From the NCBI GenBank assembly GCA_038231275.1, contig JBBRLQ010000010.1:96001-160000 (forward strand): a DNA stretch of 64,000 bases. The letters run 5' to 3'. The DNA comes from Polyangiales bacterium (GTDB lineage Bacteria > Myxococcota_A > Polyangia > Polyangiales > Polyangiaceae). Made by a program: the position numbers and the translations under genes. The notes under the pieces are model-generated. The model was given only the letters and a program-made list of their open reading frames with translations. It made no database searches and had not been told where the DNA came from. The first letter of the stretch is position 1. The number at the start of each line of letters is the position of its first letter. Shown here piece by piece: positions 1 through 64,000 of the stretch.

Positions 1-1
1 G

Positions 2-1330
<1,329 letters not shown>

Positions 1331-1351
1331 CCGGCACGCGTGACGCGCGCG

Positions 1352-1996
1352 TCACTGCACGCTGATCTTGGCGGTCGCCGTGCAGATGATGTCGCCGGAG
1401 CAGTTGCCGCTGAGGAAGCGCTCGCCGTAGCTCCACGAGAGGGGCGGGGCGCCGACGGGGCCCGTGATCGTCTGCGTGCTCTCGAGGTGGCAGCTCGAGA
1501 GATCGAAGGGCATGACGTTGGTGACGTTGACCTGTCCCGTCGCGCTGACGGTCCCGGTGAACGTCTGCGTGCCGAACGTCGCGGTCGCGGCGCCGCCGGC
1601 GCACGGGTAGGTGAGGGTCACGGGGCCCTTCGAGATCTGCGTGTTGATGTCGGTGCAGACGTGGTTCGAGAGCGACACGGTGCCGGCTTGGATCGTCTTG
1701 GTGCACGTGACGGGACCGGCGTCGACGGGCGGTGGCGGAGTCGTCCCTGCGTCGGTGCCGGGAGGCGGCGTCGTCCCGGAGTCGGCGTTGCCCGCCGGTG
1801 TCGCGGGCGCGGAGGCGTCGTCGCCCGGCGGCGGCGTGGTCGCGCTCGTGCCCTGATCGGTGGAGTCGCTGGACGGCGCGTAGTCTTTTCCTGCGCCGTA
1901 CGCGCACGCGGCGAGCCCGAACGCGAGCGCTGCGCCGGCGAGCATGATGCCCGTCGTGAGCCCGTGGTTCGCTCTCTCCTCACGCGCAGACGCCAT
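1352..1996 (-). CDS. Hypothetical lipoprotein
   Basis: Hydrophobic signal with LAAC lipobox, Pro/Thr/Asp linker, beta-rich C-terminus with 6 Cys. Confidence 0.75.
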   Translation of the reverse strand: MASAREERANHGLTTGIMLAGAALAFGLAACAYGAGKDYAPSSDSTDQGTSATTPPPGDDASAPATPAGNADSGTTPPPGTDAGTTPPPPVDAGPVTCTKTIQAGTVSLSNHVCTDINTQISKGPVTLTYPCAGGAATATFGTQTFTGTVSATGQVNVTNVMPFDLSSCHLESTQTITGPVGAPPLSWSYGERFLSGNCSGDIICTATAKISVQ

Positions 1997-2182
1997 TTGC
2001 CGATCTCTCCAGAGGCACGAGAATGCACGGCGCGCGCCGCCGGAAATCCGCCCTCGCGCTCACCTCCCTACATCCGAAATATCGGCGAGTTACGGCTGCC
2101 GGGGGCTCGGCCCCGGGGGACGCGCGATCCGACACTGGCGTTTTTTTGAATCCAGGGCGGCGTCGCAGTCGCTCTCATTGGC

Positions 2183-2593
2183 ATGACCCACTCGCTCCAC
2201 TCTTTCTTCTCCGACACGAGCCCCGGCGAGCTCGTCCCGATCCTCGTGCCTCTCGCGTCGTTCGGCGCCATGGTCTTCGTCGTCGCGATCGCGCTCTACT
2301 ATCGGTACCGCCGCGACGCGGGCCGCCTCGAGGTCGCACGCTTCCTCGCGGAGAAGGACAAAGCGATCCCCGAGCGATTGTTCGGGCCCGAGCCCGTCGC
2401 CTCGAAGCCTGCGTCGGACCTGAAGCGCGGCTTCATCCTCGTCGCCGCCGGCGTAGGGCTCTCGATCGCGGCGGAGGTCGCCGGCGTGCGGCAAGCCGTC
2501 GGCTTCGGGTTCATCCCCGGCCTCATCGGCCTCGCGTACATCGCGGTGTGGCGGATCCAGCGCGGCGTCGCCCGCGAACGCGGCGAGGGTTAG
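2183..2593 (+). CDS. Small membrane protein (DUF6249-like), first gene of an ECF sigma cassette
   Basis: Three hydrophobic segments; 'DLKRGFILVAAGVGL...GFIPGLIGLAY' pattern; directly upstream of the ECF sigma. Confidence 0.75.
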   Translation: MTHSLHSFFSDTSPGELVPILVPLASFGAMVFVVAIALYYRYRRDAGRLEVARFLAEKDKAIPERLFGPEPVASKPASDLKRGFILVAAGVGLSIAAEVAGVRQAVGFGFIPGLIGLAYIAVWRIQRGVARERGEG

Positions 2594-2602
2594 CCTGAGA
2601 CC

Positions 2603-3145
2603 GTGTCGCCGACCGATGGAGAGCTCCTCGCGCGCGCTCGGGCGGACGATCGCGCGGCCTTCGCCGAGCTGGTCCGCCGCCACCACGGCGCCGTGCGCGC
2701 GCTCTTGCGCCGCCTCACGTGCGGCGACCACGCGCGTGCCGACGATCTCGCGCAGGACACGTTCGTCCGCGCGCACCGCGCCATCGCGTCCTTCGAGGAG
2801 CGGGCGAAGCTCTCGACTTGGTTGTGCCAGATCGCGTACCGCGTGTTTCTCGCGGACATCAAGCGCGCGCGCGCCGCGCGACTCGAGACGGTCGACGAGG
2901 CGGAGCCCGAGGACCGTACGCGCACTTCTGCGGACGCCGCGCTGCTCCGTCACGACGTCGAGCACGCGCTCGCCCGACTCTCGCATGCCGAGCGCGACGC
3001 GATCGCGCTCACCTTCGGGCGCGACATGACCCACGAGGAGGCGGCCCGCATCCTCGACTGCCCGCTCGGCACGTTGAAGACGAACGTGGCGCGCGGGCTC
3101 GAAAAGCTCGAACGCCACATGCGCCCATGGAGCGAGACCGCATGA
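2603..3145 (+). CDS. ECF-type RNA polymerase sigma factor
   Basis: AFAELVRRH, ADDLAQDTF, LSTWLCQIA, region 4 THEEAARILDCPLGTLKT. Confidence 0.92.
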   Translation: MSPTDGELLARARADDRAAFAELVRRHHGAVRALLRRLTCGDHARADDLAQDTFVRAHRAIASFEERAKLSTWLCQIAYRVFLADIKRARAARLETVDEAEPEDRTRTSADAALLRHDVEHALARLSHAERDAIALTFGRDMTHEEAARILDCPLGTLKTNVARGLEKLERHMRPWSETA

Positions 3146-3435
3146 AGACCCCGACCGAGCCGCCTCCCTGGCTGACCGATCTGCTCCGCGACGACGCGGC
3201 GCTCGACGATGACGGCTTCACCGCGCGGGTGATGGCCGCGCTTCCGCCGAGGCGTGCCCTTCGCGCGCGACCGGCGTGGGCGTACGCGCTGCCGCCGCTC
3301 TTCGCTGCCGCAGGCTGTGCGGCGTGCTGGCTCGTCGCGACCGCCGGTCACGCGCCGAGCCCCGCGATGTGGACGGGGCCGTTCGCGCTTCTCGCCATGG
3401 TCGTGGTCGGAAGCGTCGCCTTCGCCAACGACTGA
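3142..3435 (+). CDS. Putative membrane anti-sigma factor
   Basis: ATGA overlap with the sigma stop; 'DDDGFTARVMAALP' followed by two TM segments; real start lies inside ORF 2719..3435. Confidence 0.7.
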   Translation: MKTPTEPPPWLTDLLRDDAALDDDGFTARVMAALPPRRALRARPAWAYALPPLFAAAGCAACWLVATAGHAPSPAMWTGPFALLAMVVVGSVAFAND

Positions 3436-3456
3436 CGCGCGACGAAACGAAAGCCG

Positions 3457-3855
3457 TCAGGTCGGCGGAACGACGCGGACCGAAACGACGTAGCGCATGA
3501 CGCTGTCGACCTGCTTCTGATCGAGCGTCGCGCGCGGCCCCATCACTTGGAGGATCTTCGGCCAGCGCGTCTCGTCGATGGCCTGGAGGTTGGGATACCC
3601 GTGGCACGCGTTGCATTTCGCGACGTACAGATCCCGCCCCACGGCGAGGTTCGCTTCCGTCGTGTCCGGCCATCTACGCTGCGCCGACTCGACCTGGGCG
3701 GCGGTGAGCGGCGTCGGCATCGCCTCGGCGTAACACGCCGCGAGCGCCGCGCTAACGCCGACTCCAATGACCGAGCGGCCGAGGCCCACGCCGCAGACAG
3801 TACTCGGGTCGTTCCCCCACTGTCTACGATCCACGGCATCTAGTGGGTCGCTCAC
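3457..3855 (-). CDS. Monoheme cytochrome c lipoprotein (true start probably downstream of 3855)
   Basis: CNACH heme motif, distal Met in 'WPKILQVM', LAAC lipobox. Confidence 0.78.
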   Translation of the reverse strand: MSDPLDAVDRRQWGNDPSTVCGVGLGRSVIGVGVSAALAACYAEAMPTPLTAAQVESAQRRWPDTTEANLAVGRDLYVAKCNACHGYPNLQAIDETRWPKILQVMGPRATLDQKQVDSVMRYVVSVRVVPPT

Positions 3856-3901
3856 GTCGTTTGCCCGCCACGGTCAAACGACTTCGCTCTAAGCTCCGCC
3901 C

Positions 3902-5371
3902 GTGCGACGTGCATCGGCGATTTTCAGCGTCCTCCTTCTAGCGATCGTCGTGCTCTTTGCGCCGCGGGCGTGGGCAGAAGATCCCGCCGTCGCGACTGCC
4001 ATCGTGCGCGTTCACGAACGCGAGGTGTACGTCGTCCGCGTGCCGCGTGCCGGGCAGAGTCCGCAGGATCGGGCGCGACTGGCGGGACAAGCGCTCGAGA
4101 GCGTGCTCGAGGACGCGGGCGAGAGCGAGGTGCGCGTCGAGAATCAGGGCGCGCTCGCCGTCCTCTTCGTCGGCAAGTCCCCGATCTTGACACTCACCGA
4201 GGACGACGCCGCCGCCGCCGGAGACGCGACGCTCCAGGTGCACGCGGCGAGCGTCGCTACACGTGTTACCGAGGGCCTCCGCACCGAGCGAAAGCGCAGC
4301 GCGATCGCGACGACGGTCTTCTCGTTCTCGCTGCTCGTGTTCTCGGCGCTCATCGCCTTCCTCTTGCTCCGACGTGTCGGAGACGTCGGTGGCAAGATGC
4401 GCGCGTGGGTACAGAAGAACCCCGAGCGCATCCCCGCGCTCCACCTCGGCAAGATCGAGGTGGTCTCCCGCCGCGCGATTCGTGGAGTGTTGTCGATCGC
4501 GCTCGTCGTCGGTCATCGCATCGCGCAGATCGCGATCATCTACAGCTGGGTGCTCGTCGCCCTCTCGCTGTTCGAGTCGACGCGCGCGTACACCGAACGG
4601 TTGACCGGCTTCGTCCTGACGCCGCTCTCCGCGCTGCTAGGGCGCGTCGGTTCGGCGCTGCCGCTCCTCGTCGTCACCGGCGTCGCCGCGCTCGCGCTCG
4701 GCGTCGTCGTCCGGTTCACTGGCCTCTTCTTCGGGAGCGTCGCGCGCGGCGAAACGAAGGTGGGCTGGCTTCCGTCCGATCTCGCCGAGCCGACCAGCGT
4801 GCTCGCGCGTGCAGGGCTCGTCGTCACCGGGCTCATCCTCGCGGCGCCGCTGATCACGGGGAGCGACGAGGGAGCTCTCTCTCGCGCGGGCGTCGCGGCG
4901 CTCGTCGCGATCGGCCTCGCGTGTACGCCGGTCCTCGCGAGCGCGGCGGCGGGCGTCCCGCAAGTGTACGGCCGACGCCTCGTGCCAGGCGATCACGTGG
5001 AGATCGGCGGCCGCGAGGGGCGCGTGCGACGCGTGACGCTGCTCGAGGTCGAGCTCGACGATCGCTTCGGCTGCGAGCTGCGCGTCCCGCACCTCCTCTT
5101 GCTCGTAAAAGAGACGCGCGTCCTCGGGAAGGCCAACCTCGTCTCCGCGGAGGTCTCGGTCGACCCCCGCGCGCCGCAGACCATCGCGCACGACGCGCTC
5201 CTCGCGGCGGCGCGCACGATCTCGACGCGCGCGAAGGTGGAGCTCGTGAGCCTCGATCACGCGGCCGCGCGCTACCGCGTCACGTGCGAAGAAGGCGCGG
5301 GCAGCCTGGCCGGTGCGATCGCCGATGGGCTCGCGAAGGAGGGCATCGGCCTCGGGGCGGGTCCGGGATGA
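3902..5371 (+). CDS. MscS-family mechanosensitive channel-like protein with N-terminal periplasmic domain
   Basis: Signal peptide, several TM helices, MscS beta-domain pattern 'PGDHVEIGGREGRVRRVTL...LRVPH'. Confidence 0.78.
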   Translation: MRRASAIFSVLLLAIVVLFAPRAWAEDPAVATAIVRVHEREVYVVRVPRAGQSPQDRARLAGQALESVLEDAGESEVRVENQGALAVLFVGKSPILTLTEDDAAAAGDATLQVHAASVATRVTEGLRTERKRSAIATTVFSFSLLVFSALIAFLLLRRVGDVGGKMRAWVQKNPERIPALHLGKIEVVSRRAIRGVLSIALVVGHRIAQIAIIYSWVLVALSLFESTRAYTERLTGFVLTPLSALLGRVGSALPLLVVTGVAALALGVVVRFTGLFFGSVARGETKVGWLPSDLAEPTSVLARAGLVVTGLILAAPLITGSDEGALSRAGVAALVAIGLACTPVLASAAAGVPQVYGRRLVPGDHVEIGGREGRVRRVTLLEVELDDRFGCELRVPHLLLLVKETRVLGKANLVSAEVSVDPRAPQTIAHDALLAAARTISTRAKVELVSLDHAAARYRVTCEEGAGSLAGAIADGLAKEGIGLGAGPG

Positions 5372-5384
5372 GGCGCGCCGACGC

Positions 5385-6623
5385 ATGAACGCGCTCCTCC
5401 TCTTGATGGGGCTCCTGGTGCTCGCGTACATCGGGAGCTTCCTCGTCGGCGGCCGCGCGCTACGCGGCATCGGGCTTCCCTCCGGCGCTGAGTACGTCGC
5501 GCTCGGCTTCGTGCTGGGCCCGCACGTCCTCGGGATCGTCGAGCGGTCGATGCTCGAGTCGTTCGAGCCGATCGTGCAGGTCGCGCTGGGGTGGCTCGCG
5601 CTCGTCATCGGCATCGACTACGGCTTCGCGGGCGAGCGCCGCGTCGGCCCCAAGAGCCTCGCGCTCGGCCTCACGAGCGCGCTCGTCACGGGCGGCGCCG
5701 TCGCGGCCGCAGTCATGGCGGTCCTGTCACGCGTCGCCCTCGTCCCGACGACGATGGACGGCTGGCTCCTCGCCGGCGGACTCGGCGCGGCCGGCGCGGA
5801 GACGACGCGTCACGCCGTACGCTGGGTCACCGAGCGCCACCACGCGAAGGGGCCGGTCTCGAATCTCTTGAACGAGATGTCGCACGCCGACGACGTAGTG
5901 CCGCTTCTCGTCCTCGCGGTCCTCTTCGCGGCGACGCAAAAAGAGGCGCACGTCCCCTGGCAGGTTCCTCTCTACGTCTGGGTGTCGACCACGATCGCGC
6001 TCGGCCTCGTCCTCGGCGCGGTAGCGGCGCTCCTCCTCGGCGGCGAGTTTACGCTGCACGCCACGTGGGGCGTCCTCTTCGGAACGTCCATGCTAGCGAT
6101 CGGCACGGCGGCGCGCCTCGATCTGTCGTCGCTCTCCGTGATGTTCTTCATGGGCGTCGCGCTCGCCGCGGTCTCGCCGCACCACTCGCTCTTGCGCGAG
6201 GCCGTCGCGCCGACCGAACGTCCAGTGCTCCTCCCCGCGCTGCTTCTCGCGGGCGCGCGCATCGATCTCAACGTGCTCCGCTCACGCTACGTCGTCATCG
6301 TCATCGTCGCCGCGCTCCTCGCCCGCGTCCTCGGGAAATTCCTGAGCGGCCTCCTCGTCCGCGTCACGCGCTCGGCGCGCGGCGCGAGCCCAGCGGTGGG
6401 CCTCGCGCTCCTGTCGTCGGGCGCGCTGTCGATCGCGATCGGCCTCGCGTTCGCGCTGCGCTTTCCCGGCGTGGTCGGCGACACGGTGCTCCTCGCGAGC
6501 GCGTTGTCCGCCATCTTCGGCGAGTTCGTGGCGCCGGCGACGCTGCGCCGCGTCCTCGAGGGCGTCGGGGAAGTCCGCGCAGCCGCCCCCGAGTCGACGC
6601 CCGCCCTGCCGGAGGTCCCGTGA
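5385..6623 (+). CDS. Cation:proton antiporter-like membrane protein (paralogue 1)
   Basis: Polytopic; 'YVALGFVLGPHVLG', 'ADDVVPL', 'ARVLGK'; ATG at 5385. Confidence 0.78.
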   Translation: MNALLLLMGLLVLAYIGSFLVGGRALRGIGLPSGAEYVALGFVLGPHVLGIVERSMLESFEPIVQVALGWLALVIGIDYGFAGERRVGPKSLALGLTSALVTGGAVAAAVMAVLSRVALVPTTMDGWLLAGGLGAAGAETTRHAVRWVTERHHAKGPVSNLLNEMSHADDVVPLLVLAVLFAATQKEAHVPWQVPLYVWVSTTIALGLVLGAVAALLLGGEFTLHATWGVLFGTSMLAIGTAARLDLSSLSVMFFMGVALAAVSPHHSLLREAVAPTERPVLLPALLLAGARIDLNVLRSRYVVIVIVAALLARVLGKFLSGLLVRVTRSARGASPAVGLALLSSGALSIAIGLAFALRFPGVVGDTVLLASALSAIFGEFVAPATLRRVLEGVGEVRAAAPESTPALPEVP

Positions 6624-7990
6624 GCAACCCCGCCGTAAAAGCGCCGCCCGCGCGCAAACTCCTCCAAGCGGGCCTCCTCATCGTCATCTCTGGCGTCCTC
6701 TTCGTCGCTACGCGCGTCGTGCCCGAGATGCACGGCGGCTCGGGCACGATCGCCGCGGTCGGCTTCCTCCTCCTCGCCGGTACGCTCCTCAGCGAGCTCG
6801 TCGAGCTGCTCGGCATTCCGCACCTCACGGGCTACCTCCTCGCCGGCATCCTCGCGGGACCGCACGTGCTGCACCTCATCGATCATCGCTCGGTGGAGCG
6901 CCTCTCCAGCGTCAACGCGCTCGCGCTCGCCCTCATCGCGATGGCAGGCGGCGCCGAGCTGAAGATGGAGCTGCTGAAGAAGGGCTTCCGATCGCTGGGG
7001 TGGGCGACGCTCCTTCAAAGCCTGCTCGTGCCGGTGCTCATGACCAGCGTCTTCATGGCCGTGCGCCCGCTCATCCCGTTCGCCAAGCCGCTCACGCTCT
7101 CGGCGCTCGCCGGCGTCGGGCTCCTGTGGGGCATCATGTCGGTCACGCGGAGCCCGTCGGCCACGCTCGGCATTCTGTCGCAGACGCGCGCGCAGGGGCC
7201 GGTCGCGCGCTTCATCCTCACGTTCGTCATGACGAGCGACCTCGTGGTCGTCGTCCTCCTCGCGCTCGGCCTCACGGTCGCGCGGCCGCTTATCGAGCCG
7301 GGCGCTGCTTTCTCCGGCGCCGCATTCCGGCGCCTCGCCCACGAGATCCTCGGCTCGGTGTCGCTCGGCACGACGCTGGGCATCGTCCTCGTCCTCTACG
7401 TGCGGCTCGTCGGGCGGCAGCTCCTCGTCGTCTTCATCGCGCTCGGCTTCGGGTTGACCGAAGTGCTCCGCTACCTGAACTTCGAGCCGCTCCTCACGTT
7501 CATGGTCGCGGGCTTCCTCGTGCAGAACCTGTCGAGCCAGGGCGAGAAGTTCCTCCATGCGATCGAACAGACCGGCGGCGTCGTGTACGTCGTCTTCTTC
7601 GCGACGGCCGGCGCCGACCTCGACGTTCCTCTCCTCAGGCTCCTCTGGCCAGTCGCGCTCATCCTCACCGGGTCGCGCGCGCTCATCTCCTGGGGAGTCT
7701 CGCGGTTGGCCGGGCGCATCGCCAACGATCCACCGACCGTGCTGCGATGGGGTTGGTCGGGGCTCGTGTCGCAAGCGGGGCTTGCGCTTGGCCTCGGGTC
7801 GCTCGTCGCGCGCGAGTTCCCGAGCATCGGGGGCGGCTTCCGTGCGCTCGCCATCGCGACGGTCGCGATCAACGAGCTCGTGGGCCCGGTCCTCTTCAAG
7901 CTGGCGCTCGATCGCGCAGGGGAGACGAGCGAAGAGCCGCGCCTCACGATCCCGAGCCTGCGCCCGCCGCCGCCTCCCGTCGTCGAGTGA
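6620..7990 (+). CDS. Cation:proton antiporter (paralogue 2)
   Basis: GTGA overlap with the previous stop; 'IPHLTGYLLAGILAGPH', 'FFATAGADLD', 'SQAGLALGL', 'INELVGP'. Confidence 0.86.
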   Translation: MSNPAVKAPPARKLLQAGLLIVISGVLFVATRVVPEMHGGSGTIAAVGFLLLAGTLLSELVELLGIPHLTGYLLAGILAGPHVLHLIDHRSVERLSSVNALALALIAMAGGAELKMELLKKGFRSLGWATLLQSLLVPVLMTSVFMAVRPLIPFAKPLTLSALAGVGLLWGIMSVTRSPSATLGILSQTRAQGPVARFILTFVMTSDLVVVVLLALGLTVARPLIEPGAAFSGAAFRRLAHEILGSVSLGTTLGIVLVLYVRLVGRQLLVVFIALGFGLTEVLRYLNFEPLLTFMVAGFLVQNLSSQGEKFLHAIEQTGGVVYVVFFATAGADLDVPLLRLLWPVALILTGSRALISWGVSRLAGRIANDPPTVLRWGWSGLVSQAGLALGLGSLVAREFPSIGGGFRALAIATVAINELVGPVLFKLALDRAGETSEEPRLTIPSLRPPPPPVVE

Positions 7991-7998
7991 CGCCGCAC

Positions 7999-9597
7999 AT
8001 GAGTCTCGGCCCTTCGCTCCGCATCATCGCGATCAACGACGTCTACTCGCTCGAGAACCTGCCGCGCCTGCGGAGCCTCGTGGAGCACCATCGCACCGTC
8101 GCGCCGGCCGACCTGCTCCTCGTCACCCTCGCGGGAGACTTCGTCGCGCCGAGCGTCCTGTCGAGCCTCGACGCGGGGCGCGGCATGGTCGACTGCCTGA
8201 ACGAGGTCGGCGTCACGCACGTCACCTTCGGCAACCACGAGGACGACATCACCTACGAGGAGCTCCAGAAACGCGCGCAGGAGCTCCGCGGGGTTTGGCT
8301 GGCCACGAACGTCCACGATTTTCAGCCGATCCTGCCCGCGAGCGACGTGGTGCGCGTGGGTCGCCCCGGCGGGCGGACCGTCAAGGTGGGCCTCGTCGGC
8401 GTCGTCATGACCGATCCGGCCGCCTACCGCGGTGCGCCCTTCGGTGGCGCGAAGCTCGACCCGGCCAACGACGCCGCGCGCCGCGAGGCCGCTCGGCTGA
8501 TTCGCGACGAAGGATGCGCGTGCGTCATTCCGCTCACCCACCAGACGCTCGAGGAAGATCGCGAGCTCGCGCGCACGCAGCGGACGCCGCCGTTTCCCAT
8601 CCTCATCGCCGGGCACGAGCACGAGCCGCACCTCGAAGAAATCCAAGGGACGTGGATCGAGAAGGCCGGAGCCGACGCGTTCCACGCCGCCGTGATCGAT
8701 CTCGTGTGGCCCATAGAGGCGCCGCCCGCCGGCGCACCCGATCTGCCGAGTGTGCGCGTCGTGCTCGAGGACGTCGCGCCGTACGCGGAGGATCCGGCAC
8801 TGCGCGCGCGCGTCGAAGTGCACATGGCGAGGGTCCACGAGCTCGAGAAGGCGCCGCTGGTCAGGCTCGCGCCGGGGGAGGTGCTGTCGTCGGTGGGCAC
8901 GCGCCTTCGCCAGACGTCGATCGGCACGCTGGTCTGCAACCGCGTTCGCGATGCCCTGGGCGCCGAGGCGTGCCTCTTCAACGGCGGCGGCATCCGCGGG
9001 TCGCGCGAGTACGTCGGGCGAATCACCTACGGCGACCTGAAGGCGGAGATCCCGTTCGAGAACGAGGTCGTCGTCGCGACGATGCCGGGCCGCGTCGTGG
9101 CGGCTGCCGTCCGCGCGTCGCGCTCGCACGTGCCAGCCGAATCGGGCGGGTTCCTGCAGGTCGACGATCGCGTCACCATCACCGAGGACGGCGCGCTCGT
9201 GACGATCGCTGGCGAGCTGCTCTCCGAAGAGCGCGAGTACCGCGTCGCCCTCGTGCGAAACCTCCTCACCGGTCTCGATCACATCGAGCCGCTCGTGCGC
9301 TTCGCCACCGAGTTCCCCGAGCGCGTGCCTCCGGCTGGGAGTGGGCGCGACATCAAGCTGGTGTTGATCGAGGCGTTCGCGGTGGAGCTGTGGCGGCATC
9401 TCGGCGGCTTCGACGCGATCGACACCAACCATGACGGCGTCATCTCCGAGGAGGAGCTCGCCGCGGCGATTGGTCGCGTCACCTCGAGCGCGCCGTCGAA
9501 GGTGGCCGCCGAGCTTGTGCTGCGTGCGCTGGACGCCGATCATGATCTGGCAATCACGCGCGAAGAGGCCGAGAAAATAGGGCGCGGCGCGACGTGA
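7999..9597 (+). CDS. Metallophosphoesterase/5'-nucleotidase with C-terminal EF-hands (alternative GTG start at 7987)
   Basis: NDVY, GDF, GNHE, LTH, GHEH motifs; NGGGIRG C-domain; EF loops DTNHDGVISEEE and DADHDLAITREE. Confidence 0.88.
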   Translation: MSLGPSLRIIAINDVYSLENLPRLRSLVEHHRTVAPADLLLVTLAGDFVAPSVLSSLDAGRGMVDCLNEVGVTHVTFGNHEDDITYEELQKRAQELRGVWLATNVHDFQPILPASDVVRVGRPGGRTVKVGLVGVVMTDPAAYRGAPFGGAKLDPANDAARREAARLIRDEGCACVIPLTHQTLEEDRELARTQRTPPFPILIAGHEHEPHLEEIQGTWIEKAGADAFHAAVIDLVWPIEAPPAGAPDLPSVRVVLEDVAPYAEDPALRARVEVHMARVHELEKAPLVRLAPGEVLSSVGTRLRQTSIGTLVCNRVRDALGAEACLFNGGGIRGSREYVGRITYGDLKAEIPFENEVVVATMPGRVVAAAVRASRSHVPAESGGFLQVDDRVTITEDGALVTIAGELLSEEREYRVALVRNLLTGLDHIEPLVRFATEFPERVPPAGSGRDIKLVLIEAFAVELWRHLGGFDAIDTNHDGVISEEELAAAIGRVTSSAPSKVAAELVLRALDADHDLAITREEAEKIGRGAT

Positions 9598-9754
9598 GCG
9601 GCGTTGGCACTCCGGCGGCTTTCGTCCGATCGAGGTGGCGCGAGGATCCAGGCGCCGTGACCGCTGCAGGCGCGCTTCTCCAACTCCGCTGAAACCTGCG
9701 CCGCTCTCGCGGGCCTTTTCTTTCTCCGCTGCGCGTTTTCGAAGCTCCGGACGG

Positions 9755-9770
9755 CGGAACGCCGGTTGCA
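9755..9770 (+). promoter_or_regulatory. Putative sigma54 -24/-12 promoter
   Basis: CGGAACGCCGGTTGCA (GG-N10-GC), followed by a GGAGG RBS and the ATG at 9795. Confidence 0.6.
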
Positions 9771-9794
9771 CCGAGAGACGCTGGAGGTTCCCCC

Positions 9795-11006
9795 ATGCGC
9801 GCGCTCTCCTTCTTCGCGTTGGCCGTCGTCGCGACCGCGGCGTGCTCTGCGGCGCCCTCGCACAGTGGCTTCAGCGAAGGCAACGCAACGGGCTCGAGCG
9901 GCGGCGCCGTCGGCGGTGGAAGCAGCGGCGGGGGGACGACACCCGGCTTCGGCGGCGACGGAGGGACACCGGCCACCGGCGGGACCTGCAGCCCCAACGC
10001 CGCCAGCGCGGAGATCGCCGACAACGGCTGCGACGACGACGCCAACGGCAAGATCGACGACGTCGCCGCGTGCGATGACGGCCTCGCCATCGACGGCACG
10101 GCCGGTGACTTCGCGAAGGCGATCGGGGTCTGCGACGTCGCCGCATCGCGCGGCTTCGGCCTCGTGAGCGCCTCGTACTCGAACGGCTACGGCCGCGCCG
10201 ACGCCCCGCAGCAGGGGCAGTGGGGACTCCTCCCCAAATTCGGCTCGTCGCTGACTCCGCGCGAAGGTCACCTCCTCGGCGCCATCAGCTCCGGCTACGC
10301 GCGCGAGTACGATTCGCCGAGCGGCACCGGCACGCCGTTCTTCAAGATCGGCCCGCTCGATGGCACCTCCTATCCGACCGGCGCGGCCCCCAGCGGCTTC
10401 CCGCGCGCCGCCGCGGGCTGCCAGCAGGACAACCTCGTCAACGACATGATCGACGTGAAGCTCACGCTCAAGGCGCCCCCCAACGCGCAGGGCTTCAAGT
10501 TCGACTTCGACTTTCACTCGTCGGAGTGGCCCGCGTTCATCTGCACCAACTTCAACGACGCGTTCGTCGCGTACCTCTCGGCGCCGAGCTTCAACGGCGG
10601 CAAGGGCGACAACGTCTCGTTCGACAGCAAGAGCAACCCGGTCAGCGTGAACAACGGCTTCTTCGACCGCTGCACGCCGAACTCTCCCATCGGGTGCGGC
10701 GACGGCAACGCGCCCACTGGCACCGCCGCGTGCCCGGGAGGCCCCGCCGAGCTGGGCGGCACCGGCTTCGGCCTCACCGGCACGCCGATCTCCGCGCCCA
10801 CGTGCGACCCGAGTCAGCCGCAGACCGTCGGCGGCGCGACCGGCTGGCTGACGACGCAGGCGAAGGTCAACGCCGGCGAAGAGTTCACGCTCGAGTTCAT
10901 GATCTGGGACGCGGGGGACGGCGTGCTCGACTCGCTCGTGCTGCTCGACAAGTTCCAGTGGATCGGCGGCGCGGTGACGCCGGGCACCACGCGGCCTCCG
11001 CGCTGA
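9795..11006 (+). CDS. Lipoprotein with choice-of-anchor L-like domain
   Basis: AAC lipobox, Gly/Ser linker, 'EIADNGCDDDANGKIDD' metal-binding-like motif, 'FDFDFHSSEWPAFICTNFNDAF', 'IWDAGDGVLDS'. Confidence 0.8.
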   Translation: MRALSFFALAVVATAACSAAPSHSGFSEGNATGSSGGAVGGGSSGGGTTPGFGGDGGTPATGGTCSPNAASAEIADNGCDDDANGKIDDVAACDDGLAIDGTAGDFAKAIGVCDVAASRGFGLVSASYSNGYGRADAPQQGQWGLLPKFGSSLTPREGHLLGAISSGYAREYDSPSGTGTPFFKIGPLDGTSYPTGAAPSGFPRAAAGCQQDNLVNDMIDVKLTLKAPPNAQGFKFDFDFHSSEWPAFICTNFNDAFVAYLSAPSFNGGKGDNVSFDSKSNPVSVNNGFFDRCTPNSPIGCGDGNAPTGTAACPGGPAELGGTGFGLTGTPISAPTCDPSQPQTVGGATGWLTTQAKVNAGEEFTLEFMIWDAGDGVLDSLVLLDKFQWIGGAVTPGTTRPPR

Positions 11007-11056
11007 CGTCGCCGGCATCTCCTCGTCGTCAACCGGCGGCGTGCTAGATTCTTGGC

Positions 11057-11572
11057 GTGGAGTCCCTTCTCCGAGGACGCTTGTTCCCCCTTCTCTTCGC
11101 GCTCGCCGGCTGCAGCACGAGTAGCGGCGGCAATTCGGTCGACGCCGCCGCCGACGTCACCGAGGAGACCGGCGCGCGCGACACCGGAAAGGACGGGCCC
11201 GATCTCGACGCCGGCGCCGACGTGGGGAAGGCCGCGCCGGGCGTGGGCTTCGTCGCGTGCGGCGCCAGCCAGTGTGCGATCCCCGGCGAGGTGTGCTGCC
11301 CGCGCGTCGACGGCGGCGCCTGCTTCCCGCGAGGCGCGGCGCCGTGCAGCGGGATCGAGTGCGATCAGCCGGACGACTGCGCCGATGGCACGACGTGCTG
11401 CTACCAATTCCCTGCCGGCTGCGCCGACGTATCGGCGACGTGCAAGAAGACGTGCGGCGCCGCGGACGTGCCCGCGTGCCTTGGCCTGACCGACTGCAAT
11501 GCCTGCGTGTCGCTCACGTGCGCCGGCGTCCCGCTGACGACGTGCGGGACCGACGGCCTCTGCTGCCACTGA
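11057..11572 (+). CDS. Cys-rich lipoprotein
   Basis: LAGC lipobox, DA-rich linker, 'CDQPDDCADGTTCC' module. Confidence 0.75.
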   Translation: MESLLRGRLFPLLFALAGCSTSSGGNSVDAAADVTEETGARDTGKDGPDLDAGADVGKAAPGVGFVACGASQCAIPGEVCCPRVDGGACFPRGAAPCSGIECDQPDDCADGTTCCYQFPAGCADVSATCKKTCGAADVPACLGLTDCNACVSLTCAGVPLTTCGTDGLCCH

Positions 11573-11592
11573 GAGTAGAGCGAGCGCTCGCG

Positions 11593-12003
11593 TCAGCCCT
11601 TCTCGACGTCCTTGCCGGACTTCTCCCATCCGCGGATGCCGGCGGGCATCACGTACACGTTCGCGTATCCGAGGTTCTCCGCTGCGACCGCAGCGGTGTG
11701 GCACGCGTGTCAGAGCTCGTTAGCGCAGTAGAAGACGAGGGTGGCGTCCTTGTCGGGGGGCAGATCGCCCGCCGTCACTTTGTCGAACGCGACCCACTTG
11801 GCGCCGGGGACGTGGCTCTTCGTCCAGCGCTCTTTGTCGTTGTTGTCGAAGATGAAGGTCTTCCCATCATGCCGGGCGATGCGCGAGGCGACGTCGTCCA
11901 CGCTCAGCTCTTTCAGCGGAGCGCCGCTCGCGGACTTCTTCGCGCAGCCCGCGGCCAAGGCGGCGAGCATCGCGGCGCTGAGCACGAAGGCACGACGGTT
12001 CAT
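11593..12003 (-). CDS. Rhodanese-domain lipoprotein, putative selenoprotein (in-frame TGA at 11710..11712), 136 aa
   Basis: Reading through the TGA gives FYCANEL-U-HACHTAAVAAENLGYANVYVMPAGIRGWEKSGKDVEKG*, which restores the canonical rhodanese C-terminus; SHVPGA motif; NRRAF twin-arginine-like motif and AAGC lipobox. Confidence 0.85.
11679..11696 (-). promoter_or_regulatory. Putative bacterial SECIS hairpin
   Basis: mRNA CCGCUGC-GGUC-GCAGCGG: perfect 7-bp stem with a GGUC loop, starting 13 nt 3' of the UGA. Confidence 0.72.
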
Positions 12004-12103
12004 GCGCGAAACTCTAGCGCGCCCACACCGGTTCGGCCAGTCGCGGCGTCGTTCTCGCGATCAAACGGGCCCCCATCGGACATCTCCCGGTCGGCGAGAG
12101 TCG

Positions 12104-12277
12104 ATGCGTCGAAAGTCAGCGGACAAGCAGAGCCTGAAGCTCCCGATCGAGCTCGTCGTCGAGATGAGGGGTGAGGCGAGGCGCCTCGACAAATCGCTCT
12201 CGTGGGTGGCGCAAGAGGCCTGGCGCCGCGCCAAGGAGCGCATTCGAGCGCTCCCGGGCGTGCGCGACGTCGAGTGA
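12104..12277 (+). CDS. TIGR04563 (MXAN_4361/4362)-family small protein, 57 aa
   Basis: KQSLKLPIELVVEMRGEARRLDKSLSWVAQEAWRRAKERIRALP fits the family pattern; it is the tail of ORF 11741..12277. Confidence 0.85.
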   Translation: MRRKSADKQSLKLPIELVVEMRGEARRLDKSLSWVAQEAWRRAKERIRALPGVRDVE

Positions 12278-12571
12278 TTTACTCGTCGATGGCCTTGGGC
12301 GACGACGCGAGCGTGCAACGCGGCGCGCTCGACGCACGACGCGATCGCCCTGGTGTCGCTGGCAAGCGGCAGCGTCGGAGGGCTCCGCGTTCGCGCCTTA
12401 AACGGTCCGGGCGAGCTGCTCGTCGGCGATGACCGTCGCGTGCACCTCGTGTCGAACCACCGCCTGCCGCGGATCCCTCGTTCCCCAGTCGCGGCAAATG
12501 TTCCCGAACGCGTCGACCCCGTCCTCATCCTGACGCCCGGCGCCCAGTAGTAGGGAGTAGAGGGGAGCAGC

Positions 12572-12609
12572 CTCGACGGAATCTGCCGCTCTCGGTGGAA
12601 TCCGTCGAG
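12572..12609 (+). other. Long intergenic stem-loop
   Basis: CTCGACGGA/TCCGTCGAG 9-bp stem, one A-A mismatch, a 7-bp upper stem with two G-U pairs, CTCT loop. Confidence 0.55.
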
Positions 12610-12684
12610 AGCACGGAGAAGAAAGCCGCAAGAGACGTGAAGGATCGGTGGTGCGTCGGGCCGTGTGCGGACATATGCAGCGGC

Positions 12685-13809
12685 ATGATGCACGCGCCGC
12701 GCAGCCTGGTTCGTTTCTCTCGTCTCGGTCTGGTCGGTCTGGTCGCCGGTGTCGCTGCGCTCGCGTGCAGCGGCGCATCGTCGCCGGGCGGAACAGGCGG
12801 GGACGATGGCGGCAGCTCCGGCACCTCGGGCACCTCGGGCACCTCGGGGACGTCGGGCACTTCGGGGGCATCGGGCACCTCGGGAACGTCGGGCACTTCG
12901 GGGACGTCCGGCACGTCAGGGACCTCCGGCTCATCGGGCAGCTCGGGCTCTTCGGGCAACACGGACGGCGGCACCGATGGGTCGACGGCGACGAAGGTCA
13001 CGACCGTCTTCACGGTCCTGTTCGAGAACCACGACTACGCGGAGATCGTCGGCTCCGCGAACGCGCCCTACTTCAACTCGCTCATCGCGAAGTACGGCCT
13101 CGCGACGAACTACATCGACTCGAACGTCCACCCGTCGCTCCCCAACTACCTCTTCATGATCAGCGGCGGCACGCAGGGCGTGACCACCGACTTCGATCCG
13201 ACGACCAACGGCTTCCCGAAGGACGTGCAGCACATCGGCTCGCAGCTCGTCGCGAAGAGCGTCCCGTGGCGGTCGTACCAAGAGAGCATGGGGACGGCAT
13301 GCAAGCTCACGGGGAGCGGAAAGTACGCGCCGAAGCACGATCCCTTCCTCTACTTCACCGACATCCAGAACGGCGCCGGCGGCCTCTGCGCGAGCACCCA
13401 GGTCGACTACGCGCAGTTTCCGACCGATCTCGCGGCGAACACGAACCGCTTCTATTTCATCACGCCGAACCTCACCTCCGACGGGCACGATCCGACGAGC
13501 AATCCGGTGACCGGTCTCAAGAACTCCGACGCGTGGGCGCAGACCGAGATCGCGAAGATCATGGCGTCGCCGGCGTACCTGAACGGCGGGGTCATCTTCA
13601 TCACCTGGGACGAGGCCGAGGGGCGCAACGGCGACTCGAAGGATCAGATCCCGATGATCGTGGTGAGCGAGCTCATCAAGACGGCGGGGTACAAGTCGAA
13701 CGTCGCGTATTCGCACAAGAGCTGGCTCGCGACGGTGGAGGACATCCTCGGCCTCGGGCGCCTCGCCACGACGACCGCCGAGCCGACGCTGTCCGAGTTC
13801 TTCAAGTAG
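12685..13809 (+). CDS. Phosphoesterase-family (acid phosphatase/PLC-like) lipoprotein
   Basis: ALAC lipobox, (GTS)n linker, FENHDY, HPSLPNY, YAPKHDPF, ITWDE. Confidence 0.9.
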   Translation: MMHAPRSLVRFSRLGLVGLVAGVAALACSGASSPGGTGGDDGGSSGTSGTSGTSGTSGTSGASGTSGTSGTSGTSGTSGTSGSSGSSGSSGNTDGGTDGSTATKVTTVFTVLFENHDYAEIVGSANAPYFNSLIAKYGLATNYIDSNVHPSLPNYLFMISGGTQGVTTDFDPTTNGFPKDVQHIGSQLVAKSVPWRSYQESMGTACKLTGSGKYAPKHDPFLYFTDIQNGAGGLCASTQVDYAQFPTDLAANTNRFYFITPNLTSDGHDPTSNPVTGLKNSDAWAQTEIAKIMASPAYLNGGVIFITWDEAEGRNGDSKDQIPMIVVSELIKTAGYKSNVAYSHKSWLATVEDILGLGRLATTTAEPTLSEFFK

Positions 13810-13896
13810 AGGCCGTGTAGGCGAAGAGCGCCGTCCCGTGGCGGAATGCGCCGCGGGACGTGATCCTTTTGGCTGCTCGGTCCCACCATCTTAGAC

Positions 13897-15015
13897 ATGC
13901 ATCCTTCTCGCGTCGTTCTGCGCGTCCTTGCCGCGGCCGTCGGTCTGGTCGCGCTCTTGTCCGTGAGCTGCGGCCGGAGCGAGCTGTTCGCCGACACCGC
14001 ACTCACCGATGACGGCGGCGTCGACGGCGCGACCCCGTCGGCGTGCGGATCCTGCAGCGAATTGTCGGCGGAGTGCGGGACCGTCACGGACCGCTGCGGC
14101 AAATCGCTCGATTGCGGATCGTGCGCGGTCCCGAAGACGTGTGGCGGCGGCGGAACCGCGAACCAATGCGGGTGCCAGGCGTCGACGTGCAGCGCGGTCG
14201 GGGCCGAGTGCGGCGAGGCCCTCGACGGATGCGACGGCGTGCTCTCGTGCGGGACGTGTCCGGCTGGCCTGACGTGCGGAGGGGCCGGCGCCAACCGCTG
14301 CGGCCCGAACTCATGTGCTCCCAAGACGTGCGCGCAGCTCGGCGTCGCGTGCGGCAAGGTCTCGGACGGGTGCAGCAAGGTGCTCGACTGCGGCGGATGC
14401 TCGGCGCCCCAGACCTGCGGCGGCGGCGGCACCGTCAACGTGTGCGGCTGCACGCGCAGCACGTGCGCGGGCCGCGGCGCGACGTGCGGCAAGGTCTCCG
14501 ACGGATGCGGCAAAGAGCTCGACTGCGGGGGATGCACCGCTCCGCAGTCGTGCGGTGTCGGCGGCACGAACGCCTGCGGGTGCGTCGCAGCCACGTGCGC
14601 TTCGATCGACGCGCACTGCGGGACGATGCTCGACGGCTGCGGCGGGACGCTCAGCTGCGGGACGTGCACGGGCGGCGGTCGGCGCGGCGGGAAGGTGTGC
14701 ATCGGCTCGGGCCCCGCGAATTGCAGTGAAGAAGGAGAGTCGTGCACGCCGACGACGTGCGCGCGTCAGGGTGCGCGGTGCGGCAAAGTCGCCGACGGGT
14801 GCGGCGGGCTCCTCGACTGCGGCACGTGCGCGGTTGGCCAAACCTGCGGCGGTGGCGGCGTCTTCAACCAATGCGGCTGCACGCCGACGACGTGCGACGC
14901 CCAGGGTGCCACCTGCGGCAAGCTCGGAGACGGGTGCGGCGGCAGTCTCGACTGCGGCACGTGCGCGGCCGGGCAGGCGTGCACGTCCGTCAATCAGTGC
15001 GCGCGTACCAAGTAG
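13897..15015 (+). CDS. Lipoprotein made of 7 tandem 8-Cys repeats
   Basis: Lipobox-like SVSC; unit of about 45 aa, C-x4-C-x6-CG-x3-DGCG-x2-LDCG-x-C-x5-CGGGG-x2-N-x-CG. Confidence 0.85.
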   Translation: MHPSRVVLRVLAAAVGLVALLSVSCGRSELFADTALTDDGGVDGATPSACGSCSELSAECGTVTDRCGKSLDCGSCAVPKTCGGGGTANQCGCQASTCSAVGAECGEALDGCDGVLSCGTCPAGLTCGGAGANRCGPNSCAPKTCAQLGVACGKVSDGCSKVLDCGGCSAPQTCGGGGTVNVCGCTRSTCAGRGATCGKVSDGCGKELDCGGCTAPQSCGVGGTNACGCVAATCASIDAHCGTMLDGCGGTLSCGTCTGGGRRGGKVCIGSGPANCSEEGESCTPTTCARQGARCGKVADGCGGLLDCGTCAVGQTCGGGGVFNQCGCTPTTCDAQGATCGKLGDGCGGSLDCGTCAAGQACTSVNQCARTK

Positions 15016-15030
15016 TGCGAGGCCTTCGCT

Positions 15031-16314
15031 CTACGCGAGCTCGCGCGCGCGCTCGGCGAGGCCTTGGATGACGGAGTGGAAGCTGGAGAGGCGGTGTAGC
15101 TTCTTGGCGCCGAAGCGTGCTTCGAGGCCGCGCGCGATGACGGGGACGCGCGCGGTGCCCCCGGTCGCGCAGACGAGGTCGATCGCGTATTCGTCGAGGC
15201 CGGCGGCCGCGAGCGTTTCGGTGACGCAGGAGAGGATGCGATCGGTGGTGGGCGCGGAGAAGGCCTCGAGCTCCTCGCGGCGGACCTCCTCGGAGACGTC
15301 GATTCCGGGGTAGGCGTAGCGGAACGGGGCCGTGGTGGCGTCGGAGAGAGCGCGCTTGGTGGCTTCGATGGCTTCGAAGATCTGGAAGCCGAGGCCGTCT
15401 TCGATCAGGACGAGGAGCTGGTCCATCCTCTCTTGGTCGCGCCCCCCCAGCGCGCCGCTCTTGATGTCGCGAAGGAAGCGGAGGACGTCTTGCCTGCCGA
15501 GGAGGCACACCTCTGCGGGTGAGCAGAGGCGCTCCATCAGCGCCTTGGGCATCGAGAGGACGTTGCCGCCGAAAGGGACCTTGTACGTGACGTCGCCGCC
15601 GAAATGCGCGGCGATTTTCTTGCGCATGAGGCTCGCGTCGATCGCGTCGCCGGCGACCGGCACGCCGCCGATGGCGAGGACGTCCGCGCGATCGTCCCGT
15701 CGGTCGCTGCTCAATCGAGCGACGGTGAAGTCGCTGGTGCCGCCGCCGAGATCGGCGACGAGGACGGTGGCGGTGCCGTTCATCTTGCTTCGAAAGTCGT
15801 ACGCCGCGGCGACCGGCTCGGGGCAGAACGAGACCTCGTCGAATCCCGCGAAGCGCGCGGCGCGTTCGAGGCGCTCCTGGGCGAGCGCGTCGGCCTCGGG
15901 ATCCTCGGAGAAGCGCGCGGGGCGGCCGAGGAGCGCGCGCTTCACGTCGACGCCGTAGTGCCGATTTGCGCGCACGCGCATCTCGCGCAGGAACACGCCG
16001 ACGAGGTCCTCCAAGCGGACGACCCGCGTGCCGATGCGCGTCTCGGCGACGCCCATCATCGGAAGGAATCGCTTCATCGAGCGAATGAAGCGGCCACGCG
16101 CGCCGTGCGCTTCGTAGCTGCGGAGCGCCTCGTGGCCGAAGGCCCACTCGCCGTCCGCGAAGAAGAGAATGCTCCGCAAGATCGTCGGCTCGGGCGCGGT
16201 CGGATCGAGCGGCGCCGGAGGGAACGCGCCATCCGGACCGACGCCGGCGAGGAGGGAGTTGCTGGTGCCGAAATCGATCGCGTAGATGGTCACGGCGGCG
16301 GACATGAGGCCCAT
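15031..16314 (-). CDS. yegD: Hsp70-family protein, YegD-like (start at 16314 or 16305)
   Basis: AIDFGTSNS, GRPARFS, EPVAAA, DLGGGTSDF, TGGTARVP; no substrate-binding domain. Confidence 0.85.
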   Translation of the reverse strand: MGLMSAAVTIYAIDFGTSNSLLAGVGPDGAFPPAPLDPTAPEPTILRSILFFADGEWAFGHEALRSYEAHGARGRFIRSMKRFLPMMGVAETRIGTRVVRLEDLVGVFLREMRVRANRHYGVDVKRALLGRPARFSEDPEADALAQERLERAARFAGFDEVSFCPEPVAAAYDFRSKMNGTATVLVADLGGGTSDFTVARLSSDRRDDRADVLAIGGVPVAGDAIDASLMRKKIAAHFGGDVTYKVPFGGNVLSMPKALMERLCSPAEVCLLGRQDVLRFLRDIKSGALGGRDQERMDQLLVLIEDGLGFQIFEAIEATKRALSDATTAPFRYAYPGIDVSEEVRREELEAFSAPTTDRILSCVTETLAAAGLDEYAIDLVCATGGTARVPVIARGLEARFGAKKLHRLSSFHSVIQGLAERARELA

Positions 16315-16381
16315 CCTGCCGCCCAAACGCCGCGCTTTCCTAGCTGGGAAATTCGTGGGATCCTGCGGCGAGCCTCGCGGG

Positions 16382-19231
16382 ATGGGGGAAAAACGCGACG
16401 AGAAGGACGCGGCGACGCTGGCGACCACGATCGTCGAGGCAGAATCGCGTGCTCCGTCTCGCAGCGGTGAGAGCCTCGCGCTTCCGCCAGGCACCGTCGT
16501 AGGGCGCTACGTCATCGTCCAGGACATCGGGCGCGGCGGGATGGGCGCCGTGATGCTCGCCTACGACACGCAGCTCGCGCGTCGCGTGGCGGTGAAGATC
16601 CTGCTCACCGAGGCCGCGTCGGAGGAGGCGCGCGTGCGAATGATGCGCGAGGCGCAAGCGATGGCGCGCCTGTCGCATCCCAACGTCGTCGCGATCTACG
16701 ACGTCGGGACGTTCGAGGGGAACATCTTCCTCACGATGGAGTTCATCGACGGCACGACGCTGCGGGGGTGGCTCGCGACGCGCCGCCCGTGGCGCGAGGT
16801 GCTCGACGTGATGCGAAAGGCGGGGCGAGGGCTCGCCGCCGCGCACGCCGCAGGGCTCGTCCATCGGGATTTCAAGCCGTCGAACGTCCTCATCGGCAAA
16901 GACGGGCGCGTGTGCGTGATGGACTTCGGGATCGCGCGCGCCGACGCATCGGCGATCATGGCGATCGACACCGGATCGTTCCCTGCGCTGGCGCCCGTCG
17001 ACGTGGTGCTCGCCCCCGAGCCGCCCACCGAGCCCTCGGACGGCCCGAGCGCCGTCCACACCACGGGGACGAGCGTGCCGCCGACGGCGACGTCCAGCCA
17101 TCAGCTGCTCAGCGAGAAGCTCACCGAAGAGGGCGCGGTCATCGGCACCGTGGGCTACCTCGCGCCCGAACAGGCGTCGAACGAGGGGACCGACGCGCGG
17201 AGCGACGTGTTCAGCTTCTGCGCGGCGGTCTTTCGCGCGCTCTATGGCGTGCCGCCGTTTCCGAGCAAGACGCTGAACGAGTACCTCGGCGCGCTCTCGA
17301 AGCCGCCCGCCGCGCGGCCGCGCGACACGAAGGTGCCCGCGTGGATTCATCCGGTTCTCCTCAAGGGCCTGAGCGAGACGCCGAGCGATCGCTACACGAC
17401 GATGGAGGAGCTCCTGCGCGCGCTCGACGACGATCCGGCGCGGCGTCGAAGGCGCACGCTGCTGACCCTCGGCGCGGTCGCGGCGGCGGTGGTGGTCGCG
17501 CTCGGGCTTGGGCGCGCGTCGAGCCATGTCGTGGCGCCGGTGTGTGACGGAGCTACCGCGGAGATCGACGAGGTGTACGGCCCCGCGGTGGCCGCCGAGA
17601 TCGAGCAGAAATTCACGGCGACCGGCGCTCCCTACGCGGCCGACGCGTGGCGCCTGACCAAGGAGAGCCTCGAGACCTACACGAAGAGCTGGATGGAGGC
17701 GCACCGGCGCACGTGCGAGGCGACGCGCGTGACCAAGCAGCAGTCCGAGGAGCTGATGAGCCTCCGCATGGCGTGCCTGGAGCAAAATCGCGCGCAGCTG
17801 CGGGCGCTGGTGGGTCTCTTGCGCGAGGCCGATCGCGATCTCGTGGGGCGCGCGGTGCAGGCCTCGATCGCGCTGCCGAGCGTCGACGCGTGCGCGGACA
17901 TCACGTCCCTCATGGAGGTGAAGCCGGCGCCGGCCGCCGACAAAGAGCGCGTCGTCGCGGCGCGACAGCGGCTCGCGGGAGCGCGCGCAGAGGTCGACGC
18001 GGGACGGTACAAAGCGGCGCTCGCGAAGCTCGAGCCGATCGTGCGCGAAGCGCGTGAAATTGGGTACGAGCCGCTCGTCGCCGAGGCGCTGTTCGTGATG
18101 GGCTCCGCGCAGCACTCGTCGGATCAGCCCGTGACCGCGGCGACGACGTTGCGCGAGGCGGTGTGGATGGCCGAGCGCGGGCGCGACGAGCGCCTCAAGA
18201 TCGCAATCCTGCTGCGCCTCGCCTCGGCGGAGGTGACGCTCACGCACTTCGACGCGTCGGCGCTCTGGCTGGACTTCGCGGGCGCGTCCTTGGCGCGTCG
18301 GCCAGGGAGCCAGGCGCTCGAGGCGCGCTTCGCGCTCGGTCAGGCGACGCGCCTCTACATCATGGGAAAGTACACGGATGCCGTTCCATACGCGCGAAAG
18401 GCAGTGGCGCTCGCCGAGCCGCGCGGAGGCCAGGATCCGACGACGCTCTGGGAGTCGTACTTTCGTCTCGGCAGCGTCCTCATGTCGCCGGACTCGCCGG
18501 AGGGACTCGGGTACCTGGAGCGCGCCGACGCGCTGGTGGTCGCGCGGTTCGGGGAGCTCCACCCACAGCGCGTGCGCGTAGCCGGCAACCAGTGCGTCGC
18601 GCTGGGCCTCGTCGGCCGGTACACGGACTGTCTCGATCTCGCCGATCGCACGCTCCAGCGCGCCACGCAGGTCCTGCCGCCGACCCATCGCTGGATCGGG
18701 ATCCTGCACGAGCGCCGCGGGATCGCGCAGTTCAAGCTCCATCGATCGACCGAGGCGCTCGCGTCGCTCGATCGCGCCGTCGCGATCACCAAGGCGTCCA
18801 AGGACGATCGCGAGCTCGGCGCCGCGCAGAGCATCCGCGGCGACGTCCTCCTCGACCTCGGCCGCGCGCGCGAGGCCGTCCCGGCCTTCGACGAGGCGAT
18901 CGGCGCGTTCACGCGCAGCGTGCCTGCCGATCACGATTTCTTCGCCGCCGCGTGGAAAGGGCGCGGCATCGCGCACCTGAGGCTCAATGAGCGGCCTGCG
19001 GCGATCGCCGATCTCGAGAAGGCGCTGGAGGTCTACGCGCGCGGCAACTCGATGACGAACGATCTCAAGCTCGGCCAGGCCGACGTACGCTTCGCCCTCG
19101 CGCAAGCGCTCGCGCAGACCGGACCGCGTCCTGCAAGAGTGACCGAGCTCGCGACTCTCGCCCGCGCGACCTTCATAGACGCGCGCGAAGACGGGCGAGT
19201 TGCGGCGCTCGACCTATGGCTCGCGCGCTAG
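16382..19231 (+). CDS. Hanks-type Ser/Thr protein kinase with TM segment and TPR-like region
   Basis: GRGGMGAV, VAVK, HRDFKPSN, DFG, GTVGYLAPE; TM after RRRRR; helical repeats. Confidence 0.93.
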   Translation: MGEKRDEKDAATLATTIVEAESRAPSRSGESLALPPGTVVGRYVIVQDIGRGGMGAVMLAYDTQLARRVAVKILLTEAASEEARVRMMREAQAMARLSHPNVVAIYDVGTFEGNIFLTMEFIDGTTLRGWLATRRPWREVLDVMRKAGRGLAAAHAAGLVHRDFKPSNVLIGKDGRVCVMDFGIARADASAIMAIDTGSFPALAPVDVVLAPEPPTEPSDGPSAVHTTGTSVPPTATSSHQLLSEKLTEEGAVIGTVGYLAPEQASNEGTDARSDVFSFCAAVFRALYGVPPFPSKTLNEYLGALSKPPAARPRDTKVPAWIHPVLLKGLSETPSDRYTTMEELLRALDDDPARRRRRTLLTLGAVAAAVVVALGLGRASSHVVAPVCDGATAEIDEVYGPAVAAEIEQKFTATGAPYAADAWRLTKESLETYTKSWMEAHRRTCEATRVTKQQSEELMSLRMACLEQNRAQLRALVGLLREADRDLVGRAVQASIALPSVDACADITSLMEVKPAPAADKERVVAARQRLAGARAEVDAGRYKAALAKLEPIVREAREIGYEPLVAEALFVMGSAQHSSDQPVTAATTLREAVWMAERGRDERLKIAILLRLASAEVTLTHFDASALWLDFAGASLARRPGSQALEARFALGQATRLYIMGKYTDAVPYARKAVALAEPRGGQDPTTLWESYFRLGSVLMSPDSPEGLGYLERADALVVARFGELHPQRVRVAGNQCVALGLVGRYTDCLDLADRTLQRATQVLPPTHRWIGILHERRGIAQFKLHRSTEALASLDRAVAITKASKDDRELGAAQSIRGDVLLDLGRAREAVPAFDEAIGAFTRSVPADHDFFAAAWKGRGIAHLRLNERPAAIADLEKALEVYARGNSMTNDLKLGQADVRFALAQALAQTGPRPARVTELATLARATFIDAREDGRVAALDLWLAR

Positions 19232-19241
19232 AGCGAGTCCT

Positions 19242-20414
19242 CTACAGCTCGGGTCGGAACGACTGGGCGTCGCACCGCGCGCGCAGCTTGCGGAGCGCGG
19301 CGATCTCGATCTGGCGGATGCGCTCGCGCGTGAGGGACATCATCGTGCCGATCTCTTCGAGCGTGCGCTCGGGGGCGCCGTCGAGTCCGAAGCGCATGGC
19401 CAAGATCTGGCGCTCGCGCTCCGTGAGGCCCTGAAGGAGCCCGCGCGCGCGGGCGCCCAAGCGTGCGCGCTCGACGTCGTCCTCGGGGAGCGGGCTCGTG
19501 TCGTTTGCGACGAGATCGGCGATCGTGCCCGCATCGTCGCTGGCGCCGAGCGGAGTCTCCAGACTGACCGGCTCCCCGGCGAGGCCCAAGATCATCTCGA
19601 CTTTCTCCGGCGCGAGGCCGCTGCGACGCGCGAGCTCCTCGGTGGTCGGCTCCTGTCCGGTGCCTTCCATCGCGGCGCGGGCGCGACGGACGCGCGCGCG
19701 GCTCTCGACGAGGTGCACGGGCAGCCGAATCGTCGGCGCCTGATCGGAGATCGCGCGATCGACGGCCTGCTTGATCCACCAGCTCGCGTACGTGCTGAGG
19801 CGGTAGCCGCGGCGCGGATCGAATTTTTCGATCGCGTGCATGAGGCCCAGGTTGCCCTCTTGGATGAGGTCGCCCCGGGAGAGGTGTCGGGAGTTGAAGC
19901 GGCTAGCGATCGAGATGACGAGCGGGACGTTTCGCTCGAAGAGCTCGTCCTTCGCCGCGCGGATCTCCGCATGCGCCGCGTGCACGCGCGCGAGAAGAGA
20001 CGGATCGACCGCCGTCTCGGGAGAAGCCTCGACCGCCGCCTCGAGACGGTCGATCACCGCGGGGTGGAGACGGATTTCGGCCAGGCGTCGCGCGCGCCGC
20101 GCTCCACGCGAGGCCAGCGCCGCGAGGAGCTGCGTGCGCTGCGCGACGGTCGGATCGACGGTGTTGTCCTCGTCGTCGTCCACGCGCGTGTCGACGTTGC
20201 GGACGACGTGCTCGATGGGGGTCGTCTCGGCGATGAGCTCCGCGCGGACGTCGGCGACGACACGCGTCCCGGCCCGGGTCGCAAGGAGCGCTTCGAGCAA
20301 TGCATGCTCTCCAGCGAGAATGCGCAAGCCGAGCGCTTGCTCTTCCTGCCGCGTCGGCGGCGGTAGTCGTGCGGTGAAATGGAATGCCGTGTTCACGACA
20401 TATTCTTTAAGCAT
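19242..20414 (-). CDS. RpoD/SigA-like alternative sigma-70 factor (start possibly the GTG at 20396)
   Basis: DLIQEGNLGLMHAIEKFDPRRGYRLSTYASWWIKQA, TIRLPVH, RTLEEIG...TRERIRQIE; no region 1.1. Confidence 0.92.
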   Translation of the reverse strand: MLKEYVVNTAFHFTARLPPPTRQEEQALGLRILAGEHALLEALLATRAGTRVVADVRAELIAETTPIEHVVRNVDTRVDDDEDNTVDPTVAQRTQLLAALASRGARRARRLAEIRLHPAVIDRLEAAVEASPETAVDPSLLARVHAAHAEIRAAKDELFERNVPLVISIASRFNSRHLSRGDLIQEGNLGLMHAIEKFDPRRGYRLSTYASWWIKQAVDRAISDQAPTIRLPVHLVESRARVRRARAAMEGTGQEPTTEELARRSGLAPEKVEMILGLAGEPVSLETPLGASDDAGTIADLVANDTSPLPEDDVERARLGARARGLLQGLTERERQILAMRFGLDGAPERTLEEIGTMMSLTRERIRQIEIAALRKLRARCDAQSFRPEL

Positions 20415-20491
20415 CGAGCGTGGCGTGTGCCATGCATGGCGCCGCGATCACGGGGTGCGAAGCGCGCGCGGCAGCATGGTAGAAGTGCCCC

Positions 20492-21613
20492 GTGAGGCGC
20501 GGTTTTCTCGGCTCAGCTGCTCGATGGCTCGTCCGTGCGAGCATGCTCGCGAACGGCGTCGTCGTCGCGTGCGGCTGCGGAGCTCCGCCTCCACCTCGTC
20601 CGATCGCACGCGCCACTCCCGTCGCGGACGCCGCCGGGATGGCCGCCGTCGATGCGAGCTCAGGCGGCGCCGTCGACGCGGCCGCGTTCGACGTCCTCGA
20701 TGCTGGCGCGCCGGTGGCGATTCTCGACTCCGCGCCGGCGCCTCCTCCCGATCCGATGGCGACGCACAAGGACTCGCGCGACGATCTCCTGGCGCTCATC
20801 GACGTCCCGAGCCCGCGCGAGGCCGCGCTCCTCCGCGGTCTCTTCGGTACCGACGGCCCCGGACAGATGAACCAGGGAAACAAATCCCTCGCGCGTCACA
20901 AGAAGAGTCGCGAGGAGTGCCTCGCCGGCCTCAAAGACATCGTCATCCAAACGCCCGAGCAGCGCGCGACGTGCGGCGCCGAAAACATGGTCCCCGTCGC
21001 GGCGAAGGGCAAAGACCCCGCGTATTGCATCGACGTCTTCGAGTTTCCGAACCGCGCGTGCGAGCTGCCCATCGTGTGGTCGTCGCCGTCGGGGGCGAGC
21101 AATGTGTGCAAATTACAAGGAAAGCGACTCTGCACGCAGTCCGAATGGCAGCTCGCCTGCCGCGGCGATCCCGAGGGCGGCAAGGACCGGCGGTACGCGT
21201 ACGGCGACAAGCTCGATCTCGACGTGTGCAACACGCACCGCCCGCACCGCCTGCGGTGCAACCCGCTCGGCTCCAAGACCGCGTGGGCGACCTGCGCGAC
21301 CGACACCGAGCCGTCGGGCTCCTTCCCCTCCTGCCGCTCGCGCTTCGGCGTCTTCGATCAGCACGGCAACGTCGCCGAGGAAATGTCGCGCAAGGACGTC
21401 GACGGGAAGGTCGTCAGCCAGCTGAAAGGCAGCGCCTGGTTCTACAGCGAGGTCGCCCGGGAGCCCGATCGGCCCATTCCCGCCAGCACCCCCTACAAGG
21501 AGAGCGCCCACTCCGACACCTGCAACTTCGACCCGCGGTGGCACGTCGAGCCCCTCGAGGCCGCCGTGCACGTGAACTACCACCTCGGATTTCGCTGCTG
21601 CAAGGGCCTCTGA
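20492..21613 (+). CDS. FGE-sulfatase (SUMF1)-domain exported protein
   Basis: CIDVFEFPN, GKRLCTQSEWQLAC, FGVFDQHGNVAEE, LGFRCC. Confidence 0.85.
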   Translation: MRRGFLGSAARWLVRASMLANGVVVACGCGAPPPPRPIARATPVADAAGMAAVDASSGGAVDAAAFDVLDAGAPVAILDSAPAPPPDPMATHKDSRDDLLALIDVPSPREAALLRGLFGTDGPGQMNQGNKSLARHKKSREECLAGLKDIVIQTPEQRATCGAENMVPVAAKGKDPAYCIDVFEFPNRACELPIVWSSPSGASNVCKLQGKRLCTQSEWQLACRGDPEGGKDRRYAYGDKLDLDVCNTHRPHRLRCNPLGSKTAWATCATDTEPSGSFPSCRSRFGVFDQHGNVAEEMSRKDVDGKVVSQLKGSAWFYSEVAREPDRPIPASTPYKESAHSDTCNFDPRWHVEPLEAAVHVNYHLGFRCCKGL

Positions 21614-21681
21614 CCGCCCGGCAACCACCTGGCAATCACATGCGTGGGGACGGATTCACTCGCGTTTTCAGGGTTGCGGCA

Positions 21682-21699
21682 GTGACAAACCCGTGACAA
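21682..21699. promoter_or_regulatory. Direct repeat with 11-bp period (OmpR/PhoB-type site candidate) upstream of speA
   Basis: GTGACAA-N4-GTGACAA; a second pair GGCAACCAC/GGCAATCAC with the same period at 21620..21639. Confidence 0.45.
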
Positions 21700-21762
21700 G
21701 CAGCGGTCCCTTCGGAACCTCTCGATCTCCACACCAAATCGCGCAAGAGTGCGAACCACGAC

Positions 21763-23739
21763 ATGTCCGCGCAACTCACTGGGCTCCAGCCGGATACCGA
21801 ATCCAGGACGACGACGACGGAGGAGGTCCCGGTGTCACCGTGGACCGTCGAAGACGCTCGCGAGCTCTACATGGTCGAGCGGTGGGGCGGTGACTACTTC
21901 GGCGTCGACGAAGAGGGCCGCGTCACCATCGCGCCGCTCCAGAACAAGGGTCGCCGTTTCGCGATCATGGACGTCATCGACGCCGCGATGAAAGAGGAGG
22001 GGCTCAAGGCTCCGATCATCATCCGCTTCCAGGACATGCTGCACCACCGCGTGCGCGTCCTGAACGAGGCGTTCAACCGTGCCATCGCGGAGAACAAGTT
22101 CCGCGGCCACTACCGCGGCGTCTTCCCCATCAAGGTCAACCAGATGAAGGAGGTCGTCGAGGAGATCCTCGAGGCCGGCCGACCGTTCCACTACGGCATC
22201 GAGGTCGGCTCCAAGCCGGAGATCTGCGCGGGCCTCGCGGTCCACACTGACAACGATTCGCTCATCGTCTGCAACGGCTACAAGGACGACGCGTTCATCC
22301 GCGCGGCGCTCATGGGGCGCAAGCTCGGGAAGAAGGTCATCCTCATCGCCGAGAAGCTCTCCGAAGTGCGCGCCATCGTCCGTCTCGCGAAGGAGATGGG
22401 CGTCGAGCCGGAGATCGGCGTCCGCGTCCGCCTCGTCACGCGCGGCGGGGGCAAGTGGGCGGAGTCGGGCGGCGAGAACGCGAAGTTCGGCCTCTCGACG
22501 GCAGAGATCCTCGAGGCGGCAAGCGTCCTCAAGGATGCGGGGATGAGCAACGCGTTCAAGCTCGTCCACTTCCACATCGGCTCGCAAGTCCCCGACATCC
22601 TCATCATCAAGCGCGCCGTGCGCGAGGCGGCGCGCTACTACGCGAAGCTGCGCCGCATGGGCCACCCGATCGAGTACCTCGACGTCGGCGGCGGCCTCGC
22701 CATCGACTACGACGGCACGCGCAGCAACTTCCACGCGTCGATGAACTACAGCGTCGAAGAGTACGCGCGCGACGTGGTCTGGAACATCGCGGACATTTGC
22801 GACGAAGAACGCGTGCCGCACCCGCACATCATCTCCGAGTCGGGCCGCGCCATCGTCGCGCACCACACGGTCCTCGTCGTCGAGGCGTTCGGGACCATCG
22901 ACCGCGTGTCCGGCGATCAGGGGGAGGTCGCGGCGGTCGAGCACAAGCTCATCACCGGCGTGAAGGACATCGCGCAGAACCTCGCCGCCAACAACCTCAG
23001 CGAGTCGTGGCACGACCTGCTCCAGCTGAAGGAGCAGTCGCAGAACATGTTCGGCCTCGGGCTCCTCGAGCTCGACGTGAAGGGCTGTTTCGAGACGCTC
23101 TACTGGAAGACCACGTCGCGCATCAGCGCCCTGCTCGGCACGCTCGCGAAGGAAGAAGTTCCCGACGAGCTCGTCGACATCCAGCGTGAGCTGGCGAGCC
23201 AGCACATCTGCAATTTCTCGGTGTTCCAGTCTCTCCTCGACCACTGGGCGTTCGGCGCTCTCTTCCCGGTCGTCCCGCTCCACCGCTTGAACGAGAAGCC
23301 CACCGTGGAGAGCTCGCTCGTGGACATCACGTGCGACTCCGACGGCAAGGTCGCCAAGTTCATCGACCGGGACAACGAGAAGCCGTCGATCATGCTGCAT
23401 CCGGTCGACAAGGGGCCCTACTACATCGGCATCTTCTTGACCGGCGCCTACCAGGACATCATGGGCGACATCCACAACCTGCTCGGCCGGGTGAACGAGG
23501 TCCATGTGTTCCTCGATGACGACGAGGAATGTGGCTACTACATCGAAGAGACGATCGCCGGGAACACGATCTCCGAGGTCCTCCGGATGACCCAGTACGA
23601 GCCGCACGATCTCGCCGCGCGCATGAAGGCGCAGGTCGACGCGGCCATCAAGCAGGACCGGCTGAAGCCGACCGAGGGCATGCGCCTGCTCGCCGAGTAC
23701 GAGCGCGGGCTCAAGGATCAGACGTATCTGACGTGGTGA
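21763..23739 (+). CDS. speA: Biosynthetic arginine decarboxylase
   Basis: FPIKVNQ (PLP Lys), EVGSKPE, HFHIGSQ, DVGGGL, ESGRA, DITCDSDG, GAYQDIMGDIHNL. Confidence 0.96.
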   Translation: MSAQLTGLQPDTESRTTTTEEVPVSPWTVEDARELYMVERWGGDYFGVDEEGRVTIAPLQNKGRRFAIMDVIDAAMKEEGLKAPIIIRFQDMLHHRVRVLNEAFNRAIAENKFRGHYRGVFPIKVNQMKEVVEEILEAGRPFHYGIEVGSKPEICAGLAVHTDNDSLIVCNGYKDDAFIRAALMGRKLGKKVILIAEKLSEVRAIVRLAKEMGVEPEIGVRVRLVTRGGGKWAESGGENAKFGLSTAEILEAASVLKDAGMSNAFKLVHFHIGSQVPDILIIKRAVREAARYYAKLRRMGHPIEYLDVGGGLAIDYDGTRSNFHASMNYSVEEYARDVVWNIADICDEERVPHPHIISESGRAIVAHHTVLVVEAFGTIDRVSGDQGEVAAVEHKLITGVKDIAQNLAANNLSESWHDLLQLKEQSQNMFGLGLLELDVKGCFETLYWKTTSRISALLGTLAKEEVPDELVDIQRELASQHICNFSVFQSLLDHWAFGALFPVVPLHRLNEKPTVESSLVDITCDSDGKVAKFIDRDNEKPSIMLHPVDKGPYYIGIFLTGAYQDIMGDIHNLLGRVNEVHVFLDDDEECGYYIEETIAGNTISEVLRMTQYEPHDLAARMKAQVDAAIKQDRLKPTEGMRLLAEYERGLKDQTYLTW

Positions 23740-24742
23740 CCTTTCCGCGGTGCATGCGGAACAGGTTGGCGAAGTAGCCGGCCACGAGCACGAGCGACAC
23801 GAAATACCACGGCGCCGCCGTGCCGAGGGAGTACGCCTCCGCGGCGGCGGCGTGCGCGGTGAGATCGTGCGCACCGTCGGACGAGCGCAGGAGCGTGGGG
23901 TAGAGCGTCGCGGCGACGCCGGCGAGCGCGGTCGCGAGGAAGAGGCACGACGCGAGAAACGCGGCCAGCTCGCGGCTTCGTCGTCGAAAGAGCGCGCTCG
24001 CGCCGAGGGCGCACGTCGAGACGACGACGAGCCCTGCGCCGAGAGGGGAGGGGGTGAGACGCGCGACGCGGGCCGTCGCCACGTACGCGAGCACGAGGAG
24101 AGCTGCGAGGACTGGAAGCGTCCGTCCGGCAGCAAGGCGCGCGCGCGCGTTGACGGTCCCCGAGGTCTTCCATGCGAGGAAGAGCGCGCCGTGGTGAAGG
24201 AGCGCGGCGACCGCGACGACGCCCACCGTGACCGTGTACACGTCGAGGAGGCCCACGGGATCGCCCTGGTGCGGCGCGAACGACGTGAAGAGAGCGAGCG
24301 TGAACCATCGCTCGCCGCCGAGCGGCACGCCGCGCAGGAGGTTGCCGAGGGCGACCCCGAACAGGAGCGCCAGGACGCCGCTCGCCGCGGAGAAGACGAA
24401 ATCCCAAAACGCCCGCCAGAGCGGCGAGGCGAGGTGGCTGCGGAGCTCGATCGCCGTGCCGCGCAGGATGAGCGCCCACACGACGAGGAACATCGCGAGG
24501 TAGAAGCCGCTGAACGCCACGGCGAGCGCGGTCGGAAACGCGAGCATGAGCGTGCCGGCGGCGGCGATGAGCCAGACCTCGTTGCCGTCCCACCACGGGC
24601 CGATCGCGCCGAGCACCGCGCGCCGTTCGCCGTCGGTGCGCGCGATCCAAAGGTGCAGCGCGCCGGCGCCGAGATCGAAGCCGTCGAGGACGACGTACGC
24701 CGCGAGCGCGAGCGAGGCGAGCGAATACCAGAGGGGGATCAC
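23711..24742 (-). CDS. cydB: Cytochrome bd ubiquinol oxidase subunit II
   Basis: YVVLDGFDLGAG, IGPWWDGNEVWL; GTG start overlaps the cydA stop. Confidence 0.94.
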   Translation of the reverse strand: MIPLWYSLASLALAAYVVLDGFDLGAGALHLWIARTDGERRAVLGAIGPWWDGNEVWLIAAAGTLMLAFPTALAVAFSGFYLAMFLVVWALILRGTAIELRSHLASPLWRAFWDFVFSAASGVLALLFGVALGNLLRGVPLGGERWFTLALFTSFAPHQGDPVGLLDVYTVTVGVVAVAALLHHGALFLAWKTSGTVNARARLAAGRTLPVLAALLVLAYVATARVARLTPSPLGAGLVVVSTCALGASALFRRRSRELAAFLASCLFLATALAGVAATLYPTLLRSSDGAHDLTAHAAAAEAYSLGTAAPWYFVSLVLVAGYFANLFRMHRGKVTTSDTSDP

Positions 24743-26088
24743 GCGTGCCCCTCCGCGCTGGCGTCCCTCGGAGGACCCTGGGCGATCTCTCGCCCGATGA
24801 GGAAGACGTAGAGGAGGCCGAGCACCAGGTAGAGCCCCGCGAAGCCGAGGAGCGTGAAGAGCGCGTCGCCCGAATGCACGGTGGGGCTGGCGCCGTGCTC
24901 CGTGCGAAAGACGCCGTAGACGAGCCACGGCTGGCGGCCGAGCTCCGTCGTCATCCACCCCGCCGAGTTGGCGATGTACGGGAAGGGAACCGCGAGCATC
25001 AGCACCCACAAGAGCGCGCGCGACCGTTCGAGCTTGCCGCGCCACGCTTGCACGGTGGCGAGCGCCATCAGCAGAATCATCAGCGTTCCGAGGCCGACCA
25101 TGACGTGAAACGCGTAATAGAGGAGCTCGATGTTCGTGGGCCACGTGCTCTCGGGGTACTCGTCGAGGCCGTGCACGAACGATCCGAAGTGACCGTACGC
25201 GACGAAGCTGAGGACGCCGGGCAGGTGGATGGGGTTGTCGAGGCGCTTCTCCTTCACGTTGGGCTGACCAATGAGGGTGAGCGACGCGTTGGTGCCGCTC
25301 TCGAAGCGACCCTCCATGGCGGCGAGCGCGGTCGGCTGGTGCGCGGCGACGAGCTTCGCTTGGGCATCGCCCGTGGGGAACGCGACCATCAGCGTCGCGA
25401 CGAGGCCCAGCGTGACGCCGACGCGGAGGGAGACGCGCGCCTCGGCGGGATGCGCGCCGGAGAGCGTCCAGTACGCGCCGACCGCGGAGACGACGAACGC
25501 GCCCGTCACCAGCGCCGCGAGCAAGGTATGTGCATACTGCACGAGTGCCCACGGATTGCCGAGAAACACCCAGAAATCGGAGAGCGCGAGGCGGCCGTCG
25601 GGCAACGTGACGTAGCCGACCGGGTGCTGGAGGAACGCGTTGGTAGCGACGATGAAGTAGCCGGACAGCCAGCTCCCGACGAGGAGCGCGACGGCGACGC
25701 CGAGGTGCGCCTTGGGGCTCATCTTCTTCTCGCCAAAGACGAGAAGCCCGAGGAACGTGCTCTCGAGGAAGAAGGCGAACATGCCCTCCATCGCGAGCGT
25801 CTGGCCGATCACGCCGCCCGCGGTGTGCGTGAGGCGCGCCCAGTTGGTGCCGAACTGCATCTCGAGCGGGATGCCGGTGACGACGCCGACGACGAAGTTG
25901 ATCCCGAAGACGCGAATCCAGAAGCGCGCGGTACGGGCGTACGCGTCGTCGCCCTGGCCCCGGCGAAGGTGAAGCGCCTTCACGAGGACGATGACGAGCG
26001 CGAGGCCGAGCGTCAGCTGCGGAAACAGGTAGTGGAAGACCGCCGTGAACCCGAACTGCAGGCGATGCCAGAAGAGCGCGTCCCCCAT
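24739..26088 (-). CDS. cydA: Cytochrome bd ubiquinol oxidase subunit I (short Q-loop type)
   Basis: FHYLF, QFGTNW, FFLESTF, AAMEG, FHVMVG, ELGRQPW. Confidence 0.96.
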   Translation of the reverse strand: MGDALFWHRLQFGFTAVFHYLFPQLTLGLALVIVLVKALHLRRGQGDDAYARTARFWIRVFGINFVVGVVTGIPLEMQFGTNWARLTHTAGGVIGQTLAMEGMFAFFLESTFLGLLVFGEKKMSPKAHLGVAVALLVGSWLSGYFIVATNAFLQHPVGYVTLPDGRLALSDFWVFLGNPWALVQYAHTLLAALVTGAFVVSAVGAYWTLSGAHPAEARVSLRVGVTLGLVATLMVAFPTGDAQAKLVAAHQPTALAAMEGRFESGTNASLTLIGQPNVKEKRLDNPIHLPGVLSFVAYGHFGSFVHGLDEYPESTWPTNIELLYYAFHVMVGLGTLMILLMALATVQAWRGKLERSRALLWVLMLAVPFPYIANSAGWMTTELGRQPWLVYGVFRTEHGASPTVHSGDALFTLLGFAGLYLVLGLLYVFLIGREIAQGPPRDASAEGHA

Positions 26089-26107
26089 CGCGGGGACACC
26101 CTACACG

Positions 26108-26713
26108 TTAGTTGCAGTACGTGTAAGCGACGCCGCGGGTCGTGATCGTCTGCGTGCAGGCGTGCCCGTTCGGGCAGCTCGTCGGATCGGAGGGATCGCA
26201 GAGCGTGAGGGCGCCGCCACAGAGGTCTTCGCACGACGTGCTGTTGTTCGGGCCGCCAGCCCACTGGGCGCAGCAGTATTTGACCCCTGGGCATTCGTGG
26301 CGATCGTCGCAGTTGACGAGGACGGCGCCGCCGCAACCTACCGGTGTCGTGCAACTCGCTTGCGACTGCTCGAGGCAGCAGACGTCAATCCCAGTGCAAA
26401 AGGCTCCATTGCCGCAGCGGATGCCGGGATCGCCTCCGGAGTCCGCGGCGTCGGCGGTGGCGTCCTTTGCGGCGTCCTTCGTGCCGGTGTCTGGAGGAGA
26501 TGAGGTGTCCGCGCCGCCGTCGTCGTTCGTCGCGCCGTCGCCGACGTTGCCGTCGGTTCCCGTGGGGGCGTCGGTGACCTGGCTGCCATCCCCTGCGATC
26601 GCGCCGTCGCCGCCGTCGCCGTCGAGCGGACCGACCGAGAGACCGTCGAGCCCGGAGACCGCGGCGCACGCGGAGAGCACCACCGTCGTCATCCCGAGCG
26701 CGAAACGCCTCAC
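26108..26713 (-). CDS. Cys-rich lipoprotein
   Basis: GTG start, LSAC lipobox, DG-rich linker, 'CDDRHECPGVKYCC' module. Confidence 0.75.
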   Translation of the reverse strand: MRRFALGMTTVVLSACAAVSGLDGLSVGPLDGDGGDGAIAGDGSQVTDAPTGTDGNVGDGATNDDGGADTSSPPDTGTKDAAKDATADAADSGGDPGIRCGNGAFCTGIDVCCLEQSQASCTTPVGCGGAVLVNCDDRHECPGVKYCCAQWAGGPNNSTSCEDLCGGALTLCDPSDPTSCPNGHACTQTITTRGVAYTYCN

Positions 26714-26769
26714 CTCTGAAGAATAGCGCGATTGGTCGCCATGCGGCGGGTTGGCGCTAGAGTGCCGGA

Positions 26770-28719
26770 ATGGCTCCCCGGCGCACACACGGCCCCTGCT
26801 TTGCGCGCCCTGTCCTCGTGGCGCTCGTCGTCACGGCGATCGCCCTGGCGGCTGCGTGCGCGACGTCGAACGCGCCCGATGGGGCGGGACCGGCAGGTGA
26901 AGAGGCCGGCGCCGATGGCCTCACGGGCGCCGACGCCGCCAGCGACGCTCCCGCGGTCGACGCCGACGCCGCGCGCCCCGCAGATGCAGGCTCCGACGGT
27001 GACGCCGCGCCCGACGATCCGTTCAAAGAGACCCTCGTAGGCGCCGACGTTCCCGATCACCGCGTGGGGATGTTCTACCTCGTGTGGCACGCCCCTGCGG
27101 CGACGGCCATGAGCGCCATCGTCGACGCCGGAGGCGCGCTGCACACGCTCGAGGACGTCGTCCGCAGCAACGGCGCGCTTCGCTACGGCGATCTCTACGA
27201 GAAGTACGGCGTCGAGGCGCAGGCGATGTCGCTCTACTGGAACGTGCGTCCGAGCCTCGGCTTTTATTGCATCTACCGCGCGCGCGCCGGCGAGTCGGGC
27301 GCCGTCCCCGACTGCAAAGACATCGGCGCGACGACAAGCACCCACGCCGCGCAGCTCGTCGCGGCGGGGATCGATCATGTCGTCATCGACGCGACCAACC
27401 TCGTCGACGTCGACAAGAACGGCGGAGATCTCCTCCAGCTTCGCCCTACGGAGGTCCTCTTCGAGGAGTGGGCCAAGCTGCGCGCGGCCGGCAAGAAAAC
27501 ACCGCAAATTGCCGTGTGGAATGCGATCCCCGCCGGCGCCGTGCAATGGCAGAAGCACCTCGCGCTCTACCAGAACCCCGCCTACGACGGCCTCGTGCTG
27601 CGCGACAAGAAGACGAACAAGAAGGTCTTCTTCGCGGTCGACTCGCAGGACGCGCGCGCGCCCGATCCCGCCATTCTCGCGCAGATCGCGGCGGCCAACG
27701 TCGAGGTGCAGCGGATGTGGACGATCGCAGGGACCGACGCTTCGATCGATCGCTGGGCGTTCATGAGCTACTGCCAGGCGGGCGGCAAGGACACGACGAG
27801 CATCATCGGCGCAGGAGACTGCGCGCAGCCGTACACGCCCAAGAGCACGCTCGGCAGCGCGGTCGCCGTCGCGCCGTCGTTCCAGACCGGGTACGGGAGC
27901 CTCCCGAACGGCTCGGCCGGTAAGCTCGCGGGGACGACGTTCCGGCGGCAGTGGGGAACGGCGTTCGGCGTGATGCCCGACTATGTGTTCGTGTCGGGAT
28001 GGAACGAGTTCGTCGCGCAGCCGCAGCCGAACCCGTACGCGGGCGATCCGTTCGCGCGCGACGTCGGGCTCGAGCGCGATCCGGAAGGGCAGAAGCTCTT
28101 CGTCGACACGTTCGGCGCCGAGTACGGCCGCGACATCGAGCCGACCGCGGAGTACGGAACGGCGTACTACGATCTTCTGCGATCGTGCGTTCGCGTGTAC
28201 CGCAAGAACGCGGCGGGCGGCGTCACCGGGTGCAAAGACGCGGCGGAGTCGTGCTGTGACGCGTCCGGAAGCGCGGCGTTCGTCGGCGTGTACGCGCTGC
28301 ACAACGACGCCGTGAACGACGTGGTCCTCACGACATCGGCCGCCGAGAAGGCGATGTTGGTAGGGAACGGATGGCGCGAAGTGTGCTCCCGCTACGGATC
28401 GCCGTCGGTGTTCTGCCTCCGTGCAGACGAGCCGAGCACGCCGCTGGCGCCGTTCGTCGCGTACGCGGCGGCCGCGGCCGACAGGAAGGCGCTCTACCGC
28501 TGCCTCGCGGGGACGCGTCACTTCTACAGCCTCGACCCGGCGTGCGAAGGGCAGACCGCGGAGGCGCCGCTCGCGTACCTCGCGCAGTCTCCGACCGGCG
28601 AGATGCCGCGCCGCCTGCAGCGCTGCTACCGCGCGGCGACCGGCGAGCACACCGCGGCGCTGGGCTTCGACTGCCCCGCTGGAACGACCGACGAGGGCAC
28701 GTTCGGCTTCGTGCGTTGA
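26770..28719 (+). CDS. Lipoprotein, putative glycoside hydrolase-like TIM barrel with C-terminal DUF5648-like repeats
   Basis: AAAC lipobox; VGMFYLVWH, HAAQLVAAGIDHVVIDATN, VSGWNEF, RDIEP; C-terminal LYRC..HFYSLDPACEG. Confidence 0.7.
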   Translation: MAPRRTHGPCFARPVLVALVVTAIALAAACATSNAPDGAGPAGEEAGADGLTGADAASDAPAVDADAARPADAGSDGDAAPDDPFKETLVGADVPDHRVGMFYLVWHAPAATAMSAIVDAGGALHTLEDVVRSNGALRYGDLYEKYGVEAQAMSLYWNVRPSLGFYCIYRARAGESGAVPDCKDIGATTSTHAAQLVAAGIDHVVIDATNLVDVDKNGGDLLQLRPTEVLFEEWAKLRAAGKKTPQIAVWNAIPAGAVQWQKHLALYQNPAYDGLVLRDKKTNKKVFFAVDSQDARAPDPAILAQIAAANVEVQRMWTIAGTDASIDRWAFMSYCQAGGKDTTSIIGAGDCAQPYTPKSTLGSAVAVAPSFQTGYGSLPNGSAGKLAGTTFRRQWGTAFGVMPDYVFVSGWNEFVAQPQPNPYAGDPFARDVGLERDPEGQKLFVDTFGAEYGRDIEPTAEYGTAYYDLLRSCVRVYRKNAAGGVTGCKDAAESCCDASGSAAFVGVYALHNDAVNDVVLTTSAAEKAMLVGNGWREVCSRYGSPSVFCLRADEPSTPLAPFVAYAAAAADRKALYRCLAGTRHFYSLDPACEGQTAEAPLAYLAQSPTGEMPRRLQRCYRAATGEHTAALGFDCPAGTTDEGTFGFVR

Positions 28720-28737
28720 ACCGCGACCGGCCTCCGC

Positions 28738-28760
28738 CGTTCACGCAGTGTGCGTGAACG
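28738..28760. terminator. Hairpin downstream of the GH-like gene
   Basis: CGTTCACGCA-GTG-TGCGTGAACG, perfect 10-bp stem; no U-tract. Confidence 0.5.
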
Positions 28761-28898
28761 CGCCTTGACGGCAAATCGGGCCGATCACCCACGCGCCGAG
28801 TCCCGATCCCAACGGCTACCGCGGGTGCATGACGATCCCGTTCGACGATCTCGCCACCGGCAAGCCGGCGACGGCGCTCGGGCTCCTCGTGTCCGAGC

Positions 28899-30368
28899 TC
28901 ACCGACAATGCTGCGTCGCCGCTCGGCATCGTGCGGACGACGATCCGCGCGCGCTGACCCGGCGGCCGCGACGAACGCGACGACCGGCGAAGGCGAGGCC
29001 GATCGCGGCGAAAGCGAAGCCTGCACCTCCGCGTGCGCCATCTCCGGGCGACGCGCTGCAACCCGCGAGGCCGCTCGTGGAATAGCTGCTCGTGCCGCCC
29101 GACCCGGAGGCGCCGCCGGTGCCGGAGCTGCTCGCGGTCGCGCCGTTTCCGCCGCTCGCGCCGCTGGTGCCGCCGCGGGTGCCGCCGCTGCTCGCGCCGC
29201 CGCTCGTCCCGCCGCCGCTGGAGCCGCCGCTGCTCGCGCCGCCGTCGCCGCCCGCGGTCGTCGCGCCGTCGAGGCCGAAGAATTTACCGGCGTAATACGT
29301 CGAGCAGATGCCAGCGCTCAGGATGTACGACCCCGCGGCGCCGCATTTTTCGCCGCCGGGGGTCGCCGGATCGACCGGCTTGCTCGGCGCAACCATCGTT
29401 CCGTGCCCCTGCCCCGTGATCTCGTACGCCTCGACGACCGCCTTGCCGCTGGGATCCTTCCAGACCTTGTGCGGGAAGCCGTCGACTTGCTCGGTGACCG
29501 CCGGCGTCTGGCTCGCGCCGAGGACCTGCGTCCACTGCTTCACGATCTCGCCTTCGGAGTGGAAGTTGACCGTGCCGTCCGAGGTGCCGTGCCAGATGGA
29601 GACGCGCGGGCGCGCGCCGGTGAACGTCGGCGACGCGTTGTGGACGAGATCGGCCCACGCTTGCGGCGTGCGGGTGAGGTACGCGTTCTGCCCCGTGCTG
29701 TAGTCGCCGAGGCACCCGCTCGCCTCGGCGGTGGTCTTTTTTACCATCGCGCAGCCGTACGGCACGCCCGCCATGATCGCGCCGGCCGCGAAGACGTCCG
29801 GCCACACCGCGAGCATCACCGACACCATCCCACCGCCCGCCGAGAGGCCGGTGACGAAGACGCGCGCAGCGTCGATGGTGTGATCCTTCTTCATCTGGTC
29901 GACCATCTCTTTGATCGACTCGTTCTCGCCGTACCCGCGCGTCAACTCGGTCGTGTCGAGCGTCTCGCTCGAGACCGGAAAATCGTTGGGCGCCGACGGC
30001 CAGCGCCCGCCCCAATTGAAGCAGCCGAGTTGGTTGTTCTTGCCGGTGTTCTGCTGCGGGTAGACGACGTAGAAGCCCCACTGGTCGGCGAGGTTGTTCC
30101 ACCCCGCGGCGACGTACGTGTCGGGCGTCTGCGTGCAGCCGTGCATCGCGACGACGAGCGGGCGCGGTCCCGCGGGCATCTTGGCCGGGACGTACTTGAG
30201 CATCGTGAGGTTGCCGGGGTTCGCGCCGAAGGAGGTCACGCCGGTCAGCGCGGCCTCGGTCTGGCCCACGTTCAGGACCGGCGCGTCGGCCGGCGTCCCG
30301 CACGCGAGCGCGGCGAGGCAAGCGAAGGCGGGAACGAGGCGAAACGGGCGGCACAACGACAGCTTCAT
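28899..30368 (-). CDS. PHB depolymerase-family esterase with MYXO-CTERM-like tail
   Basis: VAMHGCTQ, CFNW, GLSAGG nucleophile, WHGTSDGTV, GQGH; C-terminal GCSA + TM + RR. Confidence 0.9.
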   Translation of the reverse strand: MKLSLCRPFRLVPAFACLAALACGTPADAPVLNVGQTEAALTGVTSFGANPGNLTMLKYVPAKMPAGPRPLVVAMHGCTQTPDTYVAAGWNNLADQWGFYVVYPQQNTGKNNQLGCFNWGGRWPSAPNDFPVSSETLDTTELTRGYGENESIKEMVDQMKKDHTIDAARVFVTGLSAGGGMVSVMLAVWPDVFAAGAIMAGVPYGCAMVKKTTAEASGCLGDYSTGQNAYLTRTPQAWADLVHNASPTFTGARPRVSIWHGTSDGTVNFHSEGEIVKQWTQVLGASQTPAVTEQVDGFPHKVWKDPSGKAVVEAYEITGQGHGTMVAPSKPVDPATPGGEKCGAAGSYILSAGICSTYYAGKFFGLDGATTAGGDGGASSGGSSGGGTSGGASSGGTRGGTSGASGGNGATASSSGTGGASGSGGTSSYSTSGLAGCSASPGDGARGGAGFAFAAIGLAFAGRRVRRGRRVSARGSSSARCRAATQHCR

Positions 30369-30380
30369 GGCGCCCGCAGG

Positions 30381-30396
30381 AGCACCGAGCGTGCCG
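30381..30396 (-). promoter_or_regulatory. Putative sigma54 promoter
   Basis: CGGCACGCTCGGTGCT; the -12 GC lies 13 nt before the ATG at 30368. Confidence 0.55.
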
Positions 30397-30535
30397 CCCG
30401 CGGCACCGTCGGGAGCCGCCAAATTTGCAGGGAATCGTGAGCTACTGCGACACGCATGTCGCGTCTCCGTCGGCCGTTCGCGCGTCGCTCGCGACGCGGC
30501 GCAGCGGGCGTGCGCTATCCTCGACGTCGCGCGTC

Positions 30536-31621
30536 ATGTCCACCGATCCCAAGAACCCGACGCTGCTCCCGTTCCGGCAACGCATCGACGACGTCGACGA
30601 TCGCATCCTCACGCTCCTCGCCGAGCGCGCCGAGATCGCGCGCGCCGTCGCCGACGCCAAGCGCGCCGCGGCGACCCCGCATTTTCACGATCCGGAGCGC
30701 GAGCGTCAGGTGCTCGACCGCGTCGCCGCGCAAGGGGCTGGCGGCTTTCCGCGCGAGGCGCTCCGCGTCGTGTTTCGCGAGGTGATGAGCGCGTGCCTCT
30801 CGCTCGAGGAGCCGATGCGCGTCGCGTTCCTCGGCCCGGAGGGGACGTTCACGCAAATGGCGGCGCACCGCTTGTTCGGCCTCGCCGCGCGCTACCAGGA
30901 GTCGACCACGATCGACGGCGTGTTCGACGCGGTGCGCGCGGGCGCGTGCGCGGCGGGCGTCGTGCCGATCGAGAACTCCACCGAAGGCTCGGTCACCTTC
31001 ACCGTCGACGCGCTCCTCGACGGCGATCTCGTGATTCGTCAAGAGATGGTGCTCGACGTCTCGCATTGCCTACTGTCGCGCGCCGCGGCGCTGCCATCCA
31101 TCGAGCGCGTCTATTCGCACCCGCAGGCGCTCGCGCAGTGCCGGACGTGGCTCGCCAAGAACCTGCCGGCCGCGCAGCTCGTTCAGACCGCGTCCACCGC
31201 CGCCGCCGCCCGCGAGGCCCACGACGACGAGCACGCCTCCGCAATAGGGAGCGCGCTCGCCGGCGAGCTCCACGGGCTCGCGCTCCTGCGCGAAAAAATC
31301 CAGGACCGTCCCGAGAACGCGACACGCTTCGTGGTGCTGGGCCGCGAGGACGCGCCGCGGACCGGGCGCGACAAGACGACGATCGCGTTCAGCGTGAAGG
31401 ACGGGAAGGGGGCGCTCCGTCAGGTGCTCTCGATCCTCGAGGATTCCAGCGTAAATCTCACGCGCATCGAGTCACGGCCGACGCGGCAGCGCGCGTGGGA
31501 CTACGTCTTCCTCGCCGATCTCGAGGGCCATCGCGAGGACGCGCACGTCGCCGCAGCGCTCGCCGGAGTCCGCGCGCGGTGCCCGATGGTGAAGCTCCTC
31601 GGCAGCTACGCGCGGGCCTAG
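30536..31621 (+). CDS. pheA: Chorismate mutase / prephenate dehydratase (P-protein)
   Basis: RQRIDDVD, AFLGPEGTF, VPIENSTEG, SHPQALAQC, NATRF, LTRIESRP. Confidence 0.96.
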   Translation: MSTDPKNPTLLPFRQRIDDVDDRILTLLAERAEIARAVADAKRAAATPHFHDPERERQVLDRVAAQGAGGFPREALRVVFREVMSACLSLEEPMRVAFLGPEGTFTQMAAHRLFGLAARYQESTTIDGVFDAVRAGACAAGVVPIENSTEGSVTFTVDALLDGDLVIRQEMVLDVSHCLLSRAAALPSIERVYSHPQALAQCRTWLAKNLPAAQLVQTASTAAAAREAHDDEHASAIGSALAGELHGLALLREKIQDRPENATRFVVLGREDAPRTGRDKTTIAFSVKDGKGALRQVLSILEDSSVNLTRIESRPTRQRAWDYVFLADLEGHREDAHVAAALAGVRARCPMVKLLGSYARA

Positions 31622-31622
31622 C

Positions 31623-32105
31623 GTGCTCGACCGAAGCGCCTCGCGCGCGATCATCGCGGCGTGCATCGCCCTCACGGGGTGCCGCGGCTGCGCGTCCTGC
31701 GAGCGCGAGGACGAGGACGGGGAGGAACAAGAGGAGCGTGATCGCGCGCGCGATCACTTCTGGCGCGCGGAGATCGTGATCGTCGGGAGCGGGCGCGTGA
31801 AGACGTTCATCGACGCCTTCGACTGCGTGTCGGACGGCGGCGCGGCTGGCGCGGGCGGTGCGACCGGGCAGTGCGGCCCGCGCCTCGTCACGTTCAAGGA
31901 GCTTCACCCCGCGACGATGCAGGCGACACCGGCGCCCGGCTGGGTCTTCGATCATTGGGAGGCGCGCATCCGCGAGCGCGACGGCGCGATCGGTCCACGC
32001 CCCGGACGCATGCCCGACGGACCCGTGTACCTCGACGGATTCGGCTACTCCGACACGGGACAGCTCGAGACGGTGACCGCGGTGTTCGTCCCCGCAGGCG
32101 GATAG
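31623..32105 (+). CDS. Hypothetical lipoprotein with divergent InlB B-repeat-like module
   Basis: LTGC lipobox; 'VGSGRV...DC...ATPAPGWVFDHW...TVTAVF'. Confidence 0.62.
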   Translation: MLDRSASRAIIAACIALTGCRGCASCEREDEDGEEQEERDRARDHFWRAEIVIVGSGRVKTFIDAFDCVSDGGAAGAGGATGQCGPRLVTFKELHPATMQATPAPGWVFDHWEARIRERDGAIGPRPGRMPDGPVYLDGFGYSDTGQLETVTAVFVPAGG

Positions 32106-32129
32106 TTGTCATACAAATTGGTAATACAA
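32106..32129. promoter_or_regulatory. AT-rich tandem GntR/FadR-like operator boxes
   Basis: TTGTCATACAA-A-TTGGTAATACAA, between two convergent stop codons. Confidence 0.45.
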
Positions 32130-32140
32130 CTTTGAGGCGT

Positions 32141-32971
32141 TCAGCTCGGCGTGCAGCCCTTGCCGAAGCACACCTCGAGCACCGCGTGCAGCTCGACGCC
32201 GTTGGGCGCGACGCCGTTCTGTCCGTGCAAGAAATCGAAGAAGCCGGCGCCGCGCACCGTGACGGTCAGCGCGGGATATTGCGGCGACGACGTGACGTTC
32301 AGCTGCGCGTCGACCTCGGAGCGCGCGCGAGAGATGAAGCACGCCCACGGCCCGCTCGGCGCGCACGGAGGGTAGGGGACCTCGACGATCATCGTGTGCG
32401 CGCCGTCGCTCACGACCATGTGATAGTCGCTGTCGGTCTCGAGCTTGATCATCGCGAGGGTGACGTCCTTCAGCTCCCACATGCTGTCCTCGACCGGAGC
32501 CGATCGCCCCGCGCCGCCGCCGGCCGAGGGGATGGCGACGAGCGACGCGATCGTCGTGCTCTTGGGGACGAGGCTGACGCTCGCTGCGCCGGGATCGGTC
32601 CCGGTCTTGATGTCCCATCGCTCGCTGCCGCACGCGCCGCCGTTCTTCTTGTAGGCGCCGGGACCCGGGCACGTCATCGGGCCACTTCCGCTGGTTCCGC
32701 TGGTTCCGCTGGTTCCGCTGGTTCCGCTGGTTCCGCTGGTTCCGCTGGTTCCGCTGGTTCCGCTGGTTCCGCTGCTCCCGCCGCTCGCGCCCGAAGTGCC
32801 GCTCGCGCCCGATGCGCCGCTGCTTCCCGACGCCGCGCCGCTGGTTCCGCTGGTTCCGCTGGTTCCGCTCGCCCCATCGCCGTCGGGGGCGGACGTAGGC
32901 GACGACGACGCGCTCGCTCCGCAGGCGGCCACCGCAAACGCGAGGAGCGAGACGAAAATGCGGTGCGTCAT
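32141..32971 (-). CDS. Lipoprotein with (SGT)n linker and uncharacterised 'CGxERW' domain
   Basis: VAAC lipobox; CGSERWDIKTGTD, ETDSDYH, MIVEVP, GFFDFLHGQNGVAPNGVELH. Confidence 0.83.
   Translation of the reverse strand: MTHRIFVSLLAFAVAACGASASSSPTSAPDGDGASGTSGTSGTSGAASGSSGASGASGTSGASGGSSGTSGTSGTSGTSGTSGTSGTSGTSGTSGSGPMTCPGPGAYKKNGGACGSERWDIKTGTDPGAASVSLVPKSTTIASLVAIPSAGGGAGRSAPVEDSMWELKDVTLAMIKLETDSDYHMVVSDGAHTMIVEVPYPPCAPSGPWACFISRARSEVDAQLNVTSSPQYPALTVTVRGAGFFDFLHGQNGVAPNGVELHAVLEVCFGKGCTPS
32686..32774. repeat. Perfect 9-bp tandem repeat (TTCCGCTGG) x9 plus a partial unit, in frame, encoding SGT
   Basis: Directly visible; three more copies at about 32838..32869. Confidence 0.95.
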
Positions 32972-33193
32972 GGGAGGATTGCGTGCGCGACGTTGCACCC
33001 GCGAGATGTCCGGGTTGCAGCCCAACGATCAGACAATCCTCGCAGAAAAGGCCGGATCGCGAGGTCCCAAGCGGCGCCGCCCCGCTGCCGGTTGCCGATT
33101 CGGACATGGCCGTTGGAAAATTCCGGGAGTGCCCAACTCGGCGCGCGCGTGGGATGTGGCGTTCACCACTTCATCGCACACGAGGCACATCCC

Positions 33194-34288
33194 ATGACGC
33201 TCCGCATCTCCACGCACGTTCGCTCGCTCGCTCTCGTCGGTTTCGGTTTCGGCACGTTGGCGCTCGCGGCCTGCTCCGGCGGCGCTTCGTCGCAGGACGG
33301 CGCGCAGGCCTCCGACGAGGCGCTCCGAGGCCACCATGCGAACGTCCTCATCTCGGACCAGTTCAACAACCGCGTCATCGAGGTCGATTCGCGTCACCAC
33401 GTGGTGTGGTCGTTCGGCGACGGGTCGAGCGTCGCAGGCCCCACGTCGATCGTCGCGCCCAACGACGCCGAGCGCATCGGCGACTACACGCTCATCTCGG
33501 CCACCGGTGCGCCCGCCGGCAGCGAGCCCTCGTGCACCGACGCGTGCGCCGACAACCGCGTCCTCATCGTCGATCGCTACGGCAGCATCGTGTGGCAGTA
33601 CGGCAAGGCGGGTGTCACCGGAGCCAGCAAAAATGAGCTGAACGCGCCGGTCGCCGCGACGTACCTCCCGAACGGCCACGTCCTCATCACCGATCAGGGC
33701 AACGCGCGCGTCATCGAGGTCGACGGCTCCGAGATCGTGTGGCAGTTCGGCACCACCGGCACGACCGGCACCGACGCGAACCAGCTGAACAATCCGAACA
33801 GCGCCGAGCTCCTCCGCAACGGCAACGTCCTCGTCGCCGACGAAGGCAATAACCGCGTCCTCGAGATCGACCACAGCCACCACGTCGTGTGGTCGTACGG
33901 CGACCCCGCGAATACGACGCTCCTCAGCGGCCCCGCCTTCGCGAGCCGCCTCCCCAATGGCAACACGCTCATCTCGGACTCCGGCAACAACCGCATCGTC
34001 GAGGTCACGCGCGGCGGCCAGATCGCCTTCACGTTCGACACGAGCGCCCGCTCCGGCAGCGTCGCGGCGCCCAACCCGACCCGCGCGATGCGCCTCAAGA
34101 GCGGCAACACGCTCATCAGCGATCAGAACAATCACCAGGTCATCGAGGTCGATCACACGGGCAAGATCGTCTTCACGCAGGGAGCGATCGGCGTCGCGGG
34201 CAAGGGCTTCGACAAGCTGAACGCGCCGTACGACGCCAAGGTCATCGGGGACTTCACGGGCATCACCGATCCGTTCGCGGCGTACTGA
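33194..34288 (+). CDS. Beta-propeller (NHL-like) repeat lipoprotein
   Basis: LAAC lipobox; repeated 'LPNGNxLISDxGNNRVIEVD...IVW' units. Confidence 0.85.
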   Translation: MTLRISTHVRSLALVGFGFGTLALAACSGGASSQDGAQASDEALRGHHANVLISDQFNNRVIEVDSRHHVVWSFGDGSSVAGPTSIVAPNDAERIGDYTLISATGAPAGSEPSCTDACADNRVLIVDRYGSIVWQYGKAGVTGASKNELNAPVAATYLPNGHVLITDQGNARVIEVDGSEIVWQFGTTGTTGTDANQLNNPNSAELLRNGNVLVADEGNNRVLEIDHSHHVVWSYGDPANTTLLSGPAFASRLPNGNTLISDSGNNRIVEVTRGGQIAFTFDTSARSGSVAAPNPTRAMRLKSGNTLISDQNNHQVIEVDHTGKIVFTQGAIGVAGKGFDKLNAPYDAKVIGDFTGITDPFAAY

Positions 34289-34364
34289 TAATTCCGAGCA
34301 GAACGGAAAAGTGAAGTAGGTCACCGTAGACAAACGGCGGGGTTCTGGTTACAGAGGTCGGGTT

Positions 34365-34910
34365 TTGAAGAAAACCGCCCTCCTCTCTCTCCTCTTCTAT
34401 GGTCTGGCCGCGTCGGCCGCCTCGTTGGGCTGCGGCTCCGCGCCCGAGCAGGAGAGCGTTTCTTCCGGGGACGACGCGCTGCGCGCCCACGCGCACGCGC
34501 CGATCCCGGAGGTGCTCCAGTACGTCGGCGCCTACGAGGGGGGCGGGACCGTTTCCGCACTGGAGCTTCGGCGCGACGGGACCTTTACGGCGACGATCGA
34601 TGGCGCGCGGTGTAGCGGTCGGTACGAGGGGCCCCACGCGCCGACGACCGCGGTGAAGATCGCGTTCATCGCGCACGGTGAGGCGTTCTCGGCCACGGTG
34701 CCGGAGTGGTCGGAGAAGCAGCGTCTCGTCGTCACGCGCGCGGGCCACGTCGAGACGGTGACGTCGGCGTGGAAAGCAGGGTCGGAGCAGATCTGCGACG
34801 ACAGCGGCGGCGCGTGGACGGACGACGATCCCGATCCCGCGACGGGCCTCTACTGCGTCTGCGCGTCGCCCCTGCAGTACATCCCGAGCCTCGGCGGCTG
34901 CACGCGCTGA
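34365..34910 (+). CDS. Hypothetical lipoprotein
   Basis: TTG start, SLGC lipobox, C-terminal Cys module. Confidence 0.72.
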   Translation: MKKTALLSLLFYGLAASAASLGCGSAPEQESVSSGDDALRAHAHAPIPEVLQYVGAYEGGGTVSALELRRDGTFTATIDGARCSGRYEGPHAPTTAVKIAFIAHGEAFSATVPEWSEKQRLVVTRAGHVETVTSAWKAGSEQICDDSGGAWTDDDPDPATGLYCVCASPLQYIPSLGGCTR

Positions 34911-34938
34911 GCGTCGACGACGCGGGCGCTCGCGTTTC

Positions 34939-35916
34939 TCAGAACGTGCCCGTGAGCGACACGCTGCCGCCGCCCGGAACCGGCGCGGCGCCCACCCACA
35001 CGACGCGCCCCTCGGCGTCCCTGCGGTGGAGGTGCGGAACGAGCACGCCCACCGCGGCGCCGGCGAACGCGCCTGCGATGACGTCGGTCGGAAAATGCGC
35101 GCCCGCACGTACGCGCTCGATGCTGACTCCCGCGGTGAGGACCGTGGCCGCGGCGAGCGTGACCCACGGACGCCATGAGCGCGGCGAGCGTCGGAACGCG
35201 AGGTACGTGGCGGTTGCACCCGCGGCGGCGGTCATCGCGGCGTGCCCGGAGAAGAAGGAGAGCGACGCGTCGGTGTCGCTGATCGACGGGGATTTGTCGG
35301 CTCCACCGAACTGCGCGTCGAGCTTTGCCTGCTCGCTGTAGGCGCGCGGCCGGGGGCGACGCACGGCGACCTTGGAGATGTCCGTCAAGACGAGCGTGAG
35401 CGAGAGCGACTCGGCGTAGAGCACGAGATCGACAATCGCGGCGTCTACGCCGTCGCGTACGCCGGAGAGGACGGGGTCGAGGACCGCGTAGCCCATCGCG
35501 AGGTAGATGCCGACGTTGGAAATGGTGCCGGCGTTGGGATCGATCGTCTGCGTGACTGCGCCGCGATCGATCGACAAGAGCACGCTGGGATCGGCGGGGC
35601 GCTGCGGGCGAATCTCGCCGGTCGTCAGAATCAGCTCGTTCACGCCGGCGAAGCCCGCGGTCACCGCGATGAACGTGCAATCGAAAATCGGGTCGACCCT
35701 GAAGTGTTGATCGTCGGGCTCGCTCGCGGGCGGCACCGGGCTCGGCGAGGGCGTCGCGGGAGATGCGGGGCTCGTCGGAGCGGTCGTGGGGGCGGCTGTA
35801 TCCGAGGGAGCCGTCGGGACGGACGGATCTTGGGCCGCCGACGTCGCCGCGGAGAGGAGCGTCGCCAACGTCATCGCGGCGCCGCGGGCGGCCGCTCGAA
35901 CACGCACTCCGGACAT
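34939..35916 (-). CDS. PAP2-family phosphatase
   Basis: KVAVRRPRP, SFFSGH, RVRAGAHFPTDV. Confidence 0.9.
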   Translation of the reverse strand: MSGVRVRAAARGAAMTLATLLSAATSAAQDPSVPTAPSDTAAPTTAPTSPASPATPSPSPVPPASEPDDQHFRVDPIFDCTFIAVTAGFAGVNELILTTGEIRPQRPADPSVLLSIDRGAVTQTIDPNAGTISNVGIYLAMGYAVLDPVLSGVRDGVDAAIVDLVLYAESLSLTLVLTDISKVAVRRPRPRAYSEQAKLDAQFGGADKSPSISDTDASLSFFSGHAAMTAAAGATATYLAFRRSPRSWRPWVTLAAATVLTAGVSIERVRAGAHFPTDVIAGAFAGAAVGVLVPHLHRRDAEGRVVWVGAAPVPGGGSVSLTGTF

Positions 35917-35988
35917 GGACCCTTCTTTCGCCCGCACCCTATCAAATCCCGCGCCCCGTCTGTCGCGCTTTGCGGCACACTACGGCTG

Positions 35989-36678
35989 ATGATGCGCCCT
36001 CGACACGACCCTCGATCCATCGCGCCGCTTTTCGCTGTCGTCCTCGCCGCCGCCGCCGCATGCGGTAGCCCCGCGGCGCCGCCCGTCGTCCCGCCCGTCC
36101 CGACTTCGCCAGTCCCGACGGCCTCCGCGCCGCCGATCGCGTCGGTGCCCGTTCCGTCGACGTCAGCGCCAGCACCTTCCGCGTCTGCGCCGGTCATCGC
36201 GACGCCGCCTCCCGGCCGCATGCTCGCCGTCGGCAAGACCGAGTACGAAGCGCGCCTCAAGGGATTGGGGCTCGATATCCGGAACCTCCCGCGCCTCGCC
36301 ACGATGGACGCGCAGAAGCGCCGGCTGGTGATGGACTACATCGCCGAGGCGACCGGTGCAGACTGCACGGATTGCCACGCCAGCGAGGAAGACTTCAAGG
36401 CGATGACGCCGCGCAAGGCCGTCGCCATGCACATGTGGGACGACTGGACGCGCGGCCTCGTCGCGACGGACGGCAGCCCCATCTTCTGCGACTCGTGCCA
36501 CCACGGCGCGCTCGCCGTCATCGACCACCGCGACACGGAGAAGGTCGCGAAGTGGATGAAGGAGAACATGGTCGCCAAGCTCGCGCGCAAGGACAAGAAG
36601 AAGCAGGCCTGCGAGAATTGCCACGGCGATCCGTTCGACAACAACTTCCTCGAGAAGTGGCGGAAGACTACGCGCTGA
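35989..36678 (+). CDS. Triheme c-type cytochrome lipoprotein (PufC-like motif spacing)
   Basis: AAAC lipobox, Pro-rich linker, CTDCH, CDSCH, CENCH. Confidence 0.85.
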   Translation: MMRPRHDPRSIAPLFAVVLAAAAACGSPAAPPVVPPVPTSPVPTASAPPIASVPVPSTSAPAPSASAPVIATPPPGRMLAVGKTEYEARLKGLGLDIRNLPRLATMDAQKRRLVMDYIAEATGADCTDCHASEEDFKAMTPRKAVAMHMWDDWTRGLVATDGSPIFCDSCHHGALAVIDHRDTEKVAKWMKENMVAKLARKDKKKQACENCHGDPFDNNFLEKWRKTTR

Positions 36679-36718
36679 GTGGAGCGAAGCGCAGCGGAGC
36701 GAAAACGATCCTGACGGA

Positions 36719-36749
36719 AGGGCCTGACCGGCTTTTCAGGTCAGGCCCT
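36719..36749. terminator. Hairpin between convergent genes
   Basis: AGGGCCTGACC-N9-GGTCAGGCCCT, 11-bp stem overlapping the desaturase stop. Confidence 0.6.
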
Positions 36750-37868
36750 GACCGGCCGTCCGAGCTCTCGCAGGTGCGTGAAGTGCGAGAGGAGCGCGCT
36801 CCGCAGCGTCCCGTGGCTGCGCCGCCGCACGCCGTGCTTGGCCGCGACGTCGGCGACGATGACCGCGAGCGCCGGATAGTGAACGTGGCAGACCTTCGGG
36901 AAGAGGTGATGCTCGACTTGGAAGTTCAGCCCGCCCATGAACCATGAGGCGACGGCGTTGTCGGCGGCGAAGTCGACGCACGTCGCGAGCTGATGCACGG
37001 CCCAGTCGCTCTGGATCAAACCGTCGGCCGGCGCCGCGGGAAACTCGGCCTCGCCGGTGCAGTGCGCGAGCTGGAACACCGTCCCCAGCGTCGCCCCGAG
37101 CGTGAACGCCGCGACGAAGTGGAAGAGCAGGACGTAGAGCAGCGGGTGGAACAGCGCAGGGATGACGATGGCCCACCCGACGAAGAAGATCTTCCACGCG
37201 ACGAAGCCCACCATCGCCGCGCGCCCCGGCTTGGGCAGCTTGTGCAGACCGATGAGCCCTCGTGCGACGATCACGAAGTCGTCGAAGAAGACCCACTTGG
37301 GGAGGAGGAACCCGTAGAGCGCCCACAAGTAGACGTGCTGGAAGCGATGCCACGGGCGCCGCCGCTGCTCGGGCGACAGCCGCGCGAGGACCCCGAAGTC
37401 GAGATCGTAGTCGACGCCCGCGACGTTGGTGAACGTGTGGTGAAAGACGTTGTGCTTGGGGCGCCAGATGAACGAGCAGACGCCCATCACGTCGAGCGTG
37501 GCCCCGAAGACATGGTTGATCCACGCGTGCCGCGACATCGCGCCATGGTTGGCGTCGTGCTGGACGCTCATCCCGACCGCCGCGACCGACAAGCCGAGCG
37601 AGATCGCTGCGAGCATCGCCTGCCACGCGCTGGCAGCCGCGAAGACGAGAACCGCCCACGAGCCGATGAACCACGCGAGGATGATCGCGGTCTTCAGGTA
37701 CATCCGCGGGGAGTCGCGTCGGGCTTGCCCGCGTCCCTCGAAGTGCGCGTCGACCGCGACTTGAAGCTCGCGCGAGAAGTCTCCTCGCTCGCCGAACCTG
37801 ACGCGAGGCAATCCGACGGTAGCCGCCACTCGTTGAACATTACGATGCGACCGAGGCTCTGCCGTCAT
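36741..37868 (-). CDS. Membrane fatty acid (acyl-CoA) desaturase
   Basis: His boxes HDANH, HNVFHH, QVEHHLFP. Confidence 0.93.
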   Translation of the reverse strand: MTAEPRSHRNVQRVAATVGLPRVRFGERGDFSRELQVAVDAHFEGRGQARRDSPRMYLKTAIILAWFIGSWAVLVFAAASAWQAMLAAISLGLSVAAVGMSVQHDANHGAMSRHAWINHVFGATLDVMGVCSFIWRPKHNVFHHTFTNVAGVDYDLDFGVLARLSPEQRRRPWHRFQHVYLWALYGFLLPKWVFFDDFVIVARGLIGLHKLPKPGRAAMVGFVAWKIFFVGWAIVIPALFHPLLYVLLFHFVAAFTLGATLGTVFQLAHCTGEAEFPAAPADGLIQSDWAVHQLATCVDFAADNAVASWFMGGLNFQVEHHLFPKVCHVHYPALAVIVADVAAKHGVRRRSHGTLRSALLSHFTHLRELGRPVRA

Positions 37869-37988
37869 TGTTTGACCACGACCGTACGCTTTCCGCGCCC
37901 GGCTGGACCTGGATTTGATACCCAGCGGCCCGTCCGTGCGTACTCTAGCTGTTCCAGGAGCGAGAATAACGCGAGCACCGGGGAATCG

Positions 37989-39299
37989 ATGGGTCATCAC
38001 GCCGAGAGGGTCACGGAGCGCACGAATCGCGCGGTGAAGGGGACGACGCCGGCGTCCCTCGCAGAGTTTCTGCGCGTCCGGGCCGCCACCGAAGCGCTCG
38101 CCGCGCCGCTGTCGGCGGAGGACCAGACCCTCCAAGCCGCGCCCGAGTGCAGTCCCACCAAATGGCATCGCGCGCACACGACCTGGTTCTTCGAGACGTT
38201 CCTCCTCGCGCCGCGGGGGATCGCGCCGCTCCACCCCGAGTGGGCGACGCTCTTCAACTCGTACTACGTGGCCGTCGGGCCGCGCGGCGCCAGGACGAAG
38301 CGAGGGATGCTCTCGCGCCCGTCGTCTGCGGAGATCGGAGAGTATCGGCGCGCGGTCGATGGCCGCGTCGTTCGCTTGCTCGAGTCCGCGGGCGACGACG
38401 AGCTGAGCGAGATCGAAGGCGTGATCGCGCTGGGCCTCGCGCACGAAGAGCAGCACCAGGAGCTGCTCCTCACGGACATTCGTTGGGCGCTGCACGACAA
38501 CCCGCTCTTGCCGGCGTATCGGCAGCTCGGCGCCCCGCCACATGATGCGCGCGCATCGAAGCTCTCGTTCCAGATGCTCGAAGGAGGGCTACGCGAGATC
38601 GGCCTCTCGGAAGGGACCGAGTTCCGCTTCGACAACGAGGAGCCGCGGCACAGCGTGTTCGTCGAGCCGTTCGCGCTCGGGCGCCGGCTGGTGACTGTCG
38701 GCGAGTGGAAGGCCTTCGCCGACGCGGGCGGCTACGACGACGCGCTCCTTTGGCTGTCGGATGGCTTCGACTGGGCGCGCGCGAACGACGTCCACGCGCC
38801 GATGTACGCCACCCGCGACGGCGGCGCGCTCGTGTCGTTCGGCCTCGGCGGCGCGCGCGAGCTCCACGACGATGAGCCGCTCGCGAACGTCAGCTTCTAC
38901 GAGGCCGACGCGATCGCGCGCTTCATGGACGCGCGCCTGCCGACGGAGGCGGAGTGGGAGGTCGCGGCGCTCACCACCAACGCCGATCCCCGCGCGGGGA
39001 ATTTCGTCGGGGACGATCTGCTCTCTCCGCGATCCGCCGGCGGCGAGGGGGTGACGCAGCTCTACGGTGATGCGTGGGAATGGACCAGCTCGGCGTACGC
39101 GCCCTATCCAGGATTTCGCACTCGCGCCGGGGCCGTTGGCGAGTACAACGGGAAGTTCATGGTGAACCAGCTCGTCCTCCGCGGCGGATCGTGCCTCACC
39201 CCTCGAGGCCATGTGCGCGCCAGTTACCGCAATTTCTGGCATCCGCATACGCGGTTCCAGACGACCGGCGTGCGGCTCGCGCGCGCGGGGGACCGTTGA
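37989..39299 (+). CDS. egtB: Ergothioneine biosynthesis sulfoxide synthase
   Basis: SPTKWHRAHTTWFFETF, HEEQHQELLLTDI, GEYNGKFM, YRNF. Confidence 0.94.
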   Translation: MGHHAERVTERTNRAVKGTTPASLAEFLRVRAATEALAAPLSAEDQTLQAAPECSPTKWHRAHTTWFFETFLLAPRGIAPLHPEWATLFNSYYVAVGPRGARTKRGMLSRPSSAEIGEYRRAVDGRVVRLLESAGDDELSEIEGVIALGLAHEEQHQELLLTDIRWALHDNPLLPAYRQLGAPPHDARASKLSFQMLEGGLREIGLSEGTEFRFDNEEPRHSVFVEPFALGRRLVTVGEWKAFADAGGYDDALLWLSDGFDWARANDVHAPMYATRDGGALVSFGLGGARELHDDEPLANVSFYEADAIARFMDARLPTEAEWEVAALTTNADPRAGNFVGDDLLSPRSAGGEGVTQLYGDAWEWTSSAYAPYPGFRTRAGAVGEYNGKFMVNQLVLRGGSCLTPRGHVRASYRNFWHPHTRFQTTGVRLARAGDR

Positions 39300-40276
39300 G
39301 CGCGTCGCCCCAGGGGAACGTCGCGCACGACGAGGTCGCGGAGGCGGTCCTGCGCGGGCTGACGGCGCCACGCAAATCGCTGCCGCCGTTCTTGTTCTAC
39401 GACGCGCGCGGGTCGGCGCTCTTCGAGGACATCACCGAGCTCCCGGAGTACTACCTGACGCGCACCGAGCGCGGGATCTTGGTGGACGACGCCGATCGCA
39501 TCGTGGCGGCGATCCTCCGGAGCGCGCGCGGCCCCGTGGCCGTCCTCGAGCTCGGCGCCGGCACCGCGACGAAGACCGACATCCTTCTCCAGGCGTTCGC
39601 GCGGGCCCGCAAGGACGTGCACTACTTCCCGGCCGACGTCTCACCGACGCCGCTCGACGTCGCCCGCGCGCGCATCGCCTCCACGCTGCCACAGATTCGC
39701 GTGTCGCCCATCGTCGGGACCCACGACGACGCGCTCCAGCGCATGAGGGAGTGGGAGGGCGAGCTCGCCGTATTTTTCCTGGGAAGCTCCATCGGAAACT
39801 ACGCGGACGACGACGCCGTCGCGCTGATCGCGGAGGTACGCGGCGCGATCGGACGGCATGGCTCGCTGTTGCTCGGCGCCGATCGGACCAAGTCGCTCGA
39901 CGTCCTGCTGCCGGCCTACGACGATCCGGCCGGCGTCACCGCGGCGTTCAACCGCAACGTGCTCGTTCGCATCAACCGCGAGCTCGGGGGCGATTTCGAT
40001 CCGGCGTCGTTCCGTCACGTCGCGATCTGGAACGAAGGGACGAGCGCGATCGAGATGCACCTCGAGAGCGTCGTCGCACAGCGCGCGCACGTTGCCGCGC
40101 TCGGCCTGACCGTCGACTTTGCGCGAGGTGAGCGCATCCATACCGAGTCGAGCCACAAATACACGGAGCGCCACGTGGCGGAGCTCCTCGAGGCCGCGGG
40201 GCTCAGGTCCGAGTCGGCGTTCGAGGACGCACGGCGCTGGTTCTCCTTGCACCTCGCGCGCGCGCTCTCCGCGTAA
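39296..40276 (+). CDS. egtD: L-histidine N-alpha-trimethyltransferase
   Basis: TTGA overlap with egtB; YDARGSALFEDITELPEYYLTRTE, ELGAG, AYDDPAGVTAAFN, IHTESSHKY. Confidence 0.95.
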   Translation: MSASPQGNVAHDEVAEAVLRGLTAPRKSLPPFLFYDARGSALFEDITELPEYYLTRTERGILVDDADRIVAAILRSARGPVAVLELGAGTATKTDILLQAFARARKDVHYFPADVSPTPLDVARARIASTLPQIRVSPIVGTHDDALQRMREWEGELAVFFLGSSIGNYADDDAVALIAEVRGAIGRHGSLLLGADRTKSLDVLLPAYDDPAGVTAAFNRNVLVRINRELGGDFDPASFRHVAIWNEGTSAIEMHLESVVAQRAHVAALGLTVDFARGERIHTESSHKYTERHVAELLEAAGLRSESAFEDARRWFSLHLARALSA

Positions 40277-41837
40277 CGGCTCCCGCCGCGACGAGGACGC
40301 CGAAGACGCCCGCCCAACTCGGCGCGTCGTTTCGCGAAGGTCCAACGCTGCAGCCCGACGAGGCTCCGGGCGGAGCATCGACGCCGCCACCGCCACCGCC
40401 GCCGCCGCCGCCCGCGCCGTTGCCCGATGAGCCACCGGCGCCGCCGTCGTCACCGGGAACGCCCGCGTCGAGCGACGCGCCGGGCGGCACGACCATGAGG
40501 TGAACCTTGAGGAGACCATCGGCCGGCGTGTCGGTGAACCACGCGACGCCGTCCTCGACCAGATCGAACGCGAGCGTCGTGTCGCCGACGGTCTTCGTGT
40601 CGAGCGCGAGGGCGAAGCGGCCCACCGCGCCGGGCGCGACGTCGGCGGCGATCGTCGAGACGCGCGTAGGGGAGAGCCAAGACGCGTCGGCGAACGGCGA
40701 GGGCTTGTCGCGCGGGAGCGGCGCGAGCTTCGTGGTGCCCGCCTTCCACGGCTTGGTGCCCGTGTTCGTGACCTCGACGTACCCGGTGACGGCATCCCCC
40801 TGATGAACGGCGAGCGCGCTCGGCGCGGCGGGGAACGACTGGTCCTTCAGCTCGGCGCGGTAGTCCGGCAGGACGACGTCGATCTTCACCTCGAGCTGGT
40901 TGTCCGCGGGTCCGCCCTGACCGGAGTCGCTGAACCACGCGGCACCCTCTTGTACGACGCCGAAGAACTCGTCGTGCGTCCCGGTCGCTTGCGGCGCGGC
41001 GAGGTCGAACGTGAACTTGTACGTCCCGCCCGGCGGGACCGTTCCCTTCACGGCGGCGGGGCGGCTCGGCGAGAGCCACGACGCGTCGGCGAACACGCTC
41101 TTTCGCTCGCGCGCCTGCGTCGTCGCGAGGCGCGTGTTCGAGTCCCACGTCTTCGTGCCGACGTTCTTCAGCTCGATGAACGACGGAAGGACCTGCCCCT
41201 CCGCCATCGTCAGCGCCGTCGCCGCGGGCGGAAAGCTCTGGCTCACGAACGCCGCAGCGTAGGGGGGCGCCGCTCCGTAGGCTGCGAGCACCGCCTTCGC
41301 GTACGCGATGCGCTGCGACTGCACGCACGTGCCGCAGCCTTCGAAGTCGGTCTGGAAGACGACGGTCGCGTCGGTCACGTTCGTCGTCTGACGGAGCTTC
41401 GCGAGGCCGTAGCCGGAGAACGTGGAGAGCTCGTACCAAATGAAATCGAGCTGGAGGCCGAGGCTCCACACGGACTGGCCGTGCTGGTTCGCGTACGCGG
41501 TGGCGTTGTCGGTGCTGCCGGTGTCCCAGCGTCCGCCGACCGACCATTGCGCGATGCCGCGCCCTGGTCCGCCGGGCTGCACGGCAGTGGGGCTCGAGCC
41601 CGACTCCTGATCCAGGTTGCCGACGATGCCCGCCGCCTGAAAATTCGTGAGCCCCTTTCCGACGAAGTACTGGTAGACGGCCTTGTCGTTGGTGAAGAGG
41701 TAAGGCGTCAGCGCCGCCTCGCCTTCGACGGCGTTCTCGTTCCCGGGCGCCCCGCCCGAGTCGCCGCAGCCCGCGAGCGTCACGACGAGGCCGAGCGTCG
41801 CAAGAGTCGCCAAGAAAGGTGCGCGCAAGAGGAGCAT
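40203..41837 (-). CDS. Phage-tail-lysozyme-domain protein with two NBR1-Ig-like domains and MYXO-CTERM-like tail
   Basis: LAGC lipobox; QAAGIVGNLDQES, GRGIAQWS, QLDFIWYEL; two 'KN.GTK.W...T.LA' Ig-like repeats; GCSV + TM + RR. Confidence 0.82.
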   Translation of the reverse strand: MLLLRAPFLATLATLGLVVTLAGCGDSGGAPGNENAVEGEAALTPYLFTNDKAVYQYFVGKGLTNFQAAGIVGNLDQESGSSPTAVQPGGPGRGIAQWSVGGRWDTGSTDNATAYANQHGQSVWSLGLQLDFIWYELSTFSGYGLAKLRQTTNVTDATVVFQTDFEGCGTCVQSQRIAYAKAVLAAYGAAPPYAAAFVSQSFPPAATALTMAEGQVLPSFIELKNVGTKTWDSNTRLATTQARERKSVFADASWLSPSRPAAVKGTVPPGGTYKFTFDLAAPQATGTHDEFFGVVQEGAAWFSDSGQGGPADNQLEVKIDVVLPDYRAELKDQSFPAAPSALAVHQGDAVTGYVEVTNTGTKPWKAGTTKLAPLPRDKPSPFADASWLSPTRVSTIAADVAPGAVGRFALALDTKTVGDTTLAFDLVEDGVAWFTDTPADGLLKVHLMVVPPGASLDAGVPGDDGGAGGSSGNGAGGGGGGGGGGVDAPPGASSGCSVGPSRNDAPSWAGVFGVLVAAGAVTRRARARGARRTSAVRPRTPTRT

Positions 41838-41849
41838 GGCGACGCCCTA

Positions 41850-41865
41850 CGCAATGCGTGTGCCC
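41850..41865 (-). promoter_or_regulatory. Putative sigma54 promoter
   Basis: GGGCACACGCATTGCG; the -12 GC lies 13 nt before the ATG at 41837. Confidence 0.6.
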
Positions 41866-42014
41866 CGCTCAAAGGGCCTATTTTTGCCGCGGATTGACGT
41901 GGTTCACCGCGGAACCACCCGCCGGTCCTCGCGAGCTGCGCGCGAGGGCGCGCGATCGATCGCGCCGGTCGCGAAGGGGACAGGATGCCTCGGCGGGCGC
42001 GCCTTCTCGCTCCG

Positions 42015-42030
42015 TGGCACATTGGCTGCA
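42015..42030 (+). promoter_or_regulatory. Putative sigma54 promoter
   Basis: TGGCACATTGGCTGCA upstream of the DUF1592/DUF1552 pair. Confidence 0.55.
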
Positions 42031-42078
42031 CCGCGCACGGCGCCGCTCGCAGTCCAACCAGGGCGCCGAGGAAAATCG

Positions 42079-43764
42079 ATGGGATCCGCAGCCACGACGA
42101 CGCGCGCGCCGCTCCGAGGGCTCCTCGTGCCGCTCGTGCTCACGGCGATCCTGTCGCTCGATTGCTACGGGACGAGTGGCGGCGGGGATACGGCGGGGCA
42201 GCCCGGCGCGCCTGCGGTGGCGCCGACGCTCACGCCGACGCGCCGGCTTCGTCGTCTGAGCCGCCGCGAGTACGACAACGTCGTCCGCGATCTCCTCGGC
42301 GACACGTCGCATCCCGCGCGGGCGTTCGTCGCCGACGCGTACGCCAACGGCTACGACAACGGCTCGGCGGGCCTCGCGGTGCAGTCCGATCAGGTCGCGT
42401 CGTACCAAGCCGCCGCCGAGTCGCTCGCCGCCGCCGCCGTCGCGCGTGACCTGGGCCGACTCATTGGCGGGTGCGACGTCGCCACGATGGGCGCCGACGG
42501 CTGCGTGGATGCGTTCTTCGACGCCTTCGCCGCGCGCGCGTTCCGTCGCCCGCTCTTCGCTCCCGAAAAGCAGCGCCTGCGCGACGTCTTCCACGCCGAG
42601 CTCGCCGCGGGCAGCGATTTCGTCACCGGCGTGCGCACGCTGATCGAGGTCGTCCTCCAGTCGCCGCAGTTCTTGTACCGCGAGGAGCTCGGACCGATCG
42701 GCGCGCTTGGATCGCCGGGAAAATCCTTGAGGCTCAGCGACTGGGAAATCGCGTCCGAGCTCTCGTTTCTGCTCACCGGCTCATCGCCCGACGACGCGCT
42801 CTGGTCCGCGGTGCAAAATGGTCGATTCACGACCGACGACGATCGCCGTCGCGAGGCGGCGAGGCTCGTGGCGACTCCCGGTGCGAAGGAAGCGCTCAGG
42901 ACGTTCTTGCACGCGTGGCTCGGCACCGACCGGCTCGTCGATCTGAGCAAAGATCCCGCCGCGTACCCTGCCTTCGACCTGACCACCGCGGCGTCGATGC
43001 GCGGCGAGCTCGATCGCGTCTACGACGACGCGCTCGCGGCGCCCGACGGATCCCTTCGTCGCCTCTTCACGTCGAGCGCGTCGTACGTCGACGACGCGCT
43101 CGCCCCCGTCTACGGGCTTCCGCTCGCCGGCGGCAGCGCCGATTTTCGGCCGGTCGCGCTCGATCCTGCGCTCCGGCGGGGCGTGCTCACGCGCGCCGGC
43201 TTCCTCGCGGTCCACGCGGACACTGACGGCTCCGGACCGATCGCGCGCGGCGTGTTCGTGCTCGGCGCGATCATGTGCGCAGCGCCCGCGCCGCCGCCTC
43301 CCAACGTCCCGCCCGCCGTTCCTGCGGGCGATCCGAGCGCGCAGAACCTCACGACGCGCCAGCGATTCGAGCGCCACGTGTCCACGCCCTTCTGCGCGAG
43401 CTGCCACACCCGCATCGACGGCATCGGCTTCGGCTTCGAGCAGTTCGACGCGATCGGCGCCCTCCGGTCCATCGAGCGGGGACAACCGGTCGACACGAGC
43501 GGCGCCGTCGTCGGCACCGGCGAGGTCGACGGCGCCTTCGTCGGCGCGTCCGAGCTCGACGCCAAGCTCGCCGGGAGCAAGGTGCTGAGCGACTGCTACA
43601 TGCGGCAGGCGTACCGGTTCGCGATGGGGCAAGTCGAGCCGGACGGAACCGATCCGACGCGCCTCGCGGGCGGATTTTCGTCCGACGCGCGTCTGGTCGA
43701 TCTCTTCCTCGCGATCGTCGCCGATCCGGTGTTCGTGACGCGCACCTTCGAGGCGCGACCATGA
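42079..43764 (+). CDS. DUF1592/DUF1588-type protein with CxxCH
   Basis: RRLSRREYDNVVRDLLG, LQSPQFLYR, IASELSF, RRGVLT, CASCH, GFGFEQFDAIG. Confidence 0.9.
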   Translation: MGSAATTTRAPLRGLLVPLVLTAILSLDCYGTSGGGDTAGQPGAPAVAPTLTPTRRLRRLSRREYDNVVRDLLGDTSHPARAFVADAYANGYDNGSAGLAVQSDQVASYQAAAESLAAAAVARDLGRLIGGCDVATMGADGCVDAFFDAFAARAFRRPLFAPEKQRLRDVFHAELAAGSDFVTGVRTLIEVVLQSPQFLYREELGPIGALGSPGKSLRLSDWEIASELSFLLTGSSPDDALWSAVQNGRFTTDDDRRREAARLVATPGAKEALRTFLHAWLGTDRLVDLSKDPAAYPAFDLTTAASMRGELDRVYDDALAAPDGSLRRLFTSSASYVDDALAPVYGLPLAGGSADFRPVALDPALRRGVLTRAGFLAVHADTDGSGPIARGVFVLGAIMCAAPAPPPPNVPPAVPAGDPSAQNLTTRQRFERHVSTPFCASCHTRIDGIGFGFEQFDAIGALRSIERGQPVDTSGAVVGTGEVDGAFVGASELDAKLAGSKVLSDCYMRQAYRFAMGQVEPDGTDPTRLAGGFSSDARLVDLFLAIVADPVFVTRTFEARP

Positions 43765-45116
43765 GCCGCATGTCCTTCGGCCGCCGCAAGCTCCTCATGG
43801 CCCTCGCCGCGGTGCCCGCGACGGCGTCGTTCGCGCGCACGCTCCTCGCAGGGCCGCCGCCGCCGGGCACGCCACCGGACAAGCGGCTCGTCCTCGTCAT
43901 GCAGAACAACGGCACGCAGCAGGCGAAATTTTGGCCAGGCGCGACCATGAGCTCGCCGATCCTCGATCATCTGTTCGTCGATGCGGCGACCGGCCAGGAC
44001 AACGGTCTCAAGGCGAAGACGACCATCGTGAAGGGCGTGTACGTGCCCAACGACGGCAACGGCACGAACGGAAATCAGCACGACATGGGCTTCGCTCGCA
44101 TGTTCACCGGCGCCAAGCTGACGGCGCTCGGCGGGCAACCATGGGGAGGCGCAGCGTCGGTGGACCAGCTCGTCGCGCGCGCGTGGAACGTCGACACGCT
44201 CACGCTCGCCGTGCTGGCGTCGCAGACCGAGCCGCACCCCAAGCCGGGCTTCGATCACCGAGAGTCGTTCTCGTACCTAGGCCCTGCGACGCTCAAGCAC
44301 CCGCGCAAGGATCCGCGCGCGATCTTCGACTACCTGTTCCCGCCAAGCGGCGCGGGGCAGAACGATCCGGCGGTGGCGCGCCGTCGCGCGAGCGTCCTCG
44401 ACGCGGTCGCGGGAAACCTCGGCGACGTCTCGGCCCGCCTCGGCGCCGACGAGCGAGCGAAGCTCGACTACCACCTCTCCGCCATTCGCGACGTCGAGCG
44501 GCGCGTCACCAACACCTGCGGAATCCCCGACGGGCGCCCGCCGGATTACCTCGCACTCGACGGGACCGCCGAGGTGAGCACCGACGCGTACATCACGCGC
44601 ATGGTCGACGACATGATCGATCTGCTCGTCCTGTCCATGAAGTGCGGCATCAGTCGCATCGCGACGCTGCAGCTCGGGTACGGCGGCGGAAAATGGCGCT
44701 TCGGGTGGCAGGGCATCAACCTGAACTGCCACGACGGCGTCGCGCACCTCGACACGTCGGACGGCGGGAGCAGCGCCGTCAACACCGAGCGCGTCGTCCT
44801 CATGAACCAGTACTACGCGAGCCGCGTCGCCAAGCTCGCCACGCAGCTCGACGCGATCCCGGAGGGCAGCGGCACGATGCTCGACAACACGCTGCTCGTC
44901 TGGGCGAACGAGCTCGGGCGCGGCGATCACAACCAGGAGAACGTGCCGATCGTGCTCATCGGCAAGGCCGGCGGCGCGCTGCCCAAGGGCGGGCGCGTGA
45001 TCGACGCCGGGCGTCAGCCGTTCAACCGCCTCGGCTGCACCATCCTCCGCGCGATGGGGCAGCCGGCGGCGGGCTTCGGCGACGTGCCGGACTGCGGCGT
45101 CTTCCACGGTTTGTAA
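43761..45116 (+). CDS. DUF1552-type Tat-exported protein
   Basis: ATGA coupling; GRRKLL; SVDQLVA, SVLDAV, KLDYHLSAIRDVE, EGSGTMLDNTL. Confidence 0.9.
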   Translation: MSRMSFGRRKLLMALAAVPATASFARTLLAGPPPPGTPPDKRLVLVMQNNGTQQAKFWPGATMSSPILDHLFVDAATGQDNGLKAKTTIVKGVYVPNDGNGTNGNQHDMGFARMFTGAKLTALGGQPWGGAASVDQLVARAWNVDTLTLAVLASQTEPHPKPGFDHRESFSYLGPATLKHPRKDPRAIFDYLFPPSGAGQNDPAVARRRASVLDAVAGNLGDVSARLGADERAKLDYHLSAIRDVERRVTNTCGIPDGRPPDYLALDGTAEVSTDAYITRMVDDMIDLLVLSMKCGISRIATLQLGYGGGKWRFGWQGINLNCHDGVAHLDTSDGGSSAVNTERVVLMNQYYASRVAKLATQLDAIPEGSGTMLDNTLLVWANELGRGDHNQENVPIVLIGKAGGALPKGGRVIDAGRQPFNRLGCTILRAMGQPAAGFGDVPDCGVFHGL

Positions 45117-45140
45117 CTCCATCCCTCTCCCTCATGCGGG

Positions 45141-45338
45141 TCAGTGACGACCGGAACGCTCGGCGGGCCCCTCTGCACGGCGCATGCGCTCCGCGTCGGC
45201 GGGGCGACGCGCGGGGGCGTCGACCGCGAAGCCCATGACGGAATGGGCACGGGGCGCCCCCGTGGACGTGTTCTCGGCCGCACAGCCCGTCGCCACGATG
45301 CTCACGAAAACGAGACCGACGATCGTGATGGTGTTCAT
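45141..45338 (-). CDS. Small lipoprotein, 65 aa
   Basis: GGAGG RBS, hydrophobic signal, ATGC lipobox. Confidence 0.6.
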   Translation of the reverse strand: MNTITIVGLVFVSIVATGCAAENTSTGAPRAHSVMGFAVDAPARRPADAERMRRAEGPAERSGRH

Positions 45339-45449
45339 GTCTTCATCCTCCCGCGGCGCTTGATTGCGCCTCTCGAAGAGGCAGTCGCCGGCCGGGGAGG
45401 GTGTGAAGAAATAATCGAAAATCCCCCCAAAAATGGGGACGCGACCAGA

Positions 45450-48074
45450 CTACGGTTTTGGTAAGCCGGCGCCGCACCCGAGCGCCTTGCGACGCGCGCG
45501 CGCCGTGTCGGCGCTGACGCTTCGCGGTTTCGCGTTGCCGAACCGCGCGAGGACCCTCGCGTAGGCGTCGCACGCGCCGGGGGTGTCGCTCTTGGCTTCG
45601 AGCGCCCGGCCGAGATCGAGCGCGGCGTGCACGTGCGCGAAGGGGGAGTGGAAGACTCCGCACTCGGCGACCGCGTGCCGCAGGAACGGAAGGGCTTCGT
45701 CGACGCGGTTTGCGAGGAGGTATACGCGTCCCACCTCGCCGTCAGGAATGCCGACGTCGTTCGAAGGGAACCCCATTCCGACTACGACGGGGCTGAGTGG
45801 TACGTACTCCGGGAGAGCTCGGAGCGCCGCGTCGGCCTCGTCGCGGGTCAGCGCGGGCGCGGCGTATGCGTAGATCCAGAGCACGCCGCGAACCGCGCCC
45901 ATCTCGCCACGCGTGGCGATCCATTTCGCGCGCTCTGCCTCCAGACCGCCGGAGCCGCCGCGTCCAAGCCGATACAAGTACGGCCAGAGGTCCACGCCGT
46001 GCGTCAGCGAGCTCTCCGCTGTCCACGAGTCGGCCTGCTCGACGTACGCCGAGGCTGCTGCGCGTGCCCCGGCGAGGTCGCCGGTCTCGAGACGAGCCCC
46101 CACTTGGCGCATGGCGAGCGCGTAGTGGGGCTGCTGCTCGGTTCGCGCCAACGGATCCGCGGCGAGCGTCGCGGCCTCTTTCTCCATGAGGTCGGCCGCT
46201 CGCTCGAAGTCCCCGTCGAGCATCGCGAGCTGCGACTCGAGCTCGGCTGCTGCGATGGCCCGACGTGGCTCGGGCGTGGTGCCGATTGCTTGCGTCGCCG
46301 CCTCGCGAATGACCTGGGGAGAGCGGCTATTGCCCACCTTCGCCCAGAGAAGCCAATACCCCGCGTACCAAGGCGCGCGGTCCGCAGCCCGGCGAATGTT
46401 GCGCTCGAAATCCGCGCAGCGGCCGTCCACCCAATCGGCGAACCCCAGCCAAAGGTACGGATCGCTCGCGCCGACGGAAGTGGCAACGCCGCGCTCGAAC
46501 GCGGCGCGGGCCTCCTCCGTGCGCCCCATCGAGAGCAGCGCCATGCCACGCGTCTCCCAGGATTGGGCGTCGCGCGGGTCGAGCTCTGTGGCGCGCGTGC
46601 TGGGCGCGAGCGACGCGGGGGTTGCGTAGTTCATGATGCCTATCCACATGAAGATCTCGGCGTCGCTGGGGTAGCGTCGCGTCAACGCGTCCAGGCGTCG
46701 CAGCGCCTCCCCGCCGTCGGGCTGTGTGAACTGCAGAACCGGCTCCATGGCCTCCAGGAGGTCGCGGTCCCGCTCGGTCAGCTGTTTGCGGAGGCCCGCG
46801 GCCTTCGCGTACGCGGCGCGTTTTGCCTCCGGGCTCAGCAGCGCGAGACCGGTCATCGCGGTTCGCATGTACGCGGCCGCAAGCCCCGGATCGAGCTCGC
46901 TCGCGCGAATGAAGTGCTGGTTCGCCATCCCGAAGTTGTCGTCGTGCATCATCTCCAGTCCCGCCGCGTATTCGCTCGCTGCCTCGGGCACGGATGTCGG
47001 CGGTGGCGGCAGGTTCACGAGCGTGGTGACGTTCACCGTCACGCTGGGCACCGGCGTCGTCGCGTGCGTGGGGACGGTCGCGCGGAGCCCGAGCGCGATG
47101 GCGAGCGCTGCCGCCACGCCGGAGGTCGCGACGATCCCCAGCCATCGCCGCCCCGCAGGTCGCGCCGTGCCAATCGTGTCGAGCGCCGCGAGCATCTCGT
47201 CCGCCGAGGCGAACCGCTCGTCTGGCGCCTTCCTCAGGCACCTCAGGATCACCCTCTCCAGGGCTTCGTCGAGCCCGTCGAGGCGCCGCGGTTCGTCGCG
47301 CAGGACCGCCGCGAGGATCTCCGCGGTCGTCGCGCCACCGAACGGACGCTCGCCGCTCGCCATCTCGTAGAGGACGACGCCTAGCGAGAACAGATCGCTT
47401 CGCGCGTCGATCGATTTTCCCGCAGCCTGCTCGGGGGACATGTACGCGGGCGTCCCCATCACGCGCCCCTCGTCCGTCGCGGTGTCCTGAAGCGCGAGCG
47501 CGCTCTCGACCTCTCGCACTTTGGCGAGACCGAAGTCGAGGATCTTCACGGTGCCGTCCTTGGCCAGCATGACGTTTTCGGGCTTCAAATCCCGGTGAAT
47601 TACGCCCTTTTCGTGCGCGCCCGCGAGGCCGCGGAGCATCTCGCGCGCGACGCGGATCGCCTCGCTCACGCCGAGCCTTCCCGCCGCGGCGAGGCGCGCG
47701 CGGAGAGACTCTCCCTCGACCAGCTCCATCACGATGAAGACGCGTCCGTCGGCCTCGCCCACGTCGTGGATGGCGGCGAGGTTCGGGTGCGTGATCGCCG
47801 CCGCCGATCGGGCTTCGCGCAGGAGTCGGCTCCTCCGCTCGTCGTCGCCCGCGAGCGACTCCGGCAGCACCTTGATCGCGACCTCGCGACGGAGCTTCGT
47901 GTCGGTCGCGCGGTACACGACGCCCATTCCGCCGGCGCCGAGCTTCGCGTCGATCCGGAACTGCCCGAGCGCTTTCCCGACGAGGCTCGCGGGAGGCGCC
48001 ACGGGCTCGGCCCGCGCGACGTCGCGGATGAACGAGTCGGTCGCGCTCGCGCCGTCTGTCTTCTTCTCGCTCAC
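45450..48074 (-). CDS. Hanks-type Ser/Thr protein kinase with TM segment and TPR-like region
   Basis: GAGGMGVVY, VAIK, HRDLKPEN, DFGLAK, GTPAYMSPEQ. Confidence 0.93.
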   Translation of the reverse strand: MSEKKTDGASATDSFIRDVARAEPVAPPASLVGKALGQFRIDAKLGAGGMGVVYRATDTKLRREVAIKVLPESLAGDDERRSRLLREARSAAAITHPNLAAIHDVGEADGRVFIVMELVEGESLRARLAAAGRLGVSEAIRVAREMLRGLAGAHEKGVIHRDLKPENVMLAKDGTVKILDFGLAKVREVESALALQDTATDEGRVMGTPAYMSPEQAAGKSIDARSDLFSLGVVLYEMASGERPFGGATTAEILAAVLRDEPRRLDGLDEALERVILRCLRKAPDERFASADEMLAALDTIGTARPAGRRWLGIVATSGVAAALAIALGLRATVPTHATTPVPSVTVNVTTLVNLPPPPTSVPEAASEYAAGLEMMHDDNFGMANQHFIRASELDPGLAAAYMRTAMTGLALLSPEAKRAAYAKAAGLRKQLTERDRDLLEAMEPVLQFTQPDGGEALRRLDALTRRYPSDAEIFMWIGIMNYATPASLAPSTRATELDPRDAQSWETRGMALLSMGRTEEARAAFERGVATSVGASDPYLWLGFADWVDGRCADFERNIRRAADRAPWYAGYWLLWAKVGNSRSPQVIREAATQAIGTTPEPRRAIAAAELESQLAMLDGDFERAADLMEKEAATLAADPLARTEQQPHYALAMRQVGARLETGDLAGARAAASAYVEQADSWTAESSLTHGVDLWPYLYRLGRGGSGGLEAERAKWIATRGEMGAVRGVLWIYAYAAPALTRDEADAALRALPEYVPLSPVVVGMGFPSNDVGIPDGEVGRVYLLANRVDEALPFLRHAVAECGVFHSPFAHVHAALDLGRALEAKSDTPGACDAYARVLARFGNAKPRSVSADTARARRKALGCGAGLPKP

Positions 48075-48140
48075 CGGCCCCCCTTCACGTCGATGCTAGG
48101 GAAGCCGGTCGGCGCGCTCAAGGTCCGTCTCGCGGCGCCT

Positions 48141-48911
48141 TCATGCGCGCGGCGACATCAGCGCGCGGCGGAACAGGTCGACGACCTTCGCGTAGAACGT
48201 CAGCGCGAGCTCCGGATCGTAGCGCGGCCCTTCGTCGCGCAAGAACGCGTGCTGCGCGTCGACCTCGTGCCACGTCATCGCGCAGCCGGCCTCTTCGAGG
48301 CGCGATCGGACCGCCGCGCGCCCGTCTTCGGGAACGTGAGGATCCTGTCGCCCCCACACCATGAAGAGCTCCCCCCGCACGTCGCCCGCGCGCGCCAGCG
48401 AGTCGTCACCGCCGGCGCCGAGCGACGCTTTGTGCAGATCGGTCGCGTAGAAGCACGCGGTCGCGCGCACGTCGGGCTGGAGCGCGGCGCGGAACGCGAG
48501 GTGGCCACCGATGCAGACTCCCATCGCACCGAGCCTGCCTGTGCAGTGCGGTGAGGACGCGAGAAAATCGAGCGCGGCGCGCGCGTCGGCGTCGTAGGCG
48601 GACACGGGCTTGCCGAGTTTGTCGCGGTTGCCGCGGTCCGCGCCGGGCGTGTCGTAGGCGAGCACGGTCCCTGGCGCTTCGAGGTCGTGGAAGATCTCCG
48701 GCACCGCAACGACGAAGCCATGCCCTGCAAGGAGCTGCGCCATTCGGTGGATGGGCCCGGTTCGCTGGAAGATCTCGGAGAAGAGGACGAGCCCGGGGAA
48801 ACGCGTCGCCGCCGCGACCGTCCCGAGGGGAAAGACGGGACGGTAGACGTAGGTGCGCATCGGACCGGACGAGGTCGGGAGATCGACGAACGGGTCTTCG
48901 ACCAGGAGCAT
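48141..48911 (-). CDS. Dienelactone hydrolase family protein
   Basis: SEIFQ, GVCIGGH (Cys nucleophile), QDPHV, HAFLRDEG. Confidence 0.92.
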   Translation of the reverse strand: MLLVEDPFVDLPTSSGPMRTYVYRPVFPLGTVAAATRFPGLVLFSEIFQRTGPIHRMAQLLAGHGFVVAVPEIFHDLEAPGTVLAYDTPGADRGNRDKLGKPVSAYDADARAALDFLASSPHCTGRLGAMGVCIGGHLAFRAALQPDVRATACFYATDLHKASLGAGGDDSLARAGDVRGELFMVWGRQDPHVPEDGRAAVRSRLEEAGCAMTWHEVDAQHAFLRDEGPRYDPELALTFYAKVVDLFRRALMSPRA

Positions 48912-48984
48912 CGGTCGAGCGTACAGGCTTCGATGGCCGGCGTCGGCGGCTGACGCTCCTACGCGCTCGACGTTCGCATCGCCA

Positions 48985-50046
48985 TTACGGCGCGATGCCG
49001 TCCCCCTGCGCGAGCGCGGACGCGGGCGGCGCCGCGACGAGCTCGAGGATCGGCGCGCCTGCGGTCTTCGCGGCGTCGCGAGGCAGGCCGAGGAGGACGC
49101 GCACGGTCGGTGCGACGTCGGCCAGGCGCCGCGCTCCGACGACGTCGATCGTCCCGCGAGCGCGAACGCCAGCGCCCGCTGCGACGAGCCACACGCGCGC
49201 GGACTCGGGGTAGGCGCCGCCGTGGTTGCGGAAGTCGGCGGCGCGCCCGTGATCGGCGGTGACGAAGACGGCGGTGCGCGCGCCGCGCTCGCCCATGCGA
49301 TCGAGTGTCGCGAACAGATCGGCGAGGACCCCGTCGGCCGCGTGGAGCGAGCGTAGGTATCCTGGCCGGTCGCCGCGGTGCGCGAGCTCGTCCGGCTCGC
49401 CGAGGCCGACGAACAAGAAGCCCGGCCGTTGGTGCTCGAGGTACGACAAGGCAGCGCGCGCCGTGAAGCGATCGGGCCGGAACGCGCCGACGCCCGGCCA
49501 CGGGTTCATCGGCTCGCCGAGGTCGCCGGTCTGCCCGGCCGAGACGAGGACGTCGCCGTGCAACGACGTCGCCGCGCGCTCGATGCACTCCCATGACGCA
49601 AAGACGGCTGCGCCCTGGCCCCGCGCGGCGACCTCATCCGCGAGCGTAGGTATGGCAACGGTGGCGCAGTCGTTGTCGCGACACCCGTCAGGCGTCCGGC
49701 CGGTGAAGATCTCGGTGTAGCCAGGCAGCGACACGTAGTTCGGTCCAGTGGCGCGAACCTCACCGCGCCCTGGTGCGCCGACCACCGCGCCGCGCGTCTG
49801 CGCGATGTCGGTGAGGTACGGCATGTTCATCGGATCGAGCACGTCCTGCCATCGCGCCCCGTCCAAGGTCACGATCACGACCGCTTCGGCGGCGGCCGGT
49901 GTCTCGGCGCTCACTTCGGCCGAGCTTGGAAGCGGGGTTCTGGCGGACGCCGCTTCGATGGGACGCGCGCCCGGTCCAGGCGCGCCGCACGAGAGCAAGA
50001 GCACAAGGAGCGGCGCGATCGGTCCGCGCCACGCGTGTCGTCTCAT
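48985..50046 (-). CDS. Alkaline phosphatase superfamily lipoprotein
   Basis: LLSC lipobox; TLDGARWQ, SLPGYTEIFTG, DELAH, TADHG, DVAPT. Confidence 0.85.
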   Translation of the reverse strand: MRRHAWRGPIAPLLVLLLSCGAPGPGARPIEAASARTPLPSSAEVSAETPAAAEAVVIVTLDGARWQDVLDPMNMPYLTDIAQTRGAVVGAPGRGEVRATGPNYVSLPGYTEIFTGRTPDGCRDNDCATVAIPTLADEVAARGQGAAVFASWECIERAATSLHGDVLVSAGQTGDLGEPMNPWPGVGAFRPDRFTARAALSYLEHQRPGFLFVGLGEPDELAHRGDRPGYLRSLHAADGVLADLFATLDRMGERGARTAVFVTADHGRAADFRNHGGAYPESARVWLVAAGAGVRARGTIDVVGARRLADVAPTVRVLLGLPRDAAKTAGAPILELVAAPPASALAQGDGIAP

Positions 50047-50196
50047 GGAAGAGAACGATGCAAGTTCCATGTGACGGGAGTGCGGCGCGACGCGCAATGC
50101 GCGGTAAACTGTAGGTGCCGCGCAGCGTCACACTACGCTCGCGCCCTCGCCGCAACCGGCGCGCATACGCATACGCTAGAGGCGTCCGGCGTGACG

Positions 50197-51816
50197 TCAG
50201 GGGAACGTGGTGAACAGATCCCCGAGGTCCGTCGCGTTGGCCGCGCCCCTCAGGAACGGCCCGACGCCGAAGATCTCCTGCATCGTGCGCAGCGTGGAGC
50301 TGTGCGAGTACGAGATCGTGTTCGAGTAGCCGTGCCCCTTGGCGTGGGGCGAGAGCACGATCATGCCGATGGGGAAGTCGCCCCCCTCGCTCTCGTCCCA
50401 CGTGACGAACACCGCGCCGCCTTGCGCGTATGAGCTCGACGCGAAGATCTTCGGCAGCTCGTGGGACAGCCACGTGTCGCCGTTCTTCACCGCGTCGCTC
50501 GTCGCGCAGCCGGTCGAGTTGTGCATGTCGTCGCACAGATCCGGCGTGATGAAGTTGTAGCGAGCTACGGTGCCCTGCGCGAGATCGTTCGCGAGCTCGC
50601 TGAACGGGCGCACGTGCTGGATGCACGTCGCCGACGACGACGAGTTCGTGTTCGTCACGTCGTCGAAGAAGACGAAGGGCACGTGCTTCGGCGCGTAGAG
50701 CCCGCTGTTCGTGAGCGGGCACGTCGCGCCGCTGATGCCCTCGGCGTAGGACTTCCAGGAGATGCCGGCCGCGTCGAGCAGCGTGGAGAGGTGGCTCGTC
50801 GTCGACTGATGGTTCGACGACGGGTTGTTGTCGTTCGTGACGCCGAGGTTGCTGCCCGACTCGAGCCAGATGTAGTTCGGCTCGCTGGGGTGAATTCCCG
50901 GCGGGTTCACGTACGCCTCGGTGTGCGAGCCCATCGGCAGGAGGGTCCCGTTGATATAGGGCGCCGATGCACTGCCCTTGATGCTCGACCAGTTGTGGTT
51001 CTCCATGAGGACGATGAACACGGTCTCGATGGCGTGACCGCCGGCGTCGCCGTGACCCGCGTCGCCGTGGCCTGCGTCGCCGTGGCCTGCGTCGATTCCG
51101 CCGCCGTCGTGGCCCCCGTCGGGAACGCCACCGTCGCCCACGTCGCCGCTCAGCGTGCAGCCGAGCCCGAAGCAGAGGTCGAGCACCGCGTGGAGCTCGA
51201 CGCCGTTGGCCGCGCCGCCGCGCTGGCCATGGAGCTTGTCGAAGAAGCCGACGCCGTCGACGCTGATCGGGATGTTCGCCGTCGTGAAGTTGCTGCTCGG
51301 CGTGTACTTGGCGGTGAACGTCGCGCGCGTCTTCGCGATCTCGGCGGCGAACGGGCTGCCGCTCTTCACGCACTTCGGCGAAGGGATCTCGACGTTCATC
51401 GTGTGCTTACCGTCCGAGACGATGAGGTGGATGTCGTTGTCCGCCTCGAGCTTGAACTGCTGCAGCGTCACGTCGGTGAGGCGGAAGACTTGCTCCTCCG
51501 TTGGCGCGATGCGATTCGCCGCGGGGAGCGTCTTCGGCGCAGGGAGCGCGAGGAGCGAGGTGATGGTCGTCGGCTGCGCGATACGGTTCACGATGCCGAC
51601 GTCGGGATCGGTGCCGGTCTTGACGCTCCAGCGCTCGGTGCCGCACCCGCCGACCAGCGCTTCGTCGTCGTCCTCGTCCACGCTCTCGGAGGTGGTGCCG
51701 CCGCAGCCCGCCCAGACTCCGAGCGCACAGCAGAGGAGCACGGACACGGCGACGAGCCATCGCGCGCGCAACGTCTCTGCGACGTCCCATCGGCTAATAA
51801 GGAATGAGCGCTTCAT
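50197..51816 (-). CDS. Exported 'CGxERW' domain + phosphoesterase fusion (start uncertain)
   Basis: CGTERWSVKTGTD domain, (GDAGH)n linker, MENHNW, HPSEPNY, YAPKHVPF, VTWDE. Confidence 0.88.
   Translation of the reverse strand: MKRSFLISRWDVAETLRARWLVAVSVLLCCALGVWAGCGGTTSESVDEDDDEALVGGCGTERWSVKTGTDPDVGIVNRIAQPTTITSLLALPAPKTLPAANRIAPTEEQVFRLTDVTLQQFKLEADNDIHLIVSDGKHTMNVEIPSPKCVKSGSPFAAEIAKTRATFTAKYTPSSNFTTANIPISVDGVGFFDKLHGQRGGAANGVELHAVLDLCFGLGCTLSGDVGDGGVPDGGHDGGGIDAGHGDAGHGDAGHGDAGGHAIETVFIVLMENHNWSSIKGSASAPYINGTLLPMGSHTEAYVNPPGIHPSEPNYIWLESGSNLGVTNDNNPSSNHQSTTSHLSTLLDAAGISWKSYAEGISGATCPLTNSGLYAPKHVPFVFFDDVTNTNSSSSATCIQHVRPFSELANDLAQGTVARYNFITPDLCDDMHNSTGCATSDAVKNGDTWLSHELPKIFASSSYAQGGAVFVTWDESEGGDFPIGMIVLSPHAKGHGYSNTISYSHSSTLRTMQEIFGVGPFLRGAANATDLGDLFTTFP
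51044..51093. repeat. 15-bp tandem repeat x3 encoding GDAGH
   Basis: GCGTCGCCGTG(A/G)CC(C/T) units. Confidence 0.8.
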
Positions 51817-52052
51817 TCGTCGCGAACAGCGGTGTCACGCGACGCGCGGAGTGGCCAATAAAAACGCAGTGTGGGACGGTCGCTTTCCAGCGCAGGCGGA
51901 GCGATGGTTCCAGCGTAAAAATATATGGACACCACACGCACATCGCCCGCGGCGCCAGGTGTCGCGATTTCCTAGTTGGCTGTCGTGAAATGCCAATTAC
52001 GACGTCGGACCGGCGCGCACACGGACGCATGGTGCGATGTCGGATGGCGCCG

Positions 52053-53843
52053 CTACTCGCGCGGCGCGGGCTCGTCCTCGCGCACGCGCATCTCGAGCGC
52101 GCGCGCCATCGTGCGGTCGGCGGCGCTCGCAGCGAGCATGCTGCTCGCGCGCGCGTCGACGCCGTGCGCGCGCGCGAAGGCGAGCCAGAGTCCTGGGAGT
52201 GGCGGGCGGCACCAACAGATCGGTGGTCCCGGCGGGTGCGGACAGACGTTGGCCTCGACGATACGCGCAGTCGCCTCGGCGAGGGATGCCGCGAACGCGC
52301 CCGCCCGCGCCTGCATGGTGTCGTCGCTCCCAGGGAGCCAACCGAAGATCAAGCACGCTGCGTCGGCCGGCGCGCGTCCGATGACCTCGATCGCCGCCGG
52401 CGTCGGCACGAACGCGCGCGCCTCGGGATCGAGCGCACCGAGGGCGATGGCAAGGCCGGGACGCGTTGCATCGTAGGAATGCTCGCGCTCGAACGTGACG
52501 CGCTCGATGGAGGCGAAGCCCTCGTCATCGGCAGGCGGCTCCAGCGCGCGGATCATCCGAAAGAGGGCGTTCGGAGGAATGGCCGCAGGCTCTTTTCGCG
52601 CGAGCACGGACAGCTCTTCGGGCGAAAGCACACGCCCGAAGTGCTCGAGCATTCGCCCGACGACGTTGAGCTGCGCGTCGGCGAGCTTCGTGTCGAACCA
52701 TACGCAGCGCACGACGGCGCCGTGAGCGTGTGCGACGCGAACGACGTCGTTGCGCGACGCGCGGTCCACGTAGGTGTTGTCGAGCACGATGCGCGTCACG
52801 CCGCGCGCGAGGGACGCGTCGAGCCGCTTCGCGATGCCGCGCAGCGTGCCGCCGAGCGTGTCGCGATTCAGGCGCTCGTATCCCTCTGCGACGCGGGCGA
52901 TCGCCGCGCGCGATTTCCCCGCGCCGGGCACGCCCATCATGACGACGACTTCCGCCGACGCCGCGTGGACGACGGGGCGCGCGACCGGACGACGCAGTGC
53001 GCCGAGCGCCGGGAAGCGCGCGTCGAGTCGGGTGAGCTGGTCTTCGCCAAGGAGGAGCCTCGCCGCGGCGACGATGCGCGCGACCGTGGCGGGCCGACGT
53101 GCTCCGACGACGGGCGCGATCGCAGGGCTCGCCGCGAGGAGGTACGCGAGGAGGACGTCGAGCGGCCCTGCGTCGTCGTGCTCCGCCGCGACGTCGACGA
53201 GGACGGAGTCCCGCGATAGCTTCGCCGCGCGCTCCGGTCCGCCGAACGGCGAATGCGCGAGCACGTCGAAACCGCGCGCGACGCAGGCGGCCACGACCCC
53301 GCCGCGCAGCGCCGCGTCGTCATGCGCCCCGAGGGCGACCTGGACCGCGCCGATCGGCGCAGCGCGGGCGGCCTCGTCGAGCTGCGCGCGCGACACGTTC
53401 GACACTCCGACGCGTCGGGCCAGGCCGCGCTCGACCGCGACGCCCAACGCGCGCGCGCTCGTGAGGATGGACCTTCCCGGATCGGGCGCGTGGAGGAGGA
53501 GGAGATCGAGCGGGCGTCCGCCGAGCGCATCGAAGCTCGCGCGCGCGTCGTCGAGGATGGTCGCCGCGCGCCCATCGGGAATCCACGCCGCTGCTTCGCG
53601 CCGCATGCCGCACTTGGTGACGATTTCCGTGCCCGGTCCCGTCTCGGCGAGGACCCGCGCAACGAGTTGCTCGTTGTGCCCCGCGCCGTCCGCATCGGGC
53701 CCGTATGCGCGCGCCGTGTCGAAGCGAACGATTCCTGCCTCCCGTGCGGCCCGGATCGTCGCCTCGGCCACCCCCGGCGCGACATCGGGCGACGAGAGGC
53801 GCATGCACCCGAGGACGATGCGCGCGGCCGGTGGCGAGCCCAA
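52053..53843 (-). CDS. Aldo-keto reductase + PNKP-type P-loop kinase + degenerate HAD fusion
   Basis: AKR: LGCM, FDTARAY, VTKCG, LLHAP, GVSN; kinase: GVPGAGKS, NRDTLG, DNT, EPPADDEGF; C-terminal CPH...CWCRPPLPG. Confidence 0.85.
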   Translation of the reverse strand: MGSPPAARIVLGCMRLSSPDVAPGVAEATIRAAREAGIVRFDTARAYGPDADGAGHNEQLVARVLAETGPGTEIVTKCGMRREAAAWIPDGRAATILDDARASFDALGGRPLDLLLLHAPDPGRSILTSARALGVAVERGLARRVGVSNVSRAQLDEAARAAPIGAVQVALGAHDDAALRGGVVAACVARGFDVLAHSPFGGPERAAKLSRDSVLVDVAAEHDDAGPLDVLLAYLLAASPAIAPVVGARRPATVARIVAAARLLLGEDQLTRLDARFPALGALRRPVARPVVHAASAEVVVMMGVPGAGKSRAAIARVAEGYERLNRDTLGGTLRGIAKRLDASLARGVTRIVLDNTYVDRASRNDVVRVAHAHGAVVRCVWFDTKLADAQLNVVGRMLEHFGRVLSPEELSVLARKEPAAIPPNALFRMIRALEPPADDEGFASIERVTFEREHSYDATRPGLAIALGALDPEARAFVPTPAAIEVIGRAPADAACLIFGWLPGSDDTMQARAGAFAASLAEATARIVEANVCPHPPGPPICWCRPPLPGLWLAFARAHGVDARASSMLAASAADRTMARALEMRVREDEPAPRE

Positions 53844-53912
53844 GGACAGGGCTTTACCACGGCCGAATTTCCCGGACCACTCGGCGCCGTTCCTGAGCTA
53901 TGAGCCTCCCTC

Positions 53913-54617
53913 ATGAGCCCCCGAATCTCCCCCTTGGCACTCCTCTCCCTCGCGTCCGCCGCCTCGATCGCCCTCGCGACGGCGGCGTGCTCGAGCAGCT
54001 CGTCGTCGGGCGCTTCGCCGGGAGACGGCGGCACCACGACGGACGGTTCGGTGGCGGACACGGGATCGGACACGGCGCCGCCGCAAGACTCGGCAACGTC
54101 GGACGGCGGAGTGGACGCCGCGACGCCTTCGGGAAGCGGCACGATCGCCGGCACCGTCGGCGGCACCAGCTTTGGTCAGGTGTACAGCGCCTTTCTGATC
54201 GGGGCGCCCGACGTCGCGACGGACACGGCGCTCTACCTCGTTGGCGCGCAAGGCGTCGCGTGCTCCGACATCGGCAAGTCGGGCTGGTCGCACACCATCG
54301 CGGGCGGCGTTCAGATCTTCGAGATGATCCTCACGACGTCGACGCCCGCCGGCGGCACGTACACGGTGAGCACCGCGACGGCGCCGCCCGCGGGGAGCGC
54401 GGAGGTGAACTACATCCTCTCCGCCCCGACGCGCAACGAGACGCGCGCGACCGGCGGGACGATCACCCTTACGGCGCTGACGCCGGGCGCCTCGGCCGTC
54501 GGCACGTTCAGCGTACAGTTTCCCAGCAACGTCGGGGACGGAGGAGCCGACGCCGGCGCGAACGCGCTCGACGGCACGTTCGCCGCTGCGTTTTGCGCCG
54601 CCGCCCACGAGCCCTGA
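53913..54617 (+). CDS. Hypothetical beta-rich lipoprotein
   Basis: TAAC lipobox, Ser/Asp/Thr linker. Confidence 0.75.
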   Translation: MSPRISPLALLSLASAASIALATAACSSSSSSGASPGDGGTTTDGSVADTGSDTAPPQDSATSDGGVDAATPSGSGTIAGTVGGTSFGQVYSAFLIGAPDVATDTALYLVGAQGVACSDIGKSGWSHTIAGGVQIFEMILTTSTPAGGTYTVSTATAPPAGSAEVNYILSAPTRNETRATGGTITLTALTPGASAVGTFSVQFPSNVGDGGADAGANALDGTFAAAFCAAAHEP

Positions 54618-54644
54618 AGGCCCGCGACCGGCGGCGTGCGAAAA

Positions 54645-55136
54645 TCAGCGCCCCGAGACCTTCGTCGTCACGGTCGCACGTGTCGCGATGTCCGGCGGGA
54701 GCGAAGGCTCGGTGGCGGCCAGCTCGTAGCCCTTTCGGACGAACTCCTTGCGCGCCTCCCAGTCGTCGGGATCGCGACCGGCCGTGGCGAGCCACTCGCT
54801 CTTGAGGCGCTGGTCGATCCCTTCGTTCCAAACCGGGTCGGCGTTGCCGTACTGCACGCGCGCCGCGTGGCCGTAGCGGTAGAAGACCTCCGCCTCGTTC
54901 CAATCGCCGAGGACCCTGGCGGGATTCGCGTGATTGATGTCAGGCAGGTGCTGCTGCCCGGCGGCCTGCTTCACGGTGTCGGTGAGATCCTGGTTCATCT
55001 CGTGGCCGCCGAGGCCGAGATCATGTTTGGTCTGCGACCAGTCGCGCCGCAGCGCATCGCGCGCGCGCTCCCAAGCGCTGCCGTGAACTTGATCGCTCCA
55101 CCAGGACGGACGCCATGACGATAGGGTTGCCATCAT
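54645..55136 (-). CDS. Hypothetical protein
   Basis: Protein-like composition with periodic Trp; sigma54-like motif directly upstream. Confidence 0.75.
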   Translation of the reverse strand: MMATLSSWRPSWWSDQVHGSAWERARDALRRDWSQTKHDLGLGGHEMNQDLTDTVKQAAGQQHLPDINHANPARVLGDWNEAEVFYRYGHAARVQYGNADPVWNEGIDQRLKSEWLATAGRDPDDWEARKEFVRKGYELAATEPSLPPDIATRATVTTKVSGR

Positions 55137-55147
55137 GGACGACAGCT

Positions 55148-55163
55148 AGCGAGTTCCGTGCCA
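55148..55163 (-). promoter_or_regulatory. Putative sigma54 promoter
   Basis: TGGCACGGAACTCGCT, one mismatch to TGGCACG-N4-TTGCW; the -12 GC lies 12 nt before the ATG at 55136. Confidence 0.68.
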
Positions 55164-55255
55164 CGCGCCGACTGGGGAATTCCCAGGTATTTCACGCGTC
55201 GGCCTGCAGCCCGCGCGAGGCGCTTCTGTGAGCGTGAGGCGTGCTGGCGCTCGGC

Positions 55256-56419
55256 TCAGGCGTACTTTGCGGGTGCGAAGCCGGCGCCGCCGGCTTGGGA
55301 TGGTCCACTCGTCAGCTTCGGTCTGCTCCCCTGCAAGGACACTGGCGGCGGCGGCGCTCGGGGCAGGTCGATCGTGAAGACACAGCCCTTGCCCGGAAGG
55401 TCCCGGATGCGGAGATTGCCGCGCACCGCCTCTACGGCCTTCAAGCAGATCGAAAGCCCGAGGCCGAGACCGGTTCGGTCGCGTCCCTTCTGCGTGAACG
55501 GGCGCAAGAGCGACTCCGTCTTGCCGGGAGGGAGGCCGCCGCACTGGTCCTCGACGTCGATGAAGACTCGATCGTCCGTGGTCGTCACGCGCAGCAAGAC
55601 CGTCGTGCCCGGCTGCGTGAACTTGAACGCGTTCTGAAGAAGGTTCGTGAGCGCCGCCGCCAGGATCTGACGATCGGCCTCGACCACGACCTCGGGAGGG
55701 ACGGTCGTGACCGCGAACTGCAGGCCGCGCGTCGCCGCGATCATCGAGGCGCCGATCTCCACCTCCTCGAGGACCTCGCACACGGCGATGCGTTCGAGGT
55801 TCTGCATCCCTGCGTCGAGGCGAACGTCGGCGAGGGACGAGTCGATCAGCGAATGAAGGCGGAGCAGGCTCCGCTCGTGGATCGCGCTGGTGCTTCCGCC
55901 CGGCGCGACGACGCCCTTCTTGATGCTCGAGAACGACATGAGCGCGGTGTTTAGAAGGTTGCGCATCTCGTGGGCGAGGACGCCGAGCCGCTCCGTCCCC
56001 GCGTCCAGGATGGCGCGCTCCCGCTGGCGCGAGTACTCCGTGACCGCGCCCGCGATCGCATCGTCGAGGCACAGGTTGAGCGTCTGGAAGTCGGCAGAGT
56101 GGATCGCGGCGTGCCGATCGACGGCGAGCGCCGTCACGACCTGACAGAGATCGCCGTAGTCGTGGACGACCTGCGCGACGGTTAGGCCTTGGTGGAAGAG
56201 ATCGCCACCGTGCTTGCCGGCGCTGTCGTTGATGTCGGCGTGGTCGAGTTTCTCGCCCGACGACGCCTTGCGCAGGGCCTCGCAGAGTTGCTCGAGGAAG
56301 ATCGGCAACCCGTGCGTGAGCTCCACCTCGGTCGCCACCGGAGCGCTTCGTTTGGCAACGCGCGACATCGCCTTCGCGAGGATCTCCTCCCGATGCTTAA
56401 CGATGAACCCCCTGAGCAT
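55256..56419 (-). CDS. Cytoplasmic sensor histidine kinase with RsbRD_N-like N-terminus
   Basis: HGGDLFHQG..VAQVVHDYGDLCQ, H-box AHEMRN, N-box NLLQNAFKF, DQCGG, GLGLGLSI. Confidence 0.92.
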   Translation of the reverse strand: MLRGFIVKHREEILAKAMSRVAKRSAPVATEVELTHGLPIFLEQLCEALRKASSGEKLDHADINDSAGKHGGDLFHQGLTVAQVVHDYGDLCQVVTALAVDRHAAIHSADFQTLNLCLDDAIAGAVTEYSRQRERAILDAGTERLGVLAHEMRNLLNTALMSFSSIKKGVVAPGGSTSAIHERSLLRLHSLIDSSLADVRLDAGMQNLERIAVCEVLEEVEIGASMIAATRGLQFAVTTVPPEVVVEADRQILAAALTNLLQNAFKFTQPGTTVLLRVTTTDDRVFIDVEDQCGGLPPGKTESLLRPFTQKGRDRTGLGLGLSICLKAVEAVRGNLRIRDLPGKGCVFTIDLPRAPPPPVSLQGSRPKLTSGPSQAGGAGFAPAKYA

Positions 56420-56539
56420 ACGGTCGCATAGTAGGCCGCGCGGCAACGAATACAAGCGACCCCGTGCGCAAGGTGTGCACTCCGAGGCCGCGATCGGCAA
56501 GCCCGCGCATTCGCGAGTGATCCACGGTCGCGCCGGGGA

Positions 56540-56980
56540 TTATTTTCCGCCCGCCAGGCCGAACTTCGCGCGGGCGCGATGGTGCGCGGATTGGACGTTG
56601 AGCACCGCGGTCAGCAGATCGTCCATGTCGAAGGGCTTGCGGAGAATGCCCGCGGCGCCGAGGCGCTCTGCGACCGTTCGAAACGACGGATCGGTGAACG
56701 CGGTGATGAGGATCACCGGCGTCGAGACGTGCGCGCGCCGAAGCGCCGCGAGGACACCGAAGCCCGACAAGTTGGGCATCCGAACGTCGGAGACGATGAG
56801 ATCCGGCATGTCGTCCGGAGACCCGATCGCCGCGTCGAGGCGCTCGAGCACCTGGGCTCCGTCGCCGGCTTCGAGGACCACGTAGTCCCCCTGCCGCAGC
56901 GCCGCGGCGATGAGCGCGCGCAGGTCCTCGTCGTCCTCCGCGACGAGGACGAGACGGCCGCGCTCCGGGGGCGCGCTCAC
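56540..56980 (-). CDS. Single-domain response regulator
   Basis: LVAEDD, SDVRMP, LITAF, KPF. Confidence 0.9.
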   Translation of the reverse strand: MSAPPERGRLVLVAEDDEDLRALIAAALRQGDYVVLEAGDGAQVLERLDAAIGSPDDMPDLIVSDVRMPNLSGFGVLAALRRAHVSTPVILITAFTDPSFRTVAERLGAAGILRKPFDMDDLLTAVLNVQSAHHRARAKFGLAGGK

Positions 56981-57096
56981 TCGGCACCCTTTGCGATCGT
57001 CGTGCTTCCTTGGCGCATGGCGAGCTTCGGCTGCAAGCGCGCGGCCATCGCAACCGGCCGTCACTTCGGGCATCACTCGTGCAGAGGGATGACCAA

Positions 57097-57531
57097 GTGG
57101 TGACGCTTTCACTCAGCGCGGAGCTCGACGGGATTCACGTCCTGCTCGTCGACGACGAGGTACTCAGTCGCGACATGCTCGCCGTCTTCCTCGGCGACGC
57201 GGGCGCGCAAGTGACCGTCGCGGGAAGCGCCGCGGAGGCGCTCGGCGCGTTCGAGCGGACTCCTCCCGACGTGCTCGTCTCCGACATCGGCCTTCCCCTC
57301 GAGGACGGCTACAGTCTCCTCCGCAGCGTCCGCTCCCGCGAGGCGTCATGCGGCGGCAATGTGGTCGCGGTCTCGATGAGCGGTTACGGACGCGACCCGC
57401 AGCAGGTTCGCTTCGATGGACACCTCACGAAGCCCATCGCCGTCCCAGCGCTGGTGACGATGCTGAGGAGGCTCCTGCGCGACCGGGCTGCAGGTCCCGT
57501 GACCCCGAACGACGAGGAGGGATCGAAATGA
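57097..57531 (+). CDS. Single-domain response regulator
   Basis: LLVDDE, SDIGLP, SGY, HLTKP. Confidence 0.88.
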   Translation: MVTLSLSAELDGIHVLLVDDEVLSRDMLAVFLGDAGAQVTVAGSAAEALGAFERTPPDVLVSDIGLPLEDGYSLLRSVRSREASCGGNVVAVSMSGYGRDPQQVRFDGHLTKPIAVPALVTMLRRLLRDRAAGPVTPNDEEGSK

Positions 57532-58013
57532 ACGCGAAGGCGAACGAAGGTGCGAACGCGACGGTGACCTCGAATGCCGCGCACACAGTGGCGGTGATCG
57601 AGGGGTTTTACCGAAGGGAAATGTCGGCCGTGGAGAGCTACGAGCGCGTGTTCGGTGCGGCGTCGTTCGACGGGGTCGCCGACGTCCTCCGGCGTTGCCA
57701 AGCCTCCCATCAGCAGCGTGTCGCGCTCCTTCGCGCGCGCCTCACCGAGCTCTCCGCGATCGTGCCGGAGTCGTCCGGGCCTTGGGGAACGCTCGTCGCC
57801 CTCCTCGAGGAGGCCGCGGCGGCCGTGAGCCCCAAGCTTGCCATCGGGATGCTCGAGGAGGGAGAGGATCACGGCCTCGAGGCCTACCACGCGCACCTCG
57901 CCGCGCTGGCGCCGGAGGATCGGCGCCTCGTCGAAGAGCACCTCCTGCCCGCGCAGCTCGAGACCCATCGCGCGATGAGCAACCTGAAGCAAGCTGTGAC
58001 CGACGGCGCCTGA
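57528..58013 (+). CDS. DUF2383-like ferritin-fold protein
   Basis: AGGAGG RBS, ATGA coupling; EMSAVESY, SSGPWG, LEEGEDHGL. Confidence 0.83.
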   Translation: MNAKANEGANATVTSNAAHTVAVIEGFYRREMSAVESYERVFGAASFDGVADVLRRCQASHQQRVALLRARLTELSAIVPESSGPWGTLVALLEEAAAAVSPKLAIGMLEEGEDHGLEAYHAHLAALAPEDRRLVEEHLLPAQLETHRAMSNLKQAVTDGA

Positions 58014-58084
58014 GCTCCACCGACGCGGCGGGCCCGATTCTTGGAATGGTGCTGGCGAACCGTTTTTAAGAGCGAAGGCCAGCC

Positions 58085-59173
58085 ATGAATCAGGACAACA
58101 CGGGCACAAGCCCCCCTGCGTGGGGCGCAAATGCGCCACGCGGGATCGAAAATGCGTCGGCGACAGCGGCGCATCACAAGCGACGCGTGATGGTGTGTCT
58201 CGACCGATCTCCCCGCGGCGAGGTCGGCATTCCTTTCGCCGGCTTCATGGCGCGCGCGCTCCACGCCGAGCTCACGCTGCTGCATGTCCTCCCCTGGCAG
58301 GCGGACGCCGATCCTGCGACGGTCGACGTCCTCGGCTGGGAGATCTCGCGGCGCGAAGCCGAGCAGTACCTCGCGCGGATGCGCGAGAAGGTAGAAGCCG
58401 GTGAGCTCTCGCCCGAGACCGTTCGCGCCGAGCTCGCCCAAGGTCAACCGGCGGAGCGGGTGCTTTCACTCGAGCGCGAGCTCCAGGCCGATCTCACGGT
58501 CCTGGCGCGTCGCGGCGAGGGCGGCAACACCGGATGGAACCTCGGCGCGACCGCGCAGCGCGTGCTCATGAACGCGTCGGGCTCGGTGCTCATCGTGCCG
58601 TCCGACGGCCCGGCGCCCGCCGTGCCGCCCGCGCGCATCCTGGTGCCGCTCGACGGATCGCAGCGCGCCGAGAGCGTGCTCCCGCTCGTGATCGAAGCGG
58701 CGGCGGAGCAGCACGCGGAGGTCTTCTTGGCCCACGTCGTGAGCGAACCGCGGCGCTCCGGTGTCCTCACCGATGGAGAGGACCTCCGCCTCGCGCGCGA
58801 TCTCGCGACGCGCCTTCAGGCGGGGGCAGAGGCGTACCTGGCCGGTGTCCGCGAGCGGATCCTCGGCGGCCTCGAGCGCGTCCAGGTGCGCGTCCTCCGC
58901 CGCGCGGACACCCGTGAGGCGCTGCTGGACCTGGCGCGCGACGAGAAAATCGAGCTCCTCGTCTTGTCGGCGCACGGCATCACGTGCAACGGCGACCATC
59001 CGTTCGGGAGCGTGACGAGCCACGCGCTGGCGCACGCGACGTTGCCCGTGCTCGTGGTCCAGGACATCCGCAGCGGCAACGGCAACGGTAGGCGCTCCGA
59101 TCGGCCGCCGCCGCGGGTTGTCAGTGACGTCGCGCCGAGGCCTGGCCTCTCCAGCAGGACGGAACTGCGTTGA
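58085..59173 (+). CDS. Universal stress protein with tandem USP domains
   Basis: VMVCLDRS / ILVPLDGS, LGATAQRV, FGSVT, PVLVV. Confidence 0.92.
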   Translation: MNQDNTGTSPPAWGANAPRGIENASATAAHHKRRVMVCLDRSPRGEVGIPFAGFMARALHAELTLLHVLPWQADADPATVDVLGWEISRREAEQYLARMREKVEAGELSPETVRAELAQGQPAERVLSLERELQADLTVLARRGEGGNTGWNLGATAQRVLMNASGSVLIVPSDGPAPAVPPARILVPLDGSQRAESVLPLVIEAAAEQHAEVFLAHVVSEPRRSGVLTDGEDLRLARDLATRLQAGAEAYLAGVRERILGGLERVQVRVLRRADTREALLDLARDEKIELLVLSAHGITCNGDHPFGSVTSHALAHATLPVLVVQDIRSGNGNGRRSDRPPPRVVSDVAPRPGLSSRTELR

Positions 59174-62100
59174 CGACGGAGACGACGACCACGCCCGCGG
59201 CGGGAGCCGTACCGATTGCGACCCGTGACGCGCTCGCGGCGCTCGCCGCCGAGCTGGCCCGCAAGCACCAGCCGCTCAAGCGCGCGCCGCTGCTCACTCC
59301 GCGCCTCGCGAACGTGCCGGTCCTCGCCGCCGCGATCGCGCGGTCGCTACGCGCGTTTCGCGTGCAGAGGCCCGACGACGCCGCGTACCAGAAAGCGGGG
59401 GAGTGGCTCCTCGACAACCACTACATGTGCGAGCGCGCGCTCCGTCAGGTTCGTCGCGAGCTGCCGTCCGGCTTCCGCCGTCACCTTCCGCACGCAGGCG
59501 ACGACACGCTGCCGCGCGTGCTCTACATCGCTCGCGGCCTCGTCCAGGGGACGGCGCTCGAGCTCGACGAGCCGACGCTCCTCGCCTTCCTCGACGAGTA
59601 CCAGAAGCACTCCCCGCTCACCGTCGCCGAGCTCTGGGCGCTGCCGACGCTCCTCCGCCTCGCGATGCTGGAGGTTCTCGTACAGACCTTGGACCGTCTC
59701 CTTCTCGCGCGCGAATCGGCAGAGGCGTGGTGCGACGTGCCCATCGATCCGGCGCTCGGCGTCGAACGGTGCATTCGTGGGCTTCGGCTCCTCGCCGAGA
59801 TCGACTGGAAAGAGATCTTCGGGGCCACCAGCGCAGTCGAGTCGATCCTTCGGCAGGATCCTGCGCAGATCTACACGCGGACGGACTTCGAGACGCGCGA
59901 CGCGTGCCGTAAGGTGGTCGAGCGGCTCGCGTGGGACACCGACGTCCAAGAGGTCGACGTGGCGCGCGCGGCCATCGCCCTCGCGGAGCGGAGCCCGTCC
60001 GACCCGCGGCGCGGTCACGTCGGCACCTACCTCATCGGCCCGAGCTGTGACGAGCTGGAGGCGATCGTTGGTCACCGCCCGCGTGCGCGGATGGAGCGGG
60101 TGCGCCGCGCGTTTTCGAGGCGCCCGACCCTGACCTACCTGGGATCGGTCGCGGGTCTGACCGCGGTCCTCTTCGCCGCGTTCGCCGTGGGCGTAATGGC
60201 GCTCGCTCCGTCCCATGCGATCCTGCTCGCCGCGCTCGCGCTCGTGCCCCTGTCGTCGGTCGCAGTCGCGGTCGTCCACACGCTGCTGCTCACGCTGCTC
60301 GCGCCTCGGACCTTGCCGGAGCTCGATTTTTCTAAGGGAATTCCCGCGGAATTTCGCACCGCCGTCGTCATGCCGGCGCTGATCGCCGCGCCGCGCGACG
60401 TCGACGAGCTGCTGCGGCAGCTGGAGGTGCACTACCTCTCGCATCCCGATCCTGCCCTCGCGTTCGTCCTCCTCGTCGACCACACCGACAGTGACGCGAA
60501 GCCGGACGACGCGGCGCTGCTCGCGCACGCGGAGGCGCGCATCGCGGAGCTGAACGCCGCGCATGTGCCGTCGGGCGCCGGTCCGTTCCACCTCCTCTAC
60601 CGCGAGTCCCGCTGGAACCCCGCCGAGGGGCGCTTCATGGCGTGGGAGCGCAAGCGAGGGAAGCTCGAGGAGTGGAACCGTCTCCTTCGCGGCGACACGA
60701 CGACCAGCTTCGTCCGTCGCTTCGGAGATCCCAAGGGGCTCCTCGGCGTCCGCTTCGTGATCACCCTCGACGCCGACACGCGACTCCCCCTCGGCGCCGC
60801 GAATCGCCTCGTCGGGCTCATGGCGCATCCGCTCAATCAGGCTGTCTTCTCGGCCGATGGGAGGCGCGTCGTCGACGGCTACACGGTGGTGCAGCCGCGC
60901 GTCGAGACGTCGCCGCTCGGCGGTCCGAGCACGTGGTTCAGCCGAATGCGCTCCGGCGACACCGCGATCGACATCTACACGCGCGCCGTCTCCGACGTGT
61001 ACCAGGACCTCTTCGGCGCCGGCATCTACGTCGGGAAGGGCATCTACGACGTCGACACCTTCATGCGGAGCCTCGACGGCCGCGTGCCCGACGACTCGCT
61101 CGCGAGCCACGATCTGTTCGAAGGGTCGTGCGGGCGCGCGGGGCTGGCGACCGACATCGTGCTCTTCGAAGAGTATCCGCATCACTACCTCGCCTTCGCG
61201 CGTCGGCAGCACCGGTGGATCCGCGGCGATTGGCAGCTGCTCCCGTGGCTCGCTTCGCGCGTGCCGGGCCGCGCCGCCGGCGAGCGCGTGCCCAACACGC
61301 TCGGCACGATCGATCGCTGGAAGATCTTCGACAACCTCCGGCGCAGCCTGCTCGCGCCCTCGCTCCTCTCGCTCGTCGTTGCGGGGCTCTTCACGCTCCC
61401 GGAGGTGCTGACCCCCCTCGCGCTCTTGCCGCTGTTCGTTCCGCTGATCCTGACGCTGGTCGTCTGGCGCGGAGGGCCATTGCGCGAGCCGCTCGGACGC
61501 TTCGCCATCGGCGCGCTGTCGTTGCCGCACGACGCGTGCACGGCCATCGACGCGATCGTCCGCGTGCTGGCGCGCCTCCACACGCGCAAGCGCCTCCTCG
61601 AGTGGGTGACGGCGGCCCACACGGCGCAGAGCTTGCGGGACGGCTCGTCCGCGCGCCGCTTCTACTGGGACATGCGCGCGTCGATCGCCCTCGTCGGAGG
61701 GATCGGGGCCGCGCTCCTCGTCGTACGTCCGATCGCCCTCGCGCCCGCCGCGCCGCTCCTCGTCGCGTGGCTCCTGGCGCCCGAGCTCTTGCGACGGGCC
61801 AGCGCGCCTGCGAAGCCGGTCGCGCCGCTCCGTATCGGAGATCGCAAGGTGCTCCGTCGCCTCGCCCGCCGCACGTGGCTCTTCTTCGAGTCGTTCGTCG
61901 GCCCCGGCGATCAGTGGCTCCCGCCCGACAACTTCCAGGAAGAGCCGCGCGGCGCCGTCGCCCACCGCACGTCACCGACGAACATCGGCCTCCTCTTGAT
62001 CGCGGAGCTGTCGGCGCACGACTTCGGGTACATCGGACCGACCGAGCTGTGCCTGCTCTTGCGGCAGTCGTTCGACTCGCTCATGCGGCTCGAGCGGTAC

Positions 62101-64000
62101 GGCGGCCACTGGCTCAACTGGTACGTGACCACCGATCTCGAGCCGCTCTTGCCGCGCTACGTCTCGACGGTCGACAGCGGGAACCTCGCGGCGTCGCTCA
62201 TCACGCTCGCCGGAGGTTGCAAGGACGCGCCGCAGCTGCCGATCCTCGGCGACCGTCGATGGCAAGGCCTGCTCGACACGCTCGGGCTCATCGAGGAGGC
62301 CGCGGAGGCGCTCCCTGGCGGCGCGTCCGCGCTGAAACCTGGAATCACCGCGTTCGCCGAGGCCGCCACCGCCGCCCGCCACTCGCCAACGGGCACGCTC
62401 GCCGCGATCGTCACGCTCGAAGCGACGCAGTTGCCGGAGATCGAGCGCGAGATCGTGACGCTGCTCGACGACAAGACCTCGCGAGCGCGCACGTCGGTGT
62501 CGGTGCTTCGCGAGCTCCGAACGTGGCTCGATCGGTTGCGGAGACAGCTGCACGCGATGCGGCGCGACGCGGAGACGTTCCTGTCGTGGCTCGAACTTGC
62601 CCAGGGCGCCGTGCCGCGCGAGAACGCCGAGCTCGCGAAGCGCCTCGATCCTCGGAGCCTCTCCCTGGACGGCATCCTCGCCGTCGCCGCCGATGTTCGT
62701 GATGTCCTCCTCGCCGAGGAGACGCAGCCCGTGCAGGAGCGTCGTCGCGCGTTCACCGAGGCGATCGCTGCGCTCCACGCCGCGAAGGAGTCTGCCGATC
62801 GGGATCGCGAGGACCTGCGCGCGATCGCCGAGCGCGCCCTCACCGAAGCGCGCGCGATGGACTTCCGCTTCCTCTACGACGCGCAGCGCCGGCTGTTCCA
62901 CATCGGCTACAACGTGACGGCGGCGCGCCTCGACCCGTCGTACTACGACCTCTTCGCGTCCGAGGCGCGCGTGGCGAGCTTCGTCGCCATCGTCCTGAAG
63001 CAGGTGCCGCTCCACCACTGGTTCGCGCTCGGCCGTCCGGTGACGCTGGTGCACGGCGCGGTCACGCTCCTCTCCTGGGGCGCGACGATGTTCGAGTACC
63101 TCCTCCCCAACGTGTTCATGCGGAGCCAAGAGCACACGCTCCTGGCGCAGAGCACCGAGCGCGCGGTGGAGGCGCAGATCGATTACGGCCAAAAATGCGG
63201 CACGCCGTGGGGGATCTCGGAGTCGGGCTTCGCGCAGCTCGACGCGCAGAACACCTACCAGTACCGCTCGTTCGGCGTCCCTGGCCTCGGCATCAAGCGC
63301 GGGCTCGAGGACGATCTCGTCATCGCACCCTACGCGTCGATCCTCGCGGTCGGCCTCCGGCCGCACGACGTCATGACGAACCTCGCGAAGCTCGTTCGCA
63401 TGAACGCGCGCGGGACCTACGGGCTCTACGAGGCGGTCGACTTCCGCTCCTCGGGCACCGAGGGGCTGGCGCCCGAGGAGGACGGGTCGCCCGGGTTCAA
63501 GGTCGTTCGATCGCACATGGCGCACCACCAGGGGATGATCCTGGCGTCGCTGAACAACGCGCTCCACGACGACGTCCTGGTCGAGCGCTTCCACGACAAC
63601 CCCTTGGTGCGCACCGGCGAGCTCTTGCTCAACGAGCGCCTGCCGCCGGTGGACGTCGCCGAGCGTCCGGCGCCCGCGCGGGGCGATGGAGCCGAGCCGA
63701 TCGCCGTCGCGCTCCCGAGCTATCCGGCGTGGACGCCCGAGCTCGGCCTCGCGACCTGCGACGTGACGCTGCTCACGAACGGCCGCCTCACTACGACGGT
63801 GACCGACACGGGCGCCGGCGCGACGCGCTTCGACCACGTCGCCGTCACTCCGCCGAACCGCGACGGCACGCGCGACGTCGCCGGCACGTGGATCTACCTC
63901 CGCGACAAGGAGACGAACGAGGTGTGGTCTGCGACGCCCGCGCCCACGCGACCGCGGCAGGCGACGGATCGCGTGTCCTTCTCGCCGCACAAGGTGGAGG
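59170..64000 (+). CDS. cgs: Cyclic beta-1,2-glucan synthase (Cgs/ChvB/NdvB type), 3'-truncated by the window edge
   Basis: TTG overlaps the USP stop; EWLLDN, WERKRGK, ITLDADT, QPRV, GKGIYDVD, SHDLFEG, RWIRGDWQ, PPDNFQE, TSPTNIG, STVDSGNL, ASEAR, MFEYL, WGISES all lie in one frame. Confidence 0.93.
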   Translation, partial: MTTETTTTPAAGAVPIATRDALAALAAELARKHQPLKRAPLLTPRLANVPVLAAAIARSLRAFRVQRPDDAAYQKAGEWLLDNHYMCERALRQVRRELPSGFRRHLPHAGDDTLPRVLYIARGLVQGTALELDEPTLLAFLDEYQKHSPLTVAELWALPTLLRLAMLEVLVQTLDRLLLARESAEAWCDVPIDPALGVERCIRGLRLLAEIDWKEIFGATSAVESILRQDPAQIYTRTDFETRDACRKVVERLAWDTDVQEVDVARAAIALAERSPSDPRRGHVGTYLIGPSCDELEAIVGHRPRARMERVRRAFSRRPTLTYLGSVAGLTAVLFAAFAVGVMALAPSHAILLAALALVPLSSVAVAVVHTLLLTLLAPRTLPELDFSKGIPAEFRTAVVMPALIAAPRDVDELLRQLEVHYLSHPDPALAFVLLVDHTDSDAKPDDAALLAHAEARIAELNAAHVPSGAGPFHLLYRESRWNPAEGRFMAWERKRGKLEEWNRLLRGDTTTSFVRRFGDPKGLLGVRFVITLDADTRLPLGAANRLVGLMAHPLNQAVFSADGRRVVDGYTVVQPRVETSPLGGPSTWFSRMRSGDTAIDIYTRAVSDVYQDLFGAGIYVGKGIYDVDTFMRSLDGRVPDDSLASHDLFEGSCGRAGLATDIVLFEEYPHHYLAFARRQHRWIRGDWQLLPWLASRVPGRAAGERVPNTLGTIDRWKIFDNLRRSLLAPSLLSLVVAGLFTLPEVLTPLALLPLFVPLILTLVVWRGGPLREPLGRFAIGALSLPHDACTAIDAIVRVLARLHTRKRLLEWVTAAHTAQSLRDGSSARRFYWDMRASIALVGGIGAALLVVRPIALAPAAPLLVAWLLAPELLRRASAPAKPVAPLRIGDRKVLRRLARRTWLFFESFVGPGDQWLPPDNFQEEPRGAVAHRTSPTNIGLLLIAELSAHDFGYIGPTELCLLLRQSFDSLMRLERYGGHWLNWYVTTDLEPLLPRYVSTVDSGNLAASLITLAGGCKDAPQLPILGDRRWQGLLDTLGLIEEAAEALPGGASALKPGITAFAEAATAARHSPTGTLAAIVTLEATQLPEIEREIVTLLDDKTSRARTSVSVLRELRTWLDRLRRQLHAMRRDAETFLSWLELAQGAVPRENAELAKRLDPRSLSLDGILAVAADVRDVLLAEETQPVQERRRAFTEAIAALHAAKESADRDREDLRAIAERALTEARAMDFRFLYDAQRRLFHIGYNVTAARLDPSYYDLFASEARVASFVAIVLKQVPLHHWFALGRPVTLVHGAVTLLSWGATMFEYLLPNVFMRSQEHTLLAQSTERAVEAQIDYGQKCGTPWGISESGFAQLDAQNTYQYRSFGVPGLGIKRGLEDDLVIAPYASILAVGLRPHDVMTNLAKLVRMNARGTYGLYEAVDFRSSGTEGLAPEEDGSPGFKVVRSHMAHHQGMILASLNNALHDDVLVERFHDNPLVRTGELLLNERLPPVDVAERPAPARGDGAEPIAVALPSYPAWTPELGLATCDVTLLTNGRLTTTVTDTGAGATRFDHVAVTPPNRDGTRDVAGTWIYLRDKETNEVWSATPAPTRPRQATDRVSFSPHKVE

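Follow-up and report, generated by a model that had tools for sequence, protein, structure and literature searches.

A probable selenocysteine-containing rhodanese of Myxococcota, cut short in annotation at a UGA codon in its active-site loop

Results

An in-frame TGA interrupts a rhodanese gene

The window, by which we mean the whole 64-kb stretch of DNA analysed, carries on its minus strand a gene that a table-11 ORF call (11710..12003) ends after 97 amino acids, the last residues being ...FYCANEL. Past the TGA at 11712..11710 the same frame continues for 38 more codons, HACHTAAVAAENLGYANVYVMPAGIRGWEKSGKDVEKG, up to a second TGA at 11595..11593, so that translation bears out both the early stop and the continuation described in a preliminary description of this DNA. 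The N-terminus of the protein reads MNRRAFVLSAAMLAALAAGC. No promoter or terminator sites were found in 11400..12400. The features of the locus are as follows.

11593..12003, minus strand: complete gene, 136 codons with probable selenocysteine (Sec) at codon 98, plus terminal TGA
11944..12003, minus strand: predicted signal peptide MNRRAFVLSAAMLAALAAG with lipobox Cys20 (L-A-A-G-C), from sequence pattern
11620..11892, minus strand: rhodanese homology domain, residues 38-128 (PF00581, E 3.3e-13)
11725..11727, minus strand: Cys93 codon TGC; this residue closes strand 88-92 and is the canonical catalytic cysteine of rhodaneses, from alignments to solved rhodaneses and the model
11710..11712, minus strand: in-frame UGA, probably read as Sec98, at active-site loop position +5; TGA or a Cys codon in relatives
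11701..11703, minus strand: Cys101 codon TGC, placed by the model in the opening turn of helix 100-110, forming U-x-x-C with Sec98
11679..11696, minus strand: SECIS-like hairpin, 7-bp stem CCGCUGC/GCAGCGG, loop GGUC at 11689..11686
11593..11595, minus strand: true terminator TGA, from frame translation

As judged from its translation, the full-length product is a 136-aa single-domain rhodanese. The PF00581 match (50.4 bits, cut-off 22.2, residues 38-128) runs across the TGA, and the downstream codons do encode a rhodanese C-terminus as had been proposed; the 97-aa piece alone covers profile positions 4-70 of 102. An AlphaFold2 model has a mean pLDDT of 89.7, with values of 94-98 over residues 31-136, and places the active site in a strand (88-92), loop (93-99) and helix (100-110). 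A structure search returned 107 PDB matches at E<=0.001 with rhodanese-fold chains at the top.

The active-site loop has the form Cys93-x4-Sec98-x2-Cys101. Cys93 is present in every one of 79 aligned sequences and falls in the catalytic Cys column of solved rhodaneses, and Sec98 is the second-to-last of seven loop residues, five after Cys93. The placement of all three residues on the rhodanese catalytic loop, as first described, is thus upheld by the alignments and the model, for Sec98 by comparison. The loop is two residues longer than the classical rhodanese loop (a two-residue gap in 6mxv in the profile alignment), and the conserved Gly-Tyr follows the Cys at a distance of 19 residues in this protein and in BH2092 of Bacillus halodurans, as against 17 in 6mxv. 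The classical six-residue loop, C-x4-[R/T/S], is not found, position +5 being Sec or Cys and not Arg, Thr or Ser. Among solved structures BH2092 (3nhv/3o3w) matches best (TM 0.72, rmsd 1.4 Å over 106 columns); its active-site segment is equally long and carries another Cys at +5 (YCWGPACNGAT versus YCANELUHACH in the window protein). It differs in having Cys for Sec and Thr for Cys at the third position, and its identity is about 24%; we know of no function for this structural-genomics rhodanese.

The lipobox (residues 16-20, a pattern match) points to an exported lipoprotein. Applied strictly, the pattern fits 24 of the 32 Sec-form rows and 34 of the 47 Cys-form rows, or 58 of 79 in the whole family; others have A/P-rich sites ahead of a Cys, or type-I-like sites. 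The protein had been described as a Tat-exported lipoprotein, and of this claim export stands, on the signal peptide and lipobox, but not the Tat route: a twin-arginine stretch is present (N-R-R-A-F-V-L), but Pfam and NCBIfam reported no Tat-signal model at E<=1, and an RR-x-hydrophobic motif is confined to 8 of the 32 Sec-form rows and 3 of the 47 with Cys. Tat export as a family trait is not supported by these sequences.

Codon 98 alternates between TGA and cysteine

A profile search of genome contigs with an 11-sequence alignment of close relatives gave 72 related loci, mostly from Myxococcota. At these loci the codon aligned with codon 98 is TGA in 33 loci and TGC or TGT in 40 gene copies, and in none is it TAA or TAG. 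The TGA forms come from 33 other species-level genomes and extend down to about 39% identity, and one genome carries both forms, Sec and Cys, as tandem copies. Some genomes, such as that of Byssovorax cruenta JCM 12614, have the Cys form only. Tandem multi-domain relatives were found by HMM search; a word-based search for longer relatives had missed them. In 79 aligned sequences the residue 98 column is invariant in that it holds Cys or Sec only. Among the 120 database clusters listed, 101 end exactly at residue 97, 17 have Cys at 98, and one each has Trp (P0018) and Leu (P0022), both taken from protein records. The expectation of Cys or TGA at this position with conservation on both flanks is therefore borne out, and Trp or Arg, which the preliminary description had named as telling against Sec, is not the general state of the family.

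The sequence downstream of the TGA diverges in the pattern of translated sequence. Pairwise divergence at the three codon positions is 0.244/0.245/0.494 downstream of the TGA versus 0.305/0.237/0.469 upstream, and the extension is 37-44 codons long in the 34 TGA genes, with no stop within 33 codons of the TGA in any of the 34. The family is systematically cut short in annotation. The prediction that standard pipelines would truncate the protein is matched by the 101 clusters above, and databases hold the family as fragments of 93-118 residues. Public annotation records name 'rhodanese-like domain-containing proteins' of 96-114 residues, in which one third of the fold is missing.

Cys101 accompanies Sec throughout, since U-x-A-C-H is kept in 34 of 34 TGA forms. 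In the Cys forms from genomes position 101 is Ser in 38 of 40, and among top representatives 129 of the 175 domains that carry Cys at +5 have the same residue; the third cysteine is therefore dispensable in the wider family. In the family tree Sec forms interleave with C-x-x-C forms only, which takes at least eight changes, two of them forced by well-supported branches.

When ORFs were clustered across all loci, no conserved functional neighbour shared with the TGA forms emerged. Synteny was seen at clade level only, among Cys-form Kofleriaceae loci (an epimerase, an acyl-CoA dehydrogenase, a trehalose-phosphate synthase and an unnamed ORF), and the neighbour families scanned included no DsbD/CcdA or thioredoxin partner.

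A stem-loop is retained downstream of the UGA

The perfect hairpin reported 13 nt beyond the UGA, CCGCUGC-GGUC-GCAGCGG, is present at 11696..11679 on the minus strand, with its loop starting 20 nt past the UGA. Judged alone it is within chance: the 66-nt hairpin stretch taken by itself gives no better fold than shuffled sequence does (z -0.96), and a stem of 7 bp or more arises at the site in 16.9% of 20,000 synonymous redraws with the peptide fixed and the codon usage of the window. Its weight therefore comes from comparison with relatives. A stem of 6 or more unbroken base pairs, its loop starting 20-26 nt past the codon, is found in 34 of 34 TGA forms versus 6 of 40 Cys forms (Fisher 3e-15, kinship ignored). 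Relatives lacking both the TGA and the hairpin, as after a recent nonsense mutation, had been named as evidence against the Sec reading; TGA and hairpin occur together in all 34 TGA genes.

The stems fall into four stem/loop classes among the TGA forms, with the loops GGUC, CGUGA/CGGGA/AGGUA, CGGGU and GGC, and compensatory changes are seen within them. Pair 21/30 is U-A in 3 and C-G in 9, both at third codon positions; pair 17/34 is C-G in 7 and G-C in 2; and class-B pair 18/34 is G-C in 7, C-G in 4 and A-U in 1. Because everything is G+C-rich, folding energy, which discriminates weakly (34-nt stretch, mean -13.7 kcal/mol in TGA versus -11.7 in Cys forms, P 0.001), was replaced by the positional stem test and synonymous resampling. 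In the latter the mean stem of the TGA forms was 6.84 bp observed versus 5.23 expected (P<=0.44 for all 32 distinct forms) and that of the Cys forms 4.44 versus 4.28; codon choice in the TGA forms thus favours the stem beyond what the peptide requires.

By the bSECISearch rule the apical loop should contain a G 16-37 nt from the UGA. Judged by position, an apical-loop G at a suitable distance is present in 34 of 34 genes. A search of Rfam at E<=10 over the gene region returned no SECIS family and one chance snoRNA match (E 2.3). The element resembles that of E. coli fdhF (UGA140), in which an in-frame UGA is likewise followed by a coding-region stem-loop with apical GGUC and the sequence UGA-CAC-G is shared; the GGUC loop attributed earlier to fdhF was confirmed on E. 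coli K-12 DNA, where it begins 18 nt past the UGA versus 20 nt in the window gene. The two differ in that the window stem is a perfect 7-bp G+C-rich helix, in that relatives of the window gene carry other loops (CGUGA, CGGGU, GGC), and in the encoded proteins, which are unrelated. A bulged U is important for E. coli SelB, and this feature of the E. coli SECIS is absent from the window hairpin.

Discussion

Several lines of evidence indicate that the gene at 12003..11593 very probably encodes a 136-residue exported and probably lipid-anchored single-domain rhodanese in which UGA98 is read as Sec, directed by a SECIS stem-loop. The Sec reading put forward in the preliminary description is supported by the alternation of Cys and TGA, by the conserved flanks, and by a hairpin that is kept with compensatory changes. 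Within the 64-kb window neither selA, selB, selD nor tRNA-Sec was found (the tRNA search gave no tRNA of any kind, and SelA/SelB/SelD domains were sought in 37 ORFs). SelD, SelA and SelB are reported in several Myxococcota (Anaeromyxobacter, Haliangium, Myxococcus, Plesiocystis and Stigmatella) and given as absent from Sorangium So ce56 (PMC5029168). Such a patchy distribution of the Sel machinery suits a family in which Sec and Cys replace one another.

Readthrough of the UGA by a near-cognate tRNA inserting Trp, Cys or Arg, with no Sec machinery, would yield 97-aa and 136-aa isoforms and leave the hairpin merely a stimulator. A stop context with C or A following the UGA is leaky, and every one of the 34 genes has one of these two bases there; the Trp at position 98 of P0018 and the lack of Sec machinery in the window would also suit such a mechanism. 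We nevertheless consider it very unlikely, as residue 98 belongs to an invariant column of the active-site loop and elsewhere is always Cys, the hairpin loop sits at a bacterial SECIS distance with the same letters as in fdhF, and the 97-aa isoform would, by the model, lack helix 100-110, the last strand and the last helix. A recent change of TGC to TGA, or an assembly error producing it, with the downstream frame open by chance, needs but one base and agrees with pipelines calling a 97-aa protein. The chance of this appears slight in the extreme, given that TGA recurs in 33 other species-level genomes, that 101 of 120 listed clusters end at this residue, and that divergence of the coding type and freedom from downstream stops hold in 34 of 34 genes. 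The open frame across the TGA would follow equally from a code in which TGA means Trp or Gly throughout these genomes, a reading whose probability is practically negligible. The terminal stops of the 34 TGA-form genes are TGA in 27, including the window gene, TAG in 6 and TAA in 1, and TGA also ends 27 of 46 high-GC3 ORFs of the window; TGA is therefore still a stop and the genetic code is not reassigned. The only other in-frame TGA with coding-like flanks in the window, at 13644..13646, was judged antisense to other genes.

Granted a selenoprotein, its chemistry is a separate question. We tentatively propose, from the sequence and by analogy, a relay between Cys93, Sec98 and Cys101. Cys93 would pick up a substrate-derived group, either sulfane sulfur or an oxidised adduct; the Sec98 selenol would attack the Cys93 adduct to form a Cys93-Sec98 selenenylsulfide, or pass sulfur or selenium onward; and Cys101 would resolve the intermediate through a Sec98-Cys101 bond, with an envelope reductant re-reducing the enzyme. 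Decoding of Sec98 in this scheme would rely on the stem-loop 13-30 nt past the UGA acting as a bacterial SECIS element for SelB. The protein may then be a redox-active sulfur/selenium transferase or oxidoreductase of the envelope and not a plain thiosulfate sulfurtransferase. The proposed Cys93-Sec98 bond is based on low-molecular-weight protein tyrosine phosphatase/ArsC-type P-loops (C-x4-C-R), in which a Cys pair five apart can form a disulfide and the catalytic and second Cys share one anion-binding loop. These proteins have another fold, however, and the window protein has no conserved Arg after the second residue. A selenoprotein working otherwise is a less likely but appreciable alternative: Cys93 would act as a persulfide sulfurtransferase and Sec98 would tune its reactivity or accept selenium, with no Sec98-Cys101 cycle, and the function could be selenium delivery or detoxification, or reduction of arsenate or selenite in the envelope. 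The rhodanese fold, the invariant Cys93 and the prevalence of Ser101 in Cys forms (38 of 40 genomic copies; 129 of 175 Cys+5 instances among top representatives) are in keeping with this chemistry. Weighing against it are the retention of Cys101 in 34 of 34 TGA forms and the interleaving of Sec forms with C-x-x-C forms only.

Sec-containing rhodaneses have already been catalogued in five forms, whose members include WP_010941598.1 (form 1, UxxS), MBM9537886.1, TKB26178.1, MCY3690685.1 and TsoB WP_332113227.1. The class being a known one, the gene is less hidden than its earlier characterization as a hidden selenoprotein implied. The window protein has no motif match to any of the five forms and, for the two with an NCBIfam model, scores under the cut-off. 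NF045694 (TsoB), the best NCBIfam match for residues 78-135 (E 4.6e-11), gives 41.5 bits where the cut-off is 805; the listed U-x4-U is spaced like Cys93-x4-Sec98, by motif and not residue by residue, but TsoB is a DsbD-like fusion of 572 positions with two Sec, and the window protein has just one domain, 136 aa, a single Sec and a signal of the lipoprotein type. NF041203 ('LYCAU', form 3, CxU) is also a small rhodanese with an extra Sec near the catalytic Cys (about 126 positions, residues 15-134 aligning to profile 5-124). Here 35.9 bits are reached where the cut-off is 115, and the Sec is at +2 (C-A-U, by model name), where the window protein has Asn95, its Sec being at +5. It is possible, though we would not press the point, that an envelope lipoprotein using a Cys-x4-Sec-x2-Cys triad as a selenenylsulfide relay constitutes a sixth, uncatalogued form of Sec-rhodanese in soil and freshwater Myxococcota, set apart from form 1 (UxxS) and TsoB by listed motifs and not by an aligned Sec column. 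As part of the same reading, this form may have swapped Sec and Cys repeatedly.

No new principle is involved, since Sec/Cys pairs and SECIS hairpins are the standard route to new selenoproteins. What these results add is a well-supported selenoprotein family, with 33 genomes and about 100 database clusters, in Polyangia and Haliangiales, groups that appear thinly covered in the selenoproteome surveys consulted. A family model with codon 98 marked as Sec would repair the annotation records. The Cys-x4-Sec-x2-Cys loop is a natural experiment on the selenol in a rhodanese active site, with close relatives serving as Cys controls, and if the selenenylsulfide relay holds true, it would be a case of the rhodanese fold working as an extracytoplasmic redox enzyme.

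The reading frame through the internal TGA

The G+C content of the window is 69.5%, and the rhodanese gene lies on the minus strand with the following features.

12003..11593, minus strand, rhodanese gene (table-11 ORF plus same-frame read-through)
11712..11710, minus strand, internal TGA, ending the table-11 ORF after 97 residues (...LVFYCANEL)
11696..11679, minus strand, perfect hairpin CCGCUGC-GGUC-GCAGCGG, starting 13 bases after the first TGA
11595..11593, minus strand, terminal TGA, the second TGA in the same frame

The preliminary description had the ORF stopping after 97 residues, the frame open for 38 codons beyond the TGA, a normal rhodanese C-terminus in that extension and a perfect hairpin 13 nucleotides after the UGA, and it was correct in all these details. 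Read-through adds the 38 codons HACHTAAVAAENLGYANVYVMPAGIRGWEKSGKDVEKG, and the Pfam Rhodanese model gives one continuous match across the internal TGA (residues 38-128, E 3.3e-13); the 97-residue piece alone covers the profile only up to position 70 of 102. Among the 34 TGA genes of the family, window included, no stop occurs in the 33 codons after the TGA, and the extensions run for 37-44 codons. Downstream of the TGA, divergence between gene pairs is 0.244 per site at the first codon position, 0.245 at the second and 0.494 at the third; the upstream values are 0.305, 0.237 and 0.469, and on this evidence the downstream stretch is translated. These genomes continue to use TGA as a stop, since it terminates 27 of the 34 genes (TAG six, TAA one).

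Seventy-nine sequences were aligned, drawn from the window, 31 TGA loci, 37 Cys loci and 10 metagenomic proteins. Position 98 is an invariant Cys/Sec column in this alignment, and D53, L89, F91, Y92, C93, A105, A108, G112, G122 and W126 are likewise invariant, so that there is conservation on both sides of the TGA, as the preliminary description expected of homologues. This alignment leaves out the Sec copy of locus L024 (Sec-flanking stretch identical to that of L023), L030 (no start found), the near-duplicates L033 and L050, and L070, which runs off its contig.

Codon 98 in related genes

Searching proteins with the read-through sequence gave a list of 120 clusters. Of these, 101 end exactly at residue 97; the truncated forms go under the source names 'rhodanese-like domain-containing protein', 'rhodanese-related sulfurtransferase' or 'hypothetical protein'. 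Fifteen listed clusters continue as C98...C101 and two as C98...S101. One database cluster has Trp98 (P0018, FYCANAHWDACH) and one Leu98 (P0022, FYCANEFLHACH) at the protein level; these could reflect gene calling with a different code, errors or genuine substitutions.

One genome per species was scanned, which gave 72 related loci, nearly all from Myxococcota (Polyangiaceae, Kofleriaceae, Sandaracinaceae and unclassified 'Myxococcales'), with a few titled Bdellovibrionota or Pseudomonadota. At the codon aligned to the window TGA, 33 loci carry TGA and 40 gene copies carry TGC or TGT, and none of the 72 loci has TAA or TAG there; the prediction that homologues would carry Cys or TGA at position 98 is thus borne out in genomes, the listed proteins adding the one Trp and the one Leu. 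All 34 TGA genes read U-x-A-C-H. Only two of the 40 Cys genes read C-x-A-C-H (Byssovorax cruenta locus L015 and the second copy of L024), and the remaining 38 have Ser at the third position. L024, from a Polyangiales genome, carries both kinds, a TGA form and a Cys form (C-M-A-C-H) arranged in tandem, with the same orientation and some 150 bases between them (L024:4899-5357 and L024:5507-5989); the Cys-form paralogue could be a selenium-independent back-up copy.

In the family tree, which was built on few columns and has many unresolved forks, Sec forms interleave with C-x-x-C forms, so that at least eight changes are needed, two of them forced by starred branches. This interleaving and the mixture of TGA and Cys forms fit the use of Sec in the phylum, which is present yet patchy as far as the sources cited here indicate. 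SelD, SelA and SelB are given as present in Anaeromyxobacter, Haliangium ochraceum, Myxococcus, Plesiocystis pacifica and Stigmatella aurantiaca and as absent from Sorangium cellulosum So ce56 (PMC5029168), and 11 selenoproteins are listed for Anaeromyxobacter dehalogenans (PMC1794560). No tRNA was found within the 64-kb window, and no SelA, SelB or SelD domain in the 37 ORFs scanned from it.

The hairpin downstream of the UGA

Taken alone, the window hairpin is not significant: its 66-nt stretch has no folding advantage over shuffled versions (z -0.96), and a stem of at least 7 bp arises at its place in 16.9% of 20,000 synonymous draws with the peptide fixed and codons resampled from the window's own usage. 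Across the family, an uninterrupted stem of 6-8 bp with its loop starting 20-26 nt past the UGA is found in 34 of 34 TGA genes, versus stems of at least 6 bp in the same positional range in 6 of 40 Cys genes (Fisher 3e-15, relatedness uncorrected); stems of at least 7 bp number 26 of 34 versus 2 of 40, counts that again ignore relatedness. The stems fall into four classes distinct in sequence and register, with loop GGUC (12 genes), loop CGUGA/CGGGA/AGGUA (12), loop CGGGU or CGUGA shifted by one base (5), and loop GGC on a stem of 8 bp (5). Two-sided pair changes occur within classes, at pair 21/30 (U-A in three, C-G in nine, both third codon positions), at the outermost pair 17/34 (C-G in seven, G-C in two, mismatch in three) and at class-B pair 18/34 (G-C in seven, C-G in four, A-U in one). 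Synonymous resampling predicts mean stems of 5.23 bp for TGA forms versus 4.28 for Cys forms, and those observed are 6.84 versus 4.44 bp; the longer stems of TGA forms are partly allowed by the peptide and further lengthened by codon choice. The resampling P is at most 0.44 in all 32 distinct TGA sequences (median 0.26), with a median of 0.68 for Cys forms. By these sequence comparisons, the hairpin belongs with the TGA forms. The E. coli fdhF element, cited earlier for GGUC in its loop, does carry it in the E. coli K-12 genome record, 18 nt after its UGA, and the window loop is also GGUC.

In Byssovorax cruenta JCM 12614, the Cys-form gene (TGC, C-P-A-C-H) still has an 8-bp hairpin at the place of the SECIS-like stem (L015:432-482), perhaps left behind by a recent change from Sec to Cys.

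Predicted export, fold and neighbourhood

The N-terminus MNRRAFVLSAAMLAALAAGC matches the pattern of a signal peptide with a terminal lipobox. A strict lipobox is present in 58 of 79 family rows, and most others have either a Cys preceded by A/P-rich sequence or a type-I-like cleavage site. Export as a lipoprotein, as first described, is well supported as a prediction; the proposed Tat route is not supported. No Tat-signal model of Pfam or NCBIfam was reported for the window protein, and twin arginines occur in 8 of 32 Sec rows and 3 of 47 Cys rows, all from its nearest relatives.

In the AlphaFold2 model (mean pLDDT 89.7; 94-98 from residue 31 onward), Cys93 ends strand 88-92, residues 93-99 form the active-site loop and Cys101 lies in the first turn of helix 100-110. 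The best solved match, BH2092 (3nhv, TM 0.72), has a segment of equal length with its second Cys at +5 (YCWGPACNGAT). The active-site segment of the window protein is two residues longer than that of the classical rhodanese 6mxv. A profile search of 1.84 billion representatives gave 310 clusters with E<=1e-30, and 3,570 with E<=1e-10. Of the best 150 matches, 149 were newly fetched; their 15 commonest loop classes comprise 201 instances, of which 175 carry Cys at +5, and in these the residue at +8 is Ser (129), Ala (19), Cys (16) or a different one (11). The TGA forms are therefore the branch that uses selenium within a large class of C-x4-C rhodaneses. The same domain occurs in tandem arrays among database clusters P0123-P0271 (for example P0123, P0124 and P0180), many with 2-6 matched stretches and one protein of 2,327 residues with 15; P0123 is lipoprotein-like with two such domains (FYCGSPKCRASH, FYCGSPRCAASH).

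Only 20 bases (11573-11592) lie between the rhodanese gene and its convergent neighbour 11057..11572; they contain the palindrome GAGCGAGCGCTCGC, and a simple scan found no T-rich terminator there. The flanking genes 11057-11572 and 13897-15015 (both plus strand) encode cysteine-rich secreted or lipoprotein-like proteins of no Pfam family, one of 171 residues with many Cys, the other of 372 with C-G-x-C-x4-C-G-G-G-G-type repeats. Two Phosphoesterase-family (PF04185) proteins, at 12595-13809 (plus strand, with a long (SGT)n linker behind the signal peptide) and 50197-51834 (minus strand), and a 5'-nucleotidase/metallophosphatase with EF-hands (7000-9597) make up a secreted phosphate-scavenging cluster around the rhodanese gene. 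An EgtD-type histidine methyltransferase (39071-40276, plus strand; PF10017, E 2e-101) and, far from it, an FGE-sulfatase domain protein (20483-21613, plus strand) are parts of an ergothioneine-type pathway.

Discussion

Gene 12003..11593 very probably encodes a selenocysteine-containing exported rhodanese lipoprotein. This main reading of the preliminary description, with UGA98 as Sec, stands on the alternation of Cys and TGA, the coding character of the downstream frame and the conserved hairpin. Sec-containing rhodanese-like proteins had been described before, as supposed: a 2026 review lists five forms, numbered 1 to 5, with motifs in that order UxxS (WP_010941598.1), UxxG (MBM9537886.1), CxU (NF041203), UxxG (MCY3690685.1) and UxxxxU (TsoB, NF045694) (PMC13188914), and rhodanese-type selenoproteins appear in earlier surveys as well (PMC9312934, PMC1976440, PMC2398784, PMC1088965). 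C-x4-U-x2-C is in none of the five as listed there, the Sec columns of the UxxS form and TsoB being compared by listed motif rather than sequence. The window protein is a member of neither TsoB (41.5 bits, cut-off 805) nor NF041203 (35.9 bits, cut-off 115). Full-text searches on rhodanese UxxC selenoproteins, Myxococcota selenoproteins and Myxococcales selenocysteine/SelB yielded no description of a Cys93/Sec98/Cys101 family. The Cys-x4-Sec-x2-Cys rhodanese falls within the already known Sec-rhodaneses as a new variant and is not a new kind.

What Sec98 does is a matter for more tentative proposals. It sits on the loop that cradles catalytic Cys93, with Cys101 next at the helix start, and redox motifs usually have their U/C-x-x-C placed in this way, at the N-terminus of a helix; Cys101 is kept in 34 of 34 Sec forms, and most Cys forms are without it. 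This placement and co-retention lead us to propose a redox cycle, in which Cys93 would take up sulfane sulfur or an oxidised adduct, Sec98 would attack the group on Cys93, Cys101 would resolve the selenenylsulfide, and an envelope reductant would recycle the Sec98/Cys101 pair. By analogy, low-molecular-weight phosphatases and ArsC would point to the same cycle through their C-x4-C-R loop. TsoB, a rhodanese/DsbD-like fusion selenoprotein with listed motif UxxxxU (PMC13188914), would do so too. The proposed relay is a possible mechanism, held at less than even confidence. Alternatively, Sec98 would serve in a plain sulfur/selenium transferase, which we consider slightly less likely than the relay; no conserved neighbour gene that would decide between relay and plain transferase was found among the related loci.

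The main practical consequence of reading codon 98 as Sec is a family-wide annotation error. The main scientific interest lies in a Cys-Sec-Cys active-site loop for which the family supplies natural Cys controls.
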